From Fistulifera solaris (lineage: Eukaryota), in the NCBI GenBank assembly GCA_030295235.1, contig AP026125.1, positions 1,302,001 to 1,366,000 of the forward strand: a DNA stretch of 64,000 nt. The letters are read 5' to 3'. The position numbers and the translations under genes were made by a program. This document shows positions 1 to 64,000 of this stretch, piece by piece (the first letter of the stretch is position 1; each line of letters opens with the position of its first letter). The notes beneath the pieces were generated by a model. The model saw nothing but the letters and a program-made list of their open reading frames with translations. It was not told the DNA's origin and ran no database searches.

Positions 1-4
1 TTAA

Positions 5-112
5 TTCATGACTTGAAATGTAGTCGTGGAAAGTTGTTTCTACACTCTGTTTCTACAGTATAGGAAATGCCGAAGAGGAGAAACTAAGAGGATTTTCGGC
101 ATCATGACGTAA
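5..112 (+). repeat. Dispersed hairpin repeat family copy
   Basis: TTCATGACTTGAAATGTAGTCGTGG...ACACTCTGTTTCTACAGTA...ATGCCGAAGA/TTTTCGGCAT stem. Confidence 0.65.
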
Positions 113-374
113 GGAGCGCATTGCAAAAACACAAACACAATTCATCCTTGCTAGGACGACAAACATATTTGTTGGTATTGCAACAATTAACAACTAAGGG
201 ATCAGAAGAAGGTCAAAACAATGTCCGTCGCCTTCCTTTGCTAACATGGAGTGTATTCCTTGGTAAAAGTGCCGCGACTTCTACGCAAGAGCACAAAGTA
301 CAGTAAATTAACTCAAGCTTACATATTCCGAAACATCTATAAAGTGGTAATGGGATTTCGGGCATCCAACATTG

Positions 375-1520
375 TTATAAGTTTTGTCCAGGTTCTTCCG
401 CAGTCACTTTCTTCATGGAGTAAAAGTCGGGTTCGACGTTAACGTTCTTTGGGCGGAACTTTCGACGGTCCTCGCCTTGTGGAACGCCTACACGTCTCAT
501 GTGAAGTGCTAGGTTGGGTTTTCCTTTCAAGAACAGTTCATGGTAATAGCCACCAGCATCCGGTCCCGACGTTATACGGAGAAAGCCGTATAAATTTAGT
601 TGTCTGAAATTAGGGAAATGAAATTTTTGTGAGATGACAGTGAAACAGAATTTAGAGGGGCAAAGCAGCGAAACGGATTCTTACCGAGCGAACGAGTTCC
701 ATTTGCTTTGCTTGAAGTAAGTGGGCATTATTTCCGTCACAAATCTATCCATATCATGAACACCAAACGCTCTACCGTGCGAGTAGAACGAAACAATCTC
801 CGACAATCCTTTCTCTTCCACTTCTTTCAACATTCTGTGCAATTTCTCGGGAAAAGGCTCCGACACTCCTCCTCGTGTACGACGCAATGCCGTATCATCG
901 GGACTCGGACCCTCCATCTCTGCAACGTCGATGTACGGGTCCGTTTTAGTGCGAAGAGATGTACCCAAAGCTTCAAGAGCTTTCTCGCCATTCACAGGGA
1001 GCGGGGCACCCGGTGCGGGTACCTGAGTGCTTGGTACCGTAGAAAGGATGGGCATTTTTAGGGACTGCGTATGCTGGCTCGACATTTCCTTGATCATATG
1101 AAGATATGATTGCTGAAGGAGCAATCGCTTGCTCTCTTCGTTGATCTTTCGTTGCAGAAGCGACGCCTTCGCTAGTTCGAGAAGCTTGCTTCGCTCACTA
1201 GCGGCAGTCGCCGAAGCCATCAAAATTGCTTCAGCGCCCAGGCCCGAAGTTCCCGGGACGAAGGAAGGAGCACATGAAGGAAAGCTCAGGCCTAGACTTT
1301 GTGCGACGAGAGCATTGTTACGGGACGGAAGAAAGGATGCATCGAAAGCAGCAGGCGGGGTAGTACCCCGTCCGGTATTGAGCTGCTGCAGCGATGAAGC
1401 AAATGATCGAACATCGACACCATTGGTGCGATTTCCCATGCCCAAATCCAATAGCACATCGCTCAAAGAGGACTGCAAAGAGTTTCGAAGAGCATCGCGG
1501 TTTTTATTTGGAATAGACAT
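375..1520 (-). CDS. HSF: Heat shock transcription factor (C-terminal HSF DNA-binding domain), 2 exons
   Basis: PFPEKLHRML...IVSFYSHGRAFGVHD...YFKQSKWNSFAR joins across GT-AG intron 604-684 to QLNLYGFLRITSGPDAGGYYHELFLKGKP. Stop TAA at 375-377; start ATG 1520 assumed. Confidence 0.93.
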
Positions 1521-2126
1521 ACTGTTGGTATCGTACGAAATCAACCAGATGAAAAGAAGTGCAACAAGCAAGCTGCCACCTGACGGTGCGTTTTTTTTGT
1601 AAGAAGAGGCGCAGCACGCTGATGCGCTTCTTATCTCATAGATCGTTCGTGGTCTTTACGGCGCCCAACCAAGGACAAGTCACAAGGATACTTTACTCTT
1701 TACTTTATTGCTCCTTGGCTGTGCTGCCTTTCTTTCGGGCTAAATTCTCTCTCATACTCAATGTTGTACACTTCTATGGAGTGCAACCGGTACCTGGTAC
1801 CAGGTACCGGAACCGACAAGCGATAAGATTGGGCATTGCCATAGAAGAAGAGTACAAGTTCCTATTCGGACTTCGGACTCGACGAACAACGAACGCCATT
1901 TTGTTCTACTTTTTCGGCAGAAAAAGAAGTTCCGAGCGCCAAGGAAGAGTTCTCATGCAAAGAAGTAGAGAAGCCTTCTCAGCGTTTGGCTTCTTGCTTC
2001 TTAGCCAATGAGCGCTCGGGGAAAAGAAAGTTAGCCGAAATTCAAGCTCGTGTTCTCGTGACCTCCTGCTCCGCCTCTTTCTCGCTGATCATACATCTTC
2101 ACCTTCACTCTCTTCACTCCTCATTA

Positions 2127-2571
2127 CAAGGGGGAAATCACTGGGGGACTCGCTTCATCCAGTCACGTGTACCGCTTATTGCCCCCACCCCATGAAAACT
2201 CCTGTTATTTTTACTCACAATAAGGAATTTATTGCGGGGTCGTTCATGGTAGACGCGATTCGGAATATGACTCTTGATAATAACTTTAGTCGAAATCCGT
2301 TTTCCGTCACCCATGAACGAACCTGAAATACAATGAAATTCAATGGCAAAGGTTGTCATTCATGCCGTGATGCGTCGTAATGAATTTTTTCAAAATTTCA
2401 TTGGAGCTCGTGGCAGCGAGCGTGGTACACAAACAAATCACAGTTCGATTTTGGCGGCACTCAGGCGTTTGGGGGCAATAAGCGGTCGATTTGCTTCAAG
2501 GATGGACTATATCAAAAGTGTACCTTTTTCTCGTGACTGCAAAAGCGAGTCCCCCAGTGATTTCCCCCTTG
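2127..2571. mobile_element. Non-autonomous hAT-like MITE (445 bp)
   Basis: Perfect 29-bp TIR CAAGGGGGAAATCACTGGGGGACTCGCTT at 2127-2155 and 2543-2571. 8-bp TSD CCTCATTA at 2119-2126 and 2572-2579. Inner inverted repeat ACCGCTTATTGCCCCCA (2171-2187 vs ~2471-2487). No transposase. Confidence 0.9.
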
Positions 2572-3895
2572 CCTCATTACAAAGACGAATGCCAGATGCC
2601 CGCAATAGCAAACAGCAAACCGCAAAGGAAACGAAGAATCCGCCAGCAGGCAGAAGACCGGAGAACACAGTACATAGTACATAGAGCATAGAGCAGATGT
2701 CCGCAAATCCAAATGTCGAGCATCCACGACCCAGAACCAATGACCAATGACCGCATAACGAATTCGAAGAACGAAGTCCTATTTCCTATTACGTAGTATC
2801 GGTTACCGGTACGGTACCTATTACTCCGTACTCGTTTACTGTACTGTATAGCCACAGGCGACAGCCGTAGATGAGACACAGAAGTGCAGTATCGTAGGTC
2901 ATCAGAAGCTCGTCCGCGCAAGCATCCAAGATCCAAGATCCAAGACGACTCTCTACTGTATCTCTCTATAGTCTATAGTCTAGCTAGAGAGGCAAGAGGC
3001 TCAAAGATCCAGGCTCCCGGATCCAAGAAGCATAGACCTAGAGACTAGGACAAGAACAGCAAAATGCAGTGAGGGAATGGAGCATCGGATAATGCCAAGT
3101 AACCCCTAGGCTTTGCTGATGTCGGCTTTCAAACTCCAAAATTCGAAACGGCTCAAACCTCAAACAGAAACAGCACACTGATCAGCTCCTGGGGTCGGAG
3201 GTGATAACCCACTTGACATCGGCTCTCAAGCAGCTCGCAACACGCTACGGAGAGTTGTGCAGCCTTTCTAGAAATTTTCCATTTGGATTCATTTGTTCAT
3301 CAATGTAACACTTTTAGCTTCCTCTCCATGTGTGTGTTGTCTGTGTCAACCTGGCGCCAACGGGCGATGGCAGACCAGAGATATCAATCCTTACGGGGAC
3401 CTCTGCGACCTGACAGCATAGACCCATCCAGCTTCTTTGCATAGGTCACTTCTCGATTAAAGGTTGCAACGAGTCTTCCAATTCCGAGCTTCCAAGGGAT
3501 CGCAAAAGATTGACCCCAAACATTCCTGTCCTGTTTCTTTAGCCTTCCATACTTCAGTTTTAAACGCGGCAAATCTTCCAATAGGCTTTAAATCTAATAC
3601 GGAGCACTGGTAGAGAGTAGAGACTAGTTAGAAATTCCGCGAAATAGAGTACTCATAAAATACAAGCAACCTCAAGGTTAGTGGATGTTTGATGACGTCG
3701 TAAGGCCGCTTCAACGGGTACCGGTAGGGAATTTAACGACTGCGATAAATAAAGTACTCGTACGCTGAATATTCTCGATTACGTCATAGACGACCGCAAA
3801 AACAATGATTTTTTTATTGCTTGTTTCAGTTCATCTTTGAAAAGAATACTTACGCTGTCAATCCACAAGCGCGCATTTGCTATTTGAATGTGAAG

Positions 3896-6004
<2,109 letters not shown>

Positions 6005-6327
6005 AATAATCTAAATGGTTTGTTGAATCTAGTCTTTAGAGCCGAACTTGTTCCATCTTCGTCACGTGAGCCCTGATTCTCTGAAATGAAAGCTATGAGA
6101 GCTTACTGGCTGGGGGAGAACCCTTAGCAAAGTTAGAAAGCCCACATTGACTAGCGTTAGCGATAGATGTGCTAGTAAAAATTCTGCAATGTCGTGCGCC
6201 TTTTTCGTCATTCATTTTCATTATTTGGCTTTCATTCATTCATTTACCTGAATAGTTTGTAAAGCATTGGTCTCACTTACAGCCCCTTGCAATAGCAAAG
6301 AAATAATCGTTGTGTATACGTTCTATT

Positions 6328-7939
6328 ATGGCGAACGAAGAAGGAGAGATACCATTTGAAGAAATAGTACTTGCATCGCAAAACCAAGCGTCGTACGATC
6401 CTATCCCGTCCCAATGCACTTTGAGCCAACGTGACGACAGGTCACCTTCATTTTCGCTACCTAATAGAAAAGAAAGACTCCAATACGGGCTCGATAGCCC
6501 ACGATCCGAATCGGAAAATAGCATGTCAAATGAGAATGATTTTGCGAATTTGGAAGCATTTTTAGATGACACACCGATGGGTTCGACCACCTCCAAAAAG
6601 AATGCTGCAACAAATTCAGTTGACGAGCCGACAACCAAGATAGGCTTTGTAGATGACGAAGAGCTAGGCGCGTTCCGACTCTTGAACAGTGTTCATATCG
6701 GTAATAATACGTCGGCGGCAAGTAACCATCCGATGGGGCATCTATCAAGCCGACAATCGATGCGTCATCCGCCAGCTTCCTCGAGAAACCACGCTGGTTT
6801 GTCCGTCCCAACTCTTCGAGATAATTTGCCAAAGTCGATGCCTTCTAGTCTAATGGATAGTACGAGTCGGAATCACAACTCAATTCTGGAGAAATCGCGC
6901 AAGATGGCAGCGCAAAGTAAAAGCGAGCGAACGACGCGAATGCTTAGCGAGGGGCGACCCAATCGAACACTACTCACCATTGGGCGAAGGTATGTTATCA
7001 ACGAGAAATTCAAATTGCGATCGTTACTATGTTGCAAAAGACACTAATTTAGTTTAGGCCATCTCATTGGGACCAGCGCGATCTGGCCGTATCCAACAAA
7101 CGTCCATCGAGAAGCCTGGATATAAACTCCAAAAGAAGTCGAGCGGCAGTGCTATCATCGTTCACTCAACAAAGTATGAGCGAGGGAAGACTTTCTACTA
7201 CAAGAAAACATTTAGCTACACCTGCCAAGCAACCCGCATCGAACGTTGCTGCGATTTTGTGTCAGGATCCCATTGTCGATGATTTGGAACAAGACAAGCC
7301 CAGTGAAGTCAGTCGTAACAGCTTTGCTCCCAGTTTTATGTCTTTCCCTTCAAACCTCGCTCCAATCTCCGATAACACGACTGCTTCGCCCCATTTGTCA
7401 TCACCGCAACTACAGTCATCCATGGGAACACGTGGTAAGAAGGCAAAAGCCCTCTTTTCGGGTCGTCTGTGCAAACGACTCCAATCTATACGGGACACAA
7501 TTAAAGGAGACAAAATACGTTTTCAAAGCGGACAATATCCGTTCTCCGTCGTGTCACTCGATATGAATGATCCTCGGAATCGAGCCACCTCAGTATTGGA
7601 TGTCACATTGGTCGAAACATCGGGCATGAACTACCTTGAAAGTCAAAAGGTTCTCATGCTAGGGTTTGTTCATCATGCTACCGGTCGCTTAGCGCATTTG
7701 ATATCCCACTTTGCGTGGATTTGTTTCACCTGTGACACAGCCCGTGAGTTACTGCTGGAAAAGGGAAACAACTTCGCATCTACAATTCCCTATCCATGGA
7801 ACTATCCGGATCTTTTTGCGCTTCTAATTCCGGCACATTTCGAGCAGTCAAAACGATGATTCTAGCAACGACGCTATGCGAGCTGTATCCCCAAGAGTTG
7901 CCACAACTCCCTGAAGCACCGACCATCCCACAAGAATAA
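6328..7939 (+). CDS. Hypothetical protein (disordered N-terminus, folded C-terminal domain)
   Basis: ORFs 6310-7047 and 7149-7859 linked by a probable intron starting ~6990, plus frameshifts. No family confidently recognised. Confidence 0.55.
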
Positions 7940-7968
7940 TGCATTTTAGGTCTCGGCGTAGATGTAAT

Positions 7969-8759
7969 TTACTTGAAAGGAAATTGTTGCATAAGATCAA
8001 TCTTGAGTCTAGGATCTACGTCTTGTCTACCTTCCAGTTCCCCTGTAGTCATTTCCGCAGGTGGACCCAATACGGTGGAGCCGGGTCCAAAAGTATCGAG
8101 ATCTGATTCGACAAAGAAGAGAGATCGTCTTCGATTGCGCAGAACAGGTAATTTGAGATAGCGAAGCTCTTTGCGGATGAGTTCTGCTCTATCTATATTT
8201 TTCAGTTTGGAAGAGAATCCTGCAGTCGACGCTATACGAAACTGCACCGTAGTGTCATTCGGTGTGAAATAAAACTCGCCAACGGAAGTGTCACGCAATC
8301 CATCGATAAAGACGACCCTCAAGTATCCCCCCTCTTGTACCTCGACTTGCATTTGTTCATTCCGTCGATTCGTTACTATTTGTAACGCTGGTACTAATCG
8401 CTTCATCTGCATTTCCCAGTCCAGCGAATCGCTTTCCGAATAGTCCCAGGGCTCGGCAAAATCCCGGGTGTATCATCTTGTGAAGATACACATCCAGTTC
8501 CTCCCAAAGCAATCTTTCCGTGGGGACAATCTGCAAGTAAACCGTCCCAAACGCCCAAGCATTTACCTTCGTTGCAATTGGGATCTTTTCCTATGGTTTC
8601 GGCTGCGTTGCACGATGATATTAAAGCTGGAGTTGCCAGTCCGGATAGGAAAAACCGGCGTCGGGTTCTGTCGAAAGAAAGTGCTTCCATCTCTTGCAAC
8701 ACCGCTTGTAGCACGGTCATGTGTATACCAAACGTCATCGTCCAATAATTTTTCTTCAT
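7969..8759 (-). CDS. DUF1499-like plastid/thylakoid protein
   Basis: Twin-arginine RRRFFL motif; LADCPHG..GCVSSQDD..(EPW) and EFYFTPNDTTVQFRIAS..NIDRAELIRKEL. Frameshift ~8455-8460. Confidence 0.6.
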
Positions 8760-9158
8760 TTGGTAATGTTGAGTGTGTGTTTTGATAACTTTGTTTTTAA
8801 AATGATGAATATTACGTAGTATAATAAGAATACCTGGTAATGAAATAATGACGATGGTGATTCATTCGATTCTTCATTATTGGCGCACAGTCTTCATTCA
8901 TCATTCATCATTCATCATTCATCGCAGTTCATCAGTCATCGCATTCATAAACTTGAAACATACATACTTTCATACTTACCTGGTACATATTCTTGTATAT
9001 GTACTTCGTATATGTACTTTGTATATGTACGTATTACGTATGCGCTTGTATTGTCCTCAAATAAAAAAAATAACCTTACTGCAATAGGCAACATAACGAA
9101 TAAAGAGACGACCTTTTGCATTTCAAAAACAACGACCATTATTGTTTCATGATCTACG

Positions 9159-10415
9159 ATGACAAAGTGGACTTCCCGAAAGCTAATCTTTCTACTTTCC
9201 TTGTTAAGAGTGTGGACTAACGGCTTTTCGCCGTCAACAGCGCACAACTTCTTCCACTGTCGCTCACCTGCAAAAACCAGTCTAGTTCAGAAAGCTTCAT
9301 CTCGAGAAGATCCCACAGATGAACTCAGCGAAGAACGAAAGGCGTCACTCTTTCAATTTCTTTTAAGAGATTTGCAAATAGAAGGCGTCCCCTTGCTGGA
9401 AGTCGACGCGGATCGAGTTCACATTCTACAAGCCGCCCTTTGGACCACCATGGCAGAAATGTCCACACAATCGGACGAGCACAAAACGTGTCTCATTTTT
9501 GAGGCGATCCCAATCGCAGCACTGCGAGCCTTTGTGGATGATTTTATGATTTTGAAAGCACAAGACCGTCTCATGACCCAGCTTCCAGAATTACGGCGAT
9601 TTGATTTGTCGTTGGTGGGCAAGGGTGTGGGTCCTGCTATTCTCATTGAAGCGTCAGCTCAGAAGGACGCCGCCAAATGTGGAAATCCCATTCCAGTGGA
9701 TGTAAACAAATGTGCTGCTGCCATGAAAATGTTTGTCGACCGGATGGTAGCCGAGAAGCAAGTTTCAGGCTATCCATCTTCGAATGGATCGGCAGCGCAA
9801 AACTCTATACCTGCCATGAGTTTCCCTGCATGTCCTTATACAGATGCCTGTCATATTCTATCGTCGTTTTGGAATCAAGCTTGCGGAATCCTGGCTTATC
9901 CCGGAGAGCTGCGGTCCTCCATGTTGCTCCTACCTGGCGTTGAAAGTGAGAATTTCCCGCGTTTCTCGGCAATCGCCGAACTGATCAGCCGCAGTCTTTG
10001 TTTGTATCGAGTGGATGATGCGTTAGAACTCCTGCACTTTCATCCGCTGTACGACCGAGACTTTGTGTTTCCGGAAGATATGCCTGCCCATGGCCATATT
10101 CCACCCATCTCGTGGCTTAAACCAATGTTACAATTCAATGGTGACACAGCTGCCGCGCGAGACTTGCCCGACGACGAAGTGCGACTTATCAACTACATAC
10201 GAAGGTCTCCAACTTCGGCCGTGTGTATCGTTCCGGTAGAACTTTGGATGACGGCACTAGGACCAGAGGATGGTGTTGTAAGTTTGGAGGTCGGTGGAGT
10301 AGTACAGCAGGCAAGCGGTGTTTCGTCATACTCTAGAAATGTTCTAGAAGCCTCGGAACAAGGAGAGAGTGCACTGCAAGATGCCCTGAGCGCTGAAATT
10401 GGAATTTTAAAGTAA
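9159..10415 (+). CDS. Probable plastid-targeted protein with DUF1415-like C-terminal region
   Basis: 418-aa ORF; signal peptide ending NG-FSP; ELLHFHPLY and NYIRRSP motifs reminiscent of DUF1415. Confidence 0.6.
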   Translation: MTKWTSRKLIFLLSLLRVWTNGFSPSTAHNFFHCRSPAKTSLVQKASSREDPTDELSEERKASLFQFLLRDLQIEGVPLLEVDADRVHILQAALWTTMAEMSTQSDEHKTCLIFEAIPIAALRAFVDDFMILKAQDRLMTQLPELRRFDLSLVGKGVGPAILIEASAQKDAAKCGNPIPVDVNKCAAAMKMFVDRMVAEKQVSGYPSSNGSAAQNSIPAMSFPACPYTDACHILSSFWNQACGILAYPGELRSSMLLLPGVESENFPRFSAIAELISRSLCLYRVDDALELLHFHPLYDRDFVFPEDMPAHGHIPPISWLKPMLQFNGDTAAARDLPDDEVRLINYIRRSPTSAVCIVPVELWMTALGPEDGVVSLEVGGVVQQASGVSSYSRNVLEASEQGESALQDALSAEIGILK

Positions 10416-10470
10416 AGTAAGCTATATTACAGTTGCATGATGATAATGGCTTGCATCGTTGTTGACTGTA

Positions 10471-12333
10471 TCACGTTCGGACAGCTGCATTCTCGGAGTA
10501 GACTATGCGAGTCGGAGCCATTGGATGACAAAACGAGTCAACCGGAACGTGTCTCAAGACGTCCAAGTTGTCTAGCATATCTGCTTGATTAAGTTCGGGC
10601 GGTGAGTAAGCGACGAAATTTGTGCCCGTCCATTCCTTTTTCAATTTCCAGAAATGTCTTTTGGAACCGTATTCGATGTTCGTCTTTTCTAAGAAGGACC
10701 ACGAAGGACGATGCTCACGGATGTCACCAAGCCGCAAAGAACGTAAGGAAGAGAGCCACTTTTCAGAGTCGTCCTCATCGCGTGTCATGAAAACCCACTT
10801 TGCAACATCGAGCTGATTCGCACCCAGATTTATCACCACGAAAGCGGCCAAGCGACTGTCGCATACCTCAGAATCGACGCGGAAGCTCACAATTAGCTCC
10901 ACCCTACTACAGTCATCATGGGTACACACGAACAAACTCCATGTATTCTCTTTTCGACATTCAGCGCTTAAGCCCAAGTCGCGTTGAACAAGTCTCCGCA
11001 CTTCCAAGCAAACAAAAAAGGTATCGAATTGTAGCTCCGAAAAGATGTTCGTATTACTCTCGTTCACAGCTTCTGTTTCGGATAACAAAGCTTCACAGTC
11101 ATCAAGATTCCCCTCCCACTCTCTCGACAGATTGTAAACTTTAGCCTCCCACAATGCATCACTTTCGTCGAGCGGACGAACTTTGCCGATATCGAGTCGA
11201 ATGCGTTCGGTGTGAAGATGATTTGCAAAAGGTTCACCTTGTGAGTCTCCAACAAATGTCTTCACCGACGTTGACTGCGGAACCCCAGTCCCTTCAAAAG
11301 TCCTGATCCAACAGAAGCGCATAATTGACCCGTGATGTATTACCAATACTTTGCAGGGAACCGTGTGTTGCCAAATGTGGCTACTTGACAGCAGAGTTTT
11401 CGCATTTGATGAGAACAAATACAGGTCAAGATTACTGTACCGTTTCCCCAAGTTCAACGTCCGCACAACTAAGCTGGTACAATTTTGACGTCTTAGCAAT
11501 GGAAACAAAGTTATTACGTCATCGGCTCTCGCAAATGGATGCTGCATGAAAGAATTGCAAGGATGAGAGTAATGCGAACTCGACAATCCAACAGCAGCCG
11601 GCAGGGCAAGAACTTACGTTGGACGGTACCGACTTCAGGGAACCCACTTTAGCGACTCCCAGCGTGCCGTCACGGTGAATCATAATAGATGTCGCAAGCA
11701 CAGCGGGAAAACTCATTTCGTGCAACCACAGATCATCCACGACGTAGCTGACAGGTATGGTATGCAGCAGTGGCGATACTGGCGACCCAATCGGACTCCA
11801 GGAAAAGGGAGAGCTCTGGCTTTACTTGGCAGCCCTGTTGGCGAAAAACAAGAATGATGAGCAAATGGCTGGAAATAGTTTAAAGAACTCTTTCGTTTCG
11901 TACCGTACAATCGAATGAACAAGCCATGATCTTGAAAACACAAAGGCTCATCCTCTCTCTCACTATATCCTCCCAAAGCGACTGCATACGAACCAGTACT
12001 ATCAATTCCGAGTATGGCGTCTTCCGCTGGAGTCTGAAGCTGACGGAACGTGAGAGTCCGACGGGCAAAACGTCGCCATCCGTCTCCTTCCTGATCACGT
12101 AACATTTTTTCCTGCCAATCCAGTACACCACCCCGCGACCAGATACCTAGTTCACGGCGCATTAAATGCAATACAGTATGTACATTTTGTCTACGAACTT
12201 GTTTCTCGCTGTGCACAAGACGGAAAGATACATCTTGGACTAGCGGGATCGATCGTTTACGAGCAGAAGATGTTTCGGTAGAGGTCGTGACAGGTCGACG
12301 ACGGCGTCGTCTACGCGGGTGGTCTTCATTCAT
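10471..12333 (-). CDS. Hypothetical protein (weak DCAF15/DET1-like resemblance)
   Basis: ORFs 11713-12342 and 10471-11586; GT-AG intron 11835-11903; at least one frameshift. N-terminal ILGIDSTGSYAVA only loosely resembles DCAF15/DET1. Confidence 0.5.
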
Positions 12334-12673
12334 CTTTATCAATCAAGTTCTCAGATATGAGTGCTGCTTGCTACCTCCCGCTTGATATAGATTGAAGCGA
12401 AGAAATTCGTCCAGTGAAAATAATCATTCTAATCAGGCAGCATTGACGATCACTCACAATGGTGTCATTGCGTCTTTTTTTCGCAAGAATTCGTCCTCCT
12501 TTGCAATTTGGTTCCCGAGTTGGGTCCCGCTTTAAACTAGCAAATACGGAAGTTAACGTTAAGCAAGACTCTTGGACGTAAATTGAAATTACCTGCATTT
12601 CAAGCGCTGCTGCTACTACAGCATAATTTTTGAGCAACGACAAATAAATATTTCAAATATTCTGCCAAACGAA

Positions 12674-12960
12674 CGGCAGCATTGTCGCTCGAATGAATGA
12701 ATATTGATTTAAAACTGGAAGTGCAGTCGTGGCGAATTCGGATAACACTTTGGTCTATAGTAAATACATAAGACAACGCTTCGCAAGGCTCTTCGACGTC
12801 AAATAATATAATGGCGTGTAAAGCAAACACTACTAAGGACTATTTCATTGCAATAACGACAATTGGAGCTAAAGAAATTTTGCTGAACGAAGGAAATGTA
12901 GGCAGCATTGTCGCTCGAATGAATATAGATTCATGACTGGAAGTGCAGTCGTGGATAAGC
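12674..12960 (+). repeat. Dispersed hairpin repeat family, degenerate dimer (~225-bp spacing)
   Basis: GGCAGCATTGTCGCTCGAATGAAT...ACTGGAAGTGCAGTCGTGG occurs at ~12675 and 12901. Confidence 0.8.
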
Positions 12961-13232
12961 TACGCAACATTTTCAATGATAGTAAATTCGTTTGTGTTCT
13001 TTTGAGTCAGATGGAAATTCTGTTAGTGCTATCTCGAGCAGTTCGTCGACGCTGTCGAACCTTTTTGTTTTGTTTTTGTTCGTGTGTTGCAACGTTGTCA
13101 CAACGAGCAAGCGCAACAACGCAGTGGCAAGAGTCAATTTCCATGAGCTCACCGCCCAAACAAAAACACCGCTTTTCGTCTTCTTTGCGTAGAAACGTAG
13201 CATCGTCGATCAATACTATCAAGTCGTTTGCA

Positions 13233-14450
13233 ATGGTTCACGACCCTCGAGTTTCGCAAACGCTTGCTCGATTGGGAGGTGTGTACCGTGACCCTTCGCG
13301 CGTTGACCGTGATGCTAGTGCTCTGCTTCGGAGCAGCGTAGGGGCGCATTTACAACCCATTGCTGCTGCTCATTTCGAAGACGACGGAACTGAAGCTACT
13401 GTCCTAGTTTTGCAAGGAACGATCGCTACACATTACCGAGCAAATACATATCATATACTCGTCGACATGTTTCTTGCGCCGGGCTACCCTCGTCGTCCGC
13501 CCATTTGTTTTGTGCGTCTTGCTGAGAATATGTATTTCAAAGAGAATCACATGCACATGGGAACAGACGGAAAAGTTTATCTTCCTTATTTGCATGAATG
13601 GACTAGTCAAACACACAATCTTATCGAGTTGGTCGTCGCTATGAGCTCCGTCTTTTCCGCAGACCCACCCGTTTTTACTCGAGCACCGACGGAACAGCCG
13701 AGACCACCGGATGATCCTCCTCCGCCGTTATTTTCTTCCATCACTTCGACGGTATCGTCGACATCGACTGCTTCTCGGCAGAGCCATGATTATCAATTGC
13801 AACGGATGCAACAAGAGCAAAGAATGCAGGAGCAACTTCTGGTCGAACAGCGATTAGCTGAATTGCGCCTCGCGGAACAGCGTGTAGCGGAAGAGCAGAC
13901 GCGAGAGAGACAACTGCAGGCACAGAGAGAATGGGAAGAGCGGCGAACGCAACAAGTAAGACAGGACGTGGCAAAGAAAATCACCTCTTACATTCAAGAA
14001 TTATCACAACAGTGCCAGCAAGAGTTACAGAATGACTGGAAAGATCAGCAAAATTTGACGTACTCGGCAGAGCACAAGATCAAGCCACAAATCGAACTTT
14101 ATAAAAAGAGTATTGGTGATTTGGAAAAGAGGATCAAGGAGGTGGACCGCAGCATCGGTGATATTCAGGTATGGTTGGAACAGGCCGAAGAGCACAAGGA
14201 CGAAGACGCGCATATTCCGGTGGACGATTCAGTCCAACCTGCCCACCGGCACCATGAACAAATGTTAAACTTATCCGCCGAAAACGCTTCCATTTCAGAC
14301 GCACTCTACTTTTTGGACCGTGCTCTCTATCAAGGCAACCTGACCTTGGATACGCATTTGCGTCACGTAAGGAGGCTGTCGAAGAGGCAATTCCTCGTTC
14401 GTGCGCACTTGCTAAAGATCAGCCAAACTTGCATGGTCGTTTCCCGATGA
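13233..14450 (+). CDS. VPS23: ESCRT-I subunit VPS23/TSG101
   Basis: UEV domain (LQGTIATHYRANTYHI, GYPRRPPICFV, GKVYLPYLHEW), Pro-rich linker, coiled coil and steadiness box (ISDALYFLDRAL...HVRRLSKRQF). Confidence 0.93.
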   Translation: MVHDPRVSQTLARLGGVYRDPSRVDRDASALLRSSVGAHLQPIAAAHFEDDGTEATVLVLQGTIATHYRANTYHILVDMFLAPGYPRRPPICFVRLAENMYFKENHMHMGTDGKVYLPYLHEWTSQTHNLIELVVAMSSVFSADPPVFTRAPTEQPRPPDDPPPPLFSSITSTVSSTSTASRQSHDYQLQRMQQEQRMQEQLLVEQRLAELRLAEQRVAEEQTRERQLQAQREWEERRTQQVRQDVAKKITSYIQELSQQCQQELQNDWKDQQNLTYSAEHKIKPQIELYKKSIGDLEKRIKEVDRSIGDIQVWLEQAEEHKDEDAHIPVDDSVQPAHRHHEQMLNLSAENASISDALYFLDRALYQGNLTLDTHLRHVRRLSKRQFLVRAHLLKISQTCMVVSR

Positions 14451-14638
14451 TAAATGCAAGCTAAGCACAAGCGCGCAGTCGATGAAGCATATATTCCGTA
14501 CTCCGCTTTAATAGTACTCCGTATGATAGAGTAGGAAACACAATTACTAATACTGACTAAACTCTCTAGGCTAATGTAACCCTAACGATTTTCAATGATG
14601 GTGAGAGGATGTAATTCTGCGACATCACAAATTCATCT

Positions 14639-15756
14639 TTAGAGCCAGTCGACGGCATCCAAAAGGAACTCTCCAAATTCAGGATCAGCTTGCAACTCCG
14701 ACAAAACAGTACTTTCCGCCTGGTCGAGACAGGGAAACAAAGTGCTGTCAATGGGATCCAACTTGAGGGTCTCTACGGATGACGGACAAGGATCCGGTTC
14801 AAGATACAAAGACGGGTCGGGGAGAAGAGGTAGCTGAGATGAGCCAGTGATCTTCACTGCTGGAATGGTGATCTTAGTGTTGTGAAAGATGGATGGTATC
14901 CACTTTCAGCAACGACAAAACGAAAGCGTGATCAGCCGTAGATCTGTCCCATTAAGGGGTTGGGTGCAATAGCCGTAGTGACATTTGCTTAGAACAGACG
15001 AACAGATTGAAAGCTTCAATCATACGTGCTGTGGGCTGGAACAGATCTAGGGGAGTGCTCAAGTCCTGTCTTGTTAGGGTGAATGATTCTTGACTAAGCT
15101 TGTCGAGAGATCATCTTAGATGGCTCAAATCCCAGCTCTTCTTCCGCGTCACTGTCTTCATTCTTTACCATAACCTTGTCTGCAAAGGAGAGAAACGTAG
15201 TTGAAGTGGGTGAGGACCGGGGAGTTACCGTCTTGGCTTCCTGGGGAGGAGGAGTCTCCGATCGTGTTGTTCGTAGCAGGACGAGATCTGCTGGTTCCGA
15301 TACGTCATCTCGTCCTTCTTCGAGAGCTTTGATTTTGCTCATGACCGTTTCGTATTTTTCTTTCCACTCTTCTAACTCAGTTTCTAATTCGTTGATGCGG
15401 TCGCGCTGACGTTGGCGACTGGCTGCAGCACTTTCCCTATTGCGCTTGCGTCGCTGTTCCCTTCTCCAAGCAGCGGCTTCTTCCCTTGTCATGGGAATTT
15501 CCGGATTGTACTTCATCTGAGGCTTCTTCTCAGATTGTTTGAGTGCCTTGTCGAGTACTTCTAGCTTGGGCCGCTTCGTGCCATCGTGCGAGCTCGAACA
15601 AGAAGATTCATCACTGCTACTGCTGCTAACGCTACTACGTTGCGTGACAAGAATCTCTCGGCGACGCTTTCGCGCTTCGCTTGGAGAATCATTCAGGAAT
15701 GCAATATCCTGAGCGAAAGAAGGAACGAGAAGGGGAGGGGATACTACAGCCGTCAT
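14639..15756 (-). CDS. bZIP transcription factor, candidate HAC1/XBP1-like. Unspliced ORF ends at 15094; a second coding exon 14859-14639 is reached via a non-canonical intron.
   Basis: Basic region/zipper RREQRRKRNRESAAASRQRQRDRINELETELEEWKEKYE. Removing 14860-15098 gives the in-frame ...MISRQAVKITGSS...EFGEFLLDAVDWL* (292 aa versus 220 aa unspliced). Confidence 0.85.
14860..15098 (-). other. Non-canonical (CT..AG) structured intron, candidate IRE1 substrate
   Basis: Both junctions lie at G|C after position 3 of 7-nt hairpin loops (AAG|CTTA and CAG|CAGT). Internal stems are present. Confidence 0.65.
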
Positions 15757-16139
15757 GGTTGGTTGTGAAATTAAGCAACTATCATGCGTGCCTTGATTGT
15801 GAAGTGAACAGTTCGCATGCAAGAAGTTTGTACGTTTGATGTTTGACGGGCAGTTACGCAGGTCTTGCTTCCCTTGATCGATTTACGCGTCACGAAACGC
15901 GAAAAGAGAAATGTACGGCTGACATTCGTGTTGAATGGAAATCGAATGTATTACCGGGTGCTGATAAGTACTTTCTATGTAATATTAACTAGGAATCCTG
16001 TTTGAATTCAAATTCAAAATTTTAACTTCAACTTTGTTCGAGAGGACAAAAGATCTGATGGACTGATGGAATGATTCAGTCCCTCTACGTCATTTCAGAC
16101 GTACTTACGTCATCATTCTGGTCACGGTTTGGTCACGGA

Positions 16140-16710
16140 TAGTGTTCGAAAAATACCGTTTTATTGAAATTGAAAAAACCAAAACGGTTTTAAACCGTAT
16201 TAAACCGGTTTTATCGTATTTTATGGTTTTATTCCGTATTAATCTAAACACCGTCATTACGTCCCTGTAGCTACAGCTACAGCCGGCTTTTCAAGAAGAA
16301 AAGCTTCCTAATTTGATCATTGTATGCAATTAGATCACCTCCAATGTCCTCAATTGATTGATCAGGATAAAAACTTCTTGGATTACTTGGAGCTTAGCGA
16401 AAATAAAACATTAAGTTCTCTCAAAACCCATGCCCATTTACTGGCGTAACGAAACTATTCAAGGGATGTAAAACTCCACATTTAATCAAGACTGGTGATT
16501 GGTGACTGATCTGCTGCGCTCTGATAGCCCATTGCTTGGAAAAAGGCGTGCTAGGCTAAGAAAGATATCCACCGGAAACTTAGGGGGTCTACGGCGTACA
16601 GACGTCTAACGAAAAAAACCGTTTTTTTCAAAATCAAAAAACCAAAAACCGGTTTAGTACGGTATAGTACGGTTTTCTGTATTTTGGTATTAATACGGTG
16701 TCGAACACTA
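16140..16710. mobile_element. Non-autonomous hAT-like MITE (571 bp)
   Basis: TIR TAGTGTTCGA (16140-16149) / TCGAACACTA (16701-16710). 8-bp TSD GTCACGGA at 16132-16139 and 16711-16718. Subterminal AAACCG/CGGTTT/TACGGT repeats. Confidence 0.9.
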
Positions 16711-16951
16711 GTCACGGATAATAGGGGTCACGGTCACGGGTAAGGTCAATCGTTTTTGTCCCTGCATCCGCATGCTACGAAACCAGATGCTAGCTAGAGA
16801 GCTATGGGCTATGGGTACATTACACAGTCCGGCAGGAATATCCTAGACTAAGTCTATCGCGAAAAGAACGAGCATCTTTTCTAGAATCAAATGTTATACT
16901 TGAGTAAAGATTAACTCATTCGGAGTACCGAGAATCAAAATACACCGAATA

Positions 16952-18090
16952 CTATCGTACAACACTACTTCCAGCAAGCAAAAACACACCCGATAAATAA
17001 GCAGTGTGCATGCCTATGAGTAACCAAACGACTTTTGATCGGAGATTAACATTGCGGAATTCTCCAAAAAGGTACACATCCCACAAAGTAGAAACAAGCG
17101 GATACGCCTGGACCATGTCAGACGTAGCGTAACCAACAAGCTGCCCTCCCTTGAACTGCAATACATTTCCCAACGCACAAATTGTTCCTGCAGCGAAAGC
17201 CAGGAGACGATCGAACAATGAATCTCGGCGAAAGTAAGCTGTCCAAAGCTGCATAATGTCTGAGCAACTCATTTTGCCTTGGATAGCCAGCCTCTCGTGA
17301 CACATGAGGACACCATTTCCTAAAAGACTAGCACACCAGAAAGCTAGGCTGAACCAAAAGTTAGCCTCCGCGACCAATGCATCTTGAGTAGCGTTTGAAT
17401 TATTCGGGTCCATGTTGTTGCTTCTCCATCGAAATGGATCGTTGACGGCGATGTTGAAGGCAGGCTAAAAGAAACCAAAGCATACTCCACCTGTGATTGC
17501 TACCGCAACAGCCCAACGAGAACAAATGCCCCGCTCACCCTACAACCGACGAACTTGCAGCTACCATGGGTATATTCAAAAATGAAATCTGTATGATATG
17601 TACGGGACTGTTCAATCCGCATGAAAAGATAAACGATCCTTTGGATAAATTCGTTGTTTTCGAGAGAACACAAGATACGAATGCCAGAGCTCAGACGGAC
17701 TCGATCAGTGATGATGCTCTTTGTGACTGTCAAATTGAATCGGCAGTACACTGAGCTTTCAACCTATTTTGTGGCCGTTTCACCGTCGGGTAGTTGATTG
17801 TCACTCGAGAATCTTTCGAAAATAGTGATAAAAGAACGACCCTGAACCATCCTTTTTGTAACCGCACGCCCACTCACTTACGTCAACGATCACCTCCGAC
17901 AGTGCGTTCAAAGCACTCAACTTTTCTCCGCAGACGGGTGTGCTCGGTTGCCATGCCTCTCTTCTAAATCGTGATCGGCGCAACGGATCTCGATGACTCG
18001 CCTGGTGGTGCTTGTCAAATGCCGCACCCTATGGTAGAACAGACCATGGCCGCCTCGGTATTGTTGATCCTGCGGAGATCTAAAAAGTTT
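16952..18090 (-). pseudogene. UPS: Ureide permease (UPS) pseudogene or decayed allele
   Basis: C-terminus GNVLQFKGGQLVGYATSDMVQAYPLVSTLWDVYLFGEFR is UPS-like. Upstream GVCFGFF*PAFNIAVND has an in-frame TAG at 17465-17467. N-terminal remnant MVCSTIGCGI*QA has TGA at 18015-18017. Middle region unrecognisable. Confidence 0.7.
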
Positions 18091-18332
18091 GTTTGGAATT
18101 TAGTAACGGTGCGTAATCTTGGATGGGTCAAGCGGAATCGGCGGCGAACGAGTGTGTCTTCGTGCTGTTGCCTACGGCGAATGTGTTGAAATTCATTCGA
18201 TCGTTACATGAAAGCATAAGACTGAAATGAAAATTCGTGTTGAGGAATCCGTAATTCCTAAACCAAACTGCCTTGTCATGGATTATTGCGAGGTAATCTT
18301 AGTTTTGATTCTCAAACTAATTTCGTTTGACA

Positions 18333-19292
18333 TTATCCCGCCTTCATATGGCTAGATTGCTGAACATCACTTTTCCGCCCACGACCCCTTTCTTGGCTTA
18401 CCAAGACCGCTCCTTCAAATGTTCCGTCCTCTCGCTTCCATCCTTCGTTGGCGATGACGGCACTATAAACTGGTATATCAAACCAGTGATTGTCAGCCAG
18501 CCAAACGTCGATCGGGCCTTGGACAGGTAAATTATCGAGTAATATCTGAGCCGCATGCCGGGTGATCAAGTACGCATGCGTATGGTAACCATACTCCGGT
18601 CGGTAAATCTCAACTGTGTATTTTGACTTGTTCCGCTTTTGATTGTGCGGCACTTCTACGTAATGCCGTTCTCCTCGGCCAGAAAATCCCAAGTAGAGAA
18701 TGCCCCAGCCACTCGGAACGTTCTCCATAGCTTGCGCCAACACATCTGCGAATCGAGATCTACCCGCTACCGACGAAAAGACGGCGTCATCTTCCAACGC
18801 CATCATTACTGGATTTTCGCTGGACGATTCCGTCGAAGTGAGAATTTTCCATAGTTCGACATGCGACAACGCACAACCAACTTCTCCATCCGACATCGTT
18901 TTAGTACCTGGTTGTGCCTTTGAACTGTATTTAGCATTCATTGATGCATCCCATACTCTTTTAAGGATTTCTTCGTTGCATCTGTTTTCGCTCAAAACAG
19001 CTTTTCCATTGACAGCATCGAATCTCTTGACCAACCCGGCGAATTCGTTATGGACACGCATGGCCCTTTCCTGAAAGGCACGCCATTTGACCTGACGTTC
19101 CGATAAATTGATGCAATAATATAGCGCGATTTTCTCAAAAACGGGCGGTAGTTGTGCGGTGCTATTGTAGGCGAATCGACTGTAATTTTCTTTGCGAGGA
19201 GTACGATCGTTGGAAACGAATGGAGTGTTACTGCCCTCGCTGCAGCCTTTCCCTTCTTGTGAACGTCGCTTGTGCGGCGGGACATACGCCAT
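18333..19292 (-). CDS. Glycosyltransferase family 25
   Basis: YCINLSER, RFDAVNG, GEVGCALSHVELWK, LEDDAVF, THAYLIT and PIDVWL motifs. Confidence 0.9.
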   Translation of the reverse strand: MAYVPPHKRRSQEGKGCSEGSNTPFVSNDRTPRKENYSRFAYNSTAQLPPVFEKIALYYCINLSERQVKWRAFQERAMRVHNEFAGLVKRFDAVNGKAVLSENRCNEEILKRVWDASMNAKYSSKAQPGTKTMSDGEVGCALSHVELWKILTSTESSSENPVMMALEDDAVFSSVAGRSRFADVLAQAMENVPSGWGILYLGFSGRGERHYVEVPHNQKRNKSKYTVEIYRPEYGYHTHAYLITRHAAQILLDNLPVQGPIDVWLADNHWFDIPVYSAVIANEGWKREDGTFEGAVLVSQERGRGRKSDVQQSSHMKAG

Positions 19293-19426
19293 TGTTTAAC
19301 AACGCTGTTTCGTCGGCAACAGGAGGAATACAAATATAGGTACCGCCAAGTGTTGTTCATCATTCATCGACGAAAAACGGAAACAAAAGGTATACGCGTA
19401 GAGCCACTCTGGAACGACGAATCAAG

Positions 19427-19598
19427 CAGAATTTCTGTGTGTCCGCAAACATAAATGTTCCATTCCAGAATTTCTGGATTCTGGAACGACGACTACAGAA
19501 ATTCTGTATGTTCGCGAACACCGATGGTCCAGAATTTCTGGATCGACGATAACAGAATTTCTGTATGATCGCAAACACCAATCATTCCAGAATTTCTG
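19427..19598. repeat. Minisatellite of three ~60-bp units, each with two CAGAA(T/A)TTCTG palindromes
   Basis: Palindrome starts at 19427, 19466, 19496, 19530, 19553 and 19588. Confidence 0.85.
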
Positions 19599-19852
19599 TT
19601 GGATTGGTGGTGCTGTAACTACGCCGATCCAAAATAATCGGAAGTCGTTCACGCCTATATTACATAAGGAATTGCCCCTGATTCGTGGTCTACTTAAGGC
19701 TTTACGTCATTACATTGCAAGGCAAAACGAAAAGTCCCGATGCCGCTGCAAAGCTGTAATGCTCCGGGTAGATTACTGCATTCAACTTACGGCGTTTGAA
19801 TTTCGCTTTGTATAAAACATTCTTCAAAAAAGCTTCTTCTAGAAGCACACAC

Positions 19853-22681
19853 CTACTTATCCATTTGATCTTGCAATAGCTTTCTTTGCGCTTCAAGCAA
19901 ATGTTGAAGAAGCATAGTTCGATGATTACTCGGCAACTGGTTCCGAATCGACGATCTCCGGACAAATGCGCTTGCACGCTCCAATCCACAGCCGAATTCC
20001 ATCATTGAATGGGCTAAGGAGCCAAGCTGGGCGAACACGATTGCGTGAACCTGCGACGCGGCTTCTACCCTCTCGACTGAATTCAAGTCGTGCCATTTGG
20101 TTTTTCGAACCTGGCCCCACTCACTATTTTGTCGGATCTGACGGGCTCTCGATATCTTTTGTTTCTCGAAATTCGTCATCACCCCGCTTTGAGTCATTGC
20201 CTCGTCAATTTGTTGATTCAAAGCTTCGTCCCAGAACTCGTCGTTGGACCAAATTGGATGATCAAGTAACTTGTTCCGAATGTAAATGCGTTCACTTCGA
20301 GATATCGAAACGCTAGTGTCAAGGGAATGTTCACATGAATCGGATTCGATCATGTAGAATGTCTGCGTCAACATGATGCAGACCTTTGCATTCGATATTC
20401 CCCCTTCCTCATTCGCGCATCCAGTCAAAATAGCAGAGAAAATATCGCAAAGACCATCGAACAGACGTTTCGTCAGCACGTGGGCATTGTCGCTCCTTTT
20501 CAAGTTCAAAGCATAGCACAAAGCCGACCGGGATGATTTTCCGTGATGGGCAGATTGACACAAAAATGAGACCGTACTATCAAACTCATCACGATTCCTC
20601 GCTTCATCGTCGTTCATGGACATATCTTGCTGCAATTCTGTTGTGGTGGCGAACAACTTTTGAATGAAATCGTTGATTTTTTCTATTGACGCCGCAAAAC
20701 AGCTTCATTCGCTTCCGGGATCACCGATGGTGCTTGATCGGTGCTGGTACCGTCAACGTGATTCGAGGACTCCTGGCGAAAGCCACCTGTCATGGCCTCT
20801 ACGTGGCTACTAAGTGTGGCAAGCGCGGAAGCCACCCCGCCATCATCATCGTCACCGAGATGACTGGAGCCACCGGGGCTCCTCTTGTCGCTCTCTATGT
20901 ACAGATCCAAGTCGCGTCGCACATCGATCGCATCGATCGACTCTTCTACCGCAGCAAGTGACGTCAACCGATCTTCCAGAGACGCTCGTTCCAGTTCAAT
21001 CCAGGATTTCAAGCATCGTGCCTGAGCGTTACCTGCAGCAAGAAGACAAGCTTCAGCCGCTGTTCGAGCCGAACGACGTGTAGTATCTAATGTAGACAGA
21101 AGATTCAGCAATTCACGAGCGGCTTCTTCTATATCTTCATCGGCCTGTAATGCCGTCTTTCTCAAATCAGGTAGACCAACGTCATGTTCAATTTGTTCGC
21201 GTGATGCTGTGGATCCGACAAGCTGGTCGTTACTTTCGTCGTCTACTTCATCTCCATTGAAAGTAGCTTGGTCTTGTGGAAGCGAGAAAGGAGCACTGGG
21301 TAGATCCATCGGTTCAAAACTACCATCTTCCATCATATCTGCGACACCTTTGGCTATATCAAAAATCTCCTCTGAAGTTGTTCCGAGGATGGCCGCCGAC
21401 TGACCCTCTTTTTGCTTTTTTTAACTTATCTAGACGCAATTTTTGCCGATCCATACTTTTTTGTTTCAAAGCTTGTTCTATCTTCTTTTGACATTTTAAC
21501 TCGGCGTTGTAAACATTTTCCCAACATCGATCAGCGTTCTGCTTAAGCTGAGAGACTCTCTCTTCCATAATCCGTACACGTTTTAATATTTCGGACAACG
21601 CTTGTTGCCTTCCGGCAACGCGTTGTGAAGTCTTATCCATTGCAGTTCTATATGCGGTCAAAAATCCTTCATAGGACGAATCGCTCTGGGTTGCTGTCGA
21701 AAACCCGTTGCGGGGTTTGCCATGTTCTGGAGCGGCCGATGCCTTTTGTAATCGTTGAAGATCCGCTTCGGCCATGGACAAATGATATTGCTCCAACGCC
21801 TGAATGGCTTGATACACCGTACTTGTGGACGGTGACAGGAGAGGTCCTACGCGATCTGTCGTTTCTTCAAAATCCACAGCGCGCGGATCGAGAAGCTCCC
21901 AGTCCGACGACACCGTCCTACCACGGCCGGAGTACCAGGCACTATTGGAGCTTACAACAGAAGGATGCGTCTGTCGCCATCGCTGACATAATTTGCTCAC
22001 ATCCGCACATATCTGCTGTTTGTTGGCCGTCAAAACATCATGACAGAAGCTCCCCAGATGCTGCATGGACTGCTCTGTTTGATACAAGGCATGTGATGTC
22101 GCCGGTATAGACCATCCCTTGGCACTAAATCCATTAAATTGATGGTCTTTTTGCAAATCATTCCCTAGATAGATAGCCGATTCGTAGTCTTCCTTTCCTT
22201 GCGCGATAAGTTGTGAAAACAAGGTCAAAGCATCTTCATCTCGTTCAGAGTTCACATCCTCGCCGTTGCTTTCTGAAGTATCCTCCCTACGATTGCCACT
22301 TTTCTTCCATTGCGACGCAACTGTCTGACTGTTCACTAAAAGTAGATCCCCATCCGGTGACACGAGCACCGAACAATCCATGAGACCCGATTGGGGATCT
22401 TTCCGCGCCGCCAGAACGGTATTTTCTTTGCGCAATCCAGAGGCCGCACCGAGGGCATCGGCCGCGTGCACGCACGCATCAAATGGAGCGAGACCCGCCA
22501 TTTTCTTGTTATCAGCATTCGTCCATCTCTTTCGTGGTGCTTTCTTTTCAGTAAAACGAGCTCTGGGTGAGTTGGGTGCCAGAGACTGTTCCGATGGGAG
22601 AACGAGATCCCCGTTCTCGTCTTTGTCGACTTTGCCGCCGCTGTTTTCTTTTGAAAATTGGCGTTTGAGAGCGCGGATCAT
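19853..22681 (-). CDS. Large coiled-coil protein with C-terminal SBF2-like domain (frameshifted)
   Basis: Three collinear ORFs (21359-22681, 20683-21336, 19853-20656). C-terminal LTQTFY, IYIRNKLLDHPIWSNDEFW and IVFAQLGSLAHSMMEFG typical of the SBF1/SBF2 domain. Confidence 0.7.
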
Positions 22682-23232
22682 TGTGTAAAAGCTGGGTTGT
22701 GTTTTGAAGCGCTCTTTTGTCCCCGATATGTCGCTGTTGTTTTACCGAGATCATAAACATCCGCGATGTCGAGAGGCCAGCGAATCGAAAGAATAGAAAT
22801 AAGCCGAAAAAGCATGCGTTGCGCCTTATTGCGGATTGCGGATGACTTTTTTACTGTTCACAAACCGATGACGTTTCCTAGTATCATACGAAAAAGTAAT
22901 CTACAGTACGTAACATCCAACGGGTACCGGTATGTCGAGAAAAACCAAAATGCACCTACTGCCTTATTGCACCTGCGATGATGATTATTCTTGACATACC
23001 GGTACCGATAGACTCCCATATATTGTACATTACTTTTTTCCTTATGATACTAGGAAACGTCAACCTCCTTGCTTCTTTCTCCTTTTCACCACATCACAAA
23101 AAAAATTGCAAGCCGATTGTTTCTCATTCATTGCTCATGATAATTCTTTGCGACACACAGAGCCTTCATCTTTAGTTATACGTGTCTGTTTGATACATGG
23201 TAATAGCAAGACATTTATCGGCGATAAACAGG

Positions 23233-24236
23233 ATGCGTTATCTTCGGTTGGTGGGGACGATTTCGAGCTTGGTCGCACTTCCGCCTTTCGTTCATTCCTT
23301 TGCGCTGCCAACTGTATTACATGACGGACAGAAAACAAACATCTTCATAAGATCCTTCACAATGTCATCTCAATCATCCTCTGAAATGGAAACAATGGCT
23401 GAATGTGACGATCGATGGAGTGACATTATTCCGTTCGAAACAGGAAGCCACAATTCTGCCAAAATAATCATTCCTTCCGCAATTTCCCACAATGACCCCT
23501 TTCTTTCACAAAACATTACAATGTTATTTCAATCGACGGTTCTAGCCTGTAAGATGAATGATAAATCGAGTATATGGGTGCACGTTCCCATGACACGAAG
23601 TTCTATCATCGAGGAAGGTCAATTGTACGCGTTGGGATTTCGTTTTCACCACGCCGTAAATGACGTTGCCGTATTGAATTTATGGCTCCGCGACAGTGAA
23701 AGCAAAGTTCCGAACTTTTCGACACATAATGTAGGAGTCGGTGCCTTTGTTGTGAACACTCAGCATCAAATTTTGTGTGTTCGCGAACTCAGGAAGAATT
23801 ACATGCCATGGAAAACGCCCACAGGCACATCGGAATTGGGAGAATCGATCGAAGATGCCGCGATCCGAGAAGTCTTTGAAGAAACAGGAATTCGTACGAA
23901 GTTTCATAGTATTCTCGGGTTCCGTCAAACGCATGGTATGGCTCACGGGAGATCCGATCTGTATTTTGTTTGTCGACTCGATCCGATCGAAGAACAAGAC
24001 GACAACGGTAATTTCGTCATTCCTACACCATGTGCTCAAGCATGTGAAATCGAAATTGCCGAATGGGTCCCGTTCGATGATTACAAGCGAATGGTCGACG
24101 GAGAAGGTTCACAAAAGGTCATCCGATGATGTCGCATGTGGTTCACGCGTACGAAATGGGGCGGATGATTGAAAAGAAAGTGGTGGAAAGCGTAGTTCCT
24201 GGTCGCCCACCCAATGATGTCTACTTTCCTCGATGA
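23233..24236 (+). CDS. Nudix hydrolase, NUDT6/AtNUDT8-like, with bipartite targeting presequence
   Basis: GFRFHHA, THNVGVGAFVVN, Nudix box GESIEDAAIREVFEETGI, SDLYFVCRL. Frameshift ~24115. Confidence 0.9.
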
Positions 24237-24365
24237 ATCTACAATTTTGAAATCTTAAGAACTAGTATAGATACTGTAAAAATGAATAGAAGGTCTCATC
24301 TGGTACTATGCATTATGGGGCTCCGCCCTAGAAGTAAACAGAAAAGGTTCCTCCCGTCAAGCGCC

Positions 24366-24653
24366 TTAACGGGCACGTTGACGCATCTTACGACGCTTGC
24401 GTCTGAGACGACGCATGCGCTTCTTGCGCCACTTGGGACGCATACCGGCCTGAACTTCCAAAGCCATGGCGAGTTCGTCCTCTTCTTCGACACCGTTGGC
24501 GGCCAAAGTGCCACCCTCGAGGATATCACTGCCACGCATGAGGCGGATCTGACCAGAAGGAACAAATTCCTTGTTCTCAATGGCGAGTTTAAGCGACTCA
24601 ACCGAGTCGGTGGCGTCCACGTTGTACGCCGTAGAACCTACGAAAATCTGCAT
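24366..24653 (-). CDS. RPL41: Ubiquitin-like domain fused to ribosomal protein eL41 (eS32)
   Basis: 70-aa UBL (MQIFV...SVESLKLAIENKEFVPSGQIRL) followed by MRPKWRKKRMRRLRRKRRKMRQRAR, the eL41 sequence. Confidence 0.92.
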   Translation of the reverse strand: MQIFVGSTAYNVDATDSVESLKLAIENKEFVPSGQIRLMRGSDILEGGTLAANGVEEEDELAMALEVQAGMRPKWRKKRMRRLRRKRRKMRQRAR

Positions 24654-25345
24654 GATTGCTGTTTTTAGACAACTGGTTGCTCAGACCTAAAAGCGAGTAT
24701 GAATGGTAATTTATAAAGCTCATAAGAATAAATGAAGTGATAAAAAGGCTCATTCTGGTAATTCAACGCTATGAAACCTTCACGATTACAAGTCAAAACA
24801 ACGCATCGAAAGCGTCAAGCCATGCACATCAATCGTGAAATGCTTCAATCGCTGCAACAGCGCCTCCCGCACGCACGAAACAAGTTCACAATTAATCCAA
24901 AAAACTGAATTTACGAAAAACAACGAAACAGGGGGAGAAAATCAACATCTTCATCGAACATACCTTATTACAAGGGAACAGACTGCAGTTATGAGCGTTT
25001 CGATGAAAGGCTGCGGCGGAGGAAGCGATGAACAGCTCTGCGTAGCGGTCGGTACATTTTGTACGCAAAAGTAGCACTGTTGAAGAAATTGGAGGACGAG
25101 AAGGCATCGAAAAAAAGAAGCGGACGACGAGAAGACGGTTCTTCGGATTGGTACACATTATTGACCGGTGTGACAGGAGACAACAGTATGAGTCAGTCAA
25201 GGAGTGCCAGTCCGATTTTCATGCCGTCGCACTTCGCACCTTCGTTGCGAGCGCAGCAACCAGCAATAACGTGATGAAAGCAGCAAACAGCACGATAGAA
25301 AGGCTCATTTACAACAAAGCAATCCATAAAAATTATAACAATAAA

Positions 25346-28300
25346 ATGACTCCAGTAGGAAAGAACACACAAGACATGAAGGAAGACGGCCGAGGCATCC
25401 GATTCGGCGAGGGTGTAGGCTATGACGATGGATACGGTGACAACGATGACGAGTTTGTCTCCGAATTGCCCACTGCGGAGGAAGAAAATGCGGACGAAGA
25501 TGAAGAAATTGATGAAGGTAATGCACGTAGCCATCCCAGTAGTATTATCGGTCGATCGTCGGTAGGTACTCACACGTTGCTCTTCTTCGTTTCCCCGTTC
25601 CGTACATTTTCTCACAGCACTCTGTTCTTCCAGGCGGAGGAAGGAGGAGAAAATACAGATCCGTTCAAAGGACGGTCTTCGGGTTCTGGACTTGTCAACA
25701 CGAGAATTGCTGATCGAGAATCGGATTATCAGCGACGTAGACACGATAGGGTACTTCGTGAAGAAGGTGTTTCGTTCAAGGATGCGATGAAACAGGCGAA
25801 TATGGAGAAAGAAGAAGATGAACTACATCGAGATTTAGCCAAGCTGCAAAAAGAGGCTGCGGAAGCTGCGGATATGGCAGACGACGGCGGCGATAATGGT
25901 TCTCGAAGACGAAAGAGACGATGGGATGCCACGGGGGCAGATCCTACTCCCGACAATAAGGAGGATTCGGCACTTATTTCGGATAATGAATCAATTGTGT
26001 CTTCGCAAAACAAATGGGATGTAGACCCTTCCGCAGAGCGATCGTCAAATCGTCGAAAGAAACGATGGGATGAGACTCCTGTTATTGGTGCTTCTGGTGT
26101 AGCGGCGACACCGGTGGTTACATCAGGTGCATCGAAATGGGATCAGACCCCGCTTGTTGCGTCCGGGGCGCAAGTTGGTGCCACTCCTGTTGTCGGCGCC
26201 TCTGCGGGTCGAAATCGATGGGACGCGACACCGCTCACAACGACAACTACGACGTCTGGGGTCCCACAAACCCCATCCGGTGGACTCGTCTCGAAGGCAG
26301 CGGCGTTGCAGCAAGAAATGGAATCGAGGAACCGACCGTGGACTGATACGGCATTGGATGCTATTTTGCCTTCGGAAGGGTATACTATATTGCGCCCACC
26401 AGCTAATTACATTCCTCTTCGGACACCGGGCCGTAAATTGCTAGCGACACCCACACCTCTTTCCATGACACCGGCTGGCTTTCAGATGGAAATCCCTATC
26501 GAACAGCGGGCGGATGCATCGATTCAGGAAATTCGTGCCGCCTATGGTGTACCTATCGGTCCTGAAAACGATCAGTCGGGGCTTCCTTCTTCCTTGCCTA
26601 ACATCAAACCCGAAGATATGCAATACTTTGGGCGTCTTCTTGAAGATGCCGACGAAGACAAATTATCTAAGGATGAGCTGAAGGAGCGCCAGATTATGGC
26701 CTTGCTGCTGAAGATCAAAAGCGGCACCCCACCGCAACGCAAGACTGCAATGCGACAAATCACCGATCGGGCTCGATTTTTCGGTGCCGGTCCACTTTTC
26801 AATCAGATATTGCCACTTCTCATGAGTCCTTCTCTGGAAGATCAAGAGCGACATCTACTCGTCAAAGTGATTGATCGGGTTCTCTACAAATTGGACGATC
26901 TCGTGCGTCCATTTGTTCATCGCATTTTGGCTGTTATCGAACCTCTTCTAATTGACGAGGACTATTACGCTCGAGTAGAAGGAAGAGAGATCATCAGCAA
27001 TCTGGCCAAGGCCGCGGGGCTCCCAACGATGATTGCAACTATGCGCCCCGACATTGACAGCCCCGATGAGTATGTTCGAAACACTACTTCGAGAGCGTTT
27101 GCGGTTGTTGCGAGTGCGCTTGGAGTACCCGCTTTGCTTCCCTTTCTAAAAGCCGTTTGTCAATCACGAAAATCCTGGCAAGCTCGCCACACCGGTATTA
27201 AGATCGTGCAACAGATTGCGCTTTTAATGGGCATTGCTGTTCTCCCGTATCTCCGAGAACTTGTTGAAATTGTGAGTCATGGATTGGAGGACGACATGCT
27301 AAAAGTCCGAATCATTACGGCTCTCACCTGCGCAGCCTTGGCCGAAGCGTCTCATCCTTTTGGTGCGGAAAGCTTCGATGTGGCCATCCGTCCCCTTTGG
27401 AAAGGAGCTATGGAGCAGAACGGCAAATCCTTGGCTGCCTTTTTTAAAAGCTATTGGATTCATCATCCCCCCTCATGGAAGAAAATTATGCGAGCCATTA
27501 CACTCGCCTGGTTATGCCGATTCTTCTCCGAGAGTTTCATTCTCCTGACGAAGAAATGAAACGAATTGTTTTAAAAGTTATACAGCAATGTGTTGCAACA
27601 GCTGGTGTCGAGCCCGACTATATCCGTCAAGAAATTCTTCCGGAGTTCTTCAAAACTTTTGGATTCGTCGAATGGCATTGGACCGACGAAACTACAAGCA
27701 AGTAGTCGAAACGACCGAAGAGCTTGCCAATAAAGTTGGGTGCTCTGACATTGTCGTTCGAATCGTTGATGACTTGAAAGATGACTCCGAACCATACCGA
27801 AGAATGGTCATGGAAACGGTTAAAAAAGTAATTGAAAACTTGGGTGCAAGTGATATTGATGAACGTCTGGAAGAAAGATTAATTGACGGAATTCTCTACG
27901 CTTTCCAAGAGCAAGCTGTTGACGCAAGCAACACTGGAGCGAACAGCTTTGGCAGAGAAAGTCAGACTATGTTGGAAGGCTTCGGAACTGTGGTCAATGC
28001 GCTAGGAGAGCGATGCAAGCCTTACTTGAAACAGATTGCAGCTACAATTAAGTGGCGTCTGAACAATAAAGCCGCAACCGTCCGGATGCAAGCGGCCGAT
28101 TTGATAGGCCGCATTGCAGTTGTTATGAAGGCATGCGGAGAAGATCAGCTGATGGGGCATTTAGGAGTTGTTCTCTATGAATACCTGGGCGAAGAGTATC
28201 CAGAAGTTTTGGGATCCATCCTCGGAGCCTTGCGTTCAATCGTGTCATCGATTGGAATGACTAAGATGCAGCCTCCTATTCGAGATCTCTTGCCGCGACT

Positions 28301-29156
28301 CACACCAATTCTTCGCAATCGTCATGAGAAAGTTCAGGAGAATGTCATAGATCTTGTGGGGCGCATAGCCGATAGGGGCGCTGAGTTTGTATCTGCCAAA
28401 GAATGGATGAGAATTTGTTTCGAGTTGCTTGAAATGTTGAAAGCGCAGAAGAAGGCTATTCGCAGAGCAGCTGTGAGTACGTTTGGATTCATTGCCAAGG
28501 CCATCGGACCTCAAGATGTCTTGCATACACTTCTGAACAACCTGAAGGTCCAAGATCGACAGATGCGTGTTTGCACTACTGTAGCAATAGCTATTGTCGC
28601 TGAAACTTGTGGGCCGTTTACAGTTCTTCCTGCTTTGATGAACGAATACAGAGTTCCTGAGCTTAATATTCAAAATGGAGTATTGAAGGCGATGAGTTTT
28701 ATGTTTGAGTACATTGGAGATATGGGCAAGGATTATATCTATGCCGTTTGTCCACTTTTGGAAGATGCCCTAATGGAGCGCGATCCTGTCCATCGACAAA
28801 CTGCTTGTGCGACAGTCAAGCATCTTGCGCTTGGAGTCGCCGGATGTGGGTGCGAAGACGCATTGATCCACCTGCTGAACTTTGTTTGGCCAAACATTTT
28901 CGAGGAAAGTCCGCACGTGATCCAAGCTGTCATGGACGCAATCCAAGGTTTGATGGTTGCCCTTGGACCGAACATAATTCTACAGTACACCATTCAGGGG
29001 CTGTATCACCCGGCACGCAAAGTGCGTGAAGTGTATTGGAGGATCTACAATTCTCTTTACATTTATCATTCCGACGCGCTTGTTCCGGCGTACCCACTGA
29101 TCGAAGATGAGGGGGAAAATACCTACTCTCGTACAGCTCTTGAGCTTTTCATCTAA
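25346..29156 (+). CDS. SF3B1: Splicing factor 3B subunit 1
   Basis: RWDETP/KWDQTP repeats, [35 protein letters not shown] and HEAT repeats to [18 protein letters not shown]. In-frame intron ~25562-25633. Homopolymer frameshifts at ~27440, 27470 and 27655. Confidence 0.98.
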
Positions 29157-29227
29157 AATATTTCTAAGTACAACTGAATGGTTGATTCTTATAAATACTT
29201 TCGTCAAATCGTGTAATAGTCGCAATT

Positions 29228-30040
29228 CTAGAGAATGGACTTCAAATCAGCTTCAAGCAACTGCCACAATCTCATCTTCGTCTGAAGCTCGGCAAGACGA
29301 GATTCGTCTGAACCTTGACTGCTTTCTCGTTGGATTTTTGTGTCTTCGTAACTAGCACCATTCAAAAGAAGATGGAGTTTTTGTTGCTCCTCGCTCGCGA
29401 TTGCTTGTTTCAAAACTGCCACTTCTTGACCAAGACCGGATATGAGTTGTTCGGTTGCGGCCAGCAGAGGTTTCAAAACATGCTTCTGATGAGTATAAGC
29501 ATCTTTGAAAACGCGAGCCTCCTTGCCGAGAAATTGCGCAATGATGAAAAATGAGTTGTCTTGAAGCGGATGCGGTTCCGATGGGGAAATTGGACTAGAG
29601 GTCGCAAATTTAGAATGGAATGCGCTAGATCGAGGGGTCAATCCAATTCGCCCGGGTGTCTGCTTCGCCGGCGATCGAGGTTTAGTATTCGCTTTGAGTT
29701 GCATTGCCTCTCGTCTAATATTATCCCAGAGAACAGCTTCCTTCTTTGCGCTGCTTATGCGAGGGCGATTGACGAGGAAATCTTTGATTTTGGTCCAAAT
29801 GCCGTCGTCTACTTTGTCGCCGATAATGTCGCAATTACTCTGAACTCCATCTGACAAGTTTGACTTTTCATCATAAAGAGACTTTAGCATCTTGAAATGG
29901 AATTCAACAAAGCGAAACTTGGAAGCAAGTTCGACAGCCGGTACTTCGATGTCATCGCTCAACCGAGGACGCTTGCGAGACTGACTATCCGCATCCGTTT
30001 GGTCTCGATTCTCTTTGTTCATGCCTGGAACGCTTGACAT
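29228..30040 (-). CDS. Hypothetical protein with C-terminal coiled coil
   Basis: Single 270-aa ATG-initiated ORF; no family recognised. Confidence 0.65.
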   Translation of the reverse strand: MSSVPGMNKENRDQTDADSQSRKRPRLSDDIEVPAVELASKFRFVEFHFKMLKSLYDEKSNLSDGVQSNCDIIGDKVDDGIWTKIKDFLVNRPRISSAKKEAVLWDNIRREAMQLKANTKPRSPAKQTPGRIGLTPRSSAFHSKFATSSPISPSEPHPLQDNSFFIIAQFLGKEARVFKDAYTHQKHVLKPLLAATEQLISGLGQEVAVLKQAIASEEQQKLHLLLNGASYEDTKIQRESSQGSDESRLAELQTKMRLWQLLEADLKSIL

Positions 30041-30399
30041 TTTCTAGGAAATGACAGGCTGTATCAAATATCAAGATCGTAGACGATGTGGTCAAAAGCA
30101 ATAAACCTTACACGGTAAGCACTAAGCACAGTACAAGACGCAACAGCAAAACACTCCGCTCTCTCGCAAAAAGCAATGCGATGAAAACCCCCAGATTTTT
30201 CTGGTACCGTACCGGTACAGTACCAGTACCGGTACCAGGTACATTCGATTCCCATAGACAATCTGGGTATCTGCTCTGGTCAGTTACTCACACAGATTTT
30301 GTGAGAACTTGAAAATAACGCACGCCCAGATTTAGCATTTTGAAATTTCCGTTCGCTGTGTTGTCTACTTATCCACGACTGCATTTCAGTCATGAAATA

Positions 30400-31765
30400 G
30401 ACCATTCAATACTTCAGCATTTTTTCTACAGTACCTGGAAGCGTTGTTGCATTGGTGTTTCATTGCTTCGGTGGCGTTTCAAGGGATTACCGTTTAGATT
30501 CATGTTTCACGTGACTGAAATTTTTTAGTCGCGATCGCGTACAATCAACACTCTACCATAATAGTTAGTGAAAATGGCAGTCGACGATACGGATGCTTTT
30601 CGACGCAAATAGCTGCTTTTCGAATGAAGATGATAGTTAGTTCATTTATTGGTATTTTTATGGCATTTGATTATAGACTTCGTGATTTTGTTTGTGGACA
30701 ACTTTGGTGCTCTCATTGCTTCGGTGGCGTGTCAAGTGACGGAAATTTAATTGCGATCGCGTACAACCAACACTTTACCATTATAGTGAAAATAGCAGTC
30801 GACGATACGGATGCCTTTCGGCGCATATACTTGCGTTTCGAATGAAGATGAAAGTTCGTTCATTTATTGGTTTTTCCATTGTATTTGATTATAGACTTCG
30901 TGCTTTTTGGTGGACAACTTTGGTGGCGTTTTAATAAAAATGTCGTTCTCTTCTTTGGTAGTGACTGGAATTTTGTCGCGATCGCGTACAACCAACATTT
31001 TACCGTTATAGTGAAAATAGCAGTCGACGATACGGATGCTTTTCGACGCAAATAGCTGCTTTTCGAATGAAGATGAAAAAGTTCATTCATTTATTGGTAT
31101 TTCCATTGTATTTGATTATAGACTTAGCGCGATTGTTTGTGGACAACTTTGGTGGCGTTTTTAATAAAAATGTCTTTCTCTCCTGTGGTAGTGACTGGAA
31201 TTTAGTTGCGATCGCGTACAACCAACATTTTACCATCATAGTGAAAATAGCAGTCGACGATACGGATGCCTTTCGACGCAAATACAGTAGTTGCGTTTCG
31301 AATGAAGATGATAGTTAATTTATTTATTGGTATTTCCATGACATTAAATCATACACTTTGCGCTTTTGTTTGTGGACAACTTTGGTGGCGTTTTTCAATA
31401 TCGTTTCCTCATGTTGATAGTGACTGAAATTTAGTCGCGATCGCGTACAACAAACACTCTACCATCATAGTGAAAATGGCAGTCGACGATACGGATGCTT
31501 TTCGACGCGTATACTTGCGTTTCGAATGAAGATGACAGTTAGACTAGTTGTTAGTTCATATTTCATCTATTGGTATTTCCATGGCATTCGATTATAGACT
31601 TCGCGCGATTGTTTGTGGACAACTTTGGTGCTCTCATTGCTCATTGCTTCGGTGGCGTTTCAAGGACTGAATTTTAGTCGCGATCGCGTACAACCAACAC
31701 TTTACCATTATAGTGAAAATGGCAGTCGACGATGCGAGATGCGATACGGATGCTTCTCGACGCCA
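30400..31765 (+). repeat. Tandem array of six diverged ~222-243 bp units
   Basis: Anchor GCGATCGCGTAC at 30531, 30753, 30978, 31208, 31437 and 31680. The whole unit repeats, including GCAGTCGACGATACGGATGC and GGACAACTTTGGTG. Confidence 0.95.
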
Positions 31766-31860
31766 TTCACGTTCAATTATTACCAGGTAAACTTGCAGTC
31801 AACCACCCTTTCAACAAGCTTTTTTTAAAAAGATGAATACTCCAATGAATTTGTATTGCC

Positions 31861-34800
31861 ATGAAAGTAGATGATATTCATTCAATAAAGGACGCGGAGG
31901 ATGTGGCTCAAAAAGCAGTAGCAATCATTACACAATGTCTGGACGAGTTGCGTGATACAGAAGTTCTCACCGCTTTTCGGACGGAGCACCTTCTTCTGCA
32001 AGTCGCCGACGTGCTTCAACAAGCACGTGCACTCCATGGCGATTCAACAAATGATGAAGGTCAAACAATTGTTTCCGATTCAGTGCGCGAAATCATTGTT
32101 TTCGGTATTTTTGTCCCTTTATTCGAGGCGCTCACGTGTGCATACCAAGTTCTCGACCGAGTTCCCGAACCTCCTGTGATCAAGGGAGCCAAACCAAAGC
32201 CACCTCCGGGGATTCTGTCGTTACGAAATTACACCGATGTGGCTTGTGCAACGGAATTTGCAGTCATTTTAGGTATTCTCCCCATTTAGAACCGAATGTG
32301 CTGCTCGCCTTACCCGACCGATTGCGGTACAGCTTACCCAAATCCTTGGCGGGGCGATTGCCGCGCCGACTGTTGTTGCAATCGAACGTGGTTGTCGAAT
32401 TAGACTCTCGTGTGACTGAGCTGGATGCTGTTGCTCGAGCCATTGGAAATATGATTTCGCTGGATCGCTTTCAGCCCATGTTGCTGCCACGACATGTCGC
32501 TGACTTATACGCGGCTTTGTTGCAAGCCAACCACGAGTCGCCCACAACTACGCGGGGCTTACCCTGGTTATTCCAATCTACAGTACCTACTCTTCTGCAA
32601 GCCAAAACATTTCAAACGTTATTGCTTTTTTGGTACGAAAGGACCATTGTGGTTACGACAAGCCGTCTCCATCTATCTGACCGATCTCGCAGTACAAGAT
32701 TTGTCAGCTATCGTTCAAGTCTTTGTCATGCCCGACATAAATTCTTCTGCAGCTGGCATACGTTTAGCCAAGACACTTCAAGTCAGTCGTCGAAAAGGGG
32801 ACGACGAGGAATTCCACTATTTTTCTTCCTTGTTGCACCAATGTTTTTCTTTCTTGTCTCACCTGGAGAACCAAGAGGCATCAAAAGTGCAATCCGTCGT
32901 ACATACTGTGTGGGCGATTCTGGACATCATCCCCATGGATTGTTGGCGAAAATCACTGAATTTCGATGCCACTTCTCCCTTAGTCCTGTCACAATTTCTC
33001 AACCTATTTTCGTCGGCACCACCATTGAGCGATGCTCGACGTGTCATTGAATGGCTCTGGGAAAGTACCGGAGAAGAGCCCAGTATCTGGTGCCTGTGGT
33101 GGCGACTGGCAGCTCATTCGGACGTTTTACATGTACCAGTCGTTGAGAAAGTAAAACAATTGCTTCGTCTCTTGACTGTTACATGGCTTGAACACACTAA
33201 GAAGGACACAATGCTAAGGCATCACAGGCTAGTGTTCCATTTGCTGCAGGCACTTGCTCCGACTTCATGGGACGAATCTAAGTATCTGCATATTGATCAC
33301 CAAAGTATTCTAATCGAAAACAGACAATCTACTTTAGCTGATCCTTCTGAAATGGCTCGGTTGGTCGAAAAAGGACTCTTGTTGTTATTCATACCGTTTT
33401 GAAGAGCGATGATGAAGAAGTGAGACTACTAGCTTCTCATTTCTTTGTCTTGATGTTGAAGCTGTATCTTTCTTCTGAGGGTCTTGTTAAATCCTCTTTC
33501 CGGTTAGTTCCCCTTGTTGCGCTACCTCTTCTCTGTGAACAGCTATCTCTTGAACCACTGTTGACCAGCAATGATAAAAACGGAATTTTTGAAATGATGA
33601 AGTGTGTTTTTGATTGCATGGTTAAGCATTTCAAAGGAGAAGAGGAGATTGGGGCCGATTCGCTTCTCAGCTTCGATGAAGAGCGATTGATTAAGGACAT
33701 GACGAGACTAGGATTGGGATTATCGCAAAGCATCCAAGAGCCTGTCTTTGAATCGAGTCCAGAGACGCTTCTCTCAGTAGGGTCGCTTCTTCTTGGTATG
33801 CTAATCAGTATTTTGGAGTTAGGAGCTCAGGAGAGATCGAGCGCCGATGAAGAAGTTCTGCAATCATTTATCGGACCACTCGAGACGTTCGCTCGGGTCA
33901 CGGCTGACAGCGACGACACTTCATCGTCGACAAAGGTGGAGATAGGAGAAATGTCCAGTCACGCTGTTGCTTTACTCGCTTCCAGAAAGGTGTTAGAGCC
34001 GCAGCAGAAGAGCGCAACTGCTCTAGCTTTTGTTGACCAGGTTGCACAAATCGAGCAAGATCTGAAATCTTCCGAGCCACCTATTCGTGCACGCGGAGTC
34101 ATCACACTGCGCCATTCGGCTGGTGCTGTCGATAATTCGACGGATCGCACGGAAATTTCTACGCTTTTAAAACTGACCGTCTCCGCCTTGGCGGACAAGG
34201 AATCGTACGTTTATTTGGCCGCTATCTATACTCTTGCTGCCTTTGCAGATGTTGTACCGCGGATCGTGATTCCTATGATGGGTAGAGCAGTTGCTACCGG
34301 AACACTAAACGATGAAAGTTTGTCGGAGGAACAACGGATTAAAGTAGCGGAGGCATTGATTGCTGTAATTCGACGCAAGGCAGCTGTCGATGAATATCCC
34401 CCCGTTATTAATGGAGTATATGCTTTGGGGCTCCCCTAGCAACAGAACAACAGCAACTCTATCGCATGCGAAAACGATACAGCAACAGACTCACGAATAT
34501 TTCATTGGGCCGGAAGATGATGAAACAGAGGAAGGCAAAAGCTTTGAAGAGCAATTGATTCGGCTCAACACAGGTGGCCCACTGTTCGAAACCGAAGAAA
34601 GTGACACTCTCCGAGCTAGTTTCCTTCAGGTCGTAGCCGAGCTTTGGGGATCTATTCGATCGAATGCTTACATCGGAAGTGTGATGGACGCTTGTAGACT
34701 TTCCGTGTCCCTGGATTCAGCTCGGCCTGTCAGACGCGCTGGTGCTCTTTTAGCACGACAAATGTATTCCAGGCTTTTGGAGCGGGGTGATCTAGACGAA

Positions 34801-35094
34801 GCGCGCTCAATGGTTGCTGCTAATGAGGAAGGCTTACACGCATCTCTAGTTCGCTGCTACAGTCTGAAGGATCTCAAAGACTTGGAAAGTGAACGTCTAT
34901 ATGACCCTGCGACGGAAGCTCGCTGTCGAGAGGCACTTGATTTGCGGCAAGAAGCGATCGAGCTTCTAAGGATGGGAAATCTAGCTTGGTCCGTTCAGAA
35001 ACAAGAGGACGCGAATCCGATCGTTCACTTACTGAAAGAGAGCAATGCAACTACAAAGATTCCAAAGAACTTTTTGATCAAAGAGATTGATTAA
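31861..35094 (+). CDS. TANGO6/Rtp1-like ARM/HEAT protein (frameshifted)
   Basis: Collinear ORFs broken by several frameshifts. C-terminal DLKSSEPPIRARGVITL, LADKESYVYLAAIYTLAAFAD and RIKVAEAL match the RTP1_C1 pattern. Confidence 0.75.
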
Positions 35095-35471
35095 TGGCAA
35101 CGCCGGTCCTCCTTGACCACCATATCTTCCGCCTTCGTTCTTGAATTCTTTTTCCTTTCAAAGCCCGACGCTAAAGCAACATCACATCATCAATGAAACT
35201 GCCATATCTAGTAGTGATGTGAACATTATTTTTGAACGCAAAATAGTAAATGTGCCTTGAACTCTAGTAGCCCCAAGTCTGTTACTTCTGAAGTTCTACT
35301 GCACCTAGCTAGATCCACAAATGAAACAACATAGATACTCGGAATAATCGCTCCATTTCCAGTTAATATAAGGCAGCAATAAAGCCACCAAGAGCGCTTA
35401 CTCATACGTAAGCTGATCTATGATGGATGCAGTAAGAAATTCGGTCACGTGTCATGTTTCATGATTGAACT

Positions 35472-35790
35472 CATGACTTGAGATTAAGTCTTGTTAATTA
35501 GAAGCTTACACTTGAGCCTATAGTTGATGACGAGAGGTTTATCGACGTAAATAAATAATACCATTTCTCAGAAACCACCATCATATACATGAAACTCGTC
35601 GTTGGATCATTCAGTTACTCTTTAACGCGAAAAAGCGAACCAGCATCGGCCTTTAAAACATAAACATGTTCCTGTCTCATGACTGAAATCCAGTCATGGA
35701 AAAGTTGGGAGACACTTTGGCTTATATAGTAATTTAAACCTGGTGAGACATCGTCTTGTTCCGTCACAAGTTTCTATTTTGACGTCATCC
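35472..35790 (+). repeat. Dispersed hairpin repeat family, degenerate dimer (~206-bp spacing)
   Basis: TCATGACTTGAGATTAAGTC..ACACTTGAGCCTATAGT..TCGACG and TCATGACTGAAATCCAGTCATGG..ACACTTTGGCTTATATAGT..TTGACG. Confidence 0.7.
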
Positions 35791-35909
35791 TGACGCCAAA
35801 AAAGAGCCCATTTTTCTTCCTCGTGACAAAAAGCTTGCTTTGTTCACCAACAAAAACCCATCACCATCAAGTTAACACAAGCATTAAACGATTCATTTCT
35901 TGAACTAAA

Positions 35910-36870
35910 ATGTTCACTTTACAATCCATCATAGGCTTGGGAGTGCGTGCTAGCTCCAGAACCGCGGTTCGATGTCAAAGTAACCTTGTCGATATTCTCG
36001 AGCAAGTCAGCAAGGGACAACTCGAGCCCCAGGAGGCTGCAAAGCTTTTTTCGGCAACAAGTCAAGATGAAACGTTAAAAAATTCGCAAATCTTGACCAT
36101 CATCGCTCCTTACGCGTCGGATTTCCCTGAGGCTGTTTTCGCACAAGGCAAAACAGCAGAGCAAGTGGCTCGGATACTGGATGATATGGCGTTTCAACAA
36201 AATGAGGCCATCGAAACCACGACGGTGGCGAAAACGGCCATTCTCGCAACAAGGTACGAAAGATGCTAAGAGAAGATCATGATTGAACACTGAAAGTTCT
36301 CTGTCTCAGAAGTGTGATTTAAATATTCAAAGAGTCGATCCAGAAATGTACAAAGCGCTTTCCGAATACGAATTTCGGCACGGTGTTATTGACTACTATA
36401 AAGACGCCAGCATTGTTTCAATGAAAGCATCAGGGACAACAGAGCTTCCTGCCCTTCCTAAAACACGTGTAGTGGTCGTTACAGCCGGCACAACCGACAT
36501 TCCTGCGGCCGAAGAAGCGGCTGTGACCCTGGAGGCAACCCGCGGTTGTCATGTCGACCGCGTCAACGACGCCGGTGTTGCTGGTTTGCATCGAATATTG
36601 CGGGCACTCCCGACTCTGACTCATTCGGATGTTGGCTGTGTGATTGTTTGTGCCGGAATGGATGGTGCTCTTCCTAGTGTGGTCGGAGGGCTAGTGAGCG
36701 TTCCTGTAATCGCCGTTCCAACATCAATCGGATACGGAGCTTCCTTTGGCGGTATCAGTGCCATGCTAACTATGTTGAATTCATGTAGTCCTGGAGTAGG
36801 GGTTGTGAATATTGATAACGGCTTTGGAGCAGCTGCGATGGCATACAAATTTGTCCGTCGTCTCGGGTGA
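35910..36870 (+). CDS. larB: LarB/CpmA-like (AIR carboxylase superfamily) protein with probable mitochondrial presequence
   Basis: [58 protein letters not shown] and [20 protein letters not shown]. Intron ~36254-36332; frameshifts ~36080-36122. Confidence 0.9.
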
Positions 36871-37256
36871 GATCGAATTTGGTGTCATTTCAAAGACTCT
36901 AGACACAAACTCTCCGTCCATTTGATTTGCTTCTACAGATTACTTTCAAAATAAAAGAAATAGAGCTCCCTAGCCAACATCTAGCATTAGCACCTCTAGA
37001 CAAGTCACAAAGGAAGGACTAAGGACTGACTCACCGCTGGTACCTGGTACCGGTCCGATGTGAAGGCAGTTTACCTTTACTGACGTGTTCACCAACAAGG
37101 TGTCACATCGTGCCAACTCTCCAAGATTTCGCATCATCGATCATCGCTCATCGCACAATAAATTCTGGAGTCGATCTGTTCGAGGGTAATACAATATCAA
37201 ACAAAACAACATCCACCCCAATAAACATCGTGCTAAAGACTTAAGAGCCTGCTAAG

Positions 37257-37801
37257 ATGCGCGTGATTAGCCTTTCAATTATCAGTATCGCTTTGACGCT
37301 TTCCCAGACATCGGCGTTTTCGGTTGGCGACAACTCACGAAGGGCGTTTCTCGCACAAACAGCCGGGTCGGCGGCAGCTCTTTTGGGAGCTCAAACCGCT
37401 TTTGCCGCCCCTGAAGTGATTACGACACCCAGTGGAATCAAATATGTGGTTACGAAGCCGCCAAAAGAAGCGCCAAAATCGATCAAGGGTGACATCATCG
37501 CCATTGAGTACACTGGCTATTTGCCGAACGGACAAATTTTTGATGCTACCCATGCCGAGGGCAAAAAGAACGCTCTTATGTTTGAACTCGGTGGTAATGC
37601 AGTAATTGATGGGATCAATGAAATGGTCGCAGATATGGGCGTTGGTGAAAAGCGCCAAGTTATCGTCCCGGCTTCCTTGGCTTTCAAGGACAAAGGCATT
37701 TGTGTCGAAAAGAGGGAGGGGAGAACGAATGCCTAATCAAACCCGGCCAGACTCTCGTTTACGACATCAGTCTTAAACGGACCTCCATTCCTCCTCCATA
37801 A
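37257..37801 (+). CDS. FKBP-type peptidyl-prolyl isomerase, thylakoid-lumen type
   Basis: Signal peptide TSA-F, twin-Arg SRRAFL, AFA cleavage site; IEYTGYLPNGQIFD, VIDGINEMVADMGVGEKRQVIVP. Frameshift ~37710. Confidence 0.9.
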
Positions 37802-37955
37802 ATCCGAGCAGCGTCTGCATTTCAATGATCCAATTTCTTTTGTCGGCTAACAAGATCAGACCAGAAATCATGAAACACACCCTACATGCAGGTCGCTTTT
37901 TCCAAGTCGATGTTGATTTTAAAATGATAGAGAAAAAACAAGTTATAGTTTACAT

Positions 37956-40192
37956 CTACCAGCTTCCATTTTCAATGCTCAGTGCGCGCGATCTCTTTAA
38001 CGTGTTCGCCCATGTTTCGTGCAAAGATGCTCGTTTATCATCAATACTTGGCTCCTTGAAAACGGATGATTCTGCCGATTTGTTTGAAATATCCGAAGCG
38101 TTCGAATCATAACTCATTGGCTCAAAAGAACGGTCGTCACCTCCTTCATGCTCGCGAAGAGAATCGTTGTCACTGTCGTCGCCTTCGCTTTCAGCGTCCG
38201 TGTCGGACGAGTCGTCTTCTTCGAGAATTTCATCCTGCTCTAAATCAGCGTTTTCTTCATTATTATCATCATCCGAAACCGAAGACGGCAAGGGTTCTTC
38301 CCAGTGACCGTAAAAAGGTTCAACGTGTTTACTTGATCGGTGTAACAAATATGGATCAAAGGAAAGAACGAATCCAAGGGATTCATACCATGACCCATAC
38401 CTCCAACACCTCCTGTTTGACGCTCTTTCTCCAAAGTAGCCGGAGTCGAAATTGTAGAGCGGCGTTTCTTTCGTTGTTTCCCTGCCTCGGACGCCAGACG
38501 TTTCTCTTCGGCAACTAGTTGACTCAGCACTTGTTCGCTTATCAAATCAAAGTTTTTAGAAATCAATAGGAACTCAGATCGGACACTTTCAAGGCAATAT
38601 CGAAGCGGCTGCAGTGGATGCTCGCACAGCCTAGTCCATCGCTCGGCGCTAATATCGATTCGAGACGGCTCGTAGTACGCCGAGTCCGACGAAGAAATAG
38701 CGTTGCGGTGGAATTCGATCGCATCGACACCACGGAAACACATGATGTAAAAGCTAGACTGGCAGACCGTGTAAAAGAGCGAATGCAAACTGCACTGATT
38801 TCGTATGTCCACTGCATAAACAGCAGACGATTGCAAGGTTGCGACATACGCTTCCGCCCACCGAAGTAAGGCGGATACGGCCTCACAGATTGTCTCGGCA
38901 CAAACGTAAGTAGCGCGGCTGACGAAGGAGGCCAAGTAGCATGCCGCGCATTGTCGGATGGCGATAGCACGGTACGGATCTAAAATGATTTCAATGAGTT
39001 TTGACGCATACTCTCTGTAGAGAAGAGATGCCTCCGCATCATGTTCCATCTGCCTGCTTTCCAAACCGCACAAATGCAGAATAAGAAACTGCACGAACTT
39101 GGACTTGTGCGTAATTAGAATTGATTTCTCAAACGATCGCAACAGAATACTGAAAATATTGTACGCATTGGAAAGATCTTGTTCGCACCGACTTTCAATG
39201 TACTCAAACAGTATTTTCATGATGGAATCCAGCCGGTCCGCCATTTCATCCACAGTTGCGTCTTCCGGAAGGACCTCCTTGGCTTTTTCTTCTAAATCCA
39301 ACTGGAAGATACCAGGATCATGGCTATCGCGATCAATCGACACTTCTCCTCCATCATTGATCTTGATTTCGACATCCATTTCCAAACACCGATCAATCAT
39401 CAGTGCGATGAGTTCGCCTTCCATGGACGCAATGTACTCCAGGACATCGAGACAATTCTTGTAGTACCATCGAAGAGACGACTCTTCTTTCTTCCGAAAT
39501 GGTGTATTGGAAGATACAATGGGAAACATTTCCATTTTCCCCGTAGGACACATGAACATGATCGTAGCTAAAGCCGCGTGCACGCGATACCATCTCTCCT
39601 TCGACGCATCTTCTTGTGTTATAAGAAGCTTCCACAAAGCGGAAATAGTAGGAACCAGCAACGTCGAATTGGCTGAAACAAGAACAACCAGCAAATTAAA
39701 GTGAGCATCGACTAAGGTGAGATCAATGATATTGTTGTTCTCGTCCCCTTCTTCGGCACTCTGAGCGAACGGATCAAATCGCACAATCATGTGTATTAAT
39801 CTCGCATGTTTCTTCGAAACGCTAGTCAGGCAATGTACTGTATTCTGACTAGTTCTCATGGCGAGCATGATCTTTTTCAGTAGCGGTAAATCGTTTTTGA
39901 GTCGAAACGCATCGGTCAAAGCTTTATAGCCCTTGTTGGGAGGAAGATCTGCACCTTGTTCGTGCTGTTCTTGCACGGCTTTGGATACAAACGACTCAAT
40001 CGGACCGAATTCACTTGGTGGAGGAAGTTCGCATTTAGGAAGGACGAATTTTGATTCTGGTCGAACTAGATTTGCGTCTATACATTCGTGCAGCGGAACC
40101 ATCAATTGTTCTGTTTGGTCTTTTATTCTGTTCTGTTCCACTTTGACATCAATTTCGACGCTACCTTCGGCTGCTAAGTCTCCGTCTGTCAT
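37956..40192 (-). CDS. RRN3: RNA polymerase I initiation factor RRN3
   Basis: HKSKFVQFL, AACYLASFVSRA, FYTVCQSSFYIMCFR, PLRYCLESV and NPLDSFFP(FDP); acidic tail. Frameshift ~38358. Confidence 0.92.
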
Positions 40193-40685
40193 TCTCTTGT
40201 TTGTTGATAAAGAAAGAATATGTGTAGATGATTAACGAATGGCTGGTTGCGCCACAATGATATGAGATGATGAGGTCGCTAATAAAGAACGACAGCAATA
40301 ATGGTGGAGGGAGAAGAAATAAGGCACGGTGCACGCACGTACTGTACTGGGTGGTAGAGATTTGGCCGTGTTTAATCCGGGACTGTGGTTCAGTTTAGTC
40401 GGAAATCTTCAAGCCCGCGAGACTACTTTCTATGCTACAATAATTCCCATCCATGTTTTTATGTTTTTGGTTTACAGAGGGCAATACTTGGCGGTTTTCA
40501 TCCTTCTAATCATAGTATGTCTTCTTTTTGCTTCTTAATTCATCAGCGTACATTATAATTTATACAGCGTTTCATCTGGTATTGCAGCAAGGAACGCTTC
40601 GTCGCAGTATTTCGCTCGTTCCTTTCCAAAATTGCAAGCCGTCAGTTTCGACGACCTCTTTCGAAGGAACAACAACAGTAAAACC

Positions 40686-42430
40686 ATGGCGGACCCGGGT
40701 GAAGACCCGGGTGTGGCACGACTGCCAAATGAGGAACAAGTCGATACGGATGCTTACGAAAATTTAGAATTATCGTTTGATGATATAGAAGGCGAAGATC
40801 TGATGGCTCGTATTGATCCTCCCATGACGACACACGAACCCGACGACCTGAAAAGAAAGCATTCGATGATTTTTGGTGGATATGCTGATTCGGGAATGGG
40901 TGAAGATTACATATTAGGGACACTTATAGTCAGGGTGGTGGCGGCTAGAGGCTTAGAATCGGTTGGCGGCGGAGGATTCGGAAAGCTTTTGTTTGGTGGC
41001 GATGCCCGCAATCCGCGATCCTCCGGAGGACGACAGGCTGCGCGAAAGGCGGGCTCTCCGAATCCTTATGCGAGCGTCCGTTTCGGCACAACAACTCAAC
41101 GCACTTCGGAAGTATATAATACTGTAGATCCGATCTGGCCGAGAGGAGAATCTATGTACATGGATGTTGTGCAACCGAAATGGGAACAATTGTCGGGAGA
41201 AAGTTCGGATGTCAAGTCGAGTTCCTCTTCCGATGATAGCTTGGGAAAACGGTCTAGCAAAATACATTATGGGAAGAGTTCGCGAGAAATGGTACAAAAA
41301 CACAGAGAAGTAGCGAGACCCATATTGACGGTGGCAGTGTTTCACGCCAGTGAGGGCGGCAAAACTCTCAAATTTCCCGACAAGAGTCAAGCGAGCGGCG
41401 ACAGTGATGACAAATTTCTCGGTATGACTGCTATTGACCTTACTGAATTAATTACAGGCAAAATCAGATCGTACGATGAATGGCTGTCGTTGAACGGGTC
41501 GAAATCGGATCGTGCTGAAATCCGAATTTATTGCGAGTACGAACCCAGCGATGGACGAATTCAAGCCGGTGACATGGTTCGATTTACCGATTACTGCCAT
41601 CCGGCCGATATCTATCCGCTTTTGACGGGCAAGAAGTACAAAGTTGCGGAAGTAGAAGGAGACGACGTGATTGTGTCGCACGTCACGCCGGAGGGCTGGA
41701 TGACTTCCTTTGTGCCCACCGGAACATGCTGATTTGTGAGGAACGTCACGTGGATGCCATTGATGTGGCACATGGTGAGCTAGCCTCGATCACCGCTAGA
41801 TTAGCTCATTCACCACTGATGGAAACGTTGAGTCAAACCGTGCAACGCCTCCCAGATGAAGGGCTGGTCAATGTCGGTGTCGATGCAGTTCGAGGTGGTG
41901 CTCATTTACTGACACGGTGGCTGGAAAATGGTTTTGGTACGGCTCTTGGGGATATTGCGTACGCCACCAACTGGGATGGACGTTTTAATCCGGATATTGC
42001 CGATACTCTTTCCACCACATCCTTGGAAGATGACGATGCTTCAAGTCGACGGCAAGAAGCCCTGCCTGAAGATAGGAAACTTCCAGCGGCTGAAGTCGTC
42101 CTTGATACTCCAGATATTGAACCGCTACCGAATATGCCATCTTGTCCTATCACGGGAGAACCCATGCGCGAACCAGTGGTTGCTGCAGACGGACACACCT
42201 ACGAGAGAAGTGCGATCGCGAGGTGGCTTCAAGCGAGTGACAAGAGTCCTCTGACTGGTTCGGTGCTGTTGCACAAAAATCTTGTTCCGAATTACATGTT
42301 ACTTTCCAGTCTGCAGGAAGCAAATGACGGTAGGTCTGGTGCAACTTGCGAAGAGGTTGTTGCGGCATCCGTGAAGCAATTACCCGATGATAGTATGGAC
42401 GAAGCCACGGCAGAAGTGAATATTGACTAA
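40686..42430 (+). CDS. C2-domain plus U-box protein (putative E3 ligase)
   Basis: C2: GTLIVRVVAARGL, PNPYASVRFG, DKFLGMTAIDL. U-box: CPITGEPMREPVVAADGHTYERSAIARWL..SPLTG..LVPNYML. Frameshift ~41715. Confidence 0.88.
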
Positions 42431-42435
42431 ATCGA

Positions 42436-43283
42436 TTATCTGTTAGACCTTATTCTTTTGTACACTAAGGTTTCGTACGCAACTCCTACATCACCCTTTG
42501 TCGAGACATGTTTCTCTCGCGAGATAATTCGATATTTATTATCCCATCGATACCGGGACGGAAATCGTGCGTAGTTTTGGGCACCTGTAATCGTCACGGG
42601 CTTATCGACCAATGTCAAATGCACACGTTCCGCCGACGGATGCTGAAGCGCCTCTTGATACAGTCGCTCTCCGCCTGCAATCCAGCAAAGTAAATTGTCG
42701 TCACATTCGTTGTCGGTATTCGCTTTCAGTGACTTGGCAAGAGTATTGGCCATTTGCAGCGCCAGGTCGAAGGAATGAGCCACATGCAACGAATCTCCAG
42801 CTAAGTTGGTCAATGTGTTAGAAACAACTATACTGTGGGCACAATGAGATATATGTCGCTGATTCTTTTCTTCTTCAAATGTATGTCGCCCAATGACTAG
42901 TATTTTGTCGCGTGTCAAAGCCTTGAACATTTCTCGTTCTTCCGGCAAATTCCAAGGCAAGGTCCCGTCAAATCCGATCACATTGTTTTCTCGTGCCGCG
43001 GCAGCCACGATACCGAATCGGAAGTCTATGAGCTTTCTTTCTTCGTTTGTCTAAGCCATTAAAGTGAGTTAATGATGTTGAAGCGTCCTCCTCGTGATGC
43101 TGACGGCCTACTTACTGTTTCATCGTCCGAGTTGTTGCGCGCGTTTTCGCGTTGTTTCTTGTTCGGTGACTCGGATGCCGCACACCAGGAGAGTTCTTTC
43201 ACAGCGAAGTGTCGTGACTGATTCCAGAATTTCTTCTCCAAGGCGCTTCGAAAAATAGTGTGACGCAATGAAATGAATGACAT
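42436..43283 (-). CDS. Monofunctional dihydrofolate reductase-like protein with N-terminal extension
   Basis: GIVAAAARENNVIGFDGTLPWNLPEE..FKALT..ILVIGRHTFE, WIAGGERLY, VHLTLVD. Phase-0 intron 43051-43115 joins exon MSFISLRH...DDET. Confidence 0.85.
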
Positions 43284-43671
43284 GGCGAATTCGAAGTTGC
43301 TCGTACAAAATCAAATCAAATATCAGTTGCTTTGTTGGTTACGCCGCGGGCGTCAAATGAACATAGTTGGTTTCGCAGTCTCTAATTGTAAGAAAAATGG
43401 TTGTAGCTTCATTGTTAGTTGTGATAGAAAGTGTGATGCTCCTCACTTTTTATCGACAAAAAAATGAAGGCGGGCCGTCGGTGTCTGACCGCCAGTCGAA
43501 CGTCGATATTTACGCGCAACGAGCAACGCGCAAAACACGCAACCATTTGCTTTTTTCGATCATAACAACGCTCGCATTCATTGTTTCTTTCACGACGAGG
43601 GCAACCAAACAGGATTGAAAGTACTTCCATCGTCGAACATAGATTGTCTTTCATCTTAAATTGCTGAACAG

Positions 43672-44068
43672 ATGGTGGACGCAAAAAAGTCGGGTGGCCT
43701 CAAAGGCATTCTGCAGCGAACCGGAAAATTCTTTTACTCCGGTGGCCTTTACGCCTACCAGTTCGCGAAAGTAGGATACGTTTACGGTGGAAAGGTTGCA
43801 TTCTCCGTGGCTACGACTTCTATGATTGTTCTAATGCCTCTTTTATTTGAAATTGCGAGGGAGGGTCAGGTACGTGTTTGAGGGGCAACACGTGAGTCTC
43901 GTGAGGAGTCTATCTTATTGTCTTTTATCGCACCAGATGATCGAAACAGAACGAGCCCAGATTAAGGATCTGAAAAGCAAAGGTTATTCGGAACGTCAAC
44001 TTCAAGAAATGGGATTTAGTGAATCTGCTTTGTTTCAACCTTCCGTCGCTTCTCTTCAAGCTAAGTAG
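43672..44068 (+). CDS. TOM22: Short TOM22 (Tom9-type) mitochondrial import receptor
   Basis: GGKVAFSVATTSMIVLMPLLFEIAREGQ transmembrane motif; intron 43870-43936. Confidence 0.8.
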
Positions 44069-44449
44069 ACAAAGAGACTATTATTGGATGATGATTCACC
44101 TACCCTACTTTGCCCAGGTTATGACTTGCGACGGACATCATCAATGCGTCTATTGTTTGCCGCAGGCTACTCGGAACCGGCTCAGCAACCCTACATACCC
44201 TAATATACCCTAAATAAAAAAGTTGGTTTTTCAACACACGCACGACAACTGATGTATCGCTTTTATGTATGCTTCAGACAGCGACAATGTCTTTTGAATG
44301 CAAAGCTTGCTCAATCATTATCGTCACTTTAGCTGCATCGGTGATGTATTTGCACGTCGGATCGCGCTTCGCCGTAGCGAGTTCCCCGAGTTGGGACCGC
44401 AACGATCTGCAAGAAACGTTAGCATAAAATAGCGAGGTGTAAATAACAC

Positions 44450-44846
44450 ACACTGGTGGCGGTAATATTGTCGTGTTAAAGACACATGTAGCTTTCCAGG
44501 CTAACAAAACAACGGGTGTGTAAATCTTAGTCGGGCTTGGGAAGGTGATGATTCATGACTGAAACGCAGTCGTGGCGAAAACGGACGACACTTAAGGTCT
44601 ATAGTAAATTTACTTCGGCATGAGGAAGCGACGTGTGCATAGTAAGCATTGGTGGCGATATTTATGTTGTGTTGTAAGTGTAAGCTCTAGCAAAACTGTA
44701 TGTGGGTGAATCGTATTCTGGCTGGGAAAAATAATATTGATTATTCATGACTGAAATGCGGTCGTGGCAAAGGTCGTCTACTCTGTGAGCTACAGTAGAC
44801 TTACAATGCAACGGTGATAATTATTCGGAGAGCTTTTCGACATCAA
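44450..44846 (+). repeat. Dispersed hairpin repeat family, degenerate dimer (~193-bp spacing)
   Basis: TTCATGACTGAAACGCAGTCGTGG at 44552 and TTCATGACTGAAATGCGGTCGTGG at 44745; TGGTGGCG recurs with the same period. Confidence 0.75.
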
Positions 44847-45508
44847 AAAGGTCTCTAGAGTCTAGTTGGGAACAAAATAACCGGAAAACCACAGAATGAG
44901 GACGTCTGAACACTGCTCACTGCTCACTGATCACTGATCATGGATTATTGTGGCCGTCGTATGCTCGTAGGGAAGGAGGGACAAAGACTAGAGGGCAAAT
45001 TCATTACGGTTGTGGTTTGGTTGTGTGTACCGGATGAGAATGACGAAATGACGACTGGCGGTTTGGACACTCATTGTTACTGTTAGAGTTGATCCGGCAT
45101 TGAAGTTTCTGGGAAACGGTGTCATGAATCTGTGTCCATTCACCAGCTGTTGCCATCTGTTCACCTATTGTTCGCCGATCCAAATTTCTACAGACTTTCG
45201 CTACCATGCGACATTTGTGCGCAAACTCCGTGCAAACGGTTGGGTGAGGCCGAGGAGGATGTTTTGATAACCTCGTGATCATCAGACTTGTTTGCTTGAT
45301 CAACAACAATAAACACAAACAAAAAGTCTATTGCATGATAATCACACAGCAGCAAATACTGGAAGTATTCATAACAATTATCAAGATAGACCGTGGACCA
45401 GATACTTGGAATATTATCGTGTTGACGCGTTTCATCGGATAAGTGACTGAGCGAGAGAATTTTTGAAATCGAGTTTTTGAAGTGTTCACGTTGGTGGGAA
45501 AGTGAACG

Positions 45509-47738
45509 ATGAATCATCATCAACCATCTGAGAAAGGTAAGGAAGGCTTATTATTTTAGGATAAAAAGCACCAGCGAATCCTACGTTTGATGCTCGATTA
45601 CTAATACATTGTCTCACAGGAGAGTCTTATAAAGGAAATAGACAAGGACTTGCATCTGCTCCAGTTTCGAGTCTACTCCCCCCGATTCCAAACAATACAC
45701 CAGCGCCTAGTTTACAGGCCCAGCTACTAGCTTTTGTTGCTAACAAAGTATATGCAGCACCTACTCCTCGGCCTTCTGCAGAAGAGGCTGTAGCTAACCT
45801 TCTTACTGCAGCTACAGCTGGAGGTCTAACCGGAGGTAGCCAACCATTTCATGCCCTCACGCAAGCGCAGCCAACGACAATACGCGACTGGACAGTCGAA
45901 AAACTGGGTAAGTGGTCTTGAACAAAGTGAAAGGTTGTTTCCTTGTATCAACGACGCTGATCCCTATTCTCTTTTTTACAGAAAAACATGTGAAGTTACT
46001 CACTCAATTGCAACAACCAGTACCGCCGAATATCTCGATCATGCTTTCGGAGATGAAGCGCCGAGAAGAGAAGAAGCACGCGAAACGATTGGCTAACAGA
46101 AAGTCGGCTAGTACTTCCAGAGCTAGAAAGAAGGCGCTTGTGCAAGAAATGACAGAGCTCAATGCTCGGCTAAAACGACAAGCGCTGATTCTCTCGCTCT
46201 TACCCGATCTTGTGATCGTTGTAAATCTTGATGGAGTTGTTACTTTCTGCAATGAGCAAGTTGAACGAGTTCTCAGTCATAAAAGTTCTGATCTGGTCGG
46301 CACAAAGCTCGTAAATATTCTTGTGCCTTCGTCGAGACGGAGATTGGAAAACCTTATGAAGACGTTGTCAAAATCTAGTCACCGCGACCCAATATCGGAG
46401 ACTACTCTTATTGAACGCGATGAAACCACTAGACCCGGCCCTGATCTGAACTGTGCTGAAGAAGCGGCAGGCGCGTCGCAGGAAGTTGCGGAAATCTCAT
46501 CTAGTGACGTAGCAGCTTGTGCTGCAGGACAGTCCACATTCCCATTATCTGTAGTCCAAGTTGCTACTCTTCCACAGAGAGGATCTTCATCTTCCGGTGG
46601 TGGATCGGATGAAAACGAGAATTCCGACGAAAGCGGTGGTAATGCAGAGGGAAAAGACAGCAAACAGGCATCGTCGTTGACAAACAGCGGAACGATATCG
46701 GGATCGTCATCGCTGCGGCCTCAATCGTCGTCTTGCCTGGATAATAATGGATTCGATAGTGTGTCTATGATGAAAGACAAGCCAGCTAGTGACTCTGCCA
46801 TGGGTGCGAATCTCAAGTCATCCAAAGACTCAGCTAGCTGTGACATTTCTAACACGAGCTCCTTATCGACCTTAAAAAAGTTACGAAGTGCAAACGACAA
46901 CTTGATCATAAACGTACGGTGGCATAATCGAAATATCAAGGACAACAAGAAGGCGGGGACATTCAAAGACGACGTCACGGGAGATGATGTGACAGCGAAT
47001 AATGCCTCCGCGAGACTTTCTTCCTTGCGGCATCATAGGGAATCTTCATCTGAAGAAGATTCCGGTTACAGAGAGTCTAACGAGTCCCGAGAGGAAACAT
47101 CATCCTCTACCAGTGATCTTTCGGATACAAACGGTAAGTAGTTGTGAAGCCAAAATTTGTGCCAAAGTTCTACCATAGCTCACACCATACCTCTAGGTCG
47201 ACGCAAGCCTGTTGCTCCCACTTGTAACTTATGTCTCATCAGGGCAGACATGTCGACAATTCGTTGCGAAGTGACTTCGTCTATACAAACCCGTGTTCCA
47301 GAAGACGATCTCGACGACGACATGAAGTCAAAGAAAGCTCCTTCTGGAAGTGACACAGATACCGCCCATGAAATCAAGAGCGAATCTTCATCGTCGAAGG
47401 AACCGATCGTAGAGATCTTGCTCTGTATCCGACCCATTCGTGACGGGACCGTTCGTGTCGGTAAAAAGCAGGGAATGAAGAAGGCTCGTCTCGATCGTGA
47501 AGGTACGGCAAAAACGGTCTCCGATTCTAATATGGGGGAAGGAACTAGTCAAGATACCAGCAATAGCTCAGAGGAATCGTCTAGAGAGCAGTCGCATTCC
47601 CAAAAGAAGCGATTAATAGAAGAAGTTTCATCTGATTGTGATCACTTGGGGAAGAAAGGCAAGCTTATAAGTGAGTCAGAACAACCTAATAACGATGCCG
47701 TAGAGTCCCTCATGTCGATGTCTTGCACAAAAACATAG
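45509..47738 (+). CDS. bZIP-PAS transcription factor
   Basis: KRLANRKSASTSRARKKALVQEMTELNARLK immediately followed by PAS (LPDLVIVVNLDGVVTFCNEQVERVL). Introns 45537-45619, 45908-45981 and ~47134-47195. Confidence 0.9.
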
Positions 47739-47823
47739 TAAGAGGTTTGTACTACTGATAATGTATTGTCTATTTTTCGTTACTATCGATAAACACTTCA
47801 TCTGCGCCCTCGCTTGTTCGTGT

Positions 47824-49352
47824 TCAACTAAAGTCCCTGTTGGGGAATAGGCGAGGAGCCATCAGCGTCCACACGTAAAGCGACAGAACGAGCCATTGCG
47901 ACGCAATTATCATCCACATGCTAATTCTCCCTGTCGACGAGTCCACTATAGTTCCGTCGCCTGATATTTCTCCCCAGCGTGTCAGGACCACACTTTTCCA
48001 GCATGTAACAGAAGCAAGAACAAAATTAAGACGCCAAGAATTAGAGAATTTTCTTGGGTCGCCGTCGCTCTGTGCTAAGGTGCCTTCATCGTTGTTCTTC
48101 TCCGTCTCGTCGTCTCCCGTGACCACGCCCATTACATTCCGTCGCTCTCCTTCTGATCCCGTGTTTCCAGTCTTTTCAGGCGTCTCAATCTTGTCATCTG
48201 TACTGTTTCTCTTATCAGGATTGAACTTATCTTCTGCCGTGTAGGACCATCCCGCCCAAGCTAAGCTGATGAAAGTGACAATCACACCCAGGATTATTGT
48301 CAGCGTTTCATCCTGTCCGAGATTTGGATTGCAGGCTTCATTCGGATTTCGTGCCACAGCACTGTAGCACAAAAAAGCAAGACCAAGCCATAAGGAGGCT
48401 ACTTGACAGTAAACTCCCTTCATCACCCGACAACTGGGCGGCGTGGACCATGACCGATAAAATCAACGTCATCGCAATAAACGAGTTGTTGCTGGCACAG
48501 CCGGTAAATTCCATAAACATGTAAATCATCATTCCCAATGAAAACAAATAATTGATACCACACGCACAAAGGATAGCCCTTAGCCAATTTTTTTCCGCTG
48601 CCAGCTTCTTCGGCCTCCGCTTCGTTCGATTTGGTGACCCAACTGTCATTCCAATTGTACGCCATATCCAAAATGATGAGCTGTTGCGCAATGATGAAAA
48701 TCACACCACCAACTAATTAAGTTGAGTTAAAAGCGTCAGATGAACTCGCAAGAAATTTGTAACCACCACACCATGCAACTTACTGCGCGCTATATTGAGA
48801 AAGATGGAAGCAAAGAGTGGTTCATTCGGAATGAAAGCGGAAATGAGAACCATGAATAGATAAAGAGTATATTTTGCAGGCCACGCTTCTCGATTAGCGG
48901 TCGGCTTCAGAATTGCGGCAACACCAGCCAGGCAAAAGAATAGGAAAGTAGCACATGATACTCGAAAATTCCCATTGTTGCCGACGCAAACTTTTTCAAG
49001 ATCGGTAGATAGACCCTCACAACCGTCCAGCCAGGCATCGGTGAGCACATTATTCGAGGTTGAACTCACTATTTGGTCCGCTATTCCATATTGGAAGGCT
49101 AATGACAAGCCAATAGAAAGAATCAGCAGCGCTACCGATCGCTTGCGTCCTGACGTTGCACTCGGAGGAACGGTGGATAGTTTATCATTCCCGCAGCAAG
49201 ATGAAAACAACGAAGAACATGCTTGGCAGAAGCACCACGAAACGGATGTGGTTAAACAAACAGCGATAGTTGCCTAAGAAGACGAACAACTAGTTAGGTT
49301 CGGATACATTGAGAGCAGCAATGACGTCAAGCAGAGCATTCGATCCTACCAT
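47824..49352 (-). CDS. SERINC: Serine incorporator (Serinc) membrane protein
   Basis: Cys-rich N-terminus, FIIAQQLIILDMAYNWNDSW, GSLLSSS, SQWLVLSLYVWTLMAPRLFPNRDFS. ATG-only first exon (intron 49274-49349); intron 48713-48783; frameshifts. Confidence 0.92.
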
Positions 49353-50682
49353 CACTACAATTTGCCGTCACGAAAGTGATGACTGCCAGTTTAGTGTGTT
49401 CAAACAAGAATGATTCAAAAGAAGGAAAATTTAATCAGCAGAATTACGCAATACCTGGTAGTCATATCATTCATCCACCTTCAATCATCATCGCATCATT
49501 CATCATTCGTTCAAAATATTTGTCCATCATGCAGTCACGCGAAGAAGCACGACTAAAACCGTCTTGGATATACTGATCTTTTTTAACACATCGAAAGGGT
49601 TAAGGTTATACTTTAGCTAAGGTGATTGTCGGAGCTATTTTCCATCTCCCATTTTGTCTCAAATTTATCAAAGGTTAGCTGATGATCCGCTTCACGTTTG
49701 ACGAATAGATAACTGGCTTTAAATTACAAATTTCTCACGATAGTCAAGAGGTATATGGACAAGCACAAACTAGACCTAGAGAAGGCCAAACCGTTTCCGA
49801 GTTTTATGCGTCAGTCTCCGTCATGTAAACCTTAACGGCGGTCACTCCGACATCGGAATTTTCTCCGCGCAAAAATTGCGGGGAATTCTCAAATTCTCAT
49901 GGAATCCCAACTCCTCGCATATCCTTAAGAAATAAGTAGGTATCTTGACACCGTGACATCAGCCAGCAATATAGGCCAATAAGTAGAAACCACGCGAAGC
50001 GAATGATGAATCTTCTCTTCTAGCTTAGAGATAAGAGCACGTGTGAATGGTGATGTCTGTCGCTGTGACACCGCCATCAAGGTCTGATTGCTCGACTGTT
50101 TTGTTTGCCGTTAGTGTAAGGAATTCTACACATAGAGGCACAGTCCACTTAGATCGCTGACGGCATGCGGAAGATGAGCGTATGGTAGGCTTTTTACGTA
50201 AAGTTACTCGTGTCCAGCCTACACATTCTCGCATAGAAAGCGTGTTCGTGATATGATACGGCGATCTGAGCGAGAGCAGGGCAAAAAAAACCGCAAAGGG
50301 AGACCATTTGCTCGAAACTCTCAAAAGAATTGTGGCTCACTCCTTGTCTGCAAATCGTTATCTTTTGTTCTTTGTTGTTTCTATTTAAACGAGGTGACTC
50401 TTTCGGATATCGTGTTGCTTTGCCTGTGGTCAAGGGCGCCGTCGCCGCAATCAAAGATCTTGAGCTTCTATTCCGAGAACAACACCAAAAGATCGCCTTC
50501 TTCGATCCGTTAACTTTTTCATATCGTGGCATATCAACTAACTACTGCGCGTGCTCTTCAATTATCACCCCGATCAGGGTGATACGTTTTACAACGAAGG
50601 CATAGCCGCTTCCATTTTATCAGATTCCCCGATCGTGTGTCACACACTTTCCTAACCTTTTGATACGATCACCTCTTGCAAG

Positions 50683-52945
50683 ATGGTGAGCATGGATCAA
50701 CGCGAAGCCTCACAAAGAGGAACGGACATCAAAATTTACGTTCGCGATGTTCGTGACCCTGAGCAGAAAAAACGAGCTTTGACTGTTCGCTCGTGGTCTA
50801 CAATCAAGGATGTGAAAGACGTTTTAAAAGATCTGATTCACGTCCCACCCAGTGCGCAACGTCTCTATTATGGGCCTTTGCTTACCTCGAAAGGAGAACT
50901 ACCCAATCATCGAAGTCTTCACGATGCTGGAATCTACCGATCAGGAGAGACTCTCTTGCTTGACATCAAACAGAGCCATTCAACTGCGACAACACATTAC
51001 TCTTCGATCGTTTCATTGCATCAATCCAACGATATTTGTGTTTCTTCTTCGGTTTTTGATATCACGCCGAAACCTTTGCGGGCTTTGGTTCAGAAAGCCC
51101 GCCGTGCCTTTACCATCGGTTTGAAGCCAGAATTCATCATGGATGGTTCCGGTGGATCGTACTTCATTCACGATGCCCGCAAGAGTCGACTTGCCGTTTT
51201 CAAGCCTGCTGACGAAGAGCCTTATGCGGAAAATAACCCCCGCAGGTACATACAACAAGGCAATCAGCAACTCTCGCTACGTGATGGCATTGTTCCCGGA
51301 GAGTCTTGTCTTCGCGAGGTCGCAGCTTATCTTCTGGATCACGATCATTTTAGTTCGGTTCCTATGACTACCCTGGTGGAAGCACGTCATCCTGCATTCA
51401 ATACAAACGGGGCCAGATTGACGGTCGCTGAAGGAGGAGCTAGTGTTGGGAGACATTCTTTGAGCCCTAATGCAAGTGTCAGCTCCCCGACGATGAAAAA
51501 AGCTGGTTCATTTCAAGAGTTCGTTCGTTGCGAGTGTACAATGGATGATATCAGTCCAAGCATGATTTCTGTCGAAGAAGTTCACAAAATTGCGATTCTC
51601 GACATACGAATCATGAACGCGGATCGAAATGCAGCCAATCTTTTGATCCGTCGACGAGTGGATAATTCCTTGGAACTCGTTCCCATCGATCATGGATACT
51701 GCTTGCGGTCTGTTGGTGATGTGTCGTGGATGGACTGGTGCTGGCTGGACTGGCCTCAACTTAAGAAGGTAAGACTCAATTGGTTGGAATCAATGTGTAA
51801 TCCTGCCTTCGCTGACGTTTCGTGTTCCAGCCTTTGAGTGATCGCCATAAAAAGTACATTGCGGCGTTGGACATTGAGAAGGACGCTGAAATGCTCCGTA
51901 GCAGACTTGGTATTGGTCAAGAAGCAATCGATTACTTTCGCGCATCGACTGCCTTGCTCAAAGCAGGCGTGAATGCAGGTCTTAATCTGTATGAAATTGC
52001 CATCTTATGTTGCCGCAACGACAACCTTGCTGAGATACCATCCATGATGGAGAAATTATTCTCCATGGCTTCTGACTTGGCACACAAGGCAGTTGAGAAT
52101 GAGCGATGGCACCATGCTGCCGCTTCCTTGGCTATTGAAGAAAAGTTGACGCCACGTCGTTCTACGATGGCGGCATCGCAGCTCCGTCTTGAAGCTTCTG
52201 GCTATAAGATTCGCAAGTCCGCATCGTCGATCGGCTTCCATTCTCTCGAGTCGGCGTCTGGTGGGTCTTTTTACGGAAGCGACGGCCTCAATGGCCGTGA
52301 TTCGCCAGGAATGGTGCAGTCATCTGCGTCGGATTCAAGCTCCGATGGGGATGCTGTAGCTGAGCAAGACGAATGTGAAGAGTGGGCTATGAATGCCATT
52401 GCAGATGCTACAGCTGGGAATCTTGTCGAAACGTATCAGGGTCGCCCCGAGCGTTCGTGTTCGGTTGCTTCGGACGATTGTTCGAACGGTTCGCGGAAAG
52501 GATTTTGGACGGTGGCCCCTGGAACTGTCGTCGTTCCTACCGAACCATCTGATGATGGTTCTTTCACTTGGAGCCCACAGCCTTCTCCGCGAACAGATAG
52601 TGGACAGATTTTGTCACCCCCGTCAAGCCCGAAATCATTGAAAGTTAGTTTTACGACGAGACTTCCTTCCGGTCCGTTCATTCCTCCTTCGACTGTGGCG
52701 GTATCGAAGAACTCTTTCGAACGTGATAATCCGTACTTACTTCGCTCCGAGAGTGGCATGACAAGAAGCAGAGTTATTCGTCGATTCCTCGGGAGTCATC
52801 GACTTACAGTGGTGCTTCGCGGGATAGCCGAACGCTGAAGCCTTATTCGGAAGCATACGAGAATTATCGCAAGTATTTTCACAAGTTCATTGACCTTGTC
52901 ATTGTCCGTGAAACTACCACTGCAGCTTTACAATCCAAAAACTGA
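50683..52945 (+). CDS. Type II phosphatidylinositol 4-kinase gamma with N-terminal ubiquitin-like domain
   Basis: UBL at N-terminus; [72 protein letters not shown]. Intron 51769-51830; late frameshift ~52770. Confidence 0.92.
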
Positions 52946-53075
52946 TCACCGCATTGCACATTATATCATTTTCTATTGTACAGGTGCCCCTGAGTGCCAT
53001 ATACGATTCTACTTGCTTCATTAACACCCAATGAAAATAAAATAAAAATGTATTTCTAAATCATTCGTTCTCCTT

Positions 53076-53856
53076 CTAATCCAATAATTTCGACAAATGC
53101 AAAAGCGACATTGCGACTGTGGCGGTCCATTTGATTTCCAGAAACTTGCCTTCTAAGACAGCCGACTGGAGGTCGGTAAGGCCAATAGTCGTTAGATCTT
53201 GGTGTTCTGTGTCAGGCGCGCCAACTTCATTTTCTTTTCCAGATCCTTCTTCTATGAATACTCCTGGCTTGCAATCTAAGGCCAAATAGGTAAACGTCCA
53301 TCCAGCCCCACGGTTCACGTCGGCTCGAAATCGTCCGAGGAGATGGAACTTGTCGCAGATGACGTGCATTTCCTCACTGACTTCTCGTCGTGCCGCCGTT
53401 TCCGGGTTTTCGTTCGGCTCCACGATACCTCCCACGACGGCGAGTGATAAGCGATCTTCTAAGGCGTACTTTGTCTGCTCAAAAACATAAAAATGTGGTT
53501 CTGTCCAGGATTCTTTGTGGGGTGCCTGGACGAGAACATTGATCTGGTCGTGATAGTCCATAAAGAGCCAATCGGGAATGATAGAATCTTCGACTTGCAC
53601 AGCATGCTGCTGTACTTTCATAAATTTGCTTTCTATTAAGCATTTCGGTGTTCCTCTCGTAGAGGATGATCTGTATTCTGTGCCTCCATAATGTCCTAAT
53701 GAAATGTCGCATTTAGTCGAAGGGTTCCGAGAAGACGTTATTGTCGAGTAAAGATTCGAAACGAATACGCCGAGCACAAAGCAACCGACCATTGCTACAT
53801 GATTCAGTTTGTATTCTCTCCAGATCATTGCTTTGGATCCATCGTCGGAGCCCATG
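53076..53856 (-). CDS. Membrane-anchored Nudix hydrolase (ADP-ribose pyrophosphatase-like)
   Basis: N-terminal transmembrane segment; Nudix box GGIVEPNENPETAARREVSEEM. Confidence 0.8.
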
Positions 53857-54002
53857 GTCGTTCGTTCATTATTTATTTGTTCGCAAAAGAAACACATTGA
53901 ACCGTGCAAAAAGGCGAAAAAGAAAAATCAATCTGGTCATCGTCATTCGTCATCGGGCATGTCCTTGTAAACATTTTATACTTTAATTTTCCTCCCTTAT
54001 AC

Positions 54003-54120
54003 AGGAACGACCATACTACGATGACAGCACCGCTTCCCGTCTGCTCAGCGAAGTTAAGCATCGTCAGGCCCGGTTAGTACTACGGTGGGGGACCACGTTG
54101 GAATCCCGGGTGTTGTTCTT
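54003..54120 (+). rRNA. 5S ribosomal RNA
   Basis: AGGAACGACCATAC...CCGCTTCCCGTCTGCTCAGCGAAGTTAAGC...GGTTAGTACTACGGTGGGGGACCACG...TGTTGTTCTT. The ends pair (helix I) and a T-rich tract follows. Confidence 0.95.
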
Positions 54121-54326
54121 TGTCTTTTCTGATTCAAGCGTCTGTACGTCGGCAATCATTATTTTTGCGTTCTTCCGCCACCAAAACCTGCGTTCATGTC
54201 ACGTCGCGTCATTCGGAGGACGATGGACGATGGTTATTCTGTTGCCGTTAATCATCTATCACTTTCGCTTTCCCATTTTGCACAAAATCATACTAGAACT
54301 CGCCCTCTCTCATATCCGAACGTAGA

Positions 54327-56103
54327 ATGCGGCTCAGATTCTATGTCTACGCTGCTTTGGCTTTAACGGCGGAAGCATGGATGAGCCCATCATCCTTGCG
54401 TCAGACTTCCTTCCTTCCGCCCATGACGCAATCAACCATCCCCACCAGCTCGATTTCGTTACACATGATGTTTGATCAACTCTCGTCGGCGATTTCCGAG
54501 GTCGCAAAGAATTTTGGGCCGAAACGGCGGATTTCGGAAAAGTCAATTCAGTCGGCTCTGCGACAAGTCCGAAGGGCTTTGCTGGACGCCGATGTGAACG
54601 TAGAAGTGGCAGATACACTGGTAGAAGGCGTTCGAAAGAGAAGTTTGGGAAGTGAGATTTTGGACGGTGTGACTGCGGATCAACAGTTCATCAAAGCTGT
54701 AAGTGAATAGTGCTTTTATTTGTTGGGTTGTGTTTGTGTGTTAAGAACGTTTTCTGATGATACACGTGCAGATGTACGATGAACTCTTGGATCTTATGGG
54801 AGGCGATTCCACTCTTTCTCCGTTAGCATCCCAGCAAGCGAAATCCGTTCCAGCCGCGACGTTGGCTGTTGGTACGCCGGAATATCCAGCTGTCATTTTG
54901 CTCGCCGGTTTGCAGGGTGCGGGAAAGACAACGGCTGGGGCGAAACTTGCATTGTACTTGAAAGAAAGGGAAGTTAATTATGATATGGTGGATAAGGATC
55001 TTGATTCGGCAAAAATGTTAGCAAGTCGTCTCCCAACACGAAATCGGAAAGTATTACTGGTGGCTGCGGATGTCTATCGCCCAGCTGCCATTCAGCAGCT
55101 TGAAATTCTCGGAAAAAGCATCGGAATTGAAGTATTTAGTAAGGGTACGGAAGCTGACCCTGTGGATATTGTCACTGAAGCTATTGCGAAAGCGAAAGCA
55201 GAGGGCTTTGATACTGTCATCGTTGATACTGCGGGTCGACAAGTCATTGATGTCGACCTCATGAGTGAACTCAAAAACATCAAAAAGGTGTCGAATCCGT
55301 CAGAAACGTTGCTGATTGTTGATGCGATGACGGGACAAGAGGCAGCTTCGCTCACAGCCGCTTTCAATGATGCCGTCGGTCTTACGGGTGCTATTCTCAC
55401 GAAAATGGATGGTGACTCGAGAGGTGGTGCAGCCGTCTCAGTGCGTGGTGTTAGTGGCAAACCCATCAAATTCATTGGTATTGGAGAAAAGGTAGCGGAT
55501 CTGGAACCGTTTTATCCCGACCGCATGGCGAGCAGAATTTTAGGTATGGGAGATGTGATTAGTCTAGTTGAAAAGGCTGCCGCACAGGTCTCGGACGAAG
55601 ATGCACTTAAAATGCAACAGAAAATGAGGGAAGCGACTTTTGATTTCGACGATTTTATGAAACAATCCGAGCTCGTCTCCAAAATGGGAAATCTGGCTGG
55701 CATTGCGAAGATGATGCCTGGTGTAGGAAACCAGCTCAACATGAATCAAATTCGCGATGTCGAAGCACGTTTGAAGAAGAACAAAGCCATGATCAATAGT
55801 ATGACAAAGAAAGAACGAATGAGCCCGGAACTGCTGATCACGGATAGTACTGCTCGGTCCCGATTGATGCGTATCACCAAAGGCTCGGGTTGTCGCTTTG
55901 AAGAAGGGCTTCAATTTATGAGCGAGTTTCAAAAGATGCGAACGATGATGAGTCGCATGCAAAAATCGATGGGATCAGCTATGGATCCGTCTCTTGCCGA
56001 GGGTGAAATGATGCCGGCAATGGCTCAAGGTAATCGAGCAATGAGAAGGGCATCCAAGAAGAAGACTAATACCGGGCGCGGAGGTGGCGGTGGTTTCGGA
56101 TAA
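54327..56103 (+). CDS. ffh: Plastid signal recognition particle 54 kDa protein (cpSRP54/Ffh)
   Basis: Bipartite presequence (AEA-W); RRALLDADVN, GLQGAGKTT, DVYRPAA, DTAGR, TKMDGDSRGG, PDRMASRILGMGD; M domain. Intron 54699-54771. Confidence 0.96.
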
Positions 56104-56469
56104 ATTATAGTTTCATTGTAAACGAAGCATCCGTCAATTGTGATCGTTTTGTAAGCTGTGGTCATACATATTGCTTTTGTTAAGTATTATTTTGTTGCTT
56201 GCTAAAAAAATGTATGTGTCGACCCTAAATCAATGCCGGTACGACGTAGTTTTCGCAGTCCTCCGCAGCACGACAATGAAGATCGACCTCGTTGAAGACC
56301 GAGAAAAAAGCCGACATTATTATTAGTTGCCTCACTTTTATCGAGCATCTTCACTTTTTAATTGTCATACAATCATTAAGAGACACTATAAGGTATTGAA
56401 CTGCCCCTCCAGGCGATCGATCGGTTCTATTTTGGTAAAGATCTCGCGTAAGAACGTATCGGCGTGACC

Positions 56470-58773
56470 ATGGCTCGAACGAGCAAAGGAAGCACTCCTG
56501 CAGCTGCAAGCGTGCAGGCTCTTGATAATCTGAACTTGGATGACATGTTCGATGAAGGAGGAGATGACCTCTTTGATGGCCTTGACATTGATCTGGGGAA
56601 CATGGATGACATTACGGGGAGCGGTGGCCGATTGACTGCCGATTCGATAGCAGGACCGTTGCCTATGCCCGGCGAAGAGCCTGCATCGCCGGAAGGCGCT
56701 TTTTCTCAGCCACGAAAAACAAAGAGAAAGTCGAAAGCACCATTGATGTACGAAGACAATGATGAGGATCTCGTAGCGGAACCGCCAAAGAAGAAGAGGA
56801 AAGGAGCAAAGTCAGTGACGAAAGGAAAATCAGATGGCGTCGCAATGAATGACGATTCTATAAGAAGTAGCCACGTTGGTTCGAAGGTAAAAAAGGCAAA
56901 AGGATCATCTGCTCCTGGGGCGATGGTACGAACTGGATCCGTGGAGAGTACTGTAGCCGCGGCTGGGCAATTTGGAAGGCGGACAGGGTCTTTTACACTG
57001 CCCAAGGTAAAATCAAAACCACCCGCTCGTCCCGACCCAAAGTCAAAAATGTCTTCACAAGCACATAGCGGGATGCAAGATCCGGCAATTGTGGCTTCCG
57101 CGACTATTTCCGCTCTTAGACAAGTATTGGCGTCTCATCCCGGTTTGAAGCCAAACGCATCCTGTGGACTGTTACCGAGCAGCACTGTTTTTTATCCTTT
57201 TCTGCCATCTTTACCATCCGAACTTGCTATGAAAAGCCGAAAGGTCTATGTTTTCCTGGAAAAGATACAGTCTGCTTTTGTCAGTATGCATGGTAAAGGC
57301 TCCACAGATACCGTTAATGCAGCTCTTGAATCCGACGCTATTTTCAAGTTGGTTCAGGAAGCCTTCCGGGAACCGGCTCAGTCTACTGATCCTGCTACCA
57401 CAGACACTACTTCAGGTCGATCCGACATAGTCGGAAATGCTATCGGAGCGATTAGACAAACTGTTGCTAGCTTTGATAAGACGAAATTTGCGGGGGACTT
57501 GTATGCTATGTGTGAATTACTGAAGCGACAACATGATTTTTTGAAACAAAACTTGGACAATATGGAGAAATGGTGCAAAAACAATTTTGCTGAAGAAGAC
57601 TATGCGTCAGTGTATCTTCCTCCAAAGTCAAAGAAGCGGAAAGCTAATGAAATATCTGATGAAACGATTTTGAGAAGTTTCAACAAGAGACTCCTCAAGG
57701 TCCGCGTCACATGTGTAGGATTCAAAGATTCCAAAACAACGACGCTACAAGCTATGCTACCCATACAATTTGGGCCAGCCGGTCAAGAAGCGCCTACAAA
57801 TACATCATCTTCAAAGTCGAAGAAGAAGAAAGCAGCGAATGAGACGACCAAGCCAGTGAAAAGTGGGCCAGGCTTGCCTGTTGTCAATGAAAAGACACTC
57901 CCTTACGCAGACTGCAAGCCATTGAAGCGGCGTAAGTTAGTTGCCGATATTTTGTCTTGTACTGCCCGCGAGCTTGAGATGCGATTCCAGCGTCGCATTG
58001 ACGATCGCGATCAACTAGTCCGACGGCAAGAGACAGAATTGAAAAAAGTAGTTGACGAAGATGAAATTCCCGTTGTCCACACTGCAGGCATGTGGCGTTG
58101 GGTGGAAAAATCTGGATTATTTGCACCTTTTAGCCACAAAGACGTCGTGGATCGACTTAGTGTACTATCGCAACAACCGCTTTCTCGTGAGGAATCGTCA
58201 CAACGTGTCCCGTTGTCGGAGAAAAGTGATACAAAGATCCAATCGCCCATGGATAGGCTCACTTCACTTCTTGTCGAAGAAAATATCTCTGATGATGAAG
58301 TCGACGATTCCGAACCGGAACATTCGTCTGATGACGAGTTTACAAACAACGAAGCTTCGCTTGACGTTTCGTCTCTCTCATTTGCAGAACGATCAGTGAT
58401 ACATCTTGAAATGGTGGGGTTGAGAGCGACTTCTGGATCCCTGTTAAATAGAACGCACTTTCTATCACCCGATGCTGAATCTGATTATTTGAAGGGAGGA
58501 AAAGATGGCGAACCCGATTGCGACGTGGAAAGCGTTATTCTTCAAATGACCGCAGATTTAAATAACTTGGAATCTATGAATGTCAGGCGTGCCGCTTTTT
58601 TGGAATCACTCGCACTCTCCGCAGAGAATTCGTCAGAAGGAATGAAGAGAAGAAAAGACGAGGAAGCAGTAATTATCACAAAATGTCAGCAACTGTTAAA
58701 GAAGAATCGCGAACATAAGTCAAAGCCAGCAAAAGCAAAGGCAGCACAAGATGACCTTGCACTTCCCTGGTAA
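56470..58773 (+). CDS. Hypothetical nuclear protein, weak ADA3-like C-terminus
   Basis: Uninterrupted ~767-aa ORF with NLS-like PPKKKRK. SLSFAERSVIHLEMVGL and the following helix loosely resemble the Ada3 core. Confidence 0.65.
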   Translation: MARTSKGSTPAAASVQALDNLNLDDMFDEGGDDLFDGLDIDLGNMDDITGSGGRLTADSIAGPLPMPGEEPASPEGAFSQPRKTKRKSKAPLMYEDNDEDLVAEPPKKKRKGAKSVTKGKSDGVAMNDDSIRSSHVGSKVKKAKGSSAPGAMVRTGSVESTVAAAGQFGRRTGSFTLPKVKSKPPARPDPKSKMSSQAHSGMQDPAIVASATISALRQVLASHPGLKPNASCGLLPSSTVFYPFLPSLPSELAMKSRKVYVFLEKIQSAFVSMHGKGSTDTVNAALESDAIFKLVQEAFREPAQSTDPATTDTTSGRSDIVGNAIGAIRQTVASFDKTKFAGDLYAMCELLKRQHDFLKQNLDNMEKWCKNNFAEEDYASVYLPPKSKKRKANEISDETILRSFNKRLLKVRVTCVGFKDSKTTTLQAMLPIQFGPAGQEAPTNTSSSKSKKKKAANETTKPVKSGPGLPVVNEKTLPYADCKPLKRRKLVADILSCTARELEMRFQRRIDDRDQLVRRQETELKKVVDEDEIPVVHTAGMWRWVEKSGLFAPFSHKDVVDRLSVLSQQPLSREESSQRVPLSEKSDTKIQSPMDRLTSLLVEENISDDEVDDSEPEHSSDDEFTNNEASLDVSSLSFAERSVIHLEMVGLRATSGSLLNRTHFLSPDAESDYLKGGKDGEPDCDVESVILQMTADLNNLESMNVRRAAFLESLALSAENSSEGMKRRKDEEAVIITKCQQLLKKNREHKSKPAKAKAAQDDLALPW

Positions 58774-58891
58774 CACTTTGTAGAATTGGTTATACAGCGT
58801 CAGCTGAGGCTCTTGCTAAGAAGCCAACTCAGAGCAAATAAAAGGCAGCTTAAGTTTTGTTTATAAGATGGTGCTATCAGTATGTAAATTA

Positions 58892-61800
58892 TTAGCTCAT
58901 GTTAAATCGCTTGTGAACCTGGCTGTTCAGCCCTGCATTCGGTAATTCGCCAAAACCCATTAAACTTATTGCCTCGATATCAACTTCAGCAACAGAGTTA
59001 TCTTGGAAAAGCCCTACACCTAGATTTTCAAGAACGCCGGCCACTATGTCGTCCCCGACTTCTTCTTCACCGTTATCAACGAGTTCGAATAGTCTTCCTC
59101 TCCGAGAAGCAATGCCATTCATATCATGCGGTGAGAAAGGTTGAGGTATACTTTCACCGCCGATCGCCCCGTACTCGTGGCTTGTTAAATGTCGGTTTAC
59201 GGCGTTCGATGCTAAGCCACGTAAGAAAGAGTGAGAAGATTTACCCTCAGTGTAAAGTTCATTCTGGAATCCTGAAGACGACATTTTAAATGTGCCAACC
59301 AAATTGGAAACTGCGGCATCTGGGAATTGAGACGTTGCCCTCGCGTAGCTGTTCTGTAATACAAAAAGCAGCGATGGTGTGTTGCAAACCTTTGAAACGC
59401 CAGACTCGCTGTTTGAATAAAAAGCGTGCTGCCCGGCTGGGAGGCATTCAATCAAACGGACAAGATCTTGATGTTCCCGATAAAGACGGGGATCAAGATG
59501 ATATAGATCGGAGGCTGTATTTGCGTTGTCATGAAAACAGTTCGAATGCGCAACAACAAAAAAGGAAATGGGAATATTAGAAACCTCTGGGCAAATGAGG
59601 ATGTCAACCATGTGCTGTGTATATTTCGCCGCTACAGGTGGGTCAAGTGGCAAAAACGCAGAGTGTCAGCGCTCCAATCTGTTGGCAGATGTCGCGAGAA
59701 GGATATTTTGGAAAAACATGAAAGCCGCCGAACAATCTGTCGACGACTTCGAACGTCCCCCAAAATGCAGATCCTGGTTCAGTACAAAAGGGATCAGAAA
59801 ACACTTCTGAAACCTTAGCTATACCCTGTGCCAGTTGTTTTGTTTGTGGAGGAAACCGATACCCCATAGCTGTGCCGTCGGTAATAATAGCTCTTGTGTC
59901 GTACCACATCTTAGCCATAAAAACTGCGGCAAGAAATCGACTTTTTAGACCAATGAATCTCTCTTTCAACTGAGAAAAGACGTGACGAGAAATTTGAACT
60001 TGTGCACGGTTAGCCCAAGAAACAATTGCGACAGGGCCTTCACTATGAAGACCATTCTCTGACACAGTCATACCCAACTCTGCGTCAGTCCAGTGATCAG
60101 GGAGATGGCTTTCAATCTGATGTCGGAATTGATTAAGCTCACGCGCGAGATTAATACAGTACATGGCCATCGAAGCTCCGGAATCTTTGAGGACTTCTAT
60201 ACTCAATGGAGCTGAACCAGATTTTCGATTTTCTGCGATAAGCTGTCTTTGAAAGAAGGTCACAACCTGGTCATGATCATCCCAGCTGGGAATGATTGGA
60301 TCCGAGAACGGGGACGAGTCGTGTGAAGCTCGAATCATCCAGCGGTAGATGACGCTCTTGACAAGAGAGCCGTCAACTGCAGCAAGAAGCTGAGTGCATC
60401 GGGTTATCATTCCCAAAACTTTATCTCGCCTATACAAGCAGATAGCCGGATGCTCTATCTCGATATGTGATGAAAGTTCCTGTGATCGGGAGGTTGCATG
60501 ATGATTATGGTCAGTCGTAACGGACTGATGCTTTCCATGGGTACGTCCAGAACTCTCCGACGGTCTAGATAAAGGAAGTTGAGTTGAATACGACTTTCCA
60601 TTCTCTGCTTGGGAATGACGATCATCTTTGTGAATTGCCGAAGCTCCCGGCTGGTCAGAGTGTATACTTTGCTGACTAGACGGGGAACCAGATAAATCCT
60701 GCTTTTCCCATCGACGATTTGGAGTGCTTAATGGCCCTTTCGCACCAGCTGTAGAAATTGCCGGAGCTAGCTGCTTCGGTTTTGATCGTTGTATGCGAGA
60801 ATCGCTCTTTGAAACTGCCTCTTCCTTCTTCTGTTTCTCCATTTTCACCTTCTGCTCTCGTTCAAGTTGCTGCCGTTCACGTTGCTGTCTTTCTTCTCGC
60901 TCTTTGCGTTTCGCGGCTAAGATTTTTTCCCGTTCAAATTGTTCCTTCTGCTCTTGCTGTTTCTGCTTCAGCAACAAAAGCTCACGTTCTTTTTTTCTCT
61001 TTTTCTTTCTTTTGTCGATCTAGCTCTAAGCGTTCTTTTTCTTCCTTCTCGCGTCGAGCTTGTTCAATCTTGAGTTTCTCCTGTCTATCCCTTTCCTTTT
61101 TCTCTTTCTTCTTTTGACGTTTGTTATTGGCTTCTGCTCTCTCCCTCATCGCCTTGCTTTCTTCCATTTCTAATTCTAAAAGCAACGCTTCCTCGGCGGC
61201 GCGAGCTTTTTCCTCAGCCGATTCGCTCAGTGCCTTTTTATCTCGCTTGTTTATCTTATTCGTGGCGGAAACCGGAGTCTGTAAGCCTGATCCACGCGCG
61301 TGTTCTCTATCTCCATCATGACTGTCATTCAAATCGTACTCCTGATCATCACCATCTGAATTATCTCCTAACGAATTTCCTGTAGTTCTCACCCCATTCT
61401 CGAGTTGCTTCATGCGCAAATTGATCAAAAGCCGAGCCCGCTGTACTTTCTTTCTATCTCTCGAACATCGCGGTATGCTAGCATTGTGTACAGTCACCAT
61501 CTCCACAGCGGCATCAATTAAATTTTGTTCCACAAGAATTGAAAGTGCCGTGTCGCCCTTTTCGTTGTGACAGTATGATCGGCTCCGTGCTTGAGCAAAA
61601 GTGCAACTGTATCGGGAAGTCCTTTCGTCGCAGCTTGCAGAAGAGCACTGAGGGTTGGATCCTCTTCCTCAGTCGGTGCCCCTTCTTCAAGAAGCAGCTT
61701 TACTACATCGTCGTGTCCCTTATACGAGGCGATTGACAAAGGCGACCAGCCTGTATCAGTGCATTTACATGGGTCGGCACCCGCTTGCAAGAGAACGTCG

Positions 61801-63281
61801 ACAGCTCCAGCCTGGCCATGATTAGCAGCTGTCAGCAGTGGCGTTTCCCTCCATTTATTCAAAGCATGTACGTCCGCCCCTTTGGCCAGCAACGCTTTCA
61901 CCGAAGCTAAGTGTCCTGGTTTTGCTCCTGCGCACGCTTTATGTAGCGGTGTACTTGCATCTTCGGTCACAGGGCAGTTCACGGGGGCTCCAGCTCGAAG
62001 TAGTAAAGACACAATATCATCGTAGCCCTTCGCATAGGAAAGCCGCCGCATTAGTCGATCAAATCAGCACATAGCGACACGCAATTGCAGTCTTACCTTA
62101 TGAGCCGCGAACGTGAGCGCACTCCAACCTGCTTCGCTGCATAAGCTTGGATTTGCACCATGTCTAAGTAACGCTTCAACAGCTGCACGGTGCCCATTAT
62201 TAGCAGCTATCAAGAGTGGAGTTTCTTTCCACTTATTGCAAGCATTTCCATCCGCACCTTCCTCTAGCAAGAGATTGAGCACTTCCATCGAACCATTACT
62301 ACTCCCCGACGAACAAGCCGTATGGAGCGGAGTGTAAAGGTCATCTTTGAACTTGCAATTCACGGAAGCTCCGTGCTCTAAGCAAAGCTTCACTGCTTCT
62401 ACGTCCCCTTCTTCTACTGCACATTTCAAGTAGAGTTCAGCGTCCTCTTCATCTACACTCACTGATGATGACTTCACCGTTACCGATGCCCTGACGATCA
62501 ACGAATCATCTGCAACGAAACCTTCTTGTTGAATCCGATCCGCTGTGATGAACTGCGACCAGCCCCAATCAATAGCTTTAGGGCACAATTTGAACGTCTT
62601 ATCAGGATTTCTCTTTGCATAGCATAATGTCGGTCCTTTCGGATGCTCTAGTGTCAGAACATAACTCACGGCCTTTTTCCAGCCGAACGGTAAGTCTTCC
62701 GCATCTGCTACCTGCAGAAACAAACTCAAGTGATGATTGCTTGCCCTTCCGTTACCGTTAACGTAGACGATCAACCGCCATCGATTACCGTACTCATCGA
62801 CCGTTGTAGGTGAATATTCGGCTTTCTTACAACCGGATTCTCTCTTTGATGCATAATCTCTAATGGTGTATGTGAATTCACAGGTAGAATGAGCATTTTG
62901 AGGCAGCCATGGTATAGGTGGATCTTCCGCATGGTCTCCGCCGTCGTCGTCTTCCACTAGATCGCTCTCTGTGGACGCACTCCTTTGATTGTTGTCGTCG
63001 TCAAAATTCCCTGAAACACTATCCGGTAAGTCATTTGAATCATTGCCAATTTCGTACTTTTTCTCTTCTTCATGCGATAACGGCGATTGCAACTGATCAT
63101 CTCGATCATGGTGTAAATGATGATGGGGATCATCGACGGACGAAGACGTGGCCGTTAGAATGTCTGGGTCGTCCGTCTCCAGGTTCGACGCGAGTAGCAT
63201 CCTATTTTGTAATGTAGTTTCGTGAGTCGCCTTATCGTTTGAGTCTGCCGAAGAGCTCTTTTCTACTCCCCAGCGGAGCAT
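58892..63281 (-). CDS. MATH domain + ankyrin repeats + coiled coil + PCIF1-like methyltransferase domain (frameshifted)
   Basis: MATH (WRLIVYVNGNG..HLSLFLQV..DWGWSQFI) and multiple TPLH/TPLL ankyrin repeats. Intron 62028-62096. Frameshifts ~61555, 60985 and 59652. C-terminal PCIF1-like motifs. Confidence 0.85.
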
Positions 63282-64000
63282 TCTTCTTCACCTCTATCGT
63301 CGTTGGTAAATACGGGCTCTGTAAAAGCAGTATTCGAAACCGCACGAGGGGCGACACAAAGAACGGAAAGTCACAATGTGTGAGAGGCACTATTAATTCT
63401 GGCAGTATTTTACAGGCTTCAAAGCAAAAACGCAAAGGATTTCATTTTACTTCATATTTGACCGTTGTTTTTGAAAAGAACAGGTTCTGGAAGTGACAGG
63501 ACTGCGTACTAAATATTCGTAGCTCGCTACGTGCTCAGAATCCAGGAACATGGAACTGGAGCCGTTTCTTTGCATCGACAAAAACTCCCGCCATTGTTCA
63601 TTCGTAGCGTTTGCAGCCGCGAAACACGGCACCTTGGTTCTTTTTAAGTTACATAATTTGAAAAGCAAAACAGCATAGAGCCTTACCTGATGCAGAAGTT
63701 TCATATAAGTCGAGTTCAATTTTAATGGATGCGGAACAGGGTAAAAAATTGCACTTCTCGTCGTCTCCTTGCGTGGAGGGGTTTGATCGCCGTTCGTCTG
63801 ACATCGCTCGAGGTGGCGGAAAATGGGTCCCACAAAAGTACTCGCACCTCTACAGCTGTCGGCATAGTCATGAATTCCTTCGTCGGTCTTGGTTCGTCTT
63901 CTCCTCCAACCGGGACTGAAGTGGACGAATGACCGCGTGACTCTTTGAAAACGCATGACTGACAATCGGAAGACCGAGGTTGAAAAAGTCTCCCCGACCC

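Follow-up and report, generated by a model that had tools for sequence, protein, structure and literature searches.

Gene structure

The window, that is the whole stretch of 64,000 nucleotides of Fistulifera solaris DNA analysed here, hosts a bZIP gene on its minus strand. Exon 1 (15099..15756, minus strand) runs from an ATG at 15756 to a G at 15099, as judged from the open reading frame and the neighbouring frames, and is supported by RNA contigs that span 15098-15772. This G opens an alanine codon whose other two bases come from exon 2. Residues 95-148 (15313..15474, minus strand) match the Pfam family PF00170 (bZIP_1) with an E-value of 2.7e-9, and on this match the host mRNA qualifies as that of a bZIP transcription factor. 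Alignment A2 shows no variation in the basic region, RRKRNRESAAASRQRQRD, which in the diatom protein is of the NRESAxxSR type.

Read without splicing, the frame ends at a TAG (15094..15096, minus strand) that reaches from the loop of the 5′ splice-site hairpin, described below, into its 3′ arm. The resulting protein has 220 amino acids and no transmembrane segment apparent by eye. On the same strand a second frame is open from 14905 to the TAA at 14641-14639, which by its letters and the open reading frame is the stop of the spliced frame (14639..14641, minus strand). Joining 15099 to 14859 fuses the two frames into a protein of 292 amino acids, reading ...MISRQA^VKITG... across the joint (a caret marks a cut or joint throughout). 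The coding part of exon 2, (A)VKITGSS...EFGEFLLDAVDWL (14642..14859, minus strand), is a C-terminus made only after splicing. The DNA-binding domain is common to both proteins, and splicing swaps an immediate stop for a conserved 72-residue acidic-hydrophobic C-terminus. This tail, which ends in EFGEFLLDAVDWL, has the conserved pattern ...FLLDAV.WL, matches no Pfam family and, we infer, probably activates transcription. A word-based search for the 72 residues among longer proteins, insensitive for so short a query, returned two matches. Upstream of the gene TGACGTA motifs are not enriched, with 10 found against 6.2 +/- 2.6 expected over the window.

On re-reading the sequence, every letter and minus-strand coordinate in the preliminary description of this locus proved correct, including the stop of the bZIP frame, the open frame downstream, the in-frame join of 292 residues and an intron of 239 nucleotides with CT...AG ends. 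Many joins with GT/GC..AG ends would keep the reading frame as well, and an open frame is therefore no proof by itself. It is the RNA contigs and the orthologues that identify 15099^14859 as the join that is really used.

Excision of the intron in RNA

Three RNA runs (X1, X2 and X3), all from one study of the window's own organism, provide evidence in the form of assembled contigs rather than raw reads. They cover the transcribed part only, and one of them shows the poly(A) end of a neighbouring gene. Each run hosts a 57-nucleotide contig that joins 14858 to 15098 and skips 239 nucleotides with three letters of slack, and this is the only joint in the three runs. The RNA fixes the exact cut to within 3 nucleotides, a range that includes the predicted 15099^14859. 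The equivalent cuts extend from 2 nucleotides upstream to 1 nucleotide downstream of the cut as drawn (in the direction of the mRNA, minus strand) and would give the ends TT..GC, CT..AG, GC..CA or AG..CC. None of the four yields GT-AG, GC-AG or AT-AC. The precise, non-canonical junction foreseen from the sequence is therefore present in all three runs, and the feature that they define is a non-spliceosomal intron of 239 nucleotides with CU...AG ends (14860..15098, minus strand). It is excised precisely in vivo without spliceosomal consensus ends.

Unspliced message is found beside the joined form. The joined contig has depths of 35.5 (X1), 41 (X2) and 38.3 (X3), and an unspliced contig of 296 nucleotides has depths of 11.1, 8.56 and 18, respectively. 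As a simple depth ratio the joined form makes up ~68-83% of joined plus unjoined, contig depth being a poor measure and the conditions being unstated. Unstressed HAC1 or XBP1 would not normally show such an excess of the joined form.

A single wrong letter at the first intron position, G in place of C, had been named as a way for the splice-site reading to fail. This base is C in the unspliced RNA contigs, which show 0 differences from the window, and in a second haplotype or homeologue present in the DNA-like run X4. The latter has 7 differences in 15015-15234, 0 of them in the 5′ hairpin. An upstream GT donor at 15168 had likewise been put forward as an alternative; it is used by no contig, and the exon contig of X1 is unbroken from 15098 to 15772.

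Could the joined form be an artefact of reverse transcription or assembly, such as template switching over a 3-nucleotide repeat or a structured region, or else a deletion allele in the DNA? There are three letters of microhomology at the junction, the evidence comes from contigs and not raw reads, and all three runs are from one study, all of which would suit such an explanation. However, the same junction occurs in three runs, where it is deeper than the unjoined path, and the DNA-like run X4 contains no joint. Elsewhere, 21 loci drawn from many samples share the identical junction, as do 11 database proteins from other species, and the join always opens the frame into a conserved C-terminal domain. 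We find an artefact or a deletion allele barely credible.

Conservation of the intron among diatoms

We compared the window with 80 orthologous metagenome loci. An insert of 97-787 nucleotides lies at the same place in 45/80 of these; 21/80 are joined at the same point, 11/80 have the 5′ site only and 3/80 have no site. Two pairs of joined and unjoined loci (L045/L048 and L059/L055) have flanks that are 100% identical with and without the insert. Without splicing, the stop comes 0-1 codon past the alanine in all 16 divergent orthologues. The C-terminal domain is fused in frame in the 21 joined loci, and 11 of 218 database homologues read through ...SR[PQ]A^VKI... into it, among them transcriptome proteins of Helicotheca, Synedropsis and the Durinskia endosymbiont. 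The gene family spans centric and pennate diatoms, and the arrangement is conserved diatom-wide. In Fistulifera, Chaetoceros, Nitzschia and Seminavis the annotated protein is the unspliced form only, and one genome-derived model (P0080) arrives at the same exon by way of an acceptor further upstream.

The introns of 46 loci begin and end with CA..AG (36), CA..CG (8), CA..GG (1) or CT..AG (1), and the first base is C in 46/46. It should be noted that the orthologue sites were located via conserved motifs, and for this reason the 46 loci are to be read as related sequences, not as independent trials.

These data bear on a second explanation, that this is an ordinary spliceosomal intron with odd ends that is retained in some transcripts, i.e. 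alternative splicing or intron retention. The intron in the window does end in AG, a branch-like CTAAG precedes this and is conserved in most orthologues, and model P0080 reaches the same exon via its upstream acceptor. Against this, a canonical splice site (GT-AG, GC-AG or AT-AC) is possible at none of the equivalent cuts in any of the 46 loci, nine loci end in CG or GG instead of AG, and C is at the first position throughout. Furthermore, GT donors at 15168 or 15174 are used by no contig, and conservation is limited to the two hairpins rather than to donor, branch or polypyrimidine elements. A spliceosomal origin is highly unlikely in our judgement.

Hairpins at the splice sites

Both cuts of the non-spliceosomal intron fall in small hairpins. 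The 5′ splice-site hairpin (15082..15115, minus strand) has the form GAUGAU-C-UCU-C-GAC [AAG^CUUA] GUC-A-AGA-AUCAUU, with its loop at 15101-15095 and the cut between 15099 and 15098. Folding of the local RNA gives it as the minimum-energy structure, and its loop is predicted to be unpaired (P at least 0.96 in a 361-nucleotide context), although its energy is ordinary when compared with shuffles (z = -1.05). The 3′ splice-site hairpin (14849..14873, minus strand) has the form GAUC-ACCA-UUC [CAG^CAGU] GAA-GAUC, with its loop at 14862-14856 and the cut between 14860 and 14859. This one can form but is weak, at -1.4 kcal/mol versus -6.4 for a competing CAGUGA/UCACUG stem. The z-scores of the hairpin energies against shuffles range from -1.05 to +0.24, small hairpins being indistinguishable by energy. 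The 3′ hairpin is thus not the thermodynamically preferred fold in the window, and the support for it is comparative.

Other structures suggested by known systems were not found beyond chance. The exon ends had been proposed to zip together; the letters for this exist, but the predicted energy of -8.6 compares with -5.6 +/- 2.4 for shuffles, and 29/300 of these do as well. A HAC1-style pairing between 5′UTR and intron scores -27.2 kcal/mol versus -25.1 +/- 3.4, a value that 82/300 shuffles match. An Rfam scan of 14500-15900 returned three chance-level matches (E 2.4-8), far under the gathering scores, and no family.

The hairpins were expected to be conserved if they matter, and at both sites the pairing in orthologues is well above slid controls. 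For the 5′ hairpin 70.8-80.7% of cells are paired, versus at most 41% when slid; for the 3′ hairpin 97.4-98.3% are paired, versus at most 58%. The bulge of the 3′ hairpin varies from 1 to 5 nucleotides across orthologues and both halves of the helix are kept. A cut after position 3 of a 7-nucleotide loop, closed by at least 3 consecutive pairs, is found in 43/46 loci at the 5′ site and in 44/46 at the 3′ site, and the same geometry is seen at 4.2% of 4,686 other GC dinucleotides.

In ungapped windows placed at the cuts (40 loci) the intronic GUC scores 0.95 and the intronic UUC 0.94, and the intron interior scores 0.26-0.27, equal to the random expectation of 0.26. Within one related clade (10 loci) the hairpin arms score 0.91-0.99 and the interior 0.38. 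MAFFT profiles of whole introns from mixed clades gave low identity over the first 20 intron bases. We read this as an artefact of gap placement, since the ungapped windows anchored at the cuts show conservation.

Covariation in the alignments is thin. In the 3′ hairpin the loci L066 and L079 carry compensatory changes, G:C to A:U and C:G to U:A. Among shuffles, 0/500 reach the count of changed cells and 8/500 the count of changed pairs, slid controls giving 0-1; these compensatory events all come from one clade. The loop-closing pair of the 5′ hairpin changes from G:C to U:A in 2 rows. Narrower first alignments showed no covariation at either hairpin, and in a wider 5′ alignment the covariation score of 0.123 was equalled by a slid control (0.126).

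Loop sequences and the candidate nuclease

The conserved loop pattern of IRE1 is CNG^CNGN, with C(-3), G(-1) and G(+3). The 3′ loops of the 46 loci are CAGCAGU (37), CCGCAGU (8) and CGGCAGU (1), i.e. C[A/C/G]G^CAGU, with C(-3), G(-1) and G(+3) all present in 46/46. The 5′ loop departs from the pattern. It has G(-1) and C(+1) in 46/46 loci, partly owing to how the sites were found, but C(-3) in 27/46 and G(+3) in 4/46, and it reads AAG^CUUA in the window. As given in Oikawa 2010 (PMC2952871), the consensus for IRE1alpha is CUGCAG with a stem-loop, its G is strictly conserved, and the XBP1 sites are CUGCAG and CCGCAG.

A third explanation accepts that splicing in hairpin loops is real and assigns it to a nuclease other than IRE1, e.g. 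an unknown structure-specific RNase or a tRNA-splicing endonuclease, possibly acting constitutively. The 5′ loop, which is without the +3 G in 42/46 loci, would fit, as would the greater abundance of the joined contig in all three runs, their conditions unstated. The host, however, is a bZIP gene with a swapped C-terminus, and to our knowledge this is true of all known IRE1 splicing substrates. In addition, the source cited above gives the IRE1 element as CUGCAG/CCGCAG in a stem-loop, and this is matched both by the 3′ loop C[A/C/G]G^CAGU and by the invariant cut at G^C, which follows the third position of 7-nucleotide loops. Two stem-loops with 7-nucleotide loops are also the layout of HAC1, XBP1 and bZIP60, as described in PMC3216516. 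We rate another nuclease as unlikely.

Discussion

In this work, we have described a bZIP gene that is very likely the diatom counterpart of HAC1, XBP1 and bZIP60, i.e. one whose mRNA carries a non-spliceosomal intron. The reading of the locus as a diatom IRE1-type bZIP intron, which the preliminary description had reached, is supported. We propose that each of the two exon-intron borders in the primary transcript folds into a small stem-loop. An IRE1-type endoribonuclease would cleave each 7-nucleotide loop at G^C, after the G at position 3, and an RNA ligase of the RtcB or Trl1 type would join the exons. Unspliced mRNA, whose frame stops within the 5′ hairpin, would then give the 220-residue bZIP protein, and spliced mRNA the 292-residue protein with the same DNA-binding domain and the conserved 72-residue tail. 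IRE1 as the nuclease, an RtcB/Trl1-type ligase and induction by ER stress are candidate roles. A Pfam scan of 32 open reading frames detected neither IRE1 nor an RNA ligase in the 64-kb window. A broader reading, in which we place moderate confidence, is that diatoms, and perhaps ochrophytes, run their unfolded-protein response via an overlooked IRE1-spliced bZIP whose intron is free to change between fixed hairpins.

A large part of marine photosynthesis is due to diatoms, whose plastids lie inside the ER system. In the literature that we searched the transcription factor of their ER-stress response is unnamed. The same literature contains no report of IRE1-type splicing of a diatom bZIP mRNA, in line with the expectation that this case is new; a broad 2011 survey of HAC1/XBP1 introns lay outside the reach of the search. 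In a 2022 transcriptome study of tunicamycin-treated Phaeodactylum (PMC9585838) there is no mention of IRE1, of splicing or of a transcription factor. The applied interest stems from the source diatom, which produces oil, and from green algae, in which a microalgal review (PMC13545648) links the IRE1-bZIP1 pathway with the remodelling of lipids.

The results have some immediate uses. Now that a specific gene, its exact junction and both hairpins are defined, the diatom unfolded-protein response becomes directly testable by RT-PCR over one junction. Gene models can be corrected, as the annotations in Fistulifera, Chaetoceros, Nitzschia and Seminavis stop at the 5′ hairpin, and the 46 natural site variants show which loop positions are truly needed. 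If our interpretation is true, the SAR supergroup would have its first IRE1 splicing substrate, and diatoms would add a fourth major eukaryotic lineage to those with IRE1-type mRNA splicing. This would also favour an IRE1-bZIP circuit and loop code that date to the last eukaryotic common ancestor. With the plastid sitting inside the ER, the high spliced fraction could mean that the response is constitutively engaged.

Comparison with known systems

The IRE1 introns of animals, plants and most fungi are short, in contrast to the long intron of the diatom gene. Chlamydomonas reinhardtii bZIP1, the partner of CrIRE1, belongs to an algal IRE1-bZIP pair, but in a green alga and not a stramenopile; it is the only algal pair named in the available text of the 2026 microalgal review (PMC13545648). 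Heterokont bZIPs group by their bZIP domain with fungal HAC1, metazoan OASIS-ATF6 and plant proto-B (Jindrich and Degnan 2016, PMC4736632), and for this ATF6/HAC1/proto-B cluster the available text of that paper mentions neither splicing nor IRE1 sites.

As in the diatom gene, plant bZIP60, spliced by IRE1A/IRE1B, carries a pair of stem-loops whose loop nucleotides are conserved, and the nucleotide sequence is kept where the amino acids are not (PMC3216516). Spliced forms of both can be found in transcriptome data, spliced bZIP60 ESTs being present in databases (PMC3216516). Unlike the diatom intron, that of bZIP60 has 20-23 nucleotides, and its splicing is described as removing a transmembrane domain, whereas diatom splicing adds a tail.

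Metazoan XBP1 (IRE1alpha / RtcB) is cut at CUGCAG and CCGCAG sites, which the diatom 3′ loops resemble (8 CCGCAG, 37 CAGCAG), and its splicing also gives a longer protein, which in XBP1 carries an activation domain. The differences are an intron of 26 nucleotides in XBP1 (PMC3216516) versus 97-787 in diatoms, an unspliced diatom protein that terminates at the splice site and lacks a long alternative tail, and the exon zipper, which is described for XBP1 (PMC4687415) and is not significant in the diatom window.

Finally, HAC1 of Saccharomyces cerevisiae (Ire1p / tRNA ligase Trl1) differs in that the 5′ loop of the diatom gene is degenerate, and sequence similarity is shown for the bZIP domain only. 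In yeast, translation of HAC1 is blocked through pairing of the 5′UTR with the intron; the diatom window has no such pairing above chance, so a yeast-type translational block is not evident there. The two systems are alike in having a bZIP mRNA with two stem-loops and splice sites in 7-nucleotide loops. They also share a long intron, with inserts of 97-787 nucleotides in diatoms and HAC1 introns that are given as ranging from 19 to almost 850 nucleotides among fungi (PMC6222058). Splicing of HAC1 exchanges its C-terminus for an activating tail, as described in PMC3216516, and diatom splicing likewise swaps the C-terminus.

Excision of the insert in RNA

On the minus strand the bZIP ORF runs from an ATG at 15756 to a TAG at 15096-15094 and ends ...KMISRQA, and a second open frame, also on the minus strand, extends from 14905 to a TAA at 14641-14639 and ends ...EFGEFLLDAVDWL. 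The letters and coordinates of the preliminary description match the window exactly, and cutting at 15099|15098 and 14860|14859 does remove 239 nt, starting with CT and ending with AG, to leave one frame of 292 aa (...RQA|VKITG...). Since an enumeration of frames in the window finds about fifty GT/GC..AG combinations that likewise fuse both frames, e.g. a 296-nt intron from the 15168 donor to the AG at 14874-14873, the open frame alone is no evidence. Pfam identifies a bZIP domain at residues 95-148 of the encoded protein and nothing else, with no family for the 72-aa tail that is made only after splicing. No transmembrane segment is apparent by eye in the unspliced protein.

Four sequencing runs of one study (X1-X4) each cover most of the stretch. 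Three of these (X1, X2 and X3) behave as RNA, with coverage over 14645-15772 and zero over the upstream intergenic DNA, and each contains a contig of 57 nt in which 14858 is joined to 15098, skipping 239 nt. Three letters at the joint fit either side, therefore the possible cuts include the predicted 15099|14859 join. The four equivalent introns on the mRNA strand are TT..GC, CT..AG, GC..CA and AG..CC; GT-AG, GC-AG and AT-AC are absent among them. The joined contig has depths of 35.5 (X1), 41 (X2) and 38.3 (X3), and an unjoined 296-nt contig (14832-15127, with 0 differences from the window) has depths of 11.1, 8.56 and 18, figures that come from contigs of one study with unstated growth conditions and for which depth is a poor measure. 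No other joint was found across the locus in runs X1-X4. The GT donor at 15168, raised earlier as a competing possibility, is not detectably used, nor is that at 15174, because the X1 exon contig is unbroken over 15098-15772.

Run X4 has coverage in all bins, intergenic DNA included, and no joint. It carries a second version of the locus (window 14400-16100) that is ~3-9% divergent over the variant contigs, with 7 to 18 differences per 202-250 nt and one 1-nt insertion at 15004, which fits a second haplotype or a homeologous chromosome. The variant contig at 15015-15234 has seven differences (at 15050, 15054, 15061, 15077, 15135, 15146 and 15151), none of which falls in the 5′ hairpin. The earlier concern that intron position +1 might really be a G is answered at the level of contigs rather than raw reads: the C is kept in this variant contig and in the unjoined RNA contigs.

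Orthologous metagenome loci

A scan of metagenome contigs with a homologue alignment (A2) gave 335 candidate stretches and 157 relatives, of which the best 80 were kept as loci and classed by motif and frame. An insert between ...SR.A G| and |CAGU[GA]AA[GA]AU is present in 45 of these best 80, while 21 are already joined at the same point, 11 have the 5′ site only (contig end, or 3′ motif not found) and three have no site (L014, which ends early, L061 and L065). Two joined/unjoined pairs, L045/L048 and L059/L055, have 100-nt flanks that are 100% identical, therefore excision is precise at the same place in other taxa too. It is hardly credible that the joined form is an artefact or a deletion allele, as it occurs in many independent samples and species, the joint is absent from X4 and the downstream frame is conserved.

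Across the 46 insert loci (45 orthologous plus the window) the insert ranges from 97 to 787 nt. Its ends are CA..AG in 36, CA..CG in 8, CA..GG in one and CT..AG in one, the window. An odd spliceosomal intron is very improbable, given that a canonical splice pair is found at any equivalent cut in 0/46 loci and that 9 introns do not end in AG.

In the 29 first-pass loci the frame is open across the join as far as the FLLDAV.WL motif. For 16 divergent loci the join is followed by AVKI[TA]G..., and the frame stays open for 65-158 residues, ending ...FL.DA..WL in 11/16 and in a shortened ...FLADWL in L063; their unspliced frame stops 0-1 codon past the Ala. A short-insert clade (L066, L069, L077 and L079; 97-109 nt) has a longer and different C-terminus, ...EALFDI[AI]SD in place of ...FLLDAV.WL, and a fully paired 3′ stem of 7 bp, AAUCUUU/AAAGAUU in L066, L069 and L079.

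Hairpins and their conservation

The proposed 5′ hairpin (15115-15082), with its 7-nt loop AAG|CUUA (15101-15095), is the minimum-energy fold in the window, and the loop is unpaired with P of at least 0.96 in a 361-nt context. The proposal of a 3′ hairpin (14873-14849, loop 14862-14856) stands in part: its arms are paired in orthologues, but the window fold is weak (-1.4 kcal/mol) and is beaten by a CAGUGA/UCACUG stem (-6.4). This CAGUGA-AGA-UCACUG hairpin of 6 bp (14845-14859, minus strand) begins right at the 3′ cut and is the preferred local fold; it is not conserved in orthologues, and could, in the window's species, form at the expense of the IRE1-type loop.

In 43/46 loci at the 5′ site and 44/46 at the 3′ site, the cut falls after the third position of a 7-nt loop that three or more consecutive pairs close. 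The same geometry surrounds 4.2% of 4,686 other GC dinucleotides in these loci, a contrast that is descriptive and carries no probability, since the loci are relatives found via conserved motifs. The CNG|CNGN consensus describes the 3′ loop well (CAGCAGU in 37 loci, CCGCAGU in 8 and CGGCAGU in one). The 5′ loop (CAGCAUA 18, AUGCAAC 11, CAGCACA 4 and nine rarer forms) keeps the G|C of this consensus, but has C at -3 in only 27/46 and G at +3 in 4/46.

For 40 loci, with 6 near-duplicates dropped, mean pairwise identity was computed without gaps in windows fixed on the cuts. It is 0.95 for the intronic GUC that closes the 5′ loop, 0.94 for the intronic UUC that closes the 3′ loop, 0.95 for the 3′ loop and 0.26-0.27 for the intron interior, the random expectation being 0.26. 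In one related clade of 10 loci the arms reach 0.91-0.99 against 0.38 for the interior.

For the 5′ hairpin, 80.7% of cells are paired in the narrower alignment (A3) and 70.8% in the wider (A5), versus at most 41% when partners are slid; the loop-closing pair is G:C in 33, U:A in 2, G:U in one and unpaired in 3. Covariation for this hairpin is ambiguous: 1/500 shuffles reach the score of 0.123, and a slid control matches it (0.126). For the 3′ hairpin, paired cells reach 98.3% (A4, narrower) and 97.4% (A6, wider) versus at most 58% when slid. The intronic bulge from GAUC to UUC is 1-5 nt long and variable in sequence, with both helix halves kept. In L066 and L079 both partners of two pairs have changed (G:C to A:U and C:G to U:A), synonymously in the exon arm and with matching changes in the intron arm. 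Among controls, the number of changed cells was reached in 0/500 shuffles and that of changed pairs in 8/500, and slid controls gave 0-1. These compensatory events are few and probably come from one clade, and intronic-arm conservation and geometry are the main support for the structure.

The suggested XBP1-like zipping of the exon ends is not supported in the window, nor is a HAC1-like pairing of 5′UTR and intron. The intron also has an almost unvarying CC.CUAAGAUC stretch (A4, A6), which is located some 10-20 nt upstream of the 3′ hairpin and includes the GAUC stem arm; its CUAAG resembles a branch site, yet the intron is non-spliceosomal.

Protein family and annotation

The 220-aa ORF matches 733 proteins at E <= 0.001. 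The best named match is a hypothetical Fistulifera solaris protein of 221 aa with 92% identity, so the window is from a diatom and probably represents either the other copy within that genome, which we take to be allodiploid, or a close relative. Nearly all of the best 120 of the 733 matches terminate at or just past K-M-[IT]-S-R-[QP]-A, and many continue into S-R-I-I-H, the translated 3′ arm of the 5′ hairpin. The ...GEFLLDAV[DQ]WL tail is found in 6 of the best 120, five of which read ...ISR[QP]A|VKI... over the predicted junction (alignment A1). The sixth, a gene model from a Bacillariaceae MAG, reads ITIPAVKIT, thus reaching the exon via an upstream acceptor.

A profile built from divergent members recovered named proteins from both centric (Chaetoceros tenuissimus, Chaetoceros sp., Helicotheca, Attheya) and pennate diatoms (Nitzschia inconspicua, Seminavis robusta, Synedropsis). 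Among 218 homologues, the spliced type accounts for 11. A further 161 end at most 2 residues from the site, 34 extend past it by no more than 45 residues, and 12 fit none of these classes. Spliced-type proteins come from transcriptomes, and every genome annotation is of the unspliced type. The annotated proteins of F. solaris, C. tenuissimus, N. inconspicua and S. robusta (P0002, P0131, P0212 and P0218) stop at the 5′ splice site, and the gene models of these four genomes lack the longer form.

Genomic neighbourhood

A pair of TGACGTA(A/G) motifs with a spacing of 20 nt is found at 16085-16112 (minus strand), roughly 330-350 nt upstream from the ATG of the bZIP gene. Both contain an ACGT core of the type bound by bZIP proteins, and hence may act in auto-regulation; counted over the entire window, the motif shows no enrichment (10 versus 6.2 +/- 2.6 expected). 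The convergent neighbour (12933-14447, plus strand) encodes a Vps23/TSG101-type ESCRT-I protein (UEV E = 1.3e-26, Vps23 core E = 6.1e-20). Its poly(A) end is at 14566 in run X1, which places the 3′ ends of the two genes within about 100 nt. Two adjacent ORFs at 25274-29153 (plus strand) with SF3b1 and HEAT-repeat matches are probably one SF3B1 gene, split by a short intron or frame change.

Comparison with known systems

The preliminary view that no diatom case had been described agrees with the literature searched (main texts, largely outside subscription journals), where we found no diatom or stramenopile IRE1 substrate. Diatoms, stramenopiles, algae and protists go unmentioned in Zhang 2016 (PMC4891664), as do IRE1, splicing and transcription factors in a Phaeodactylum tunicamycin study (PMC9585838). 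A 2026 review of non-canonical splicing names XBP1, HAC1 and bZIP60 and no others (PMC13149111), and in the passages covered of a 2026 review on microalgae, the one pair named is Chlamydomonas CrIRE1-CrbZIP1 (PMC13545648). Jindrich and Degnan 2016 used the domain alone to place heterokont bZIPs close to HAC1 and ATF6 (PMC4736632). UPR or diatom specialists will know the mechanism; within the limits of this literature, the new points are that a major lineage has it, conserves it and has it mis-annotated, and the diatom UPR becomes directly testable.

HAC1, XBP1 and also bZIP60 are described as sharing a layout of two stem-loops whose 7-nt loops contain conserved nucleotides, and splicing as causing a frameshift to a new C-terminus, which holds the activation domain in HAC1 and XBP1 (PMC3216516). 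As judged from its sequence, the diatom anatomy fits these definitions. Given this fit, which extends to the IRE1alpha loops, we consider it highly likely that an IRE1-type RNase would cut both hairpin loops and that a tRNA-type ligase would then join the exons; we also infer control by stress and an activating role for the tail. A different nuclease acting on the same hairpins would accommodate the degenerate 5′ loop and the abundance of the joined form, and IRE1 is assigned here by likeness, but we regard this alternative as unlikely. Excision, the non-canonical ends, the place of the cuts in the loops, the exchange of C-terminus and conservation are all shown, and the evidence as a whole supports the view that diatoms have a bZIP mRNA spliced in the IRE1 manner, whose intron is long and whose 5′ loop is relaxed. 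The IRE1alpha element is described as CUGCAG in a stem-loop, with CUGCAG and CCGCAG at the XBP1 sites and a strictly conserved G (PMC2952871); the diatom 3′ loop has CAGCAG, CCGCAG or CGGCAG, whereas the 5′ loop keeps the G|C and is usually CAGCA.
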